Origin: Octopus vulgaris
Taxonomy: Eukaryota
Length of the DNA: 64,000 nt
Direction: 5' to 3'
NCBI GenBank assembly: GCA_951406725.2
Contig: OX597814.1
Coordinates: 59,520,001-59,584,000 of the forward strand
Of this stretch, positions 1 through 64,000 are shown piece by piece; position 1 is the stretch's first letter, and each line of letters opens with the position of its first letter. The notes below the pieces were generated by a model. It ran no database searches, was not told the DNA's origin, and worked only from the letters and a program-made list of their open reading frames with translations. A program made the translations under genes and the position numbers.

Positions 1-81
<81 letters not shown>

Positions 82-110
82 GAATGGATGGATGGATGGA
101 TGGATGGATA
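1..110. repeat. (GATA)n then (GATG)n microsatellite
   Basis: Direct reading of tandem tetranucleotides. Confidence 0.97.
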
Positions 111-329
111 TACACACACAGACGCACGCACGTACAAAACACTTGTACTGTGGTAACACATGGAAATGGCGTTTCCTTATTTTTTCGTATATACCCAAAT
201 TTAAAATGATCTAATATAACGATATCATTCATCCAACATGTGTTGAAATATGCCAAAACCATTTCATTCCTCACAAATGTATGCTAGTGTACATATAGTG
301 TATGTGTTAATTCTATTTGCTGAAACTTG

Positions 330-1250
330 CTAAAAAGCATATTTTGCTTTAAAGTAGTATCTCCTTGTGGACATAATTGTCTGTAATCGGACCGTTTTCC
401 ATTTCTCTCAGCCAGTATTTTTACATTAGCCTTTTTAGAACTTTACATAATGCAACATACAGCTGACCATACGAGAAGAATTGTGTCGGAAGATTTATTC
501 CAATTTGTTCAAATGTCTGACCCCGTGCCTTGTTGCATGTCAAGTCAAAAGTTGCTTTGACAGAAAATTGCGTGTAAATGTAAATGAAAATTCCATTTGT
601 TGAGATACATGTGGCATTCTTGGGATTAGCAATGTCAATTCTGCATAAGGACCAGAAGCAATCTCAGCCTCAATATCATGTAAACTGACAATGATGTAGT
701 GTGTGCCATTGCAATGTCCAATAGTAGCATCTAAAGTCCTCAGATTAAGCAGCATTTTTTCTTCAGTTTGAGAATATGTGGTGGAAACCTTGATGGTGTA
801 AGTTTGCTGATGACTTCGATTGGGTATAGAGTTTCATTATCAGCTGTATTTGAGTTTCTGTATATTTTCAACTCATCAGGGATCCTGATCGACAGGAAAG
901 CATTTGTTGCAATAACAGTAGTTCTATTTGCAAGCCGCATATGGTATATGAAGTTATTTTCAGGGTCACCATGTACAAAATCACATGGATCTGAAACAAT
1001 ACCACTTTGAAGGCAAAGGTCATTAGGTAGTTTGGTTTTTTAATTCACCTCGGCTTTGTTCAACAGAAATGTTACCATTTCCTACATCAAGAAGGTAATT
1101 AGCAAACTATCTTTCATCAGAATTAACTTCTGTAATAAGTCTTAGATTGGTTATCAATTCCACTACTTCCACATGATTTCAAAGAAAAGATATCTTTAGT
1201 GTTGCATCAACAAACTGTGATCTGGCACGATTATTTTGAAGCAGAATATT
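330..1250 (-). pseudogene. Degenerate Helitron Rep/Hel PIF1-type helicase C-terminal fragment
   Basis: Minus-strand ORFs give YPIEVISKLTPSRFPPHILKLK, then MLLNLRTLD..GHCNGTHYII..EAEIASG..LLIPRMP..FSFTFTR. These match PIF1/Helitron helicase motifs. Frameshifted. A possible Helitron 5' end (TCTATACTATAAT) lies on the minus strand at ~2219. Confidence 0.85.
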
Positions 1251-2224
1251 CTCCTCTCGAGATTATTTAACCAGTCGGTCAAACGTAGCGGAAACAGAAT
1301 CATGTTTACGTCTCGGAGCATATTCAGACATCTGTTTCAGTTGTTTTGCCCTGGTTTTATCTGATTCAGTTGCCTATCTTTCTCTCTGCTGTTGTGCCTT
1401 TACTGCTAAATTTTCAGTTTCAGTCGCCTTTCTTTTTCGACGCACTATGTTGAATTGCAAAATTCAAAAATAATATTTGTGTGATAACGAAATTAAACCG
1501 GGAGTGTGTGCTTTTATATTAGAGAGACAGTGTGAGTGTGTTTGTGTGTGAGAGGGAGGCAGAAGAGAGAGAATATTGCAAACATTGAATGAAAATAAAC
1601 ATGAAATCAAAAATATCGTATAAGTGAAAACTCGTTAAAAACAGCCGCGATCACATAGTTATTATTGTAAAGATTATAGCGTTCCAAGCAACCAAACCAA
1701 CGAAATCACTTCTTCATTTAGAAAAGAAGAGAATTATTCCGGTATATTAATGAATTTTCATATTATTATAAATATTCATTTAACAAACTCCGGAAGCTGA
1801 TAATATTTTTGAAATTGTGCCTCGAGTCAAAATTATATGGCTATTATTAAATTATCATTATTGAAAATAGAAGCGAGCGAGAAAGAGTAAGTGTTGCAAA
1901 TGGGAACGTAAAATTTCACCTGCAGCGAATTAATATTGTTTATTATTAAGCATTACAATCTACTCCGCAGTGAATGCAATGAATATTTAAATTTATGAAT
2001 AAGTAGACACAGTGAATGCAATGAATATTTAAAATTGCGTAACATTGGAATTAAAAGAATTCAATAACCTTAAGAAATCGAAATTATAGGACGTTTCTTA
2101 GAACATGAGTTTAAAGAAACATTTCCAGACGGTCAAACTTTTGATATTGCTTTGTTTTCGTACTTTTATTAATTGTTACATACCTAATTAATAAACAGAT
2201 TTCTCCATTATAGTATAGAAGAAG

Positions 2225-2345
2225 ATGTACGCTGGGCGAAATACTTGACAAATTTTCGTTTCTCATTACGTTCTGAGTTCAGTTCCTTTGACTTTCCTTC
2301 TTCGCATTCGTTAACATAAGCGTGGATGTAATTGATTTAAACCTT
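2225..2345 (+). mobile_element. Degenerate SINE fragment (abundant family in this window)
   Basis: ctgggcgaaatac...acgttctgagttca...ttgactttcc matches the copies at 6795, 13640 and 47240. Confidence 0.55.
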
Positions 2346-2353
2346 CCACAAAA

Positions 2354-2416
<63 letters not shown>

Positions 2417-2482
2417 ATTATATATATACATATGTGCGTATGCGTGCATCTATGTGTGTGTCTTTGTGGATGTATGCATATA

Positions 2483-2726
2483 TATATAAGAATGTTTTGC
2501 TTAATATGATAAAAATCCAAGGCTGTGTAGATATTAGACCATTTATAGATAGAAGGTCTTACAGCTGTTTCTAGGCTATTCATTAATAATATCCCTTCAT
2601 CGGAGATGGTGAAGGGATATTATTAATAAATATCCGAGAAACAGCTGTAAGACCTTCTATCTATAAATGCTCCAATATCTACACAGCCTTGGGGTTTTAT
2701 CTTATTACGCAAAAAATTCTTATATA
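2483..2726. repeat. Imperfect ~240-bp palindrome (Penelope-type inverted terminal-repeat remnant)
   Basis: Arms ggctgtgtagatatt...ggtcttacagctgtttct...atcccttca and tgaagggat...agaaacagctgtaagacc...aatatctacacagcc are reverse complements. Confidence 0.85.
2556..2607 (-). ncRNA. Minimal hammerhead-like motif (variant core CCGAUGA)
   Basis: Minus strand: tct CCGATGAA gggata...tagcct a GAAA C AGCT G TA aga. Stem III (ACAGCTGT) is palindromic. Confidence 0.55.
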
Positions 2727-3221
2727 CACACGTTGACATAGCAGCAACGTTGAACCCTTTATTCGCAATATTACCGAATCTAGAACTTAACTATGGTATG
2801 TCTATAGCACTTATTCAGCATTACCTGATACCTTTGGGTCTCAATGACACCATTATCTCTTATAACCTCAATTTCTCGCTATATACATATATATATATAT
2901 ATATATATACAAAAATAAAAGCCAGGAACGTTTCTATATTTCCTCCTAAATGTGTATGTGTGTGTGTTTGTGTCTTTTCACCTATGTGATTGTTCGTTAA
3001 TGCGTTGGTACAATAATGAATTACACGTTTTTCATACAATACTGTACTCGAATTATGCAAATAGGCGAAGATAAGTCTAATAGATAATTATTTTATCAGG
3101 GATTCGAACGAAATTGTAATAGTATTCAGCTTAATTTGAAATAAGAGGAGGATAAGGGGAGAATATAGGGAAAGAAACAGCGGATGATTAAACCTTTAAA
3201 ATTATGTATCTTTCTATATAT

Positions 3222-3890
3222 ATAGGATCATCCCATAAATAATGCGTTTTTTTTAATTGCATGAACGGGATAAACTACCTGCATGAACTTGCTACAAAAG
3301 CAGGTAGTAATTCTACCTTCTCCTTATACTTTGTACAAGTTTGATTTTAACAGTTACTTTTTCAAAGCTTTATTAGAATTGATAAAGGAGCATGTTCGGC
3401 ATATTTTTTCTTTATGAGTTAAATAAAGGTAACAACTCAACAGAAAGGGCGAAGAATTTTCACGCAGCATATGGCAATCAGACATTAAGCGTAAGCCAGT
3501 GTCAACAGTGGTTCCAGAAATTACCAGCCGGAAACTACAACCTAGAAAACGAGCCTCGTCCTGGAAAATCTGTAGAGCTCGATGAGGGCATCATTCAACC
3601 ATTTATTGGTACCTGCGTACCATTGGAAAAGTTTCCAAATTGGGTCAATGTGTTCCTCACAAACTTTCCGAGTCTAATCGCGCGCAGAAAGTGAGTGTGT
3701 GCTCTTTTTTGGTTCCACGAATGAACTTTTTGGGGACCAAATAGTGACTTGTGAAGAGATGTGGGTTCTCTGTAAATATGTTGAATGTCGAAGACAGTGG
3801 GTAAGAAAAGGAGAAACAACGGTACCTCAGGCTAAATGTTTTCATAGACGTGTTATCTATTTGGTGGGATATGAAGGGTTTAGTCATAGG
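3222..3890 (+). mobile_element. Degenerate mariner transposon (Mos1/SETMAR-like transposase, N-terminal part)
   Basis: FLYELNKGNNSTERAKNFHAAYGNQTLSVSQCQQWFQK..GNYNLENEPRPGKS is a mariner HTH. DQIVTCEEMWVL resembles IVTGDEKW, and MLSIWWDMKG is present. Truncated by (TATG)n. Confidence 0.9.
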
Positions 3891-4332
3891 TTTATGTATG
3901 TATGCATGTATGCATGTATGTATGTATGTATGTATGTATGTATGTATGTATGTATGTATGTATGTATGTATGTATGTATGTATGTACATAAATGTGCGTA
4001 TATACCTTCAGATAAATATGTGTAAATTTATATATATCGTCATATACATATATACATTTGTATTTGTGTGTATACATGTGTGTGTGCCTGTGTCTGTGTG
4101 TGTGTGTGTTTTCACACACACATTCATATGTACACCCAGATACTGGTTGAATGTAGAAGATAAAGAGATGTATGGTGCGATACACGAAACAGTAAATTGT
4201 GTTAAATACCCACAATGTTTGATCATTTATGGCAGCATGCTGGGCGAGAAGAATGATGTTTTTATTTAATATACTGTGGAGGGATGAATAGCTGACATTG
4301 GAAACGTTTATGAAATCTTCAAAGTCAAATAA

Positions 4333-4404
<72 letters not shown>

Positions 4405-5521
4405 TTTATTGTACCATACATTACTTATGCAACAAAAGAGTAGTCTGTTCCATTTTTACAGGAATGTGTGTACAAGGCCGAAGTTATTAAACCAATCCCT
4501 ATGAATCTTTAAGAATAACAGGTACATGCTACGTTGATAGAAGTATATACTTATTAGAAATTCTTGTTGGTTGTATTCGTTTCTTTCCTATTTCCTCTGT
4601 TGTACAAATTGTATTTCTTTACAATGTAGTAGAAATATGCATGCCATGTCAAAATAACCTAGTTCCTTCCCGTTGTTTAGGTTGTAGATCATATAAGACT
4701 ATAAAAATATGAAAGGATGTTTTTCAAATATTTTCGCACATTTTGTGCGTATACAAATCCAGCGTGCATTACTTTCTCACCTATGGTTCATTAGTTGACA
4801 TGAAAGAATTATTTCAACAGCATACATTTCATTTGTGTTACTGATCATGAGAAGGCTTTGGTATACTTTCTTGTGAAGAAAATCACATGGTGTTTCAACA
4901 AGGAAGTAATGTCTTTTGAAGTAACGTTTTCTCTAATAACTAAGATAACAGAAAACAATCTTCATTTCGTCATTCGCAAACGTGTATGTCGTTGTAATAT
5001 GCAGATAGACAAACATTTTACAGAAGGGTGCACAACATACAGAACAGAAATAATAACAACTATTTTTATCACAGAGGAAAGCGAAAATATCTGTTGGTAG
5101 CACATAGTCACATTAACGATCAGATCACAGAGATTATCGGCTTCGTAGGTAAGAAAAGCGAACAAGCTCGTGGTTTTTTAAATCAATAAAGAAAGTAACA
5201 TTACTAAATATGGGTCTCAAATTCTGGTAGAAGGCCAGTAGTTTTAGGGGATGAGATCAAATTATTTATCAATAATAAACGCGTCTGAAACGGCTGTAGT
5301 AAACCTTTAATGCATTTCTATTCGTATTTATGCAAACACCATACCCGAAACCTTCACTATGTTCGATCTGGAATTTACATTGGATCTTGAAATTGCATTC
5401 GAGTGTGCATGGGTATATACGAATGTGTTTGTTTGAGGCATATACGTTCATGTGCAGATTAGTTTGTTGTCCTGAATATTAAAATATCTTGATTCAAATG
5501 AATCCTAGAAATAATTAATAT

Positions 5522-5618
<97 letters not shown>

Positions 5619-6794
5619 TGAGTGAGCGGGAGAGAGTGAAGGAGAGAGAGATACACTGAGACAGTTAGATGAATGTATGTGTGTATGCGTGTGTAATTCA
5701 TTATATACGTAAGCAAATAAATTTTGGAAAAAATATAGAAAAGACAGTTGTCGTATGGAAAATGTCAAGAATTTATGGTTATATATTAAAAAAAATATGT
5801 CAGCAAATGTTTTGATGCGAGCATTTTAAAGATATCTTTCCTCGTTAGTCTCGATATTACCAATAAAACTCTCTTTTAAATATACAATATTATATATATT
5901 TTCTTAAATTTGTTGACAAGCAGTAAATAATTACCCATGAAATTTTGTTATTTGGAATATAGCTGTTTATAGCCGTGTTAGTCAACAAATAAATACAAAC
6001 GGTATATATTACATTCACCGCAAATATTGAACTCAAGTTGATTTTCTTTTTTTTATCAGAAAACGTTTTTTTTAATAATCGACTGCCCTCATTGACAGCA
6101 TTAATGTTACTGAGCTAGCAAGAAAGCGATGCAGAATTTGAACTCGGAAATAATATGATGAATTTGCGTTCTAAAAATAATTGTATGCGGCTGCTTTCTA
6201 ATTTGACGTCATCTAGTAGAAAATGAAATTGGATTTAATTATTGAAAGATCAAAGATCATATTCATATTTGATTGCTTTTAATATATATATTATTAAATG
6301 TCGCAACCACTTTCAATCGACCTATCGAAATTTTCGGGTTTTTTCCCCATTTATAACTCGCCATTTTAATGAGAGACATTTAAATTCAGAGAAATATTTG
6401 TATTAACAAACAGAATTGGGTAAGACACCAGATTTTGTCTGAGAATGAACAAAAGAATACTCTCTCATTTATGTTTATCATTATAAAATAGATTATGAAA
6501 CCATACAGGATGATGTAATATTGGAAGTTATCGCAGTTTTATTAATTAGATAGCAAAGAATATTGCTGTGAAAAATAACTTCTTTTAAATGAATTTGCAT
6601 GCCCGCATTTAATATTGGTTTCAAATTTTGGTTCAAGACCAGCAATTTCGGGGACAGGGTTAATTCGATCAATCGACCCTATAGATCCGAATAAGTACCA
6701 CTTGATTCCTGGGGTTCATGTAATCTATCACTCTGTTCCGCAATATTGCCGGCATTGTGCCCAGGTATGAACCCAATGTTACAGTCATTATCCA

Positions 6795-7010
6795 AGGTGG
6801 CTAGCCGACAGAATCGTTAGTAAGCATGGTAAATTGCTTAGCGGCATTTTGTCAGTCATTTTGTTCTGGGTTCAAATTATGTCGACTTGGACTTTCTTTC
6901 ATTTGGGGCTGGTAAAATAAGTACCAGGTAAACTCTGGAGTCAATTAAAACGACCTAAGACCTTCCCCGAAATTTCTGGTCTTGTGCCAAAGTTTGTACC
7001 CAATATTATA
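6795..7010 (+). mobile_element. tRNA-like SINE copy
   Basis: aaggtggctagccgacagaatcgttag...B-box-like gggttcaaatt...aaataagtaccag. Repeated elsewhere in the window, with related pieces at 6620-6780 and 7345-7465. Confidence 0.7.
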
Positions 7011-7849
7011 ATCATTAAGGCTAATTTACATGCGCATGCACATACTTGAAAAGCATAAATTGCATACACAAATCTACATACGTACATACACACATGTATT
7101 TGTGCATTATTTGTGTGTGTATGAGAGTGTGCGTGTGTGTGTGTGTAGTGAGAGAGAAACAATCGTAAAATCACGAAATATATGAAGCGAAGTATATCTG
7201 ATGTAAAAAAGGAATATATAAGAGCATAAAATTCCCCGATATTACTCTCACTGACACCACCATCGTATATGTTACCGATTTAGCTAACATTCAGGACGAT
7301 ATTTCTCTTTTTCTATTTTACACAGTTAATATAACATTGGAATTCCAGGATCGACTTTGCCTTTATCCTTCTCTAGTCGACAAAATAGGTAACAGCTGTG
7401 TACTGGGGTGATGTAATTCACTTACCCTCAACCACAATTCCTGACTTTGTGCCAAAATTTGAAACCTATATAAGTTTGGGACCCTGATTTGATTTTCAAT
7501 AAAAATCATTTAATTCTTTTAATTTCTATATGAATAGGATTTTATTGTATAATACTGAACTTATGTACACGCTGCAGTTTATATGACGACTTCTAAAATA
7601 GTAACTTCAGTGAGCTGCAATAATGGTCATATTGATATCGGAACGCTGGAAGAAAAATTTTAATGCAAATATAATAACAATCTTTCGAAGTTTGGGTACC
7701 GTGATAGGATACAATCAACAACACTTTCTGATTTAGTCAGGAAACTTAAAGACAATGAAACCAATTTCTACAAATCCTAATCCAGACCATATATTAACGG
7801 GTATAAAGATGTTTCGTATGTTCTCTTGAGAAACTGTATTACTTAAATA

Positions 7850-8220
7850 ACTTCATGTAACAATAGCAACAGATGACAATGTTTCGCTAAAAGAAACGGA
7901 GAAATCATCAAAATACAAAGATCTGGAAATAGAGGTAACTCGGATGTGGAGTCTAAAAACAGGAATTATTCCTATCATTGTAGGCGCATTAGGTATGATA
8001 AAAAAAACATTCATACAAATACATAACAAAGACAACAGGACTAACAAGTATATTTAACATATAGGAAATAGCAATAATGGGCACCGCACACATCCTACGT
8101 AAAACACTTTCAATATAATAACAATAACAGCATCACTACAAACCACAGTACATACCCAAGGCACACAGAGCTGCACTCGGTAGTGCAGTGAAAGCGTCCA
8201 ATAAATATATGACTACTGAA
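7850..8220 (+). mobile_element. 3' fragment of R4/Dong-like non-LTR retrotransposon
   Basis: Translates to SKYKDLEIEVTRMWSLKT..IPIIVGALGMIKK...MGTAHILRKTLS*, homologous to the C-terminus of the 18-20 kb ORF. The 3' UTR runs into (TAA)n. Confidence 0.85.
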
Positions 8221-8380
8221 TAATAATAACATTAACAACAACAATAACAACAGCAATAATAATAGCAATAATGATAATAATAATGATAATAATAATAACA
8301 ACAGCAATAATAATAGCAATAATGACAATAATTATGATAATAATAATAACAATAGTAATAATAATGATAGTAATAATAAT

Positions 8381-8425
<45 letters not shown>

Positions 8426-8540
8426 CATAATCATAATCATAATCATAACCATAATAATAATAATAATAATAATGATGATGATGATGATAATGATGACCAC
8501 GACGACGACGACGATGACGATGACGATGACGATGATGATA

Positions 8541-8587
<47 letters not shown>

Positions 8588-8605
8588 AATAATAATAATA
8601 ACAAC
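8220..8605. repeat. Compound (TAA)n/(TGA)n/(CGA)n microsatellite
   Basis: Direct reading. Confidence 0.95.
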
Positions 8606-8792
8606 AATACCAAATAGCAGGCAGCGAATATCAAGCAGCAGAGACGAGTGACAGTGAGATGCCGGGAAGATAGATCAAATCTGAAACCATCACGAAGCAG
8701 AAATTAAGAATCTCCATAAACAATGAAACAATGGAAGAAAGCTATGTCTTAATGTATGCTACCTCAGGAAATAAAATTTCTTTTTGTATGGA

Positions 8793-8821
<29 letters not shown>

Positions 8822-8828
<7 letters not shown>

Positions 8829-8878
8829 ATAATAAAATATTAGGGAATAAATCCAAACTTACAGGGAAATATAAATAC

Positions 8879-8922
<44 letters not shown>

Positions 8923-8938
8923 GCATATACATATACAT

Positions 8939-8990
<52 letters not shown>

Positions 8991-9030
8991 GTATTTATAT
9001 TTCCCTGTAAGTTTGGATATATTCCCTAAT

Positions 9031-9047
<17 letters not shown>
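8822..9047. repeat. ~55-bp inverted repeats flanking a (TA)n tract
   Basis: aatattagggaataaatccaaacttacagggaaatataaatac and gtatttatatttccctgtaagtttggatatattccctaatatt are reverse complements. Confidence 0.85.
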
Positions 9048-9078
<31 letters not shown>

Positions 9079-9234
9079 AGAAATACCTTCCCCTAGATAA
9101 ACCGCCCCAGCAACATATAAACAGATGTGCGTAAAAATGTAAACACTGCAATATTTCTATCCGAAAACTGCAGTAAAACTGTAAAATTTAATATTTAAAT
9201 GTTAATTACTTATACATCCATATTTTTACAAGAC

Positions 9235-9401
<167 letters not shown>

Positions 9402-9969
9402 ATATATATATATATGTTTATATATATATATATATATAAGCACATTGCTGTTTCTTTTCGGTCTCTCGCTGATACATCAAATTCAATAATAATTATAAGT
9501 ACGAAGGAAACATCAACACACGTCTATAGGGGGTGTTCTGTTAAAAAAGTAAGCGCTGTAAAAACGATCCCGTAACATGAAAAACAACCAAATTGAGAAA
9601 GAGCGCTGTGCAGATAAATATAAATACAAGGAAATAGTTGATTTATGATTTATACACACTACTATGCAACACCTCTCGAAATCAACATACAGGAATAAGC
9701 CGCCCAAAACCTAAACGCTTACCCATAATAGCCAACAAAATGAACAAACCCCACAACAGGTGCCATAGAAGGCCGATACCCGACAGAAGAACATAACATG
9801 CACTACACAAACAATACCAATAGAAAAACTAATACAACAGAAGACTTAAACCCATAACAAAATATAATGATCCAATAAAAGGCACCCCCCCCCAAAAAAA
9901 AGGTAGCACACACACCACCTACCAGCACAAAGGTGCAATAAATGATGCAATAGAAAGTTGCTTGAAACT

Positions 9970-12900
9970 ATCAGATGTCGGAAAATGATAGTGGTGATAT
10001 CTTTGGTGATGAACGTTACCTTACTTCAGTATATGAGAGACATGAGCTTCTGAAGTAATTCTGGTTGTTATAGCGAAAATGGAGCTGGACCTTTAGGGGA
10101 GGCCTCTCGCTCGGCAGTCGTTCAGTAAAGATGCAGACTGACCACAGCTGTTATCTAAATAAGGCATCACTAGATAATACAGCAAGGAGGAGGAAGTGGA
10201 CTAGCGAAGAAAACAGGGTAGTGATGCAGTGCTACTTAGAAAGTGAACCTAAAAGAAGTGGCTATAAAAAACGGATGTTAACATTTTGGGTAGAGACGGG
10301 TATGTTTAAAGTGACGGAGGAAAGACTAGTACATCAAGTTAATGCTGAAGAGACGAAAGTGGATGACAGAATTGGAGGTAGGAGAAATCACAACAGAACT
10401 GAAAAAAAGACCAGGCAGTAGGAAAGACAAGCAACAACATAAGAGATACAACTCAAACCAAAGAACATGAAGGAAAAATAATAATAGCGCTACTAATAAG
10501 GAGGAAACGACTGACACCATCGACATAAGTGATTTAAGTGAGGAAGATCAGAAGATTTTAGCTGAGTTTCAGGAAATAATGAGTAAAGAAGTAAGAAAAA
10601 GATTGCCAGTATTAAAAGGCACTAACAGAAGGAAGCTTCTAGAAATGATTAGGAAAGTAGATTATGTTATCAGTACTAAAAACATAGGAGACACTAACTT
10701 ATTGATCTATACAGGAGGGGAATTAGTCGCTACAAGATCAGATATCTCACAGGGAAAGATTAAAAAAGAGCAAATGTGGAAAAAGAGATTACAAAATAAA
10801 GTGAAGACAAGATCTGAGTAGAATAGACGCCTGGAAATTGAACAAGTTAGGAAACACATTATCAAATTCTTCCCTTGAGAAAAGATACTTAGTGAAAGAG
10901 AAAAGATTTAGGACAGTAGTAGAATAGTTGACATTCTTCTATCATGGTAGTGACGTAGTAGTATCATAGTATCATAGTAGTGACAGGCAACTTCTCCAGA
11001 TAGCTGCAAAGAATAGATCAGTATCAACAGAATAAATTATTTGAAATAGACCAGAGGGGATTTTATAACCAAATATATAGTAGAGAAAGAAGTACTGAAG
11101 ATGAGAAACCTAATGCAGAAGAAGCAACAAAGTTCTGAAGTAAGATGTGGGATAAGACAGTCAGTCATAATGGAGTTGCAATATGACTAAAGAAAGTGAG
11201 GAAAGAAGTAGTGAGTGTGAAGCTGCCAGGTGTAAGACTAACTAGTGCATTAATGGGTAAAGTATTAGGAAAATTGCCGAATTGGAAGGCCCAGCACCAG
11301 ATCTATTTCAAGGGTACTGGTTAAAGGAATTTAGTTTACGTGAAAGGTCGGGGAAACAACTTCAGCTTTGCCTTAATAAAGGAATAATAACAGATTGGAT
11401 CACTAGAGGAAGGGGAGAGCACATTATGAATGATAAGAACAAGGGAAACACAGCTAGCATCTATAGACCATTCACTTGAATACCATGAGTGTGGAAACTG
11501 TTATCTGGAATGCTTTCAGAAAGCATTTACGAGTACCTTGACAATCAGAATTTACTGCCTTAAGAAGAGAAAGGTTGCAGGAAGAAGGCTAAAGGAACGC
11601 ATAAGTTAATATACATAAACAAAGCAATTCTAAATGAAGTAAAGGCTAGAATAAAAAGTCAAACATTAGCATGGGAACATTATTGGATAGCCTATGACAT
11701 GATCCTACACTCACGGATAGCGATTGTGTGAGTATATTCAGTATAGCAGACAACATAAGAGAATTAATTAGTTTTAGCTTGGAAAAAAGGAAAGTAGATC
11801 ACTACTCAGGTGACACAGTCTTAGGGAATGTTAATATCAAAAAAGGAATTTTTCAGGGGGGACACGTTGTCTCCTTTGATATTTTGTTTTATGTTTGATC
11901 CCCCGTCAGTTGAATATTAAGGAAAGCAAAGGCAGAAATAGTAAGATTAATCTTCTGCTCTACATGGCTTTGTAGTAAAAATGAAAACGAGAGATACCGT
12001 AATGCAGACTGTAAGAACCTTCAGCAAAGATATAGGCATGTAACTTGGCATAAATAAGTGGCAATATTAGTCATGAGAAGAGGACAGGTAGACAATAGCG
12101 AAGGCATCCAATTAACCGATGGGCAGACATTAAAACCATTGAAAGGAGGAGGGAGTTATAAGTATCTAGGAGTATTAAAATCTGACACAGTACTAACTAT
12201 AGAAATGAAGACGAAAATTGCAGAAGTAGTACATCTGAATGGTGAGGAGGCTAATGCCGCTAAAAGCCCCGAATGTAGCAAAGGCTGTAAAAAATACTTG
12301 TGTAGTATTATTACTTAGATACTCAGCAGCTTTTGTAGATTGGACAAAAACTGAATAAGCAATGCTAGACAGAACTAGTAATTCAATATGAATGGAAGAC
12401 TTCACCGAAGATCAGGAGTAGCAAGATTATGCTTACTTTGAAAAGAAGGTGGAAGAGACTTTATAACAATAGAAGACTGTATGGAATTAGCTAAAGTGAA
12501 CATAAACTTCTAAATAGTTATTAAAGCTTCTAGAGTCACAGCAAGACATAGGGAAACCAAAATATCAAACTAACACAAAAACCGGAAAACTGAACAGAAA
12601 TTACCTGACTGGGAGGAGAAAGTTTTGCATGGTAGATTCCCAAAGATGTTTGCAGCAAATAATAGTAGTGAGACATGGTTGTGGTTGCAGAAAGGAAAGC
12701 TGAAAAGGGAGGTAGAGAGATTGTTAGTAGCAGCAGAGGATCAAGCATTTAGGACCAATTCGTTAAAAGCCAACATAGACAAAGACCAGGTAAATCCCTA
12801 ATGTAGGCTATACAAATCAAAATAGGAAAGTGTTACTCTCAGAGTGAATGAATGTAGCATTCGGACACAGAAAGAATACAAGAAACGACATGATAATCTA

Positions 12901-13045
12901 CGGAGAGTAATCCACTGAGAATTATTTAGAAAGCTAGGATTTGACCTTACTGATAAATGATATGAACATGAACCTAGTAAACTACTAAAAAGTAAGAAAT
13001 ACAAGATGGTGTTGGACTTTAACGTTCAGACCGACAGACTGACAA
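9970..13045 (+). mobile_element. Near full-length but decayed R4/Dong-clade non-LTR retrotransposon
   Basis: N-terminal RRKWTSEENRVVMQCYLESEPKRSGYKKRM. RT pieces PDLFQGYWLK, YRPFT, GIFQG, SYKYLGVL. Zinc-knuckle region CRL..KKRHD. Many stops and frameshifts. Confidence 0.88.
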
Positions 13046-13049
13046 CTTG

Positions 13050-13560
13050 TCATAGGATGCCCTGTGCTGACACCAAACGAATACAGACATCGTCTCGTTA
13101 GGGTAGGACAGTATTTACATTGGAAAATAAGTATACACTACAAAACAGCATTCCGGCTTACTGGTATCAACATCATCCTGAGCCAGTCGTTGAATGTGAA
13201 AATTCCGCTGTCCTCTGGGATTTTCCAGAACGATCCAGGCTAATCGACCAGACATAATTATTAAAGACAGGGAAGAGAACACTTGCATGCTAATAGATGT
13301 ATGTGTTCCTACTGATAAATATTCGTGAAATGGAATTTGACAAATTATGTAAATATAAAGACCTGGAAATTGAAATACAAAACGATGTGGCATCTTAAAG
13401 CGAGAACTGTCGCTGTTATTGTAGATGCCCTAGGTATGATAAAAAAAGGGGATGCCGGAAATATCTAGATAAGATCCCAGGAGAACAATGTCTCAGAGAA
13501 ATCCAAAAGATTGTGCTGACAATTACTGCCCACATCCTTATAGAAACTTTTCCCTTTAAA
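13050..13560 (+). mobile_element. Separate 3' fragment of an R4/Dong-like element (restriction-like endonuclease domain)
   Basis: YLHWKI..WYQHHPEPVVECEN..LWDF..IQANRPDIIIKDREENTCMLIDVCVP..KYKDLEIEI. Confidence 0.8.
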
Positions 13561-13639
13561 TGTCCGTGTTGTATTACATGAAGATATTTCGTTACAGCCC
13601 CCTCCACTTCTACTCTGAGTACAAGGCGTGGAATTTTGG

Positions 13640-13816
13640 TGGAGGGTGATTTTCGATTACATCGATCCAAGTCCGTAACTGATACTGATTTCATCGAAAC
13701 CGAAATGACGAAAGGCAAAGTTGACCTCGGCGGAACTTGAAATTAGAACGAAAGAACGGACGAGTTGTCCTGAGCATTTTGCGCGGCGTCGAACGTTTCT
13801 GTCAGCTCGCCGCCTT
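13640..13816 (-). mobile_element. tRNA-like SINE copy (reverse orientation)
   Basis: gaaaggcaaagttgacctcggcggaacttgaa...gtttctgtcagctcgccgcctt is the reverse complement of the family at 6795 and 47240. Confidence 0.75.
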
Positions 13817-13818
13817 AT

Positions 13819-13942
<124 letters not shown>

Positions 13943-13948
13943 TAGAAG

Positions 13949-14445
13949 TGTTATCATGTACATTGTTTTGTCTTGGTATAAAAGATGGGCTACAGCAAAT
14001 ATTCTGCTCAATACCACAGATTTGCTTGTCAGTTGTTTGACCTTAACCAGTTGAGCATGTCCCTTAGTGGCTGACGATATGTGCATCTCTGATCACGAGC
14101 AGAAGTAGTGGGGGAGCATCATAGCCATGTGTTGAGAGGGATTCTTTGGGATTTGAATAGTTCACCTCTGGAAACATGGGTGGTTCTTTCAACATCCTTA
14201 AACAACCCTTATTCAGGGACCGTTTGAGCAGGATGGGCTACTCAAAATGAAGAAAATTCTAACTGGGCCCCACCTGCAAGGTCATGTGCTGTTTATCTTG
14301 ATATGAGATCACCATGTCGCGCACATATGGTTGTGATGCATGTGCCTGGTGTACCTTTATCAGACGGGTAGTCATGATGGGTATATTGGGCTTCGTATAT
14401 TTTACCCCAGTGTCACTTTGATGGCATGAACTGCTCTCTCACTCA
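13949..14445 (+). mobile_element. ~500-bp non-coding retroposed insertion in a (TAA)n array
   Basis: Flanked by a duplicated aataataataattagaag (ending at 13948 and 14465). Ends ctctctcactcaataataat. Confidence 0.7.
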
Positions 14446-14519
14446 ATAATAATAATAATTAGAAGGATGAAGAGATGATGTGATGATGATGATAACAACA
14501 GAAAAGGAGCAACACCAGC

Positions 14520-14555
14520 AGCAGCAACAGCAGCAGTAGCAGCAGCAGCAGTAGC

Positions 14556-14587
<32 letters not shown>

Positions 14588-14588
14588 C

Positions 14589-14664
<76 letters not shown>

Positions 14665-14812
14665 TGAGGAGGATGGAAGGAGTAGGAGGAGGAGGAGAAT
14701 GGAAGAAGAAGAAGAAGAAGAAGAAGAAGAAGAAGAAGAAGAAGAAGAAGAAGAAGAAGAAGAAGAAGAAGAAGAAGAAGAAGAAGAAGAAGAAGAAGAA
14801 GAAGAAAGAAGA
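14520..14812. repeat. (CAG)n/(TAG)n/(GAA)n microsatellites
   Basis: Direct reading. Confidence 0.95.
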
Positions 14813-16805
14813 ATGGTTTCCATAATTTCTGTTTGCCAATGATTTCTTAATTGATCGAAACTTTGTACTTCATAATTTATTTCAGTATCGTAGTTTTCAT
14901 GGCTTAAGTTGTAGTGTGTTTCCACGTCTTTTCTCATAGAGTTTCGCCATCAACGAGTAAATACACTGCCTGCGTTGATTGGAAAAATATTGTATGTTTT
15001 CCTACTGAAAAAAATGTCCGTGTGTGTGAAATGATAAAGACGAGCACATTTACTTGACTGAAGTATTCATATAGTATTTATCATATTGACTCTGATAAAA
15101 TGAAATCCTATATAGGGTCTGGCAGTGTTTGTCGAGCAATAACATTTAAACACAAACATTCAATTGTTCTTATCTATTCCCTATCATGAAAGAGGTATAT
15201 CATGAAAAGGAAACGTTTTATATTTTGACAGTCCAATAATTCATAAGACCCATGTATCAAATTGTTCGAGATAATAATGTTTCTTGTGCATTATTCTTTG
15301 GAGACAATTGACGACTGCATTGTAAAAGTTATTTAGATTTAGCATAAAATACCGACTCAACCATCCGTATATAACAGCCATTAGCCTTCATATATTTACA
15401 AGAAAGAAAGGTCACATTCTACAAATACATATAGGAGTCTTTTTCACTGGTATGTTTTGTCCATATTCATTTTATAAGAGTCAACCGAGCTAAACAAGAA
15501 CTTAAGCAGCTCCCACCTCTCTCTCACTCTCTCTCCCCCTCTCTCTCTCTGTCTCTCTCTCTCTCAAACGCCAATAAATATTGCATGCAGCAAGCACAAG
15601 AATTCACATTCCTATGTGGCATATACGGAGACAAATATATATTTTCCTTATGGTGACTTGCAGTTTCACTTCTAATGATTTTCCAAATGATATTTCAATT
15701 AATATATTTATAATTCACGAAATATTATACTAAGTATTAGAATACCATCTTAAAATACTACAAGAACTAAAATGCCGTTGGGGATTCATATATATATATA
15801 TAAATATATGGGGGGGGTATGTGTGTGTATGTATCTCTGTGTGTGTGTCTGTGTGTGTATAGATAGATAAATATTATAGATGTATATCTGCGCTCACACA
15901 CACATATATTGTTAGTTACTTTATTTGTTAGTGAACATTAATAGGTACACTGACTTAGCTATCCAAAATAAGCAAGTATATTCAATATATTCACGTACAC
16001 GTAATTTACATTCGTATGACAAGAATACATAAATATAATCATTTTATGCACCTTCACTGAATATAGGTTCATATAGTAAATATTTGCATGTTAGAGTTAC
16101 CATAAGTTAAATGCAAAACTAATATATAAAGAGTATCAGAGTTATTAGACTACAAATACTTCATTAGCTTGCAAAATTTCTCTATTTGATTGATACGTGT
16201 TCTTTTCACTCAAGAAACATTTCAGTTAAGATTAAAAATCCGATAAGGCATGTAATTTTAAACATATATCAAATTGTTTGCAGTGATTGCAACAGTTTGC
16301 GTTCAGCTTTGTTTTACTTTAACTATACAAAACAATCTGTGGTGTAACAGATTTTCTTCGTCAAACAAAACTCACTTAAAAGCAAATGGACCACCATTCA
16401 GCAAAAGGTTTGCTTCCTGCGATTTTTTCTACTCTAAACACAAGTGCAAAATAATTTACTCATAAAAAAAATGTTAGAAGCATAATGTTTAAAGAGTTGC
16501 AGTAGAGACACGGTCACGAACTAAAATCAATAATCTGTTTTAGGTAATTTATTTAAATGGAAATATTAACTCATAAGTATTCAGATTACAAGTAAGAGTG
16601 CATAGTATGAATATTCACACATTACAAAACTGAAATACTACTTTAGAATTAAGTTGGCTAAAGCTGACAAAGATTTAATCATTCAATTAGAAGCATTTTA
16701 TAGTTGACTCATCACTGACGCTCAAAGCATGTCAACAAAATATAGTTTTAAGCAAGTATTCATTGCTAATATTCAAAAGCATATATATATATATATATAT
16801 ATATA

Positions 16806-17278
16806 GTGACGTATATTTGCCATTTGAATATGGCTAACCCCTAAGGGTGGATGCTACTGTAGTTTGTAGCCCCAGGAATATATCTCCTCCAGCTGGCTAT
16901 AGACACACTATCTGTGCCCTATCAGTATTTGTGAGGGAAGTCATCCTTCCCGTCTTCAACTTATGATACACACGGACTCGAGTTTCAAGGTGTTTACCTA
17001 TCATCAGCGTGTGACAATCATAGTTGTCGACGAGAATTCAGTTTCCCTCACAAATACATATACTTTTTCCAGTGTCGATTGACACTGATATTGAAAAAGT
17101 GAAATCAAACAATGATAAATCTCAGAGCGAGTTATAAACAGTAGCGGTAACACATCGTGACGCATATTTGTCATTTGAATATGGCTAACCCCTAAGGGTG
17201 GATGCTACTGTAGTTTGTAGCCCCAGGAAGATATCTCCTCCAGCTGGCTATCAGTATTTGTGAAGGGAAGTCACCCTT
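16806..17278 (-). mobile_element. Retrozyme-like tandem repeat, family A (351-nt period, ~1.3 copies)
   Basis: gtgacgYatatttgYcatttgaatatggctaacccctaagggtggatgc... starts at 16806 and again at 17157. The unit contains a canonical hammerhead. Confidence 0.8.
16969..17013 (-). ncRNA. Type I hammerhead ribozyme
   Basis: Minus strand: cacacg CTGATGA t aggt aaac acct t GAAA C TCGA GTC cgtgtg. 6-bp stem I, intact core, 4-bp stem II, palindromic stem III, GUC cleavage triplet. Confidence 0.9.
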
Positions 17279-17920
17279 TAGGTTGATGGAATAGATAGCT
17301 TCCTTGTGCAATCACAATTGCGCTGGGCTGCCCATGTCGTGAGAATGTGTTACGAAAGAATACCAAAATCCCCATGTAAAGCCAGCTTGACAGTGGGCAT
17401 GGGAATGTTGGTCGGCCATGACTCAGATAAAAGGACAAGCTGAAGTGTAACCTCTTAGATAGTTCACAACACCTTTGAGGGATCAGCCTTGGAGAGAACA
17501 ACATAGAGGTCGTTGTGTCAAAATGGTATTAGAAACTTTGTTGCAGACAGCACTAATAGGCTTCGGGGTGCAAAGAAAAGGAAAGAAACGGCTGCGAATA
17601 TACCACATGCACTGACCTGTAATCATCAAACTTGAAACATCGGTGAGCTCCTTTGCAAATCGTTGGTGAGACTTAAATGTCACATTCGACAGAAGCATTA
17701 TGCCTGACAGAGAAAGAATACGTGTCGGAACATTATGGGTCTAAACTGACAGGTGAGTCCATTAAAACATACCGTATTTTAAAGTGTATAAACCATGTTT
17801 ATCAAAAATTAAGATAAAAAATATAGGAGTTTATATATATATATATATATATATATAAAGTTCTATGAAGGCTAATCAAGTTGTTAATAAACAATAAAGT
17901 CGAACTCGGCGGAATTTGAA

Positions 17921-17973
<53 letters not shown>

Positions 17974-17992
17974 CAATAATAATAATGATATC

Positions 17993-18025
<33 letters not shown>

Positions 18026-18069
18026 AATAATAATGATAATAATAATAATAATAATGATAATAATAATAA

Positions 18070-20171
18070 GTGAAGAAACAAATGAACCAAAAAACTATAG
18101 ACCCATAACTTGCTTAACAACTATGTACAAAACACTAACATCTGTCCTGACGGAATATACCTATAGTTTTTTAACAGACAGCAGCATATTCCCTAATGAA
18201 CAGAAAGGATGTAAACGTGGATCCTACGGCTGTAAAGACCAACTACTCATCAATAAGATGATCTTAGAAGATTGTCACAAACGACACAAAAACTTATCAA
18301 TAGCCTGGATAGACTATAAAAAGGCTTTTGATAGCCTACCACATAGCTGGATTAGAAAATGCCTTGAAATGTATAAGATAGCACCAACTCTGCGAAACTT
18401 CTTGACTGTAAGTATGAGATCATGGAGAACCACACTAACTCTGAACAGTGACAGTGAATTCCTAAATGCTGGTGATGTAAAAATTTCGTGTGGCATTTTC
18501 CAGGGTGACTCACTGTCACCACTCCTCTTTTGTTTATCCTTAATACCTCTCTCAAAGCTGCTCAATGACGCGCAGTACGGGTATAAAATGTTTGATAAAA
18601 ATATAAATCATCTCGTTTACATGGATGATTTAAAGCTTTTTGCAAAAAATGATCAACAACTCAAGGGCTTACTAGCGATAGTCAAACAATTCAGTGACGA
18701 CATCAGAATGCAATTCGGCCTCGATAAATGTGCAAAGGCTACCTTTATCAAAGGAAAAATGACAGAAACATCTAACGTTAACCTTGACCAACAGAATGTC
18801 ATAAAAGAACTAGACCCAGCGGAGAGCTACAAGTACCTAGGGATAATTGAAGGGAACGGAATAAGGCATTCAGAGATGAAGGAAAGGATCAGGAGAGAAT
18901 GCTATCGAAGAGTGAGAGCAATACTCAAGACAGAGCTGAATGCAAGAAACAGGATCGAAGCAATCAATGCATTAGCTATACCAGTCGTGACTTACAGTTT
19001 CAATATTGTTAACTGGTCAATTACTGAAATATGTCAGCTCGACAGAAAAATAAGGAAACTGTTGACAATGCATAGAATGCACCACCCTAAGGCAGATACA
19101 GAACGACTCTATCTGCCAAGAAAAGAGGGAGGTCGTGGTCTTTTGCAACTGGCAATAACAATGAAGATTGCTACAATTGGCCTAGACACCTACCTGAAAA
19201 ACTCTGAGGACTGGATGCTAAAACTTGTCTCAAAACATGAAAACAAGAAAGCATCATACTCAGTCACAAAACAGGCAAAGGAATATCTAAGTGAATTCCG
19301 AATACAACCAATTTCGGAGATAGATATACAAGAAACAAGCACAGAAAAAGCTAGGCGCATGAAAACCCGTGCCAAAACTGCGGCCTTAGATATTCTGAAT
19401 AATAAATGGCAAGAAAAACCTCTCTATGGCAAATACCCAAAGAGAGCGAATAATGCAGATATCGACAAAGCCCTGACCCATCAATGGCTAATGGCCTCTG
19501 TCTTAAAATCTGAAACAGAGGGGTTTATCATAGCAGCTCAAGATCAATGCCTACCAACAAGAAACTACCAGGCCAACATATTAAAGATCAGAAGCAGTCC
19601 AACGTGTCGTGTATGCAAGCAACAAAATGAAACCATTGACCATGTGGTCTCCAAGTGCAGTCTTCTAGCGCCTACAGAGTATCTCAACAGGCACGATAGA
19701 GCTGCACAATATATTCACTGGGTAATCTGTAAAAACCTGGATTTGCCCCATGAAAAAAACTGGTGGGAACACAAACCACCCCCAGTGCTTGAAAATGACC
19801 ACATCTCACTCCTCTGGAACTTCACCATTCAAACTGACAGGAAGATAGATGCAAATAGGCCAGACATCATATTGAAAAACTTCAAACAAAGAACATGCCT
19901 CCTCATTGATATGACTGTCCCAATCGATATAAACGTATCTGTCAAGACCTACCAAAAACTGAGCAAATATAAAGATCTTGAAATAGAAATCAGCAAAATG
20001 TGGAAGCTGAAGACTAAAACAATACCTGTTGTCATAGGTGCCCTGGGAATGATAGCAAAAGGGGCTGATAGCTACCTAACTCAGATACCAGGAAACCCAA
20101 AAATGGCAGAAGTTCAAAAGATAGTGCTCATGGGAACTGCTCATATCCTACGCAAAATACTCTCTATGTAA
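18070..20171 (+). CDS. Reverse transcriptase + CCHC zinc knuckle + restriction-like endonuclease (5'-truncated)
   Basis: NYRPITCL, WIDYKKAFDS, GIFQGDSLSPLLF, YMDDLKLF, YKYLGI, CRVC..ETIDHVVSKC, RHD, NRPDI..IDM, KYKDL. The upstream poly-L/I part of the called ORF is microsatellite. Confidence 0.95.
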
Positions 20172-20405
20172 TCTCAAGGTTTAAAACAAACATAATTTTC
20201 GGTTTAAAAAAAAAACCAAAAAAAAAACCTTTTTTTTTTTTTTTTTTATTTTTAGACATTCATTAGTACAACATCCCCACCCCCCAAATATATGGCACAC
20301 TAGGCATAACAACAACATGAACTTCCAACCCTGTTGTCTCTTGAGGTCTCTGGGTGAGACTTGGAGCCAACTTGTACAAATATAAAGCAAAAGTCAAACA
20401 TAGAA
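18070..20405 (+). mobile_element. Young, 5'-truncated R4/Dong-clade non-LTR retrotransposon inserted in (TAA)n
   Basis: TAA arrays on both sides, an uninterrupted ORF, and a ~230-bp 3' UTR ending ...caaacatagaataataat. Confidence 0.93.
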
Positions 20406-20443
20406 TAATAATAATAATAATAATAATAATATATGTAAATATC

Positions 20444-20582
20444 TATACTTCCCATAACCAATACAAAACTGATAACCTGGTTTAGAACTCAATATATACA
20501 TGTGTTTTAGATCAAAATTGCTGATGAGTATAGATCGGAAATAACAAAAGGTAAAGTTTTTCTTTCGTCATCTTTGTTTTGC

Positions 20583-20634
<52 letters not shown>

Positions 20635-20773
20635 GCAAAACAAAGATGACGAAAGAAAAACTTTACCTTTTGTTATTTCCGATCTATACTCATCAGCAAT
20701 TTTGATCTAAAACACATGTATATATTGAGTTCTAAACCAGGTTATCAGTTTTGTATTGGTTATGGGAAGTATA
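20444..20773. repeat. Perfect 330-bp palindrome: 143-bp arms around (TA)n
   Basis: 20444-20586 is the exact reverse complement of 20631-20773. Confidence 0.95.
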
Positions 20774-20782
20774 TATATATGG

Positions 20783-20916
<134 letters not shown>

Positions 20917-20995
20917 ATATATATATATATGTATATATATGTGTGTATGTATATATGTGTATGTATATATGTATAATTATATATATATCTATATA

Positions 20996-21032
<37 letters not shown>

Positions 21033-22064
21033 GTGTGTGTATATGTATATGTATATGTGTGTGTATGTGTGTGTGTATATGTGTGTGTATAAGTGATCAA
21101 TGAATCTATCTAAAACAATCCTTTTTATTTGTTTATGTTTTAGAACAGCTATTTCTCCTGAAATATTCTTTTATCAGTTTGTACGTAATGTATAGGATTA
21201 CAATATCATAAATACATCTGTATAGTCTTCAATAGTAATCTATATATGTATCTAGCATGTATATTTGTGTGTGTCTGTGTGTGTATTTTGGGTTGTCGGT
21301 GGGAATGTGGGTGTGTAGGTGTGTGTCCCTGTGTGTGTGAGTGTATGTGTGGTAATATAAATATATGAGTATGCGTATGTATGTATGTATGTATTTATGT
21401 ATGTATGTATGTATGTATGTATGCATATATATCTTTAACAATAAATCTCTCCCGGGGAATAGTCCTTTCGATTTTCAATCCCGATGTGCTGAAGCTCTCG
21501 CAGTATTTTCTTTATTTTGTTGGTAATTACATTACATCTTCATTTTGCATACTGATCAATAGTCTATAGCATAATTTTGAAACAATTGAAGATATTTGGA
21601 TGTTTCTATAATACAAGTAACATTATGTGTAATCAATAAGCTTCAAACATGCTATTGATGAACAAGGAGCATTATATTATGTACAATTCTACAAATGTGT
21701 TTCCACTAGATAGGATATGAATAACTTTCCAGTTAGTGTATTATGATATAAACAAAGCTTTATATGTAATAGTTTACAGTATTTTGACTTATATAGTATA
21801 TTAATGTAAACCTCCATGCACCCGTGAAAACTTTACGGAAAATATAAAAATGTAAGTATCTGTAAATAGTTTATTGGTCCCATGAGAAATGTCTCTATAT
21901 TGTAATACTAACGGAATATAGAAAGAATTGTAAAACCGATAACTCTATAATCCAAGCAAAATATCTCAGTTACGCAAGCGTAAACAGAATTAGTATTTAG
22001 CCTTAAAATACATCGTTTATATTCTAAGAGACTTCTTAGTTTTGTGATACGGAACATTCTTTCT

Positions 22065-22280
22065 GTATTCTTTTAGTCTTTTACTTCCTTTAGTCATTTG
22101 ACGGTGACCATGCTGGATCACTGACCTTTAGTCGAAGAAATCATCTACTAAAGTTTTTCCTTGTAAGCCTGTTGCTTATTCTATCAGTCTCTTCTGTCGA
22201 ACCGCTATGTTATGGCGACGTAAACTCACCAACATCGGTTGTCAAGCGGTGGAGGTGAGGGGACAAACGCAGACACACAC
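22065..22280 (-). mobile_element. Second SINE family fragment
   Basis: agtcatttgacggtgaccatgctgga...tttagtcga...gaaccgcta.gtta.gg.gacgtaaac.caccaacatcggttgtcaagcg resembles molluscan SINE bodies (from recall, not a search). Confidence 0.5.
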
Positions 22281-22299
22281 ATATGCCTCTGCACATAAT

Positions 22300-22688
22300 C
22301 CAGCCTGCAGTGGGAAAAAGGGAAAAACTGGACTCTTCAGTGAATATTCCTTGCTTCCATTCGTCTGTCGACGAACCGTCATGGTCTCTTACATCAGTTC
22401 AGCCTTTTCTGAATGTTTTGATAAGAAAGCAGAGGTTACCTGATAGCGGCTCTTCCACGATATCCGGCTTTATTGAGCTAACGGTGCACAGTTTTCGTCG
22501 AAACTGGAGTAGTCAGGTGTTGATTCAACTCCGCAGACACTATAGAGGCAATTAAATTAGATGATCAAAACTATCTGCAATAAAAATAAACACTCACAAT
22601 GAAATTTGGATGGATATACGTAATACAATGGCTCATTGAAATATTGGAATTAAATTTCTACTATTCCAATTATTTTGTGCAACCCCTG
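22300..22688. mobile_element. Tc1/mariner-type element end
   Basis: Ends ccaattattttgtgcaacccctg followed by TA, resembling a Tc1 terminal inverted repeat. Confidence 0.45.
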
Positions 22689-22716
22689 TATATATATATA
22701 TATATATATCTGTGTA

Positions 22717-22754
22717 TCTTTCTGTTGAAGAGCGTAGGCTCGAAACGTTAAAGA
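22717..22754 (+). ncRNA. Minimal hammerhead-like motif (variant core) in a short repeat between TA tracts
   Basis: tcttt CTGTTGAA gagc gtag gctc GAA ACGT T aaaga. Stems I and II are perfect, stem III is the palindrome ACGT, and A6 is substituted by U. Confidence 0.6.
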
Positions 22755-22896
22755 CTTGTTTTATTTATATTTCCTGAGCGCCATACTAATACAATTGTTC
22801 GTTTGTTTTCCACCTGCCTTCGTCTTTTGTCTATTTTCATAAAGCTTCCCGTTATATATATATATATATATCTATTTATTTATTTATTTATTTATT

Positions 22897-22943
<47 letters not shown>

Positions 22944-23850
22944 CATATGAGGGGTTTAGTTCACTGGTGATCTAAACGAATAGGTACGCTGGCTAAGTTC
23001 AAAGCTGACGCTGGAGCTAGAGGGCCGTATTAGGCTTCCGTGTTAGCAGATATATTTTAGAGCAAAGGGACAACAAGATCTAAGGCAGGATGAATATTTG
23101 AAAGTGATTTATAATAATTTAATTAGGGTAAGGTGAATTAGACTTCAGATTCATCTTACCATAATTAAATTATTATAAATGACTTGAGATACCCGTTGTC
23201 ATAGACATAACAATGGTTGTCTGGGTGATTTACACAGCCTCTCCTATTCAATAATCTAACACAATGAACAGTAATCACGCAGTGTGAGAGATACACACAC
23301 TACACGTGACGGCGGCGCAAACGACACTGAGTGTTATCAAGAACAATCTGACGTATTTGGCATTACGCACAGTACATCAGCTCCATCTATTACTAAACTA
23401 AATAATGAACTTTCTCATCGTTTGTTTTATTGCTGTTATTTCTTTAATTTTGAATTAAGACCGCTTTCATTTTAGCAAATTTTATAATACGTTCTATATC
23501 TAGCTGAAAGTATAGTTATTATCTTGTGCATGCGCATAACTAAAAATCGTGACGTGCTAGAACAATTGAGTGCGGATTCGGAATCAGCATCCTCGATTTA
23601 GTCTAATGCATATGTTTTTATCCCAGTAGAAAAATTGTTGTTGTCCAGTGTTATTTTTCTCAATTCGGATAACCCATTGAGATAAGAGTTCCTTTATTTC
23701 TGTTTTCTCCTGTGAAGATTACTTATGTATGCTAGGATGTTAGATACACAGATGTTATTATTTGTCACACATACACACACACACACATACATATGTGTGT
23801 GTGTGTATGTATGTAGAAGCAAGAAAAGTTACACACGACTTGATATGTTG

Positions 23851-25296
23851 AAGGAAAAAAGACAAGATAGAAAATGGTAAAATAATTTTATCATGAAGTA
23901 CATTTTAGTATAGGTTTCCGTTGTTTAGACGTTTTCAACTAAGAGTAAAATAAAAAAAAAAAAAACAATTAAATTGGAGAAAATATATTAAGAGAAATGT
24001 TTTGTAAATATTTTCATAGTCTTCAAATAGGTAAGTATTTCCGTAGCCTTCAGATTGTCTGTGTGTGTCTCTCTCTTCCTTTCTGAATGCTTAGTATGTA
24101 GGTAGTAGTAAATTTGAAGGAAGAGTTTATGAGTACAGGGCATTGATGGTTTAAGCAGGAGCAGCCGAGGGAAGAGACGAAGAAGAAGAAGAAGAAGAAG
24201 AAGAAGAAGAAGAAGAAGATGGAAGCGGAGAAGGAGATGAAGGAGGAAAAGAAGTAGACGTAGGGAAAGAAGAGAAAGGAGAAACAAAAGAAAAGAAAAA
24301 TCCAGGAGTTCTGTGACTCAGTAGATTGTTCTGTAATGGTCAAATTGTATAAAAGTGACCTGTTGTGGTCGTAGCATTAGTGATTGGAATTGTTCTAAAT
24401 TCTTGTAGTCGTTTCATATGTCGTGGTGGCATTCAAAATAAGTTTATATTCTGCGATAAAATATGCTTCTTTGCTAATGCGCTGATTATAGGTTGCCTTA
24501 TCATCGAATTTATAGAGTGGGAAAATTCTGAAGTTGGGCTGTTCGTTAGAGATGCAAATGTCTTTGCTTAATTTTATGTTTCTGTATTATCCTATTGTAA
24601 TCTGGGACCTATATAACGTCATCCTCTGGCGTTGACTGTTTTCAGTTTGACCAATATATTGTTCTCGACACCCTGCGCAAGTTAATACATATATTAGGTT
24701 TTCGGAAGCACATGTGAAGTTGCTTTTCACTGTAAAACGTGGACAATATTTGAAGGAAAAATCCGATTCCTCAATTAGGTTGACACATACACTACAGTTA
24801 GGTATTCTGTATTTTTTACTGTCGGCTTCGATGTTGTTGACGAGTGCACTTGGGCCTCTGTTAAAAAGCTTTTCATCGAATTGGGCTGTCGTTTGCTTTT
24901 TATGATGGTGTGCATTTGGAGGATTTGATATATTCTATGGTCCCTTTTTACTAAAGGAATGGAGGACGGTGTCGCAGGGGGTTGTGCGTGGATATGTATA
25001 GTAAGGCTTTGGGCTGTAAATCCTTCTTTAGTTTGACGTGTCTGAGTTCGTGGGTTGATTTGTAGGACACATTGAAAGCCTATATCAATTAGTGATTGTG
25101 GGTAGATCCTGTGGATGAGTGTATCATTTAGCTTACATAGTCGTGTGTCCCTGGTGCTTGTACCTCATACTAAAGTACAAATCCCTTTTTTCCAGGTTCT
25201 AACTCTTAGTTGATACAGACTAAGCGACGGAAGCCGGTACTAAAATGTACTTCATGATAAAATTATTTTAGTATTTTCTCCCTAGTCTTTTTCCTT
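23851..25296 (-). mobile_element. Degenerate Penelope-like element with inverted terminal repeats
   Basis: The minus strand at ~24630-24705 reads ENLIYVLTCAGCREQYIGQTEN (GIY-YIG). 23851-23948 and 25201-25296 are diverged inverted repeats, each containing a decayed hammerhead-like motif. Confidence 0.85.
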
Positions 25297-26242
25297 ATAT
25301 ATATAGGTGTGTGTGTGTGTATAAATGTATATATATATCTTATATAACAAAACAGAGTTTATATATATGTATGTGTGTGTGTGTGTGTGTGTCCGTCTGT
25401 GTGTCTGTGTGTGTGTGTCTGTGTGTGTGTCTGTGTGTGTGTCTGTGTTATATAACGAAACAGAGGGTGTGTTTGTGATTCTTCCCGCGAGAATGTTTCT
25501 TATGGAATCGAAAACTGAGTTACAGATTTTGACGTATGAGGTATCAAAAGACTCGTAATCTTTCGGCTACCAAATAAAGTATGTTTTATGGACAACAACT
25601 TTATTTTTACTACAATATTAAGCTCAAAATTTAGGTCGAGTCGCACAATTTTGAAGTCTTTAGCTATTGTAGGGAACTCTGCCTGAGCAATCTTCAAATA
25701 TATGGAGTTTTACCAGGGAATAAAACTTCGAAGATATACCGTCAGGTTTATTAGTATCATTTAGTAAATAATATTTTAATCGGGAGTGTTTGTCTGTGTT
25801 TCGTTTAGCCTAGAGTTGCCTTTGATCTAACAGACCATATATCTAGCATAGATTTTTTTTCTTCCTGAAAACTGTAAATCTGTATCTTTCTTTTGATGTA
25901 AGGATGTGTTTTAAGAGAGATCAGGCTGTTATTTGTAGTAGGCCAAATTACCACAGAGAATCTCTGTTTGTGCGCGTGTGTGTATGTGTATGTGTGTGTG
26001 TGTGTGATTTGTTGTAGCAAAAACAATACTGGACAACTTTCTTCCAGTTAACCATTCAATACCAAATTACAATTGTTATTTGTTGGAACTCAATTACACT
26101 GAGATGTACATACTGTCTTATCGTATAGAGTGGAAGTTCAACACGAAGTTTTGAACTAATTATCTTGTAGCTAATAATCCATTACCTTAAATTTGAAGCT
26201 ATTGAGCAAGCCGGCAAATCGGCCACTCCGCCACTGTATATA

Positions 26243-26311
<69 letters not shown>

Positions 26312-26329
26312 CTCTTATATATGACTCTA

Positions 26330-28620
26330 ATGTAAACGCATATCCTTCTCAGTGAGAGATATAATGAGGTTGTTGGTCCATGATAGACTGCTTTGATTAT
26401 CAATGATAATATCATCCCGGAGATTTCTCCAAAGATGTTCATGTATGGTCTTCCACTGGTATACACTTATTCTTTCATTGGATGATACGTTACGGTAAAG
26501 TCGTACGACTTCTTAGATGTATTCACGCCACGTTGCTCAGAGTGCTGTTATCTACTTTGCGTATGCAAGCTTCGACGCTTGCTAGTTAAAAGATGTTGCC
26601 GAAGAAATATATTACCTTTAAAGGCTATCTGTATCGATGATTCTAGCAATGCTGGTACCACAAAGTACCCACTGTCACTTTAGTGACTTCTATAAATTTG
26701 CAATTAGATTGTTAATTGCTAATAAACCACCCATATTATTTGTAGTTTTCACTTTTACCGTTTTGAAATCAGCGGTTGAGTACAACGGATTTCTTATAAG
26801 CTGACAAGGTGAGTTGAGTGGAACCCAAGGCTCGGTAAGGGCCACTAAAGGGAATCAAAATGCTCTGCATGAAAATTCGAAATCATCCTTGTCTGTCATT
26901 AAGAAACTGCTTCTGTGGCTATTGAGTTGCTTTCACGCTTATTTCTAGCAATAAGTACCGTCTAGTGACGTATATAAATTTGCCTTTAGGTTGTTAAATT
27001 GCTAATAAGCCACCTATATTATGTGTTTGTGTGTATCATTATTCAGTTTCATTTCAAGATTTCTTACCACAACATCAACTAGGTATTTTTCATGTTTGCG
27101 TGAACAAGGGCAGTGTGTACAGATTTTAAAGATTTTTTTTTATATTTGCATTCTCATACATATATTTGCATATCTAGACATGCTTGTTTATACGTTAATG
27201 GTAATCATACAGAAAAGGTTTACAAATTTTTAAGATTTCCAGTTATGGTTTGTACTGTAGACTTTTCAACTTGTCTTTCCTTTCTTGTTTTGACAAAACC
27301 GAATTTCTCAGGATTGGTACTTAAACAGTGAATAACATATTCTACAACCCCAATAATTACAGGTATAAAACCTGAACTTTTGCTCCGGGTAGAGTCGCTG
27401 TACATTTCTCAATAGGTCCGAGTAGGTGTTTTCTTTGTTGCTGATACTTAGCTTTACGTTAACATCTGCCGCGCAAGTGGGTTCCACTAGTATACACAGT
27501 TTTTCTACAGTATCTCAAATCTGTATGTCTGGTCTTTCATGTTTACGTTTTATTAAGGTTTTAACATTCCACTAGTACTCCTTCTTATTATGAGTGGTTT
27601 TAGCCTCTACCATAATATGAGATGTTAATATTTTGGCCATAGGATTACTCTTCCGACGGATTTCATTATAAAATGTCTTAGCTGCAGCATCATGTCTCAT
27701 CTGTAGATATTACCGCGATGATACTTTTAGACAACTGTTTATGATGTGAAGTAAATCTTAGGTGCTAACTCCACAAAGTTTGCATTGGTGTTTTTCTGAC
27801 TCATTTTGCATCAGATATTAGGTTGATATTTCCTCACCCTGTATTGCAAACGCATACCCGTCAAAGTGAGATTTATAAACAGGTTGTTGGTCCAGGATAG
27901 ACTGATTTGATTATCAATGTTACTATCATTCCGGAGCTTTCTCCAATGATATTTATGTATTGTCTTCCACTGATATATACCCGTTCTTTCATTTGAAGTT
28001 ATGTTATGAGAAAGTCGTGCGGTTTCTTAGGAGATGTATTCATGGTTATAAGACAAGGAATATTGCTCGAGGGACTACCTTCCAAGATTCATGTTAAATA
28101 CTTCGTGTATGCAAGCTTCGACGCTTGCTGGTTACAGGATGTTGCCGAAGTGATAGATCACCTTCAAAGGCTGCTTGTATCGAGGTTAAGGCTCTGCCTC
28201 ATTCTTTTCTCATAAGTATACATCGCTATTGATGGGGAAATTATTAGTGTTGTCCAGTACCTTACAGGTTTTCACATTAATGGCTTGTATCTTATCAATT
28301 GTCCAATCAAGTAGACCAAATTTTGATATGTGTATTGGTACTGCAAAAACATTGTGGGCAACTGTTTTATTGAATTTAAAGAGTTCCGAGATGTGTGTTT
28401 TCCTTATCTGACTGTAATATTCTTTAGTGACGCGTGCCTTGATACAAGCACCATTGTAATATATGTTTTCATCGATACCTATGTACATGTATCAATCCTC
28501 ATTAGATATAAGGGAACAGTCAAGTCATTGATGGAGATGCTGCTAGTCTGGTTTATGGTTCTAAATATTTTCACAAACATATATCAACTTATATCCTAAC
28601 CAAACTCCGAACTTATATCC
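26330..28620 (-). mobile_element. Fragmented, decayed R4/Dong-like element(s)
   Basis: ORF 28210-28488 (YIGIDEN..RVTKEYY..SEL..NKTVAHNVFAVP..FGLLDWT..KTCKVL) parallels the post-RT region of the 18-kb ORF. 26330-26640 duplicates ~27840-28180. Confidence 0.78.
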
Positions 28621-29838
28621 TTTGAGAATGTTATAACCAGATCAAGGCTCTTTTCCATTCCATGCGTACCCTTGGCATACATTTCAAGTGAAACATAAAG
28701 AAGCTGTGTGTAATTTTGGTATTTCTGTTACCTTGTGAACCAGTGAGATACCCTTCATCTTTCCTCAACACTATTGAAAAGGAATTTACAGAATGTATGT
28801 ATATATGTATGTATCCATGACTGTATGTAACCATGCACCTACGTAAATGCACATATGCATGTATATAGATGATAATCTGTATGTAGTAATTTGCACGCAT
28901 ATGTATATATGAATTTAAAACGTTTCTATAAAGATATTTGTCTAAAAGAAAAAAATCTCAACAAACTATATTCGAACCCTTAGGTCGTCTTTTCAGTATT
29001 TGCTATACTCCAAGATATGTGTATTAAAGCACGTTATATGTGTACTAATTTCCTTATTTAGAAATATTTTACAATGGACTAATGTTGATTTCAATAAGAA
29101 ACGATGTGAATTTCGAGGTCTGTTTATATTTTTCTCTATTAATGTGTTAACTTAAGTCTCTACTAAATGTATTTGAATCTTTTTGGTATTCGTTTAGTGT
29201 AACTAATTGATATGAATTGAAATGGTCTTCTGTTAATTGCACACAAACTTGATTAATCCTCTGAGAACACACACCGATATGTACTTCAAAGGAAGGTGTT
29301 TTAACTAAGCTGCTCATATTTCATTTAATACACGAAAGATGACATTCAAATATTCCTGTCATTCATGTGATGCACATGAGAAATGCGTGAATCTCTTCCA
29401 CGTAAACTGTTATGTTCATAAGGGACTTTATTCATAGATTGTATAACCAAATCGTTGAAATCTAGGTTATATGTAAATGTTTAATGACTTCTGCATTTTA
29501 AATGATAGAGAAAAATTACCGAATTGATAAAAATCAGTAATCAAGTTAGTGTGGAATCACAGTTACTGCAGATAATCGTCAAGACAAGTGTTATAAATGA
29601 AGGAAATTATAGATAAATTATAATCAAGAGTAAGGTTTCATTCATACCTTGCGGATTCACTGGAATGCATTTTCTATAATCATATTACTGATTATTTCAC
29701 AGAAACATAGCATATTTTTTCTACATTTTTATTTCGTTGAAAATACACTTCAGCTATATTTACATATCTCTACGTACAATTCTCAGTCAGTATACACGTG
29801 AAGTAACACCCACACGCAAATGAAACATGTCTACGCAA

Positions 29839-30245
29839 TCTATATATATATAAAACTAAGAATGTGTGGGGGTTGTGTGTGTGTGTGTGTGTGTGTCTAT
29901 GTGTATGTGTGTATAAACCTTCAGAACTTCTAAAGTTCGCAACTTACGAGTATTTCCTCCAAACTGAGAACATACATTACTTATGTTACAGATATGGTCT
30001 TACACTCTACCAATTTTTGATATAATGAATAATGAAGCCCCTGGGAGTATAAAAACCCCTTCCCTATGGTGGGTACGTACGACTGCCCGCATGGTCCACG
30101 CATTGCTTCTGTTCAAACTTGAAAAAGCAACTACTGAAATTATATAAGTATTAAATGGATGAACCAATGTAGACTTCAAATCGCGTTGTCTAAGGGGTAG
30201 CAATAATAGCCTGCTCCCGCAATAGCATAGGTAGCAATTAGCTGG
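29839..30245 (+). mobile_element. Probable non-autonomous Helitron
   Basis: Begins A|TCTATATATATAAAACT followed by (TG)n. The 3' terminus is degenerate. Confidence 0.4.
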
Positions 30246-30424
30246 AATAAAAGCCGTTTGGAACGCTCTATGCTTATTATGAAAATATGCTAACGTAAGT
30301 TAAATCCTATTTTCTCTTCACTTCATTATCAATGTCTTCCTTATAAGCATAGACAAAGCCAATAGAAATATTCTTCACCTACTGATTACAAACCGAAATA
30401 TCGCATGTATATTAATCTTTTAAT

Positions 30425-30615
30425 TTGGAAGCACTCCGTCGGTTACGACGACGAGGGTTCCGGTTGATCCGATCAACAGAACAGCCTGCTCGTGAAATTA
30501 ACGTGTAAGTGGCTGAGCACTCCACAGACACGTGTACCCTTACAGTTCTCGGGGATATTCAGCGTGACACAGAGAGTGACAAGGCCGGCCCTTTGAAACA
30601 CAGGTACAACAGAAT
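30425..30615. mobile_element. GC-richer interspersed repeat (SINE-like fragment)
   Basis: Abrupt composition shift. gaagcactccgtcggttacgacgacgagggttcc... resembles a common octopus repeat (from recall only). Confidence 0.45.
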
Positions 30616-33304
30616 CTTTTAATTTATGGTGTCTAAGACCCAACAACGTTAGTTAGAGACGGTGTCCTTTTTGTGACCTTGCGAGCTTGGATGCAGAATT
30701 GTTTCCATTTGGGATTTGAGTTGTTTTCACAATGATCGCATGCTGTTTATGTGAAGGTGTTCACGGTTGAGCCACGACTATTGATTCCCAACAACGCCAG
30801 CTGCCCAATTTCACGGGATCTCACCACGTTTGTTAGGGTTCATGTCCTTAATATGACCTTGCGTACCCCGACGCTGCATGCAGAATTACTTTCGTTTGGG
30901 AGCTGACTTGTCCTCACAATAATCATCGCACGCTGTGTACGCGAAGGGGTACACAGTTGAACCACGACTATTGGTTCCCAACAGAAATATCGCATGACTG
31001 TGTTGTTTTCAAGCGCTTCTTTGCCAATCCTACCCACCTTTAAACGTCATTACTTTCATGTAGGTTTCTCTCATGTGGTACTGTTCAGCGCGTCCGCAGG
31101 CTTCATCTATAACGTATATGTACTTCCTATGAGTGTTGACTGTTGAGCGCGGTAGCAGCAGCGCCGACATCCGCAAAGGAGAGTATATCCACTGAGAGCT
31201 TTTTGGTGCATTCAAACATCACATTCCTATCACTCACTTTTCCTTGACAAGATTAGGGCTTGAAATCTTCCAGACAGATGCATGACACTTAGTCGAATTA
31301 GCCGATCATTTACTCCAGAAATACTCTGTTGTAAATGCTGCGCTTCCCTGTATCTTATGCTTCAACTTAATACCATATATGCAAACTATGCCATTTAAAT
31401 CCCGAGCAACGCTGAGTATGATAGTTTTATATAAATCTGCGCGTGTGTGTGTGTTTGTGTGTCTCGCTGTGTGTGCCTGCGCGCTTGTGCTCGTGCGTGT
31501 GTCTGTGTGTGCGTGTGGTGTGAACATGTGCGTGCGTGGATACGTATGTATTAATGTATGCATATAAAGGGCGAGAGAGAGAGGAGGAGGAGATTATTGG
31601 CAGAGAGATAAACACACATACATATCTATATGGATTTCTCTCTCCATATGCCTATATGTACAAATACATATATTCATATGTAAATACAGACACAGATATG
31701 AATACATGTCTGTATGTATGTGTGCGTGTGCATATGTATATATTACAGTCTTGCATACTTATATGCATAAAAACATATATGTATATAATTTAGTAAATTT
31801 ACATTAACAGCACATCACTGGACAATTTTTAGAGTTATTTACCTTATCAGATGTGTCTTTCCCTTGATAAGAAACTGGGAGGTATCCAATAACTTTCTGG
31901 TCTTGCTGGATTATTATAACTGTATATTCAAGATAAGAAGCATCCTAAGTAATTTCAGCGTCCCATAAAAGACGATCTAAACGCCTTGTTTACATCAGTT
32001 TTAACTGCGGATTTTTAGTAAAATGTTTGTTGCCTAAATTATATTTCAAGTTCAACTATAACACAGTGTTAAATACAATTGTTGAATTAGTACATTCAAC
32101 TTGTTTGATCATGTTCTGTTAAGTGAATTAGATTAAGTTGCGTTTCTAATTTCATCATGCATTTAATAGCTTGTAATTTATAGGTTCGTCCATAGAAAGA
32201 GGTTGTGTACTTCATCATACCTGCAAATATAACGAATACAAACATTAATCAGAAAACTCGAATTTCAATTTTTCACTGCTAGAATAAAATAAGTTTGCTT
32301 ATGAAGCTATTCCTAACGTTATATTTCATTTTACTCAAAACACTTTGTATTGTTCAGTAAGTTTATTAAATGATATTTATTTTCACCGCCGGCACTTCTA
32401 TGCAATGCACCCAATGAATTTACTTGCATGTTATTTTCTATACAATTGTATTTATATTCTATACAACATTATTAAGTATGAGCTTCTTCTTTCTACATGG
32501 ACAGAAGCTAAGTATGTTTCTCCAATAACATTCTAAAAAAAGTGCTAAAATTTGATGAGGTAGATCTTGTTTCAGTTGTCCTATATGGGACAAAAAAATT
32601 GCTTGTGACTTTCATTTCATGAAGCAGCCGAAAGTGCGTCTGATAATTATATATACATAACCTCATCTAATAGCCAATGTCAAAAGAATTTAATTTTCGA
32701 TTTATTTCCGTGTTGGAAGGTACAATTGCTTTCTAGAAACAGGAAAGCAAACCGTACTGAAGACGATATTTCTCTGCACTTATTGAACGATGGCTAAGTT
32801 AACCACAGACATTTCATCTTACTTCGCTAAACAACGATAATATATATTTCAGAATTATTTTATATTGATTCTTACTGATATTGATAGTTAGCATTCAGTA
32901 AATACTATTGATCCTGCAAGCAACGTTAAAATATTTCATAACAGTCGTTACATTTGTCTAGAATTACTGCTCAAATAAGCAGAACTGTCTTCTACACAAC
33001 CTACCCAATGATGAAGACCTGATATACTATTTTTTTTTTTAGTATTATAATGCAGCGTCTTCTATATTCATATGTGGAAACAAACGCATTATGTGGAAAT
33101 GAATACGTTAGTTGCATACTATGTACAAATAAGTTATTTCATCCTGTATTCGCATATATGCACACTTGTTAGTTCTATATCTTCCATATGATACCAATAA
33201 ATCGATGAAATACTTCAGGAGAGAATTGTAGATATTTAAAATATACACCAGCTCATACGTATGTACATGTACACATACACACGTACATGCATACATACAT
33301 GTGT

Positions 33305-33386
<82 letters not shown>

Positions 33387-33432
33387 GCGTGCGTGCGTGC
33401 GTGTGTGCGTATGAAATATGCATACATATATA

Positions 33433-33620
33433 CGACAGGTTGCTGAGAAGTTCCTGGCTTTCAGCAAAAGAAAATACGGAAAGATAAGTTAATTATAACT
33501 TTATTCAACATGGTCTCCTCTCAGTTTCACACGCTTATTACAGCAGCCCGTCAGCTTTTCTAAGCCTTGTATAAGAACTCGGAAGTTTGGTCCTCCAACC
33601 AGGCCTTTCTCAACACCCTA
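33433..33620 (+). mobile_element. Mariner-type left end relic
   Basis: TA|cgacaggttgctgagaagttcctggc resembles a mariner terminal inverted repeat. Confidence 0.45.
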
Positions 33621-33689
33621 AATGTGAGAATCTTTTCAGCTCTTCCCACTCATACATATACATACACTCACCCAGCCCTCATAGGTAGG

Positions 33690-33773
<84 letters not shown>

Positions 33774-35125
33774 GCGAGATAAATGAATGTTATAATACAT
33801 ATATCGTTTCAAGATGGATCGTGTAATATGAATGTAGTTGTGCATATGCCTAATAATACATCTTAGCAAAATCTATAGCCTAGAATATCAGTTCAACGGA
33901 TGCTTGCCCTTCTCGTTGTGCGAATTTTCTTCGGCTAATTCTTTCGCGTTCTCTCCATCATCGTGAAAATCTTCATTATATTCCTAGTAAATACAGCTGC
34001 ATGAGATACTAGTTTTTTACCTGAAAATGTTATTCATGTAATCTACCACGTAAGATACATAAATCTATGGGAGGTTTTAAATTAGTACTTATCGAAAACA
34101 CTTATGAGCAAATACATTCCATCCGTGACAATCGAGACTTTTCTAACTAGGTTATCAGATGCCTGATTCTCTATGGTATTAGTTCGCTATTTGCCGGAAA
34201 TTTGGTTATTACTGTGTAGCAGGGTAAGCCACCGCATATAGATTCTTTCGTTGTTTCGTTAAACCTATATTAGAGTGCATTGTAAAAGAATATGGAGAAT
34301 TGTACAACTATTCATATTTTACAGTTACATACAGCATATATACAGATAAGAACAAAGCTGTATAATTTAAATAAATTATACACATGGAGATCGTTATAAA
34401 GTTAGTATATTTACATATACATAGCTGTAGAAATATTCATGATGTCCGAGAGATAATTTATTTTGCAGAGCAACTAAATGAGATTCATTGTGTCTACATA
34501 TATGACGTTTATATTTATAAGACCAATTATTTAGCAATGGAGAATCACATCTGTCTATTCAGTGATAGTTTCGGAGGAAATATGTTCTACTATAAAGGAT
34601 GTCAATATATATGCTGCACATGAATATAAAATAAAAATAGTGTATGTACAAGTCTCCATACTCTTTATTATTATTATTAATATTATTATACACTCTAATA
34701 ACCTTTACAGTGCTGAGTAGGACACACGAAATTACCCAGAGGAGAATTTACCGATGACTAACAGCCCATTGTAAGCACCGGCATTAGATACTGACCATTT
34801 TCTTCAGTCGGCATCTGGAACCAACAAACAGCTAACACGCTAATCCGCTTGAATATTATATACATAAGAAGAGAAAATGGAGATTAGGAAGTTAATAATT
34901 GCGTATTTTTAACGGCAAATTTGTTAGTAATAAACAATTATTAACTTCTTAATCTCCATCTTCTTTTCTTCTTTTAAATGAATATAAACTATGTTTTTAT
35001 ATATACCTACTATTTTAAGGAAATTCATTCCTTAAAAATACTAGGTATTGAATCAATGTTTTATTGGAAGAAACTATCCCTTCATGCGGTTTCCAGATCC
35101 TCTAATTAAATTATATATATATATA

Positions 35126-35248
35126 CGAGGGATGTCTGAAAAGTCTTGACCCTCAAAACAACAAAACATGATACAAGACTTCTGTTGAAGGTAGAATACT
35201 TCAAGGCATAGAGTCCTTGAAGGCTCAACACTTTTCATACAACACTCG
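35126..35248. mobile_element. Mariner-derived MITE (~123 bp)
   Basis: Imperfect TIRs cgagggatgtctgaaaagt / acttttcatacaacactcg, flanked by TA. Confidence 0.7.
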
Positions 35249-35500
<252 letters not shown>

Positions 35501-36744
35501 GTGAGAAAGAGAGAGAGAGGAGCATTTTAATAATACAAGGCAATATATATTACTAACATCTTTTATAGTACAGTATATTATCTCCGATAACTATCACTGG
35601 ATACACAGTTGCGGTTCCCCATTGCTAGATAATTGGTTTATAAATGTAAACGTGATATATTTAAACACAATGAAACTCCTTTAGTTGCTCCGCAAAATAA
35701 ATTATATATCGGACATTATGAATATTTCTACGGTTAAGTATATGTAAATGTACTAACTTTATAACGAGCTCTATGAGTATAATTTACATGAATTATAGTG
35801 CTTTGTTCGCATTTATATAAATATTCTACTATGGTTCATACTTTAATGTAACCAAATAACTATTGGTAATATAGAAAATATCTGAACACAACTAATGTTC
35901 ATGTTTGCATATCACTAAACTAAAGCTGTCAGACTAGATGTTATAGATACCATGCTGATGTTCCTTCTAACTAGTAATCTGAGTCAAACGAATCTCGTTT
36001 TTCTCTACGTAGAAAGTTGCATAACTTTTAAATGGACGTTAGCAACATGTACCGACGACAGTGTTTCTCTGACTTTAATGAACTTTGGCTAACTTAACCA
36101 CAGCCATTTCATCGTCTTTGACTAAACAATAGATAATTTATACTTCAGGAAGAATTTAACTTGATTCATTGTGGTGTAACTTGTGCGTAGTCACTGAATA
36201 TTATTGATCAAGCGAGCAATGTTAAAATATTTCATAATAGATGTTATATTTGATTCGATTTGTAGCTCAAACAAACAAATTATCTTCTATTGACACAGGC
36301 CTGTGATAGTTTTTAAGAGAAAATTTTTCATACATTAGTTACAAGAACGAAAATAATTTTCTGGAGATGAATATTATTTTTAAAAGCTATGTACAAAGAA
36401 TATATTGCACCGAGAATTCACTTAGACATTTTAGTTGTCATTCCTTCATATGATGTAAATAGAGTAGAATTCTCAGGAGAAAATTAGTTGAACAACATGT
36501 TTAATCAATTTATATTCCGCAATTAACAATTACATAAATAATTGTACTTTTAATTATATATCATAGAATTTAGCAATTAGTAGATGAAATTCTGGGAAAC
36601 ACTTTTGCAGTAATGCCAACGAGGGCAACTCAGATTAAAAAATTGCAGCCTTTAGTCTCGAACGGATATAAACATATACATGGGTGTGTGTGAGAGAGAG
36701 AGAGAGAGAAACAGAGAGAATGAGCTTTCATACGAGTAAAAATT

Positions 36745-36797
<53 letters not shown>

Positions 36798-37598
36798 GTT
36801 TTGGATTTGGTTTGCAAGATACTTTATGTGAGTTCGTGTGCTGAAGTATATTTTGTTGTGTCTGGAGAGAGTCATTTTCTTTTAGTACCTTACTATTTAA
36901 CACACTCACCGGTAAAGCTTCCACTCATTTACTTATGTATTTTTCGTAAAATTTTCGTTGAGTCTAGCAACCTTTTCAGTGTGTTTGCGGGGGGCAGTGT
37001 GTGTGTGTGCATGCACATGTATGTATGTATACATTCATACATACACGGTTCTTTTGGTCAAATTATCGTATCTCCAGCTGCTTCAGGTGCCAAGGTATCA
37101 AAGATTGTCAAAGCGGAGTACAACGGTTTTACTATAGAATGGCGAAACTAATTTTTCGTTTTCTGATAAAACAACGTTTTGGATTTACGATACTTTTGCA
37201 TATTAACAACGATATATGCTGAGTGAATTAAACTATCTATTTGGAGATGAACTCGCTAATCGATACTGTATTATAAAGTATAATAATGAATGAACTTGAG
37301 CTGAATAAACCGAATACTAATCATATAACAGAATCAAGTTAATCTTACACTCCCTTCCAAACAGAGTTATGATACTGTTAGAGCCCGAAACTGAAGTATC
37401 CTCTCTCTTAGTATAAATCTCGTTTGTGGCGATTTTGCATTTAAGCGTAGTGGAATCTATAAAATTACTATATTTGGATTTAGTGAAATTCATCCATCGA
37501 TTTATGAAAAATTCATAAAACTTTCTTGTAAAACAAAAATATGAATGTTCAATATGTTGCCCTTGCATTTAGTACTTAAGACTGCTTCAGTTCTTTCA

Positions 37599-37611
37599 AG
37601 TAGTAGTAGTT

Positions 37612-37657
<46 letters not shown>

Positions 37658-37682
37658 CAGCAGCAGCAGCAGCAGCAGTAGC

Positions 37683-37735
<53 letters not shown>

Positions 37736-37820
37736 CAGCAGCAGCACTAGCAACAGTAGCAGCAGCAGCAGCAGTAGTAGTAGTGGTAGTGGTGGTAGTA
37801 GTAGTATTAGTAGTTGTAGT
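37599..37820. repeat. (TAG)n/(CAG)n microsatellite
   Basis: Direct reading. Confidence 0.96.
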
Positions 37821-39467
37821 TTAGCTCTGAAAGGACGTGATTGAGTATAGCAATCAGCATCGATATTCCGGCCATTTACCCTACTCAACTCGTTAGGGTT
37901 ATCCAAAGCTTCGTCATATAATGCATCATTACATTTTTGGAAGGCGGTTGAAAGTAATTTAAAACAGATTTTATCTCATTGATCAAGCAGCTATAATTTG
38001 TTAAATAGTATCATCATTCGTCAATTTTAAAACTGCTCGCCAAAGTACTGTCAGCCGTTACGTAATGCAGGCAGAAGTTTCTCACGCGGCAATTATACAT
38101 AGCAGGCACTACTATGCAACGAAAAAGTCGTAGGAATAATTTCTTCTTTTTACAGTCTTTCTGCTATGTAAGTTTTATCGTTTCACTTAGTCTTGCATCA
38201 TTTACTAGTTTGAAATTCTGAATTAAATTGACAAAAGGAGATTAAGATACATTTGCTTCATTTGTACTACATACCTATTATGGGTATGCATATGTGGTTT
38301 ATATTCATTTGTTTTTGCCGTTTCTAAATTCACTTTCTTTTTTCATATACTTATGCTGTTCAAATATTAAACTGAAATTTAAAATATTTTTTGCTTTAAA
38401 ATTTTTCACTTTTACATGGAAACTAATTCATACTTTTGGTGATTAGCTGTACTCTATTAAATGTCTGGTATTTGGTTTATTGACCTGCAAATTCATATAA
38501 TATAAAGCTGTTCCCTAAAAAATTTCAACCTGCAGAAACTCAATTAAAAGAACTCACGTTTCAACTAACGCAATTGTATAAAATATTGCAATGTAAGAAA
38601 TACATAGCCTGAAATTTCACACTGAAATTTATGACTGATTTATGCTCTCCCGACTTAACAAATAAAATTTATTAAGTTTTCTTACATTAACATCTTTTAT
38701 ACATATTATTTCACTCAATGTTCATAGAATTCGTACAGATTCAGGTATTCTGTACGTGCTTTCTTTGAGAATGACCTACCGTTTAGTATGGAAATTAGTT
38801 ACATACCTGCACATAACATGTTCGAGTAACAGTATTTATTTTATGTGAAGTTATATTTATTAATGCACAACATGCATTGTCATATATTTACAGTTATAGC
38901 TGAGTTCAGCAGAAAAATTAGAAGTTTGTGTGAGTTTACAGATTCTCTATACTTCCATTACAGCAACTGTATCACACACACGCACGCACACACACACACA
39001 CACACACACAAATAAATAGTGTAGATATATATATATATATATATATATATAGTGTAGAAGTCAAATTTAGGCAAACCAAATTATCATATATTTTTATATA
39101 TTACGTTTTTTAAATTCTGAAATCAAAATGTACATTTTAAATGATGATATCGAACTCACTTAAATTCTTTCACTAAGATAATAGACAAATTCTCAACATC
39201 ATTAGCCACACATGTACATGATCTTAAATCACAATACTTACAGTATACACTGACTTGGTTATAATAAAAGTATCTCCCCCTTACAATACAAAGATAAGCA
39301 AATGCTAGCTATATTTAAATTAGCTATTAATTATTCTCTGTCTACACAACTTCTCGATATTGAATAAGCTCTCCGACGCTGTCTACTCTTGCAAATATAG
39401 ATTTTAATCAACATTTGCACATTACAATTCTGGACAGAATCGAGAAGCAGCCACCACACCAATGAAG

Positions 39468-39948
39468 CCGCCTCCAACCACTCAAAAACACTTCCACTGT
39501 CTGGTCTTTTGCATTCTATAATTACTCAGTATATCATTTCGGGGTCGATAAACAAAGTACTAGTTACGCACTGGGGTCGATGTAATCGACTTAATCCCTT
39601 TTTTCTGTCCTTGTTTGTCCCCTCTTTTTTTAGCCCCTTGTGGGCAATAAGGAAACTTTTTCTGAAAAATAAATCATTCCTCTCTCCTAACCATCTACCT
39701 ATAGAGCCACCAGAAGCTTTAACTTATTATATATTGTATCTCCGCCTCCAACCACTCAAAGATACTTCCACTCCCTGGTCTTTTGCATTCTATAATTACT
39801 CAGTATATCATTTCGGGGTCGATAAATAAAGTACTAGTTACGCACTGGGGTCGATCTAATCGACTTAATCCCTTTTTTCTGTCCTTGTTTGTCCCCTCTA
39901 TGTTTAGCCCCTTGTGGGCAATAAGGAAAAAAACATATAATTACTCAG
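39468..39948 (+). repeat. Local ~185-bp duplication containing a 5'-truncated SINE
   Basis: 39468-39655 recurs at 39742-39929. tataattactcagt flanks the second SINE piece on both sides, like a TSD. Confidence 0.85.
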
Positions 39949-40004
39949 TGGGTAATTCCCATTAGAAAAATGCAGTACATGTGAGTGTTTTTAGAAATTT
40001 ATTT

Positions 40005-40090
40005 TCCCTGATGAAGTAGGTGGCGACTAAAATGGCTGTAAATATCTTTTTTATGACTGAAAAACCGAACCCCCGGAAACGGCCGTAGGA
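40005..40090 (+). ncRNA. Hammerhead-like motif with long, decayed stem II
   Basis: tcc CTGATGAA g...ccg GAAA C GGCC G TA gga. Stem III (ACGGCCGT) is palindromic. Confidence 0.6.
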
Positions 40091-40468
40091 TTATTAACAG
40101 GGTTAGTAACACTCAACGTTTTTATCTTATAGAGTATTAACTCTTTTTATCACATCGTTTTATAATCTGTAAGTCGACTTATGTATGTATATATTTTCTT
40201 CAATATATTTTTAATTTATACATCTTTGTATTTATATATTTTAATGTATTGATTACTCTATATATTTTTAATATGTTTGCTGTATTGAATACCTATTTGG
40301 AGAAATTCGTGCATTTTGTCTCGAGGGCTGAATAAATGTAAATATATATGTGAAATTGATTTGCTTAAATTTAATTCTTATTTCTACATTATTCCATTAT
40401 TCTAACGCTTCACGTTTGAATATGTGAAACACTTCAAAGTAAAGACTATGCACTGGAGAAAATCTTTT

Positions 40469-40514
<46 letters not shown>

Positions 40515-40572
40515 TTGATATAGATATTCATGCACATAAGCATATACATATATAAATATTATATATATATAC

Positions 40573-40696
<124 letters not shown>

Positions 40697-42994
40697 TTAT
40701 TCTCTTTTTGATTTATCTCTAAACTCTAAAGCTATGTACATATAGTTATAATTTATATAAGTTAATTATATTATTAATGACAGAGTCGACAACATTCAAC
40801 GGGATCATAGGCTGATTTTGTTCTTCATTCAGGCTTAACACAGTGATGACCTATGGATTAGTTGGGCTACAATATAAAGCTACACTCTTGTTTCCTTGGT
40901 GTTTAGTTGAGGAAGTGCCAATCAATTGAATTACTGTCTTTTTATGTAATACAATGATATGTTTTTAAAGTTGGATGTGATGGTTAATAGTTTTTTTACA
41001 TTCCGTGATGTTTCTCCTATACAGAAATATGATTTGGTAAATGCTGCCCTATCTCCGTTCGTTTGAGTCAGATTTTTATACAACTGGAGTACGTAGGGAA
41101 TACTTATACGATTAGAACTGGATAATGACGCGATGTTATATGTATGATACCATCTGCTTTTAAAGCTGCAGTTCCTTGTAGGTTATTTCAAAGCGTATAT
41201 ATAACGTTATAATGTATTGTTATGGGTTTAAAAGAATGGATAATCATAAGTAAACTGACTGATATACTGCAAATTCTGACGCCTTTGTTTTTATATACTA
41301 TATTGCCTTGACAATCTAAAGAATAAATTATGAAAGCCAGAATTACACACAGAATAATAATTTTTCCTAGACCGGACCAGGGATTCTCGACATACGCGTT
41401 TTTTCGGGTAACCTGAAATTTTGATGAAAGAACGGGTCACGAGTAGTCTGGTATTATAATAAAAATGAACTTCAACCTTGCTTGCTTGCAATGTTACACA
41501 GCCAAACTGTTGCATAATGTGAAAATACTATATATTAGGTATCCCCTTAAATATATAAACGGAATAAAAAAAAGTTCGCGTAAATCGGACAGCTGAATCT
41601 TGAGATATTGCGGTGTTTGGGGTTATAAATACCCAAAACGGTGCATCATGACAAAATACTGTGAAAATAACTTAACCACGAGGGTGAAAAAACTCTAATC
41701 ATTCGATTAGAAACATTATGATTTTAATTTGCCAACGAGACATTACGAGTTCTTTTTACAGTAAATGGCTCTATTTTCGCTTTTCTTAAAGAATATGTTA
41801 ATCATTTAGAAATATTTTTAATTGAATATGATTTCAAAAGTGTAAGTAGATAGTACAGTAGGTATGTATATTTTAGCTTCCTTTAAAGTGTGAATATTAA
41901 CATTTAAAAAAAAAACATTTTCAAGTCACTACCATTAAAAATTTTCTTTTGAAAACTTAAAAAATATTTTAAAGTGAAAATGACTCTAAAAATACGGTAA
42001 ATAGTTCGTAAATGGTCCCGTTCGTAACCTTAGTGTGAAATATCTTTTTCCATAGGTTTTTTCTGAGTGCATTCAAGGGATCTCACCGCCAAAGATTTGG
42101 TTGCTATTTCTAGTACGCCCTGCTACCAAGAAACAACTATTTTTGATAAAGGACCCAAAAGTGTTGATACGTGGTAGAAGGATGTGCAAGAATTAGCAGC
42201 TAAATCTTTCCTTTTCTAGAGAAAGGAGCCGTTTACGCGTGATTTCTATGTCATATTGAATGCTTGCAAAATAACATGGTAATTTTTTTATAATCCCACG
42301 GAACGAAACTCCGTTATTGGGAATCTCAAAGTTACCCAGGAAACACCGAATTCCCCCACAAACCTTCCCCCTTTCTTTTTCGGAAGAAAGTGGCTTGCAC
42401 TGGATCTGGAGGTGAAATACGTTAAATGCACTCGAAAACATCTGTGGTAAAAATTATTTCACAACGAAATATAAACGGGTTCTTTATGAAATATTTACCC
42501 AAGATCGGGACATTGGATGAGAATAAAAGGATCGACGGGACTGATAAAGCAAGTACTGAGCATCTGGCGGAACAGAGTGAAAGAGACAAAACCAGGTGGC
42601 GCCATGAATCGGATACAAACGGAATAAAACCTGTTTCGCGTAAATCGGACCACGGGCTACCGAGATTCGCGGTTTTCCAGATACCTTGAAATATTGGTTA
42701 CCTAATGTCTCACGGATCGTTTCGTATCTTATAATGTTGAGAAAGTTTGTACGCTTTCTGTCATATATTTGAAGTACTAGAAACAAAAAAATGATATAGT
42801 TTTAGTTAGCGTTCTCTTCTAGTAATAACAATTTTATGATTTAGGTAATCCAGTTCTCCTACATTTAAAATTTAATATACATTTGTTCTGTCAATTTACG
42901 AAGAGTGCTAATTTGCATTAGATTCTATATCGTATTCGTGAAAATGTTTTAAAATATCGCTTCAGTTCTGTAAGTCCTTCGCTCCTGACCAGCT

Positions 42995-44308
42995 AAAGTT
43001 AAAGCAATGATTATACTCTAAAGGAAATAGTATAATCAGCATTTCAACTTGTAAAAACCAAGCTACACACAGAGAGTCAACATATTGTTGCCTAAAAAAG
43101 ACAATAATCCAATTATATTTATGCAATTTTAGATTTGTGAGTGGTTAGAACAGCGTGGCCTATGATTAGAAGATAATTCCGAAAAAGAGAGTCTCTGATG
43201 CAGAGGTCACACCTGTCAGTTGCCATTCTATTATTTACTTTACGCTGCTCATTTGTGCGATCAGCATGTCTTCTGCCGTGAACATTAGCTTCTTTCTCCC
43301 GTTTTGAAGTATCATTTTAATTTAATCCTGTCCTAGGATCCCATGATTCTGTATTGATATTGGCGGTGGTGAGGACTTCCATATACCATTTTTAGACGCA
43401 TTTGTGGCGCGATTAGGTATAGCTATTAAATTACTTCACAGATGGATATATTACGTAAAAGATATCATTTTATATGCGGCTACTGCCCATACCATGGACG
43501 TGATCCACCCAGCGTTGTCTTCACTACATGAACAAAATGGACTACACACTATGTAGCCCAGCTATAGCAGAATCGCTGCAAGGGATATTGTCATACTTGC
43601 ATTTGCTCAAAATACAGTAGGTGCATGTCACCCTAATGCACGATGACATAAGCCTCACAGAACACCTTCCTGAGGTCAATAAAAGTGGAGAAAGAGAAGA
43701 TATTTGTTCTGTTCTCAGCACTTGCTCTGAAACTGGTGAAGGAACACAGTCACAAAAGCCTCGCTATCACTGAGTAAAACCCACTGCCAGAGTCTGCAAT
43801 GGTTTTCCTGATTGCTGAAACAAAGGCTTTTTAAATGATGTACACGAGGGAGATACCTCTGTAGCTGGAGTTTTCTTGAAGCTAAATTATCAATAACCAT
43901 ACCGAACATTTGTAAAAGTGACAGCGTGCCCAGTACCTTCGTGGATATCAGACACTTATGTTTCCGTAGATGAGGTTGGCATGAATATCACTTTGGATAT
44001 ATATCTGAGTAGTACTCTGTCTAACCCTGCAGCTTATGCATTTATCTGTCTTTACTTTGAGACATAAAGTGAATGTGGCAGGTTCTCTCGTTCTGATCTA
44101 GTTCAAGTAACCTCTTGATGCCCTCGTAAGTTCCTTCAATGTTAGTATAGCGATGATCGCAATCTCCTATATATTAATCCCATTACAAAGTTAAAGCAAT
44201 GATATATACTCTAAAGGAAATAGTATAATCAGCATTTCAACTTGTAAAAACCAAGCTACACACAGAGAGTCAACATATTGTTGCCTAAAAAAGACAATAA
44301 TCCAATTA
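42995..44308. repeat. Two near-identical ~121-bp direct repeats flanking ~1.07 kb
   Basis: aaagttaaagcaatga...gacaataatccaatta occurs at 42995-43115 and 44187-44308. Confidence 0.92.
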
Positions 44309-44633
44309 GTAATGAATGTTTTTTGGCTCATTCAGCACGAAGCATATGTACGGTGTTCTCGGCGATGTGGATTCTAGAAGACAAAACTTCGATACTGAAA
44401 ACTGTTTGGTTGGAATACGTCATGTTTGCTCTACCAACACACCAGTCTTGTCTAGGTGGATATTAATAATGTCTTGATTGAATGGTAAATAAAATTTACG
44501 AAATGGAAATAGAAAAAGTGCCTCATTTACTAGTTTGGAAAACAATAACACGTAATTATGGCTTATTGTGTGTAATTACACCTAATGTATATTTGCATGA
44601 AGTGGATATACATGTGTGTTATGTATGTACGTA

Positions 44634-44710
<77 letters not shown>

Positions 44711-46692
44711 CTAAATACATGCATATACGGAAATTGCTTTCACACAGAAGTCCTGTGTAAGTATGATTTTACAGAAAGGAACACAGTCGATGTGGCAACA
44801 TAGCTTGTAGGAAAATAAATTAAAATCTATATTGTATTACAAAGGAAATTTAAGTTAAATATGTCTATTGTATATTATAATATATGCGCGTATACATACA
44901 TGCGCATAAATTTATGTTGATGTATATACATATCAACACATGTATGTGTGTGTGTGTACGTGTTTTCCTGTGATTCAGTGTGTATGTGCGAGTGTATCGC
45001 TCTGTGTGTACGCTAAAATGCCCGTGCAAGAGCATATGTATATTTCTAAGTTTAGTGGTGAAACTTTCCTTCATGCATAATTCATACAAGGCATAAAAGC
45101 ATAACTGTTTCTTTGTTTTAACATATTTTTTTCCTTCTTTTACAGTTCCTCATATTATCTTATTACTTTATTTGATGCCATATTACACTTAGAAGTATTT
45201 TTCTTTCCGAACTCTGATTCAATATATCTAGATTAAATGTCCAAACAGACATGGCTGGTCGAATATTAGATTTGGTATGTTTATATTCTATTACTTAACT
45301 TATTGACTATTGACATTTGAAAATTATGTTGGGAATGCGTGAGTATCATCAATATGAAACTTTTCTGGCATACCTTTATGTTTTATTGAATATAAAGTTT
45401 GATTGAATATATCGTTATACTAAAAGGGTCGTCTTAGAAATATCAATACATGTTTATAGTTTTTTTATATATTTGTTACTTATGAGTTACGAATAAATAC
45501 ATTACAATACCACTTTGTAGAATTATATATATAGAGAGAGTGAGGAAAATTTCGGGCTTAGGTCATTGTCTTCCGCGATCTTTACAAGCGTGTATATTTG
45601 CGTTTCAAGTAAAATATCACAAAACTGAGTTAATTTTTTTTTGTACGCTGGTTATGATTCTATTTTTCTTGATTTTGTCTTGAATCTTGTTGATAAATAA
45701 TTCTTCTACGTTTTACCAGAACCACGAACATGAATCCGTATTTTTTCTGACACTCCTTGTCCTGTTTTTCAATGCACACCAACTTTATTCGAAAACCTGG
45801 GATGCGTGCGTAATAGCAACTATCATCACCATATTGTAATACAATGTAATCACACAGGAGCATTATCAATAAAACATTGATAGAGAACAGTGAAAACTGT
45901 TGAGTGAATACAGGACTGAGGCTGACTTTCATGTCTCTGGGTTTGATGGAAGAAGAACCACTTAAGTATCGAAAATGACTCGATCAAAGTAGCTCAGGAA
46001 ATAATGATACGAGGACTTGTGTCTATGCAAAATCTTCTTATTGGTAAAATTTAAGCATGAAGTTTCAGGTATTGAATAACGAAGAATACATACGAGATCC
46101 ATAATCATCTGAGCAACATTAGAAGTATAAAAGACAACAAAACCATATTTGTATGCGAAACAAAATCTATTTAGATTTAGATTAATTGCAAACCATAAAA
46201 GAACGTTATAAAGTGAAAGATCTGAATAAATTTTGCTATGATTTTTTCCCGTTTTCGTTACCCCGAAGAAACATATGGCTTATTTGTTGAGATACATGAA
46301 TGGGTGATAATTCCAACCTTCATTTCATTCATATTGATGACGAAGTTGTATTCAATAGATGGAAAATATAATACAGCATTAATAATAGAATGTCTCAATA
46401 AAGCAATTCCTGAGTGATCACAAAAAGGAATTCACGCTTAAAATGATTTGTAAATTTATTCTGAATCCATCGAAATTACACATTACACATACAATAACTA
46501 TGAGCGAATGTTTCTGCCAGGATATGAATAGAAAACGGGTAAGATATCAGGAAATAATATCTTCCAATTCCTTCTAGTAAATGATGCTTCGGAATGAGAT
46601 TTTAAATGCCAAAAAATTTCAAAGACAAGACAGATATATAAATGAGTACTTGTATGCATATACGTATAAGTATGTGTGTTCAGATATCTCTA

Positions 46693-46723
<31 letters not shown>

Positions 46724-47239
46724 CTGCATTTTGCCACCAAGTACTACACAAACATTTTACAATGTTCTTTCCCTCACACTTTCTCCCTCCCTCCAGCTTT
46801 CAGTGACCCTCCTCTCTAACATTTATGCGAGGTCAAATCACGATATATTTCCTGGCTTTCTATTCTCTGTATATATATTTTTTCTCTTTAAGTCTCTGTA
46901 TTTCTGTCCTTTTTAATCGGTGTACCTCTTACGCTACATCTCCCTGTGTGTGTTATAGTACAATTTTCTTTCGAAGACTTATATTACTTACTCTGAATAC
47001 CCCCTACATTTCTCTTTATAGCTACATTTACTTCTCCCTAATTGTGCTTCTTTACTTCAATCTTCTTATCATCGCTACTTTCTTACCTCTTTCTCTGCCT
47101 TTTCTACCACTGATATGGTCTTGAAAATCGTTATGTGTATAGCACTTTGGGCATACACATTTACTATGACATGCATCTCGTTATATTTCCCAGATTTTTC
47201 GGCCTTCATAATCAGAAAGCTCTTTCACATTGTTTACGT

Positions 47240-47420
47240 CGTTAGCACGCCGGAAAACGTGCTCAGAGGTATTTCATCCCTTCTTGTGTTCTGTGTTCAA
47301 ATTCCACCGAAGTTGACTTTGTCCTACATCCTTTCGGGGTCAAGAAAATAAGTAACAGTTGAGCGCTGGCGTTGATGTACACGACAGATCTTTGCTTCAC
47401 AAACTTTGCCTATATTAGAA
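47240..47420 (+). mobile_element. tRNA-like SINE copy
   Basis: cgttagcacgccggaaaacgtgctcagaggtatttc...gttcaaattccaccgaagttgactttg..catcctttcggggtc. Confidence 0.75.
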
Positions 47421-48910
47421 AGAATTATCATCATCATCATCATTATTATTTTTAGCCTAGTTATTTTTGTTGATGTTGTTGTTGTTAATATTTAATCTAT
47501 TACATGCTAAATTAAGTAGCAGGGATATTGTCTTGTCTCGATGTCTGGTAACATCGAAACTCTCTCCTAAGGTTGTTGCTGAATATAGGATTGCAGATTT
47601 ATTTTATGTTGACAATACAAATCTTAATTCAAATTTCCTCAGTTGATATACTGGAAAATGCTGTAATTCTGTCGTTGTCAACATTTACTCTCTCCTGCAA
47701 AATTAGTTAAAACACATCGAATCATATCCTATATAACAAATAGTATATGAGCCAGTGACACAATTCTAAAGAAACAAAGAGAAAAATATATAATTATTAT
47801 TATGCTGATATCCGGCTGTAACATACTTCATTGATACAACGTCTGTTAAATGAACATAACTAATTGAACTGGTGACTTGAATAAAGTTTCAAGACAATTT
47901 CAACGATAGCGAACTAAGGCCATAAAAATAACTCATTTTCGTTAGTGCTGAATATAATTAATACAATTCTTTTAATTTTATTTTAATATTGTTAATTAAA
48001 ATACAGTGTAACTTTATTTCATTGATCATGGTTTCGAAAATTTTCATTTTTTCCAGATAAATAGAAGCATGTTGTTTTACGCCTGATGGTCTTTGAGATA
48101 TTTTATATTGATATGAAGGTTTGTGCCTTTGGAAATTGTCGACATTTTCAATGCAATTCTGTGCCAGTTTGGCTGTTATCTTAAGTTGTTCAACATAATC
48201 ATGAGAAAAACGGTTACTAGCTGTAGTTATATTGCAATAAAAATTGTTCCGTAATTAACATAATAATACATTTTAAGACATTTAAGGGAAGCGAAAATGC
48301 TCTATTGTACTTTTAGATTGATTATTGTTCTTTACATTCTAATATTTTACCGTTAGTCTCTTTACATGGAATTTATAGAAAGAGGCTTAGGTTATTTCTA
48401 GATCTTTCAAGATATTGTAATCCAATAAATACATTAACTAGTGCATCTGAAGCTCCTGTGAACATCTAAAATTCCATACATTTATGCATATAAAGTCCAA
48501 TATTGACAGCTTGAACCAATAAATATACAAATATTCTAATAATCACGTTTTGATGATGTGATGTTAAATAAATATCGAATTGACAGTCGGTTTTATTTTA
48601 TTGTTTCCCAGTGAAAGTGACAATTACAAGATTAATTGACAGATTTTCGCTTTTGGGAAGAATTATATATGCTACAGACTTTTCTTTCACCAGTAATCTT
48701 ATACAAAAAATACATTAAATAGAATCTTTAATAAGCTAAAGAAAGAGCCACAGAATATATTTTGGAAATTAATTTTGACAGTTAAGCTTTGGTGTTATGC
48801 AGTGCAGTATGACATTTGATGTGAGAAAATGGTAATCCTTGGAACAAAATTATTAAATGCTCTTTGATCAACATTCCCGGAAAGAATAACATCATCCAGA
48901 ATATCATAAA

Positions 48911-49817
48911 TCTCTATAATAATATGCTTGTTCGTTCACCCGTCATACTTCAGTTAGTAAGGGAGGTAGAGTGAGTGAGAGGCGTAGTAAGTGAGAGGTG
49001 GAGTAATTGGGAGAGATGAGGAGGAGTGTGACTAGAGAAGTAGAGAAAGGTGTATAATAAGGCCAGTTGCATCACGCGGTTAGTTGAAGGGGGGGCAAAG
49101 TTCGAGAGAAAAAGACGGTGAGAGAAACGAGGGAGTGAGAAATGTTAATGACGTGCCGTAGGGTGTAGAGGGAAAAATAAAGAGAAAGCGATATGCTTAG
49201 GATACAGTATTTAGCAGATGGTGAGGTTCTGGAGGTGATGGTAAAGAAAGGCAGATAGAGAGAGAGACGGAGAGGGGAGGCTGTTACATTAAGAGATAGA
49301 GAAAAAGATGGGCAGAGAAGGCAGTTACATAAAGAGAGATAGAGATAGATAGTGTTTGTATTGTCAGTAAGGAAATGAAATGAGCTTTGTTAATGAAAAT
49401 TCTATTGATGATGATGTGGTGAGGGGTTGTTGCTCGTGAAAAAAATCTTTTATTTAACCAGATCTTTAATATTATTCTTCTACCTGTTCGTTCACACTTT
49501 ACGCTTTAGTTTGTTAGAGAGGAGATGGAGTGAAGGAGAGGAAGAGGGAATGTGAGAGTGAATGAGAGAGCAGATAACCAGCCAATGCATTATGCTGTCG
49601 GTCATGTGGTTAGTGAAAGTGAGAGGGGAAGAAAAAGAGAGAAACGTTAAAGCCATGAAGAGAGGATAAAATGTTAGCAGAGGGAAATTTGAAAATCATA
49701 TAATGTATTATTATGACTTTGCAAGACAAAAATTCAAAAAATGCAAACCATCCTCTCTTTCTTAAATAGCTTCTCTTAATATTTTTCATTCTGCGGGATT
49801 TCCACGGATCCCACTAG
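48911..49817 (+). mobile_element. Non-autonomous Helitron
   Basis: A|TC 5' end (tctctataat), subterminal hairpin gggat-ttccacgg-atccc, then CTAG|T. The interior is GA-rich. Confidence 0.65.
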
Positions 49818-50106
49818 TACGATTTTAATTGCCCAATATATATTTTACTTTTAATTTGTTTTTGTCTTACGAGAGAGAATTTGGAAATATTAAATTTCTA
49901 AATCCCTCATAGAGATATGTACGGTGGTGGGGCGATAGAATGGTTGTATACTGTCAATCTAACGTGAACGTGACAGTAGGGGGTTACACCACCGCTGTTT
50001 AGCCCTAGGAAGCATCGACGCTTCCTGCTGGCTTCGACACATTTTTCCTGTGTCCTTATATACATTTACGAAGGGGAGACAAACACCCTCAGCAGCCAGG
50101 CCTGCA

Positions 50107-50153
50107 TCTAGAGACACGCATGTTTCAGGATCATTGTCCATCATCGGTCAAGA
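50107..50153 (-). ncRNA. Type I hammerhead ribozyme (CCGAUGA variant)
   Basis: Minus strand: tcttga CCGATGA t gga caatga tcc t GAAA C ATGCGT GTC tctaga. Confidence 0.75.
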
Positions 50154-50180
50154 GTAGCAGACGCCCGCCAGCTGTTGATA

Positions 50181-51826
50181 AATTTTTATTATAGGCACAA
50201 TGGCCCGAATACAGAGCGGACATATCAATACAGGTACATATAATAAAAAAAATACAAAAAGGATGGTATGACAATGAATTATTTATAATGAATTAATGAA
50301 ATGTCTTACGGGTTCCCCAAGCTCGCAGTTTCATTTAAATTACCATTGTGTTATTCAGAGCGTTCATCTGTTATGTATTCTATTCGAGTACTTCCTCCGG
50401 CTCTATAATCCCTGGCAAACTCTCGTACCGAACGTATTGCATTATGCATATACCTGTATACACTTTGCTCAGTTTCATCACTGTCTCTCTTTCCACAATC
50501 GCCGCCTTCACCTGATCATCAAACATTTTCGGATTTAATTTCACTCTGGTTAAATTTTTTATGTTTGCCAACTTCTTCTCAATTTCCTTGTCCTTCCTTG
50601 TCCTACCGCTTTCAGATTTCTTCCTTTTGGTCTATTTCCTTCCTTACATATTCTCAGCCAATCTTCCACTTTACTTTCCCATTCTTTCTCCTCCTGCCGC
50701 CTTGAAACTTCACTGGCTTTCGTTTCAGTATCTTCCTCTTCGTGCGTTCGAACCTCTATCTCGTCGGTAGTCTTCTTTTTGTTTTTTTCTTTTTTTTTGT
50801 TGTACTTTAGGTAGTGATTCCACCCGCGTTCTCTTTCTATCTTCTTTTCCTTCTGTTCTTTCCTTTTCTTCCTCCTTCACCAACTCGTCACCACTTTCCA
50901 CATTATCTGTATTCACACTTTCTTCTTCTACATCCGCCATTTGCAATTCCTCTGTCAGAGCCTCCAATGTTATCATCTCCTCTTGTACTTTTTTTGCGGA
51001 CACACATCCTTCATGTGGCCTCTAATCTTACATCTGTAGCACACTGGGGGTCTCCCCTCTACCACGACTCTGAGCCGTGTCTCGTCGGGGAACACCAACT
51101 CTTCTGGGATGTTATACATGTCTGGCATGGTTATGTGTACCAAAGCCTGTACTGCATAACCCCACCACTTTACTTCCTTTGACCTTTCTATCTTCAATAT
51201 CTCGACATTCTCCTTGCAGTTAAATATTGTTGCTGCTATAATTCTCTCCATTTTCAATTCTGGTGAAATTTTGCTGCTTCTTATTCTCACCGCTCGTTTT
51301 CCACAATAGCTAGGTAGTAGTACCCATTTTTCATTTTTCAGTATTTTCGTAGCGTTCTTCTTTGCTTCAGCTTCGTTCTCAAAATGAACTACCACCGTCG
51401 CGTACTTTCTACCTCTATTATAGAAGGTAGCTTTTTCTTCAATCTCCTGCAAACACCTCTCGATTTCCTCCACATCTGCCACTTCTATTTTCTTCGAAGC
51501 CACGCTCCACGTTCTATATGCCACAATACGCCTCTCTGCCTCCTTCACTTCGTCTTCTGGTAGTGTGACTCTCAAGCAGTCACCCTCCTTCTTGAAACTG
51601 TTGAAGTATTCCTTCAGGCTCTCCTTCTCGACGACCACTTCCTCCAACTGCAGCTCGCTCGCAGCCAGACCCTTGCCTGCCGCTCCTGCATAAGTTTGGG
51701 TTTGCATATTCAAAAAATAATTTCCACAATTCACCACGCAGTAACAGCTTCCACCAACGAACTCGAACTCAGAACCGCGACACACAATAAACGTAATCCA
51801 AAATATCCGACATAAACAGAAAAAAA
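50181..51826 (-). mobile_element. 1646-bp ORF1/gag-only retroposed element with 15-bp TSD
   Basis: cgccagctgttgata occurs at 50166-50180 and 51827-51841, while the opposite arm shows the empty site (single copy). aataaa lies at the 3' end. No RT is present. Confidence 0.85.
50380..51707 (-). pseudogene. LINE ORF1-like nucleic-acid-binding protein with CCHC zinc knuckle, frameshifted
   Basis: From ATG 51707: MQTQTYAGAAG..., an RRM-like segment, then LRVVVEGRPPVCYRCKIRGHMKDVCP. An acidic/basic tail continues in shifted frames (50725-51003, 50380-50571). Confidence 0.82.
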
Positions 51827-52218
51827 CGCCAGCTGTTGATATCTGTCCCGATTCGCAAATGTAAATATCTAATTTTCAGTGAAGTTTATTCACTGATTAC
51901 CAAAATCAGAAATATTAAATTTCTAAATCTCTCATAGAGATATGTACGGTGTGGGGCGATAGAATGGTTGTATACTGTCAATCTAACGTGAACGTGACAG
52001 TAGGGCTAAACAGCGGTGGTGTAACCCCCTACTGTCACGTTCACGTTAGATTGACAGTATACAACCATTCTATCGCCCCACCACCGTACATATCTCTATG
52101 AGAGATTTAGAAATTTAATATTTCTGATTTTGGTAATCAGTGAATAAACTTCACTGAAAATTAGATATTTACATTTGCGAATCGGGACAGATATCAACAG
52201 CTGGCGGGCGTCTGCTAC

Positions 52219-52265
52219 TCTAGACCGATGATGGACAATGATCCTGAAACATGCGCGTCTCTAGA
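52219..52265 (+). ncRNA. Type I hammerhead ribozyme (CCGAUGA variant)
   Basis: tctaga CCGATGA t gga caatga tcc t GAAA C ATGCGC GTC tctaga. 6-bp stem I and GUC triplet. Confidence 0.8.
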
Positions 52266-53249
52266 TGCAGGCCTGGCTGCTGGGGGTGTTTGTCTCCCCT
52301 TCGTAAATGTATATAAGGACACAGGAAAAGTGTGTCGAAGCCAGCAGGAAGCGTCGATGCTTCCTAGGGCTAAACAGTGGGAGTGTAACCCCCTACTGTC
52401 ATGTTCACGTTAGAGAGAGAATTTACTTTCGGTAAACTATTATTGGCGACATTTGCAGCTTCAAATCGCTATATCTCATATGAAATACATACTGAATAAA
52501 TATTCGTCCATTGTCATGTCTAGTAATAATCATTTTTTAAAATACAGTTACCTTCTTGATCAACACACACGTATACACACATGCCTATTCCCGCAATTTT
52601 TGTTTATACCGTTGCATATATAAATATAGATGTGTGTGTGTGTGTGTGTGCCTGTGTGTTTATGCGTGTGCCTGTGTGAGTGATAGTATTTGTGTGGTAA
52701 GAGTAACTTGGAACTTGTAGCAACGACGTACTCACAACTACAGACTACCTATGCGATGTACTTCACTTCTCAGTTGTCTTCATTGAATATAATATATAGT
52801 TTATGACGGGCAAGAATTGTGAAGAGTCTGGGCCTCCAGCTACGAATTGCAGGTGTAAATCTCAGTAAGGTAACTCTTCAGATAAACAGATATGGCTTTC
52901 AATAACTGTGGTAGAGTGTCTTTTTATATAAATGAGTCTTTATTCAGACATGCTCTGCCAGCAATCCGAACTATACGCCTGCTGATGTGTTGAGAGTATG
53001 CTTCAACTTATCTTATATTTGGATACGAGACGAACAATCTCAGCTTTCCATCCAAAATGAGGGATGGACTCACTAGACGTGCCTTAACATCCCAGGTTGA
53101 AAACATTTTAATTTAGATGAAGAATTTATCAACTAGCAGTTGAAATTTACTCACAAAAATGTAACATTTTACACAAATGTTACTGGTTTGCAAAGGTAAC
53201 AGCGTAGTACAATGGTATAAATTTTACATTATGGTTGGTAGTAATATTC

Positions 53250-53580
53250 CTGCTAAAATTTTCAATAGAATTTTCTATCCTCTTCAGCATAATAGTATTC
53301 CTCGCCCACTAAACACAAATACAGAAAGAAAGAGTGGTATGATGCTGCAACATTTAGATGCACTAAACCATATTTATGCCACTAGATATGTTGCGAAAGT
53401 CATCATGGAAAATATGATGGAAGCAATCAATATAACAGCTTGTGCCAAAGAATACCTTATGATTCCACAGTTTTCCTTCGCAAGAGATATTGTATTTCAG
53501 TTCAAACGCCGTATATTTCTAGTGGCGATGTCTCTTTCGATAACAATCAACAAATCTTATGCTAAAGCATGAAATACAAT
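53250..53580 (+). pseudogene. Highly decayed Helitron/PIF1 helicase fragment
   Basis: GMMLQHLD..ATRYV..MEA..LMIPQF..FQFKRRIFLVAMSLSITINKS resembles IMLLRNL..GTRL..IEA..IPRI..FKRRQFPV..AMTINKSQG. Confidence 0.7.
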
Positions 53581-54787
53581 AATATTTCAATTCTTTTTAT
53601 TTATTTTTTTAGGTGTTCATGATATTCCTTCTGGAATTTGATTACCTATTTACTGATATTTTTCATCTGATAAATAGTTACATAATGAATATTGTTATAG
53701 AAACCTTTTCAACAGCAACTCTCTATCTTCTCTGTGAACCTTGGTGCAACTTTGTTTTACTTCATATACAGGTCTAGGTCAGTGCATATCCATGTAGGCT
53801 TGTCTGTGCTTATATTTGTGAATGTGTGTAACAGATATGGATTGGTGGAATCTTTAGAGAAAAGACAAGGGCCATTTTAGGAGTAAGGCATGTCAATGTA
53901 AGAGAATTGTACACTAATTTTCACAATAGGCAAAAGCCCTTTCAAATTCTATTAAAATATTTTTCCCAATGTATAAGAAGTCATAATTTTAAAATTATTT
54001 CTTGGATCATATCTAACCAAATGTTAAACAAATATTATGATATAATTATCTATATTGATAAAAGCAAAATTCTGTCTATCTGACTAGGACACCTCAATCT
54101 CAGTCTACATTTGCTCTTCATAGATATATTCTACTTTTTTGGCATCAAGATTATCTCGGAATTGAAAATCTGCCCTTAATTTGGTTCTTGGACATACATC
54201 ATTGGGATCCGATTTCGAAGCATTTAGGTTGCTATTTCTAGCAGGTAAAGCTTGGCTGATTCACGCCATCTTGGTTGACGTTTGTCAGATGACATCAGAG
54301 ATCAAGGAGGGAGAGAAATTACATCCGCGTCATTAATTTTACGTCGAGATAATAACTCTAGGACAAATTGACCAACAGTTGGAATCAGTAGACTGATAGC
54401 ATTACAGAATTAATTCCGTCCTTAACCTCTGATCAAACACCAATATAGTCATTTTAGATGAATTATAGTCGTGCTATTCAATTCGGTTTAGTTTTGAGTG
54501 GTAGGTCGAATTAGCCCTCCGCAGGTGCTACCTTACAAGTCCGCACGGAATGCGGCTTTTAGAGAATAATATTGATAAACAGAAGAGCATACAAAGTTAT
54601 GAACAAATGTAATATGTAGCATCGTATAACTACTGTTTGGATATATAATCTCTTGCGATTTCAACAACTGCCTTTGGTATTCATTATGAAACTATATCGA
54701 ATATTCAACAACAGGCTGAGGCATTCCTCTCAATGATGAAATACGATCCATCATGACATTTGAAATTTAATAATACATTCATAGTTG

Positions 54788-54830
<43 letters not shown>

Positions 54831-55037
54831 CGTGTATACATATTTATTTCTACATCTCTCTCTCTTTCTCTCTCTATATATATATATTTATATTTATATA
54901 TATTTATACATATATAAATATATATCTATTTATATATTAAGTTAGACATGGCCTGGACCAATCTTTGGTCGAAACATATCTAAGTTTTATATATATATAT
55001 ATGTAAATATAATATGTGACAATTATTCGGTAGCCTT

Positions 55038-55098
55038 GATAAAACTCCGAGTTTCGGATATCGGGGCGGAAACCCACGGCGCCATCTCTTCAGTTATC
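55038..55098 (-). ncRNA. Hammerhead ribozyme motif in a short repeat between TA tracts
   Basis: Minus strand: gataa CTGAAGA gatg...tatc c GAA ACTC G GAGT T ttatc. 5-bp stem I and intact core. Confidence 0.7.
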
Positions 55099-55349
55099 CG
55101 GCCGTAAATAAATGCTATGAAAATGACCGTTAAACAAATGGAAATTACCTTGTGATTGATCCTTGTTAAGACAAAAGAGCTATTAGAAAGATCCCTAAGT
55201 GAGGGGAGGGAGTAAAGGTAAGGGAATAAAGATATTCATAGTATTCGCGTAAGCGCGCATGCCCATACCTACACATGCACGCCCGCCTGTGTGTCGGAAT
55301 TGGAATAAGTTTAATAACACTTGTGCTTAATTTCATGTATATATATATA

Positions 55350-55442
<93 letters not shown>

Positions 55443-55524
55443 GTGTGTCGGAATTGAAATAAGTTTAATAACACCTGTGTTTAATTTCATTTACATAAAT
55501 ATATATATATAATATATATAATAT

Positions 55525-55572
<48 letters not shown>

Positions 55573-55608
55573 TATAATATAATATATTATAATATGATAT
55601 ATATATAT

Positions 55609-55648
<40 letters not shown>

Positions 55649-58207
55649 TACAAAAAGATTTTAAAAAGTGTTCATTGACTCCATCTCATAGATGCCTTTC
55701 TAATCAGTTTTCAAGCTAATTCTGAATTTGTTTTTGAAAATGTCAATATTAATCTATACATTTATTCATATTGTCTGGCACGCATGCATTTTTGATCAAT
55801 TTTTCCGCCTTATCTGTAAAATGAACCTCTTATACATCTACTTGTAATAGTTACTTATTTTGTTCGTTGGTTTTGAGTAAATCTTTCAACTCTTCAAAAG
55901 AAAGTGTATATTTACTTTTACGGAACCAGTATACTTACATATGTAGTCTAAGATCAGATGATTTATCTTCAGTAAGGATTTGTGTAACTAGTGTTGCAGA
56001 CGAGATGCTCTAACAGTGATGATTACTTTTATAACAAAACTCACGACATGCCTAAATATATGCATTTTACCATTGCCAAGCTCCTTGAGAGTTAGGCCAA
56101 TAAAATGCTATAATGTTTGGAATGGATTCGTGTACTGTACGAAAATAAATGTTTCGACACTATCAAAGATTGCTAGTGTCTCTTTAGTGGAAATTGCAGA
56201 ATGCATGTACAGAAGCATATAGTTTGAATGTTCTATGGCTATATTCAACTGGTGTTTACTGCATCATATGCAATATTTTCAATGTCTCTTCTTGTGTAGA
56301 GGAGCTACTAAATATGCTTACAACGTCTATCAGCTGTGCTGTTTGATATATATATATATGCTGAACCATCAAATTATAGTGAGAAGTAGTCACATTTTAT
56401 CAAGTCGTTCTTCAGCTGAATGTGCATGTCAGTTGAAATTACAAGTACTATTCGTATAAAAGTGTTGTCTGATAACTGTAAGTCTTGCTGACATAATCTC
56501 ACAGGTGGTAGAATATCCATTAAATAACCTATCATCGCCATTCAAGAAGGCTTCTTTTAACAACACGCATCTTCTCATATCTTGTTTTCTTTCTTGCGTG
56601 CAAATGAGAAATGTGAAAGAATCAATATTGGCATTTTTAGATTTTCTTATGTTAACAACTACAACACGAGTGTTAAGTACACAGAACTAATTTTCATTTC
56701 TTTAATTCTGTCTTATTTTATTTTAGACTGGGTGGATGTTATTAAAAAAAGATAGACGTGCGATTAGACTAAAAATGGTGTTCAATATTATTTATATATA
56801 CTGCTCCTACGCCACCACAAAATCAACAACTATATTTGTCTTTTAACGTTAAAGTTATGCGGTTTTATTTTTGTCTTCATTTGAGCCGCTCTTTAAAATG
56901 AAATATATTACAACACAGGAGACATGAAATATAGGCACTGATTAACTATTTGTCACACTAAAGTGCAATTTCTATTCTTTTGTATTTCCGCTGCATAACA
57001 TTGCGAACGGAACGTACGAAATTTATATCTAATAAATGCTGTTTAATTATCCATTTCATAGGATAACAAAATTAAAGTTGTTTGTTCGATGCCATTCGTC
57101 AATGCTGGTGTTACTGACAATTTAAAGATAATATGAATACCGATTTCAATAAAATATTTCCTTTTACTTGCGTACATCTTAGTACTTTACTTGTACTTTT
57201 AAATTTTGTTTGCTAACATTTTTCGGACCACAAAGGAAACAATCTATGAAGTCTAATGCATTTAAAAAGTTCAAAATATATATAATACCTTAAAACAGTT
57301 ATGAAAATATCAATGACAGACAGTCAATGGGTTGCATATTCAAAAGGGTTGAGGAGTATAATGCGTCCATGAGCACAAAGAGGAAACCTCTGCTCTAAAA
57401 TCTTCGCTTGCTTTCATGTACTTTATTTAGTCGCTTCGTTTTCTTAGTGTAAATGTCACTATTACTTTTTTCCTCTGATATCTATCAATCATTATTGCTT
57501 CTCTCCAACCCGGAGCTATGTATGGTTTTGAACATATAGTGTTGGATTTGAAGGAGATTTTACAAATAGATTGAACAAGCTGAACTACTGTGTAAAATTT
57601 GCATTCTTGAATCAAATTTACAGAGGATATTATCAATTATATCCAACATCAATACTAGAGGATTTTCCATTCACATAAATCAATCTTAATTTTATTCATA
57701 AGGTTTTCTGTTCTCTACACAACTTGTAAATTGACTTTCGATGTTTTGGATAAGTCTGTTGTTATGTTCATTTCGACAAGCCAAATGTTATGATATACTT
57801 TTGAAGTGAAGCGCATAGAAACACACAAGGGCTGTTCGATTTGGAAACCCCAATATGTAAGACTATATTGTTTCCCTGTGATAGCAGATATACATCAAAT
57901 TGATTTTGCGTATGTGTGTGCGCGTGCGCGCATGTGTGTGTATACATATATATATTCTTCAGTCTTTTGAGAAAAGCAATTTTTTTCCATATGAAGTGTC
58001 ACACAAATGAAATTATATTATATATATATATATATACATTGCTTATGTCAAAAGTATACGTCTCCTCTTCTGTGATCAACGGAGATCATGAACTAACCCG
58101 AAGTTAAAACGAATATAGAAGTACATGCATGCATAAATACAATATTCAACTCACATACACACGCTCACACCTACAAGCCCACACACATGCCTGCACGCAC
58201 ATACACG

Positions 58208-58239
<32 letters not shown>

Positions 58240-58415
58240 CGTTTAAATATTTGTTGTGCAAGATTTTTTATGTGAAGTCGTGTGTTGAAACAGATATTGT
58301 TATATTTCGGAATGGTCATATTGCCAGTGTAGCCAATAAAAACACACGCACTATATATTTGGTGTTATTTTGCTTCAGTGATATTTATTTTTTACATTAA
58401 TCTTAATCTTATTTC

Positions 58416-58460
58416 GGCCAAAGTTCTTTCGTCACACTCCTGTGACCGCATCAGTGGTCC
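58416..58460 (-). ncRNA. Hammerhead-like motif in the Penelope 3' terminal repeat (variant core)
   Basis: Minus strand: ggacca CTGATGCG gtcaca ggag tgtgac GAA AGAACT T tggcc. Confidence 0.55.
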
Positions 58461-58936
58461 TTTGTTTTCTTCTCACATATTTGTGTCTCTCCTTACTAAC
58501 CGTCAGCTATTTTGTATTTCTATTGTATGTCTTCATTTGCGTATGTTTATATCTCTATGTGCGTCTATGTTTATTTAGTGTGTGGAGGGGGGGATGCCTG
58601 TAATATTTGTATCTTCTGTTTATATACATTCTTGTAATTTGTATTTTGTTTTTGTTGTTGTTGCTTTTGTTCTAATTTTGTTCATGTGTTTACATCCACC
58701 CATTATTATCATTACATATGCTTGTATGTATGTATAACAACAATATTAGTAATAATAATAATAAATCTAATCGAAAAAAAAATATATATTTATATATATA
58801 CACACAAATATACACATATACATATATATATATATATACACATATACATACATAGATATATATACATATATATAGTTATTCATTTCTATTTGTTTATTTA
58901 TCTGTGTATTTATTATGCTTTCAGGATCCTCTATCG

Positions 58937-60110
58937 TCATATGTTGTGGTGTGTGCTATTGCTCCATTCTAGTTTTCTATTCAGGCTAGGTTTATTTTCT
59001 ATTATATGTGTAGCTTCTGTAATTTGTCTAATTGTTGCATCTGTTCTATGTGTGGACAATATCTTAATCTCTATGTTATTGATTGATCCCCCGTGTTCCT
59101 GTTCGGCGTGTTGGTACAGAATCGATGAGCTTTTACCTTCCTTGAGTTGTCTCCAATGTTCATTCACCCGCTCTCCAATGCTTCTTGCTGTTTCCCCTAC
59201 GTATGTTACTGTCTTGTTACTGCATCGTTCCTCTATACATCTTATACTATAGACTACATTTCTGGCTTTACAGTTTATTTGTGGGCTAAATCTACATACA
59301 GTGCAATAGTTATCCGTACAGAGGGTTCTACTAAAAGGATAGGTTCTACCAATTATAGATCTGATAGCGTTGCCTGGCTTTTCAACAACCTTAATTCTTA
59401 GTTTAAGTTTATCTAGGGTCCTTCTAAAGCGGTACGCCAGTTCACCTCCAGGGGTGGTGTCAACGAACATGACACTCTGGTATTTATGGCTATCATACCA
59501 AGAGTTGGCCTTCCCTATTTTCTTTTTTGTCCTTTCTATAGTGTTCCATGACTTGTTCCTATAGATTGGGCAAATCCCATTCCTATCATTACATAATATA
59601 TTATCAAATTTCTTCATGGCTCCTTTGTATACTCTGATCCTTTCTTTATGGCTGTAACCTGAGAACTGCATGCGGTGAATGAAATACTGTATGTGTCTCT
59701 TTAATTCTGTAGGCTCGCACATGCGTGACACATTTCTCATTATTCTGACGAGGTCTGCCATCAAAATATTGAATTTGGCATTGCCCGCAATGGCTGAGTT
59801 CCGGTGGATCAGGTATTTTGAGGCCATAGGTTTTGCATAGTATGAATGAAGGATTTGGGTTTTATTTTTCACAATTTCTAGCCAGAGTTCAGTGTCTAGT
59901 ACTGGTAGTCTATGGTTGGAGTGTTTAGTGGGGTAGTCTATTGTGACCTTAATACTCTGGTGGATGGAGTTAGCTATTTGCTGGATGCTCTCCATAGTAT
60001 TAGTTTCTATTACTATATCAACATTACTCTCTTGTGGGGGTGCCTTTACTACTATGTTGATATCATCAACATAGCGAGAGTACATGTTTACAAGTATGGA
60101 TTTCTGTAAT
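58937..60110 (-). CDS. Penelope-like RT C-terminal half plus GIY-YIG endonuclease
   Basis: YSRYVDDI, LPVLDTEL, YYAKP, CxxxxCxxC linker, NVVYSIRC...TYVGETARSIGERVNEH, EATHI..KPSLN. Open for ~390 codons. Confidence 0.93.
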
Positions 60111-60215
60111 GTAAGATTAATGTAAAAAATAAATATCACTGAAGCAAAATAACACCAAATATAGAGTGCGTGTGTTTTTATTGGCTAAACTGGCAATATG
60201 ATCATTCCGAAATAT

Positions 60216-60292
<77 letters not shown>

Positions 60293-63039
60293 CATGCATG
60301 TGTATATGTATGTATGCCTGTACGTATGTATGTATGTATGTATGTATGTATGTATGTATGTATGTATAAGGTACAGTCTGCTGATAGCAATGATCAATTT
60401 CGACACCTAGGTTGAGCTCTTCACCTTAACACCATTATTTCTATAACTAAAGCATGATGTTTCTAAATTTGTGTCCAATTTCTCTTCAATGAAAATATTT
60501 GTATCTGTGTGTGTGTGAAAGTATGTGTGTGTTTGTTGGTGTGTATGTGCGAACGCGTATGCGTTTGTGAGTATGTGGCGCGCGCGCCTGTGCTTGTGTA
60601 TGTTTGTGAATTTACATTCTAATTTCGACTGCGAATATTCCACGCAAATCCAGACTTAATTTCATCACTGCAAAATCTATAGGGAAGATATAAGAAAATG
60701 TTATCAATATTCACATGACAAAGATAAAACTACCATTTCGATCTGACTCGTTTCTTTGGGATAAATGCGAATGTCGGAATGTATTTACACTGCATTCTAG
60801 ATCCTCCAAGGAGGATTCACAGAATTTTCATAATCTAAATCGTTTTCTAAACCTTACGCAGCGTCGTATTAATGAGGAATAATTTCAAAAATGAACTGAA
60901 AGTTGATGTTCCTTTGGAGGAATGTTATTCATAAACCAATGATATTTTGCACGACGTTTCATTACAGACTCCAGTTATCTATGAGAGGTAAGTATTTAGA
61001 GGAAGATACTGCCATCAAAATAGTCTCCACGTAGTCACTAATCTCATCGGAAGATGCGGGTATGTCTCTAGGAAATCGCACTACTCAGCCTAGAGAAAAA
61101 AATGTAGTTTAGATACTCCTAAAAGACTTCCTAGCTGAAATGCTTTCGATTAAAAAGTTTTCTCAATTTGAGGCTCAATAACATAGAGCTGGCAGAGATT
61201 TTTCCATTTGATAGTAATACCCCTCCAATTGTAGTTATATGAGGGTGGGAGTCTGGAACCTTTTAATAACTGCTTATTTTTTCTTAAAAGTTGATAATAT
61301 ATTTTCAAATTATATTTTTCGCGACAGTCCTATTGTGCTTTTAAGTCAAATCAAACTTCACCAATTATAGAGATTCCTTTTTTCCTTATATTTACTTTGC
61401 TTTAATTAATCCTCAGTATATTTTTGTTATCACGCCCGTTACACTGTAATTCAAAATGAAGGCTTTTCACCAAAATGTCACAAATTATTATAAAATTTAG
61501 AAAGTTTGTGTGACATTCTCCCTCTTTCGGCAATCGAAGTACATATTATTCATTTATAATACTTAAGTATTTTTGACTTAAATTAATTTTTCATTTGACA
61601 AGTTTTCATTAGAAAACTGTGTGAAATAGCATTTCGTTATAAAGCACCTTGTAAAAAAATTATACTACACTGTAGTTCGATTTGATTTCGTAAGTATACT
61701 TGACATTTAATTAGCAAGTGTGTTGATGTGTAAATATGTATAAATGTCACTATAGAAATGTATAACAATGTATGACTATGCAGTATTTCACAAAGACATT
61801 TTAAGGCAATGATATGTCTGGCGCTAAATTTTTTGTTAATGCTTACCTAGTGGATGAACTTTTGTCATAGCGCTTCCGCCATTCGCCAGTAAAAATGTTA
61901 AGTACTGATGGAAACGTGATGAATAATTTGTTACTATTCGGAATATTTACCAACTTATTTATTCTACATTTACAATGTGATATAATGTCTGCTTATTCGA
62001 ACTTTCTGGATTTATTTTACATACTTGACTCTTATTTATTTAGAAATATTTCATCTCATACATCTATCCTCATTATCATAATGCGTTTAGAAAGAATTTA
62101 TAAAACATACTTAAAATAAAGAAACGTGTCAGAAGAAATATTTCTAAATACAACAGTGTTAAATATCCTTAAAAGTCTGTACAAGTGCAGCCTTTTAAGA
62201 AGACAGGGTAAAGGCCAATTTTTTGAGGAGGGTGTGAAGATAAAAGTCTCCTGTTAGTGAATGAATGGCTTTTTAACGAGATTTAAAAAATATGTACCAA
62301 TATGATGTTAACCTAAAACTATATTAATTCATGCTATGCAGTACCTGATTAGTGTTATTAAAATAAGAAATATAACGTAAAATGTTATTCAAATTAAAGA
62401 GTGAAGTCATCATTATATATTAAAGAATGAAATCATCATTACGTTTTCAAATAACTCTGCTATTCAAAACTTCTAAAGATATCTCATTCCTATCACGGCT
62501 TTCGTGACGTTCAGTTGTTTGCTATATTTATCATTATAATTGGTGATACATACGAATCTCTTGATTAAATCAGGTAACATATCTACATATCCCTATTTTT
62601 CTCAATATATTTGAAAGAATCTATTACATTCTTATTTGATCAGAATTGGTTGTGTACATCGGAGTATTTATTGCATTTTCTATATGAAGTAAGCAATAAC
62701 TTTTAATTCCCCCAGGAACATTACGGCGTTATGTTCTACTAGAGCTACATATAAGCTGTGGCAAATATCATAACATTTGTAAATGTTATAGCATTTACCA
62801 TTTTTATTTTTGAAACATGTGCTCAAATACACAGGTAAATAAAATGCATCCTTGCATGCATTTGGAGATGATATCAGATCTTTGATGAAATAATATGTGG
62901 TGAGAGCCTTTACAGAACAGCATATGAGTTACTGTTGACTAAATTTAAAGTAACACTCTTGGTGATAGTGTAATCGTTTAACTTTTAGTAGTTAATTTAA
63001 ATGTAAGAATTATATCGCCTTGAAATTATATAAAATATG

Positions 63040-63210
<171 letters not shown>

Positions 63211-64000
63211 AATTGAATATAGTATTTATGCATGTATCATGAATATAAATTTAGGTAAATTGAATAGTGACACTTTCAGTTGATTTGCTGAATCACTAAT
63301 TATATAGATGAAGTTTATTCAACTAATTATTTCAATTCAGTAATGGACTCTACATGCATGTAAACCAATACTAGAACATATTAATATCTAAGTAACACAC
63401 ATTAAATTCAGTACGTTTACACTTGAATGGTGTTCACTACTGCTGAAATATTTCTGTAAATTGTACCCCATACAGACTGGGTGTAATCTAAGTTCATTAC
63501 AAGTTTACAGACGTATGTTTTCCTAGTTATCTTCTTATATATCTTTCCCTATTTTCATGATCTGCGTCTTACATTCCCAATATACCTTTGTATGTTCCCT
63601 CTGCACTTGTCACTTTCTCTCTATCATTGCGTGGCGGTACTAATGTTTAAAATAGTTAACTTAAGGTAATGCTAATAAAACGTTAGAGAAATGAGGATTA
63701 AATAAAGATTCCACTATGAGATACTGTTTCAACTATTAATCGGCTTGGCAATGCAAAATCAATCAAAACTCAAATCTCCGGATCAGCAGAAATATGTTTG
63801 TTATAACCTTTTTAATTATTGATTTCTTTGACAAGTTCACCTGTCAATGAATCGTATCAATCTATCACATATACCATTAATATCATAAGAAGGAAAGAGA
63901 GTCAGTAGGTTTATCATGATTAAAAATCACATCCATACTAAATGAATGAAATGCAAAATCTGAAATTACAGAATTCAAATTAGGGTAAAACCAACCGTTG

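What the first reader, a model, noticed from the sequence alone, without database searches (positions are those of the whole stretch)
16845..16947. Conserved ~105-nt domain shared by the two otherwise dissimilar hammerhead repeat families
Seen by manual alignment: 16845-16947 (gggtggatgctactgtagtttgtagccccaggaa..atc..cctccagctggctatagacacact..ctgtgccctatcagtatttgtgagggaagtca) is colinear with 49979-50089 (gggggttacaccaccgctgtttagccctaggaagcatc..cttcctgctggcttcgacacatt..ctgtgtccttatatacatttacgaaggggagaca). In both families it lies ~20-30 nt 3' of the cleavage site in the same orientation. Both hammerheads also have a U-U opposition at the base of stem II, while stems I-III differ in sequence but keep pairing. 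Inference: a selected RNA module (RT recruitment, ligation, internal promoter or an unrecognised structured RNA) that defines a retrozyme superfamily.
Basis: partly seen in the sequence, partly recalled or inferred. Interest (0 to 1): 0.85.

Follow-up and report, generated by a model that had tools for sequence, protein, structure and literature searches.

The report
Conserved fold of Penelope-mobilised retrozymes
The shared stretch is real, but it is the best-conserved part of a predicted RNA fold common to one large family of ~350-nt ribozyme-carrying repeats (retrozymes) whose copies end like Penelope-type retrotransposons, and it likely serves as the docking site for the reverse transcriptase they borrow.

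Summary
The similarity is real (z=9.4, 0 of 2000 shuffles). But the two families are not otherwise dissimilar. Their 351- and 364-nt units are colinear end to end (56% identity; domain 64%, rest 53%, shuffled 47%), and a tree links them through about ten subfamilies (at least 4,681 motif copies). The domain holds two hairpins plus the 5' strands of two long-range helices; helix P3 shows two-sided changes at 7 of 8 pairs. A subfamily left out of the model rewrites one hairpin but keeps its pairing. Copies carry the Penelope-like (PLE) signature: random 5' ends, inverted arms, (AT)n targets and two fixed 3' ends about 40 and 85-100 nt past the domain, one of each per inverted pair (26 of 29). 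So these are non-LTR retrozymes moved by PLE machinery; RT docking or initiation is the likeliest role of the fold (inferred). No sampled PLE shares the sequence, but one retrozyme-PLE chimeric insertion names a candidate partner. The U-U pair is not a family trait (3 of 40). In passing: a Tx1-like element inserts at one homologous site of these retrozymes.

The parts
16803..17278 (-). Subfamily A retrozyme insertion, about 1.3 units of 351 nt; 5'-truncated at 17278; 3' end at site S1 (+172) running into (AT)n
16969..17015 (-). Type I hammerhead of A (CUGAUGA core, short palindromic stem III); predicted cleavage after 16975
   Evidence: activity not tested
16845..16947 (-).
16901..16919 (-). 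Hairpin H1, nearly invariant in sequence across subfamilies
16867..16899 (-). Hairpin H2 (two stems with an internal loop), with two-sided changes
16853..16860 (-). P3 5' strand; in a monomer it is predicted to pair with the tail segment +181..+188
17111..17145 (-). Tail of the upstream unit: P3 3' strand (17138-17145), hairpin H6, and the position of the second fixed end S2 (+215, 17111)
17041..17098 (-). Hairpin H7 and 3' strand of rod P1
17154..17278 (-). Second, truncated domain copy in which hairpin H1 is deleted
49884..50180 (-). Subfamily B, inverted arm, 3' part (hammerhead at about 50105-50156, domain 49979-50089, end at +229)
50181..51826 (-). 1.65-kb gag/ORF1-only insert of a Tx1-like family, 15-bp duplication (50166-50180 and 51827-51841), upstream of the hammerhead core
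51827..52005 (-). Subfamily B, inverted arm, 5' part; inversion junction inside H2/P3
52001..52414 (+). Subfamily B, direct arm, 1.1 units of 364 nt (hammerhead core 52225-52249, +1 at 52260, domain about 52283-52393, end at +155); composite flanked by a 12-bp duplication (49871-49882 and 52413-52424)
58240..60223 (-). 5'-truncated copy of an autonomous PLE family ('PLE-P': RT thumb, CX4CxxC linker, GIY-YIG, own hammerhead variant, inverted arm); candidate mobilising partner, not part of the retrozyme

Best explanation
A and B are two subfamilies of one superfamily of ~350-nt hammerhead retrozymes whose copies carry the insertion signature of Penelope-like elements, and the shared domain is the best-conserved part of a predicted multibranch RNA fold that likely docks a PLE reverse transcriptase/endonuclease and positions its two start sites. 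Steps. (1) Tandem units would be transcribed, self-cleaved and circularised (inferred from other retrozymes; not tested here). (2) The monomer folds into rod P1 closing H1, H2, the P3 junction (H4, H5), H6 and H7 (predicted, supported by covariation). (3) A PLE protein would bind the H1-H2-P3 region (inferred). (4) It would nick AT-rich or (AT)n DNA on both strands and start one cDNA at S1, just 5' of the P3 3' strand, and one at S2, 27-42 nt past P3. The fixed ends and their pairing are shown; the enzymology is inferred from the anole PLE. (5) The two cDNAs stop at variable points and are joined head to head, giving inverted arms; multi-unit arms fit rolling-circle copying (arms shown, mechanism inferred). 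PLE-P is the current candidate partner.
For: Whole-unit homology and a continuous tree of subfamilies. Fixed 3' ends: 45 of 50 A arms and 39 of 42 B arms end at S1 or S2. 26 of 29 classifiable inverted pairs carry one S1 and one S2 (p=7.6e-6 against 50%). 40 of 50 A ends and 20 of 42 B ends run into (AT)n. These match the PLE tail and inverted-arm structure (PMC8557442, PMC3846280). In the anole PLE the tail ends are RT start sites in a stem-loop, in an RNA region 3' of the hammerhead that the protein needs (PMC11167929). Fold: 89.7% of cells paired against 84.3+-0.5 shuffled and 36-46% slid; P3 7 of 8 pairs with two-sided change; 301 of 312 clade-majority cells paired; G-U 89 against A-C 43, favouring the hammerhead strand. 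Subfamily M, not in the model, scores 67 bits and keeps P1, H1, H2 and P3 with changed letters. One chimeric insertion joins an M arm (S1 end) head to head to a 5'-truncated PLE-P (long end), between two (AT)n runs, with 4-nt microhomology. PLE-P has a predicted helix spanning its first end in the same geometry as P3.
Against: No sampled autonomous PLE shares the domain or tail by sequence or covariance model (best 13.6 bits, E 0.6), so the Xenopus-type pLTR homology is not shown. Other hammerhead elements here (family C, Neptune-type families, PLE-P) have the same two-end pattern without this domain, so the fold is not required for PLE-type ends in general. H1, the best-conserved part, shows no two-sided change among nine clades, so its pairing rests mostly on invariant letters. 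Only 3 of the top 25 pairs of an unbiased mutual-information scan are predicted pairs (effective n 13.6), and the structure was derived from the same related sequences. The domain alone folds only modestly better than shuffles and does not favour a strand (z -1.9 and -1.6 sense, -0.7 and -2.1 antisense). The chimera is one event (four segmental duplicates) and could be a deletion joining two neighbours. The PLE-P helix has no covariation and its region has z=+0.48. No binding, expression or cleavage data.
Confidence: 0.6

Rival explanations
1. The fold is selected for the life of the circular RNA itself (compact viroid-like packing, ligation, nuclease or editing resistance, keeping the hammerhead off in the circle), and the PLE protein recognises only the AU-rich start sites.
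For: Monomers are predicted to be highly self-paired circles (-115 and -131 kcal/mol). Other PLE-type elements in this genome have two ends without the domain. Metazoan retrozymes accumulate as circles (PMC7229834).
Against: Generic pairing would not keep H1 nearly invariant in nine clades, nor keep S1 6-10 nt ahead of the P3 3' strand in A, B and M.
Confidence: 0.2
2. The domain is an internal DNA promoter (Pol III type 2 or snRNA type), as recalled for schistosome and newt satellite repeats (recalled, not from a call).
For: High primary-sequence conservation at +55..+107; the motif at +76 loosely resembles an A box.
Against: A box within 1 mismatch in 3 of 36 and B box in 2 of 36 sequences; no octamer match near the domain (consensus motifs recalled). 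ARAGORN finds no tRNA in 8 of 8 loci. Subfamily M rewrites the A-box-like stretch and keeps the pairing while being young and abundant. The G-U excess points to RNA.
Confidence: 0.07
3. Plain common descent: the domain is only the least eroded part of two related repeats, with no special selection.
For: The whole unit is homologous and the excess is modest (64% against 53%). The mutual-information scan is dominated by phylogeny.
Against: Two-sided changes in P3, H2, H4 and H5 in separate clades; P1 pairs perfectly with three different sequences in A, B and M; G-U exceeds A-C in 21 of 28 informative pair columns.
Confidence: 0.08
4. The domain is a relic of the 5' coding end of an ancestral PLE ORF, which in some PLEs starts inside the hammerhead.
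For: An AUG in the hammerhead core opens 35 codons in A and 61 in B. The anole PLE ORF starts there (PMC11167929).
Against: The peptides are unrelated, the frames are broken by non-triplet indels across subfamilies, and no PLE ORF start matched.
Confidence: 0.05

Closest known systems
Non-LTR retrozymes of animals (Cervera and de la Pena 2020, PMC7229834)
   Same: Type I hammerhead with short palindromic stem III in 350-360-nt non-coding tandem units, highly self-paired; mussel units are 350-390 bp.
   Different: Here most copies are dispersed 1-2-unit inverted insertions with two fixed 3' ends, and a fold conserved across about ten subfamilies is mapped. That paper only proposes PLEs as mobilisers. 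Expression and cleavage are not tested here.
Retrozymes as non-autonomous PLE derivatives (Li, Clavereau, Pollet, bioRxiv 10.64898/2026.07.22.740005)
   Same: Same conclusion that retrozymes use PLE machinery.
   Different: Their evidence is co-occurrence and pLTR sequence homology in Xenopus. Here no pLTR homology was found in the sampled PLEs; the evidence is the insertion signature, a covarying fold and one chimeric insertion, in an invertebrate.
PLE pLTR/tail and internal RT initiation (Poseidon of Anolis, PMC11167929; PMC8557442; PMC3846280)
   Same: [quoted passage not shown]
   Different: No ORF; tail 43-55 nt rather than 30-40; the start sites are tied to a GC-rich multibranch fold with a helix (P3) bridging S1.
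Target-specific Tx1-clade elements (Tx1 in Tx1D, Tx1-Mar, Keno; PMC4494074) - for the insert only
   Same: A non-LTR element with CCHC ORF1, RT and zf-RVT that prefers a repeat family as target, with 15-20-bp duplications.
   Different: The target is a retrozyme, and the site is fixed by position 25-38 nt before the hammerhead core although its sequence differs between subfamilies. Clade assignment was not tested by a tree.

Membership tests
Non-LTR retrozyme | Type I hammerhead in each unit | tested here: met
   Core and stems read in A, B and M; stems I and II covary across subfamilies. Rfam did not detect it.
Non-LTR retrozyme | Short non-coding unit occurring in tandem | tested here: met
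   Units 351, 364 and 359 nt; partial tandems in A and B, arrays of 5 or more in M; only short unrelated ORFs.
Non-LTR retrozyme | GC below 45% | tested here: inconclusive
   A 41.0%, B 45.1%, M 49.3%.
Non-LTR retrozyme | Self-cleavage and accumulation as circular RNA | not testable with these tools
   Only contigs from runs guessed to be RNA were available.
Non-autonomous Penelope-like element | [quoted passage not shown] | tested here: met
   A +172/+215, B +178/+233; 26 of 29 pairs carry one of each.
Non-autonomous Penelope-like element | Variable 5' truncation with an inverted adjacent arm | tested here: met
   46 inverted pairs counted (27 A, 19 B, one B pair twice) with scattered junctions.
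Non-autonomous Penelope-like element | (TA)n or AT-rich target | tested here: met
   40 of 50 A ends, 20 of 42 B ends.
Non-autonomous Penelope-like element | Sequence homology to the pLTR of an autonomous PLE | tested here: not met
   No match in the sampled Neptune-type and PLE-P families; the sample is a small part of thousands of candidates.
Autonomous PLE | RT plus GIY-YIG ORF | tested here: not met
   No such ORF in the units.
tRNA-derived SINE / Pol III type 2 promoter | Conserved A and B boxes or tRNA head | tested here: not met
   3 of 36 and 2 of 36 within 1 mismatch; no tRNA in 8 of 8 loci.
Tx1 clade (insert) | CCHC ORF1 plus EN-RT-zinc-finger ORF2, target-site duplication | tested here: inconclusive
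   L159 has zf-CCHC, RVT_1 and zf-RVT hits and a 20-bp duplication; the window's ORF1-only copy has no Pfam hit; the endonuclease piece had no Pfam hit; no tree made.

The most novel reading that the evidence does not exclude
The H1-H2-P3 junction is a portable RNA signal, a structural mimic of the PLE-P pLTR with no shared sequence, that loads a dimeric telomerase-like RT and sets two start sites on a circular template in the way a template boundary does. This would give the first defined cis-element and the first named partner for animal retrozyme mobilisation. The same element is in turn parasitised by a Tx1-like retrotransposon that finds its site by position or structure rather than sequence.
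Probability: 0.3. Interest if true: 0.75.

Novelty: new variant of a known kind. Interest (0 to 1): 0.5.

Why it matters
How animal retrozymes are copied back into the genome, and what RNA feature a PLE reverse transcriptase recognises, are both open. This family supplies a 350-nt substrate with mapped start sites, a fold with natural compensatory variants from about ten subfamilies, and a young candidate enzyme with a 1312-aa open frame, so the question becomes testable with an existing in vitro assay. The class of element and its link to PLEs are already in print, which caps the surprise.

Tried and rejected
Rfam scan: only simple-repeat miRNA noise. Family C, about 3,085 hammerhead copies with U at the base of stem II, lacks the domain. 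Two of its close pairs were fetched as possible autonomous elements and showed only simple-repeat frames. Alignment A3 held one sequence on the wrong strand and was discarded for A4. For A5, 8 of 44 representatives with large deletions or mis-joined parts were left out before counting. Metagenome pattern scan: 1 hit (L263), a GC-rich chance match without hammerhead or tail. Expression: no RNA holder listed; four runs from four coded organisms hold the family as contigs only, with RNA status guessed, so this is no evidence either way. Partner search: 30 Neptune RT loci plus 10 longer ones, 30 GIY-YIG loci and 30 PLE-P loci gave no domain match in a pLTR; local alignments of four 3' regions were at shuffle level. 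A wider chimera screen over 172 retrozyme-bearing loci found no second direct junction; hits to the NepE reference fall in its flanking sequence (likely another repeat), and L012 and L122 have about 25-45 nt of (AT)n between the parts. Clustering of 5' junctions at +94..+108 (B 4 of 19, A 4 of 27 short arms) is too thin to use. The covariance model could not be run over the whole genome, so more distant subfamilies or a partner with the fold may be missed. Earlier scan notes: nothing on record.

Full report
1. Observation. The two stretches are in the sequence as described. Both are read 5'->3' on the minus strand, behind type I hammerhead cores at 17007-16983 and 50147-50123; a second B copy lies on + at 52225. 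Their alignment scores 65 against 24.3+-4.3 for 2000 dinucleotide shuffles (z=9.4, none as high). They start 28 and 24 nt after the predicted cleavage site. Rfam did not see the hammerheads. The genome is 2.8 Gb in 227 contigs; it looks like an octopus by size and repeat make-up, which is my inference and comes from no call.

2. The families are not otherwise dissimilar. The units are 351 nt (A) and 364 nt (B) and align end to end: 56% overall against 47+-1.3% for shuffles; 64% in the domain, 74% in its core (+55..+107), 53% outside. The part outside the domain scores z=6.4, and z=4.8 without the hammerhead (0 of 1000 shuffles each). Pattern searches that excluded A and B letters, and loci found through the insert described below, gave intermediates. 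A tree of 36 copies links A and B; I grouped its rows into nine clades, and a tenth subfamily, M, turned up later (A-M 62%, B-M 55%). The core motif occurs 4,681 times against 2 for the reversed control, not counting M. Conservation along 22 near-full copies peaks at +60..+104; the low values at the far end of that profile are partly an effect of truncated copies. The U-U opposition is in 3 of 40 readable hammerheads out of 65 representatives, so it does not mark the family.

3. The fold. The domain holds hairpin H1, hairpin H2, the 5' strand of rod P1 (pairs with about +270..+285) and the 5' strand of P3 (pairs with +181..+188). Beyond it lie H4, H5, H6 and H7. On 35 copies, 89.2% of cells pair (shuffled 83.8+-0.6) and 12 of 24 pairs have a two-sided change. 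On 36 copies covering the tail the figures are 89.7% (84.3+-0.5; slid controls 36-46%) and 18 of 35, with P3 at 7 of 8. At clade level 301 of 312 cells pair and 14 of 35 pairs show more than one Watson-Crick type, none of them in H1. One-sided changes favour the hammerhead strand: G-U 89 against A-C 43, and 21 against 7 pair columns. M was not used to build the model, scores 67.4 bits (E 1.1e-11), changes an H1 pair on both sides, rewrites H2 and P1, and keeps the pairing. Against: the structure came from these same related sequences; an unbiased mutual-information scan put only 3 predicted pairs in its top 25; the domain alone folds at z -1.9 and -1.6, with antisense -0.7 and -2.1, while +50..+218 of one copy reaches -3.05. 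R-scape was not available.

4. How copies are inserted. In the 60 best-matching loci (two duplicates dropped), 5' ends scatter and 3' ends are fixed: A at +172 or about +215 (45 of 50 arms), B at +178 or about +233 (39 of 42). 40 of 50 A ends and 20 of 42 B ends run into (AT)n. Of 46 inverted pairs (one counted twice), 29 have both ends at a fixed site and 26 of these have one of each (p=7.6e-6); the other 17 include insert-interrupted copies. This is the PLE pattern: inverted 5'-truncated arm, tail at one end, microsatellite bias (PMC8557442, passages; PMC3846280, passages). In the anole PLE the tail ends are RT start sites in a stem-loop, and the needed RNA lies within 172 nt of an ORF start at the hammerhead (PMC11167929, parts 1-2 of 4). 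S1 lies 6-10 nt before the P3 3' strand in A, B and M. M forms arrays of five or more units, as expected for a circular template. The window's own B copy has atypical ends (+155, +229) and a 12-bp duplication.

5. The partner. The genome holds young autonomous PLEs: a Neptune-type family with a 784-aa frame in 4.4-kb tandems, further Neptune-type families, and PLE-P, the family of window 58240-60223, with a 1312-aa frame, CX4CxxC linker and GIY-YIG (the linker points to Neptune or Nematis, no tree made). The 784-aa family and PLE-P show two 3' ends into (AT)n, and a second Neptune-type family shows a long end in 2 of 14 printed copies. None shares the domain by profile, local alignment or covariance model. 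Four of 30 PLE-P loci carry an M arm joined head to head at the PLE's 5' truncation. They share flanks and are one event duplicated. The M arm ends at S1, the PLE arm at its long end, both in (AT)n, with 4-nt microhomology at the join: the expected product of one integration copying two RNAs, though a deletion between neighbours is not excluded. PLE-P also has a predicted helix (+73..79 with +136..142; probability 0.96-0.99, or 0.66-0.68 when the hammerhead is included) spanning its first end like P3; the two Neptune-type regions folded do not. That helix is unchanged in three of the four aligned variants and degraded in the fourth, so it shows no covariation, and its region is not unusually stable (z +0.48). 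PLE-P is therefore a candidate, not a result.

6. Mechanism and rivals. Best reading (0.6): a PLE-mobilised retrozyme superfamily (this part about 0.9) whose H1-H2-P3 region docks the RT and sets S1 and S2 (inferred). Rivals: circle biogenesis or stability (0.2); neutral shared ancestry (0.08); internal promoter (0.07; A box 3 of 36, B box 2 of 36, no tRNA); coding relic (0.05).

7. Known or new. Retrozymes with units of this size are known in mussels, with PLEs proposed as mobilisers (PMC7229834, passages and Discussion). A 2026 preprint derives them from PLE pLTRs in Xenopus (10.64898/2026.07.22.740005, parts 1-3 of 5). Short palindromic helix III and the U3-A8 core variant are described (PMC4209133, passages). 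Searches listed no paper whose title or abstract start points to this family, to a conserved fold tied to retrozyme ends, or to a Tx1 element in retrozymes (0 papers with both terms). The library lacks most subscription journals and Repbase, and I opened no supplements; the invertebrate retrozyme supplements of PMC7229834 and the preprint's tables could bear on novelty. Verdict: new variant of a known kind, interest 0.5.

8. Side finding. The window's B copy is split by a 1.65-kb ORF1-only insert with a 15-bp duplication. In 24 of its 30 fetched relatives (the window's copy included) the hammerhead core follows 25-38 nt after the insert's 3' end, in B, B-like, H and J subfamilies whose target letters differ. 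A full-length element with CCHC ORF1, RT and zf-RVT sits at the homologous site of an A-type unit with a 20-bp duplication (L159). Tx1 elements that target other repeats are known (PMC4494074, passages). This shared site further supports whole-unit homology.

Noticed in passing
window 50181-51826; L159, L161-L190: Tx1-like retrotransposon family (ORF1-only and full-length) inserted at one homologous site 25-38 nt before the retrozyme hammerhead core in several subfamilies with different target sequences (24 of 30 loci).
   Followed up: partly
L294-L297 (G000:C28 and C2): Chimeric insertion: retrozyme M arm joined head to head to a 5'-truncated PLE-P; one event in four segmental duplicates.
   Followed up: yes
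L296; G000:C3:51539982-51542162, C1:20002100-20004768: Young subfamily M (359 nt) with arrays of five or more units in both orientations.
   Followed up: partly
L061-L090: Family C, about 3,085 hammerhead copies, mostly short inverted pairs in (AT)n with two 3' ends (about +30 and +100); no shared domain; autonomous parent not found.
   Followed up: partly
L223-L232: Very young Neptune-type PLE in 4.4-kb tandems with an upstream 446-aa frame, a 784-aa RT-EN frame and a variant hammerhead core; L223 runs past an N stretch into telomere-like TTAGGG repeats.
   Followed up: partly
window 58240-60223; L298: PLE-P: 1312-aa frame with a long Asn-rich insert, a hammerhead with an unusual core and cleavage triplet, ORF start inside the pLTR.
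   Followed up: partly
window 20439-20778, 2483-2726, 855-879: Further hammerhead-like cores, two of them in palindromes (likely PLE remnants); no match to the domain.
   Followed up: no
window 23797-25314: Degraded Neptune-type PLE fragment with GIY-YIG and inverted ends.
   Followed up: partly
window 17898-20171: 757-aa frame resembling a non-LTR RT with a restriction-like endonuclease, beside (ATT/AAT)n repeats (judged by eye).
   Followed up: no
L237-L262 downstream of GIY-YIG: One Neptune-type family has a 3' UTR of repeats rich in CCAAT- and CRE-like motifs followed by a TATA-like box, like an enhancer array in the pLTR (motif names recalled).
   Followed up: no
window 17154-17278: The truncated second A copy lacks hairpin H1 exactly, as if the RT skipped a folded stem.
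   Followed up: no
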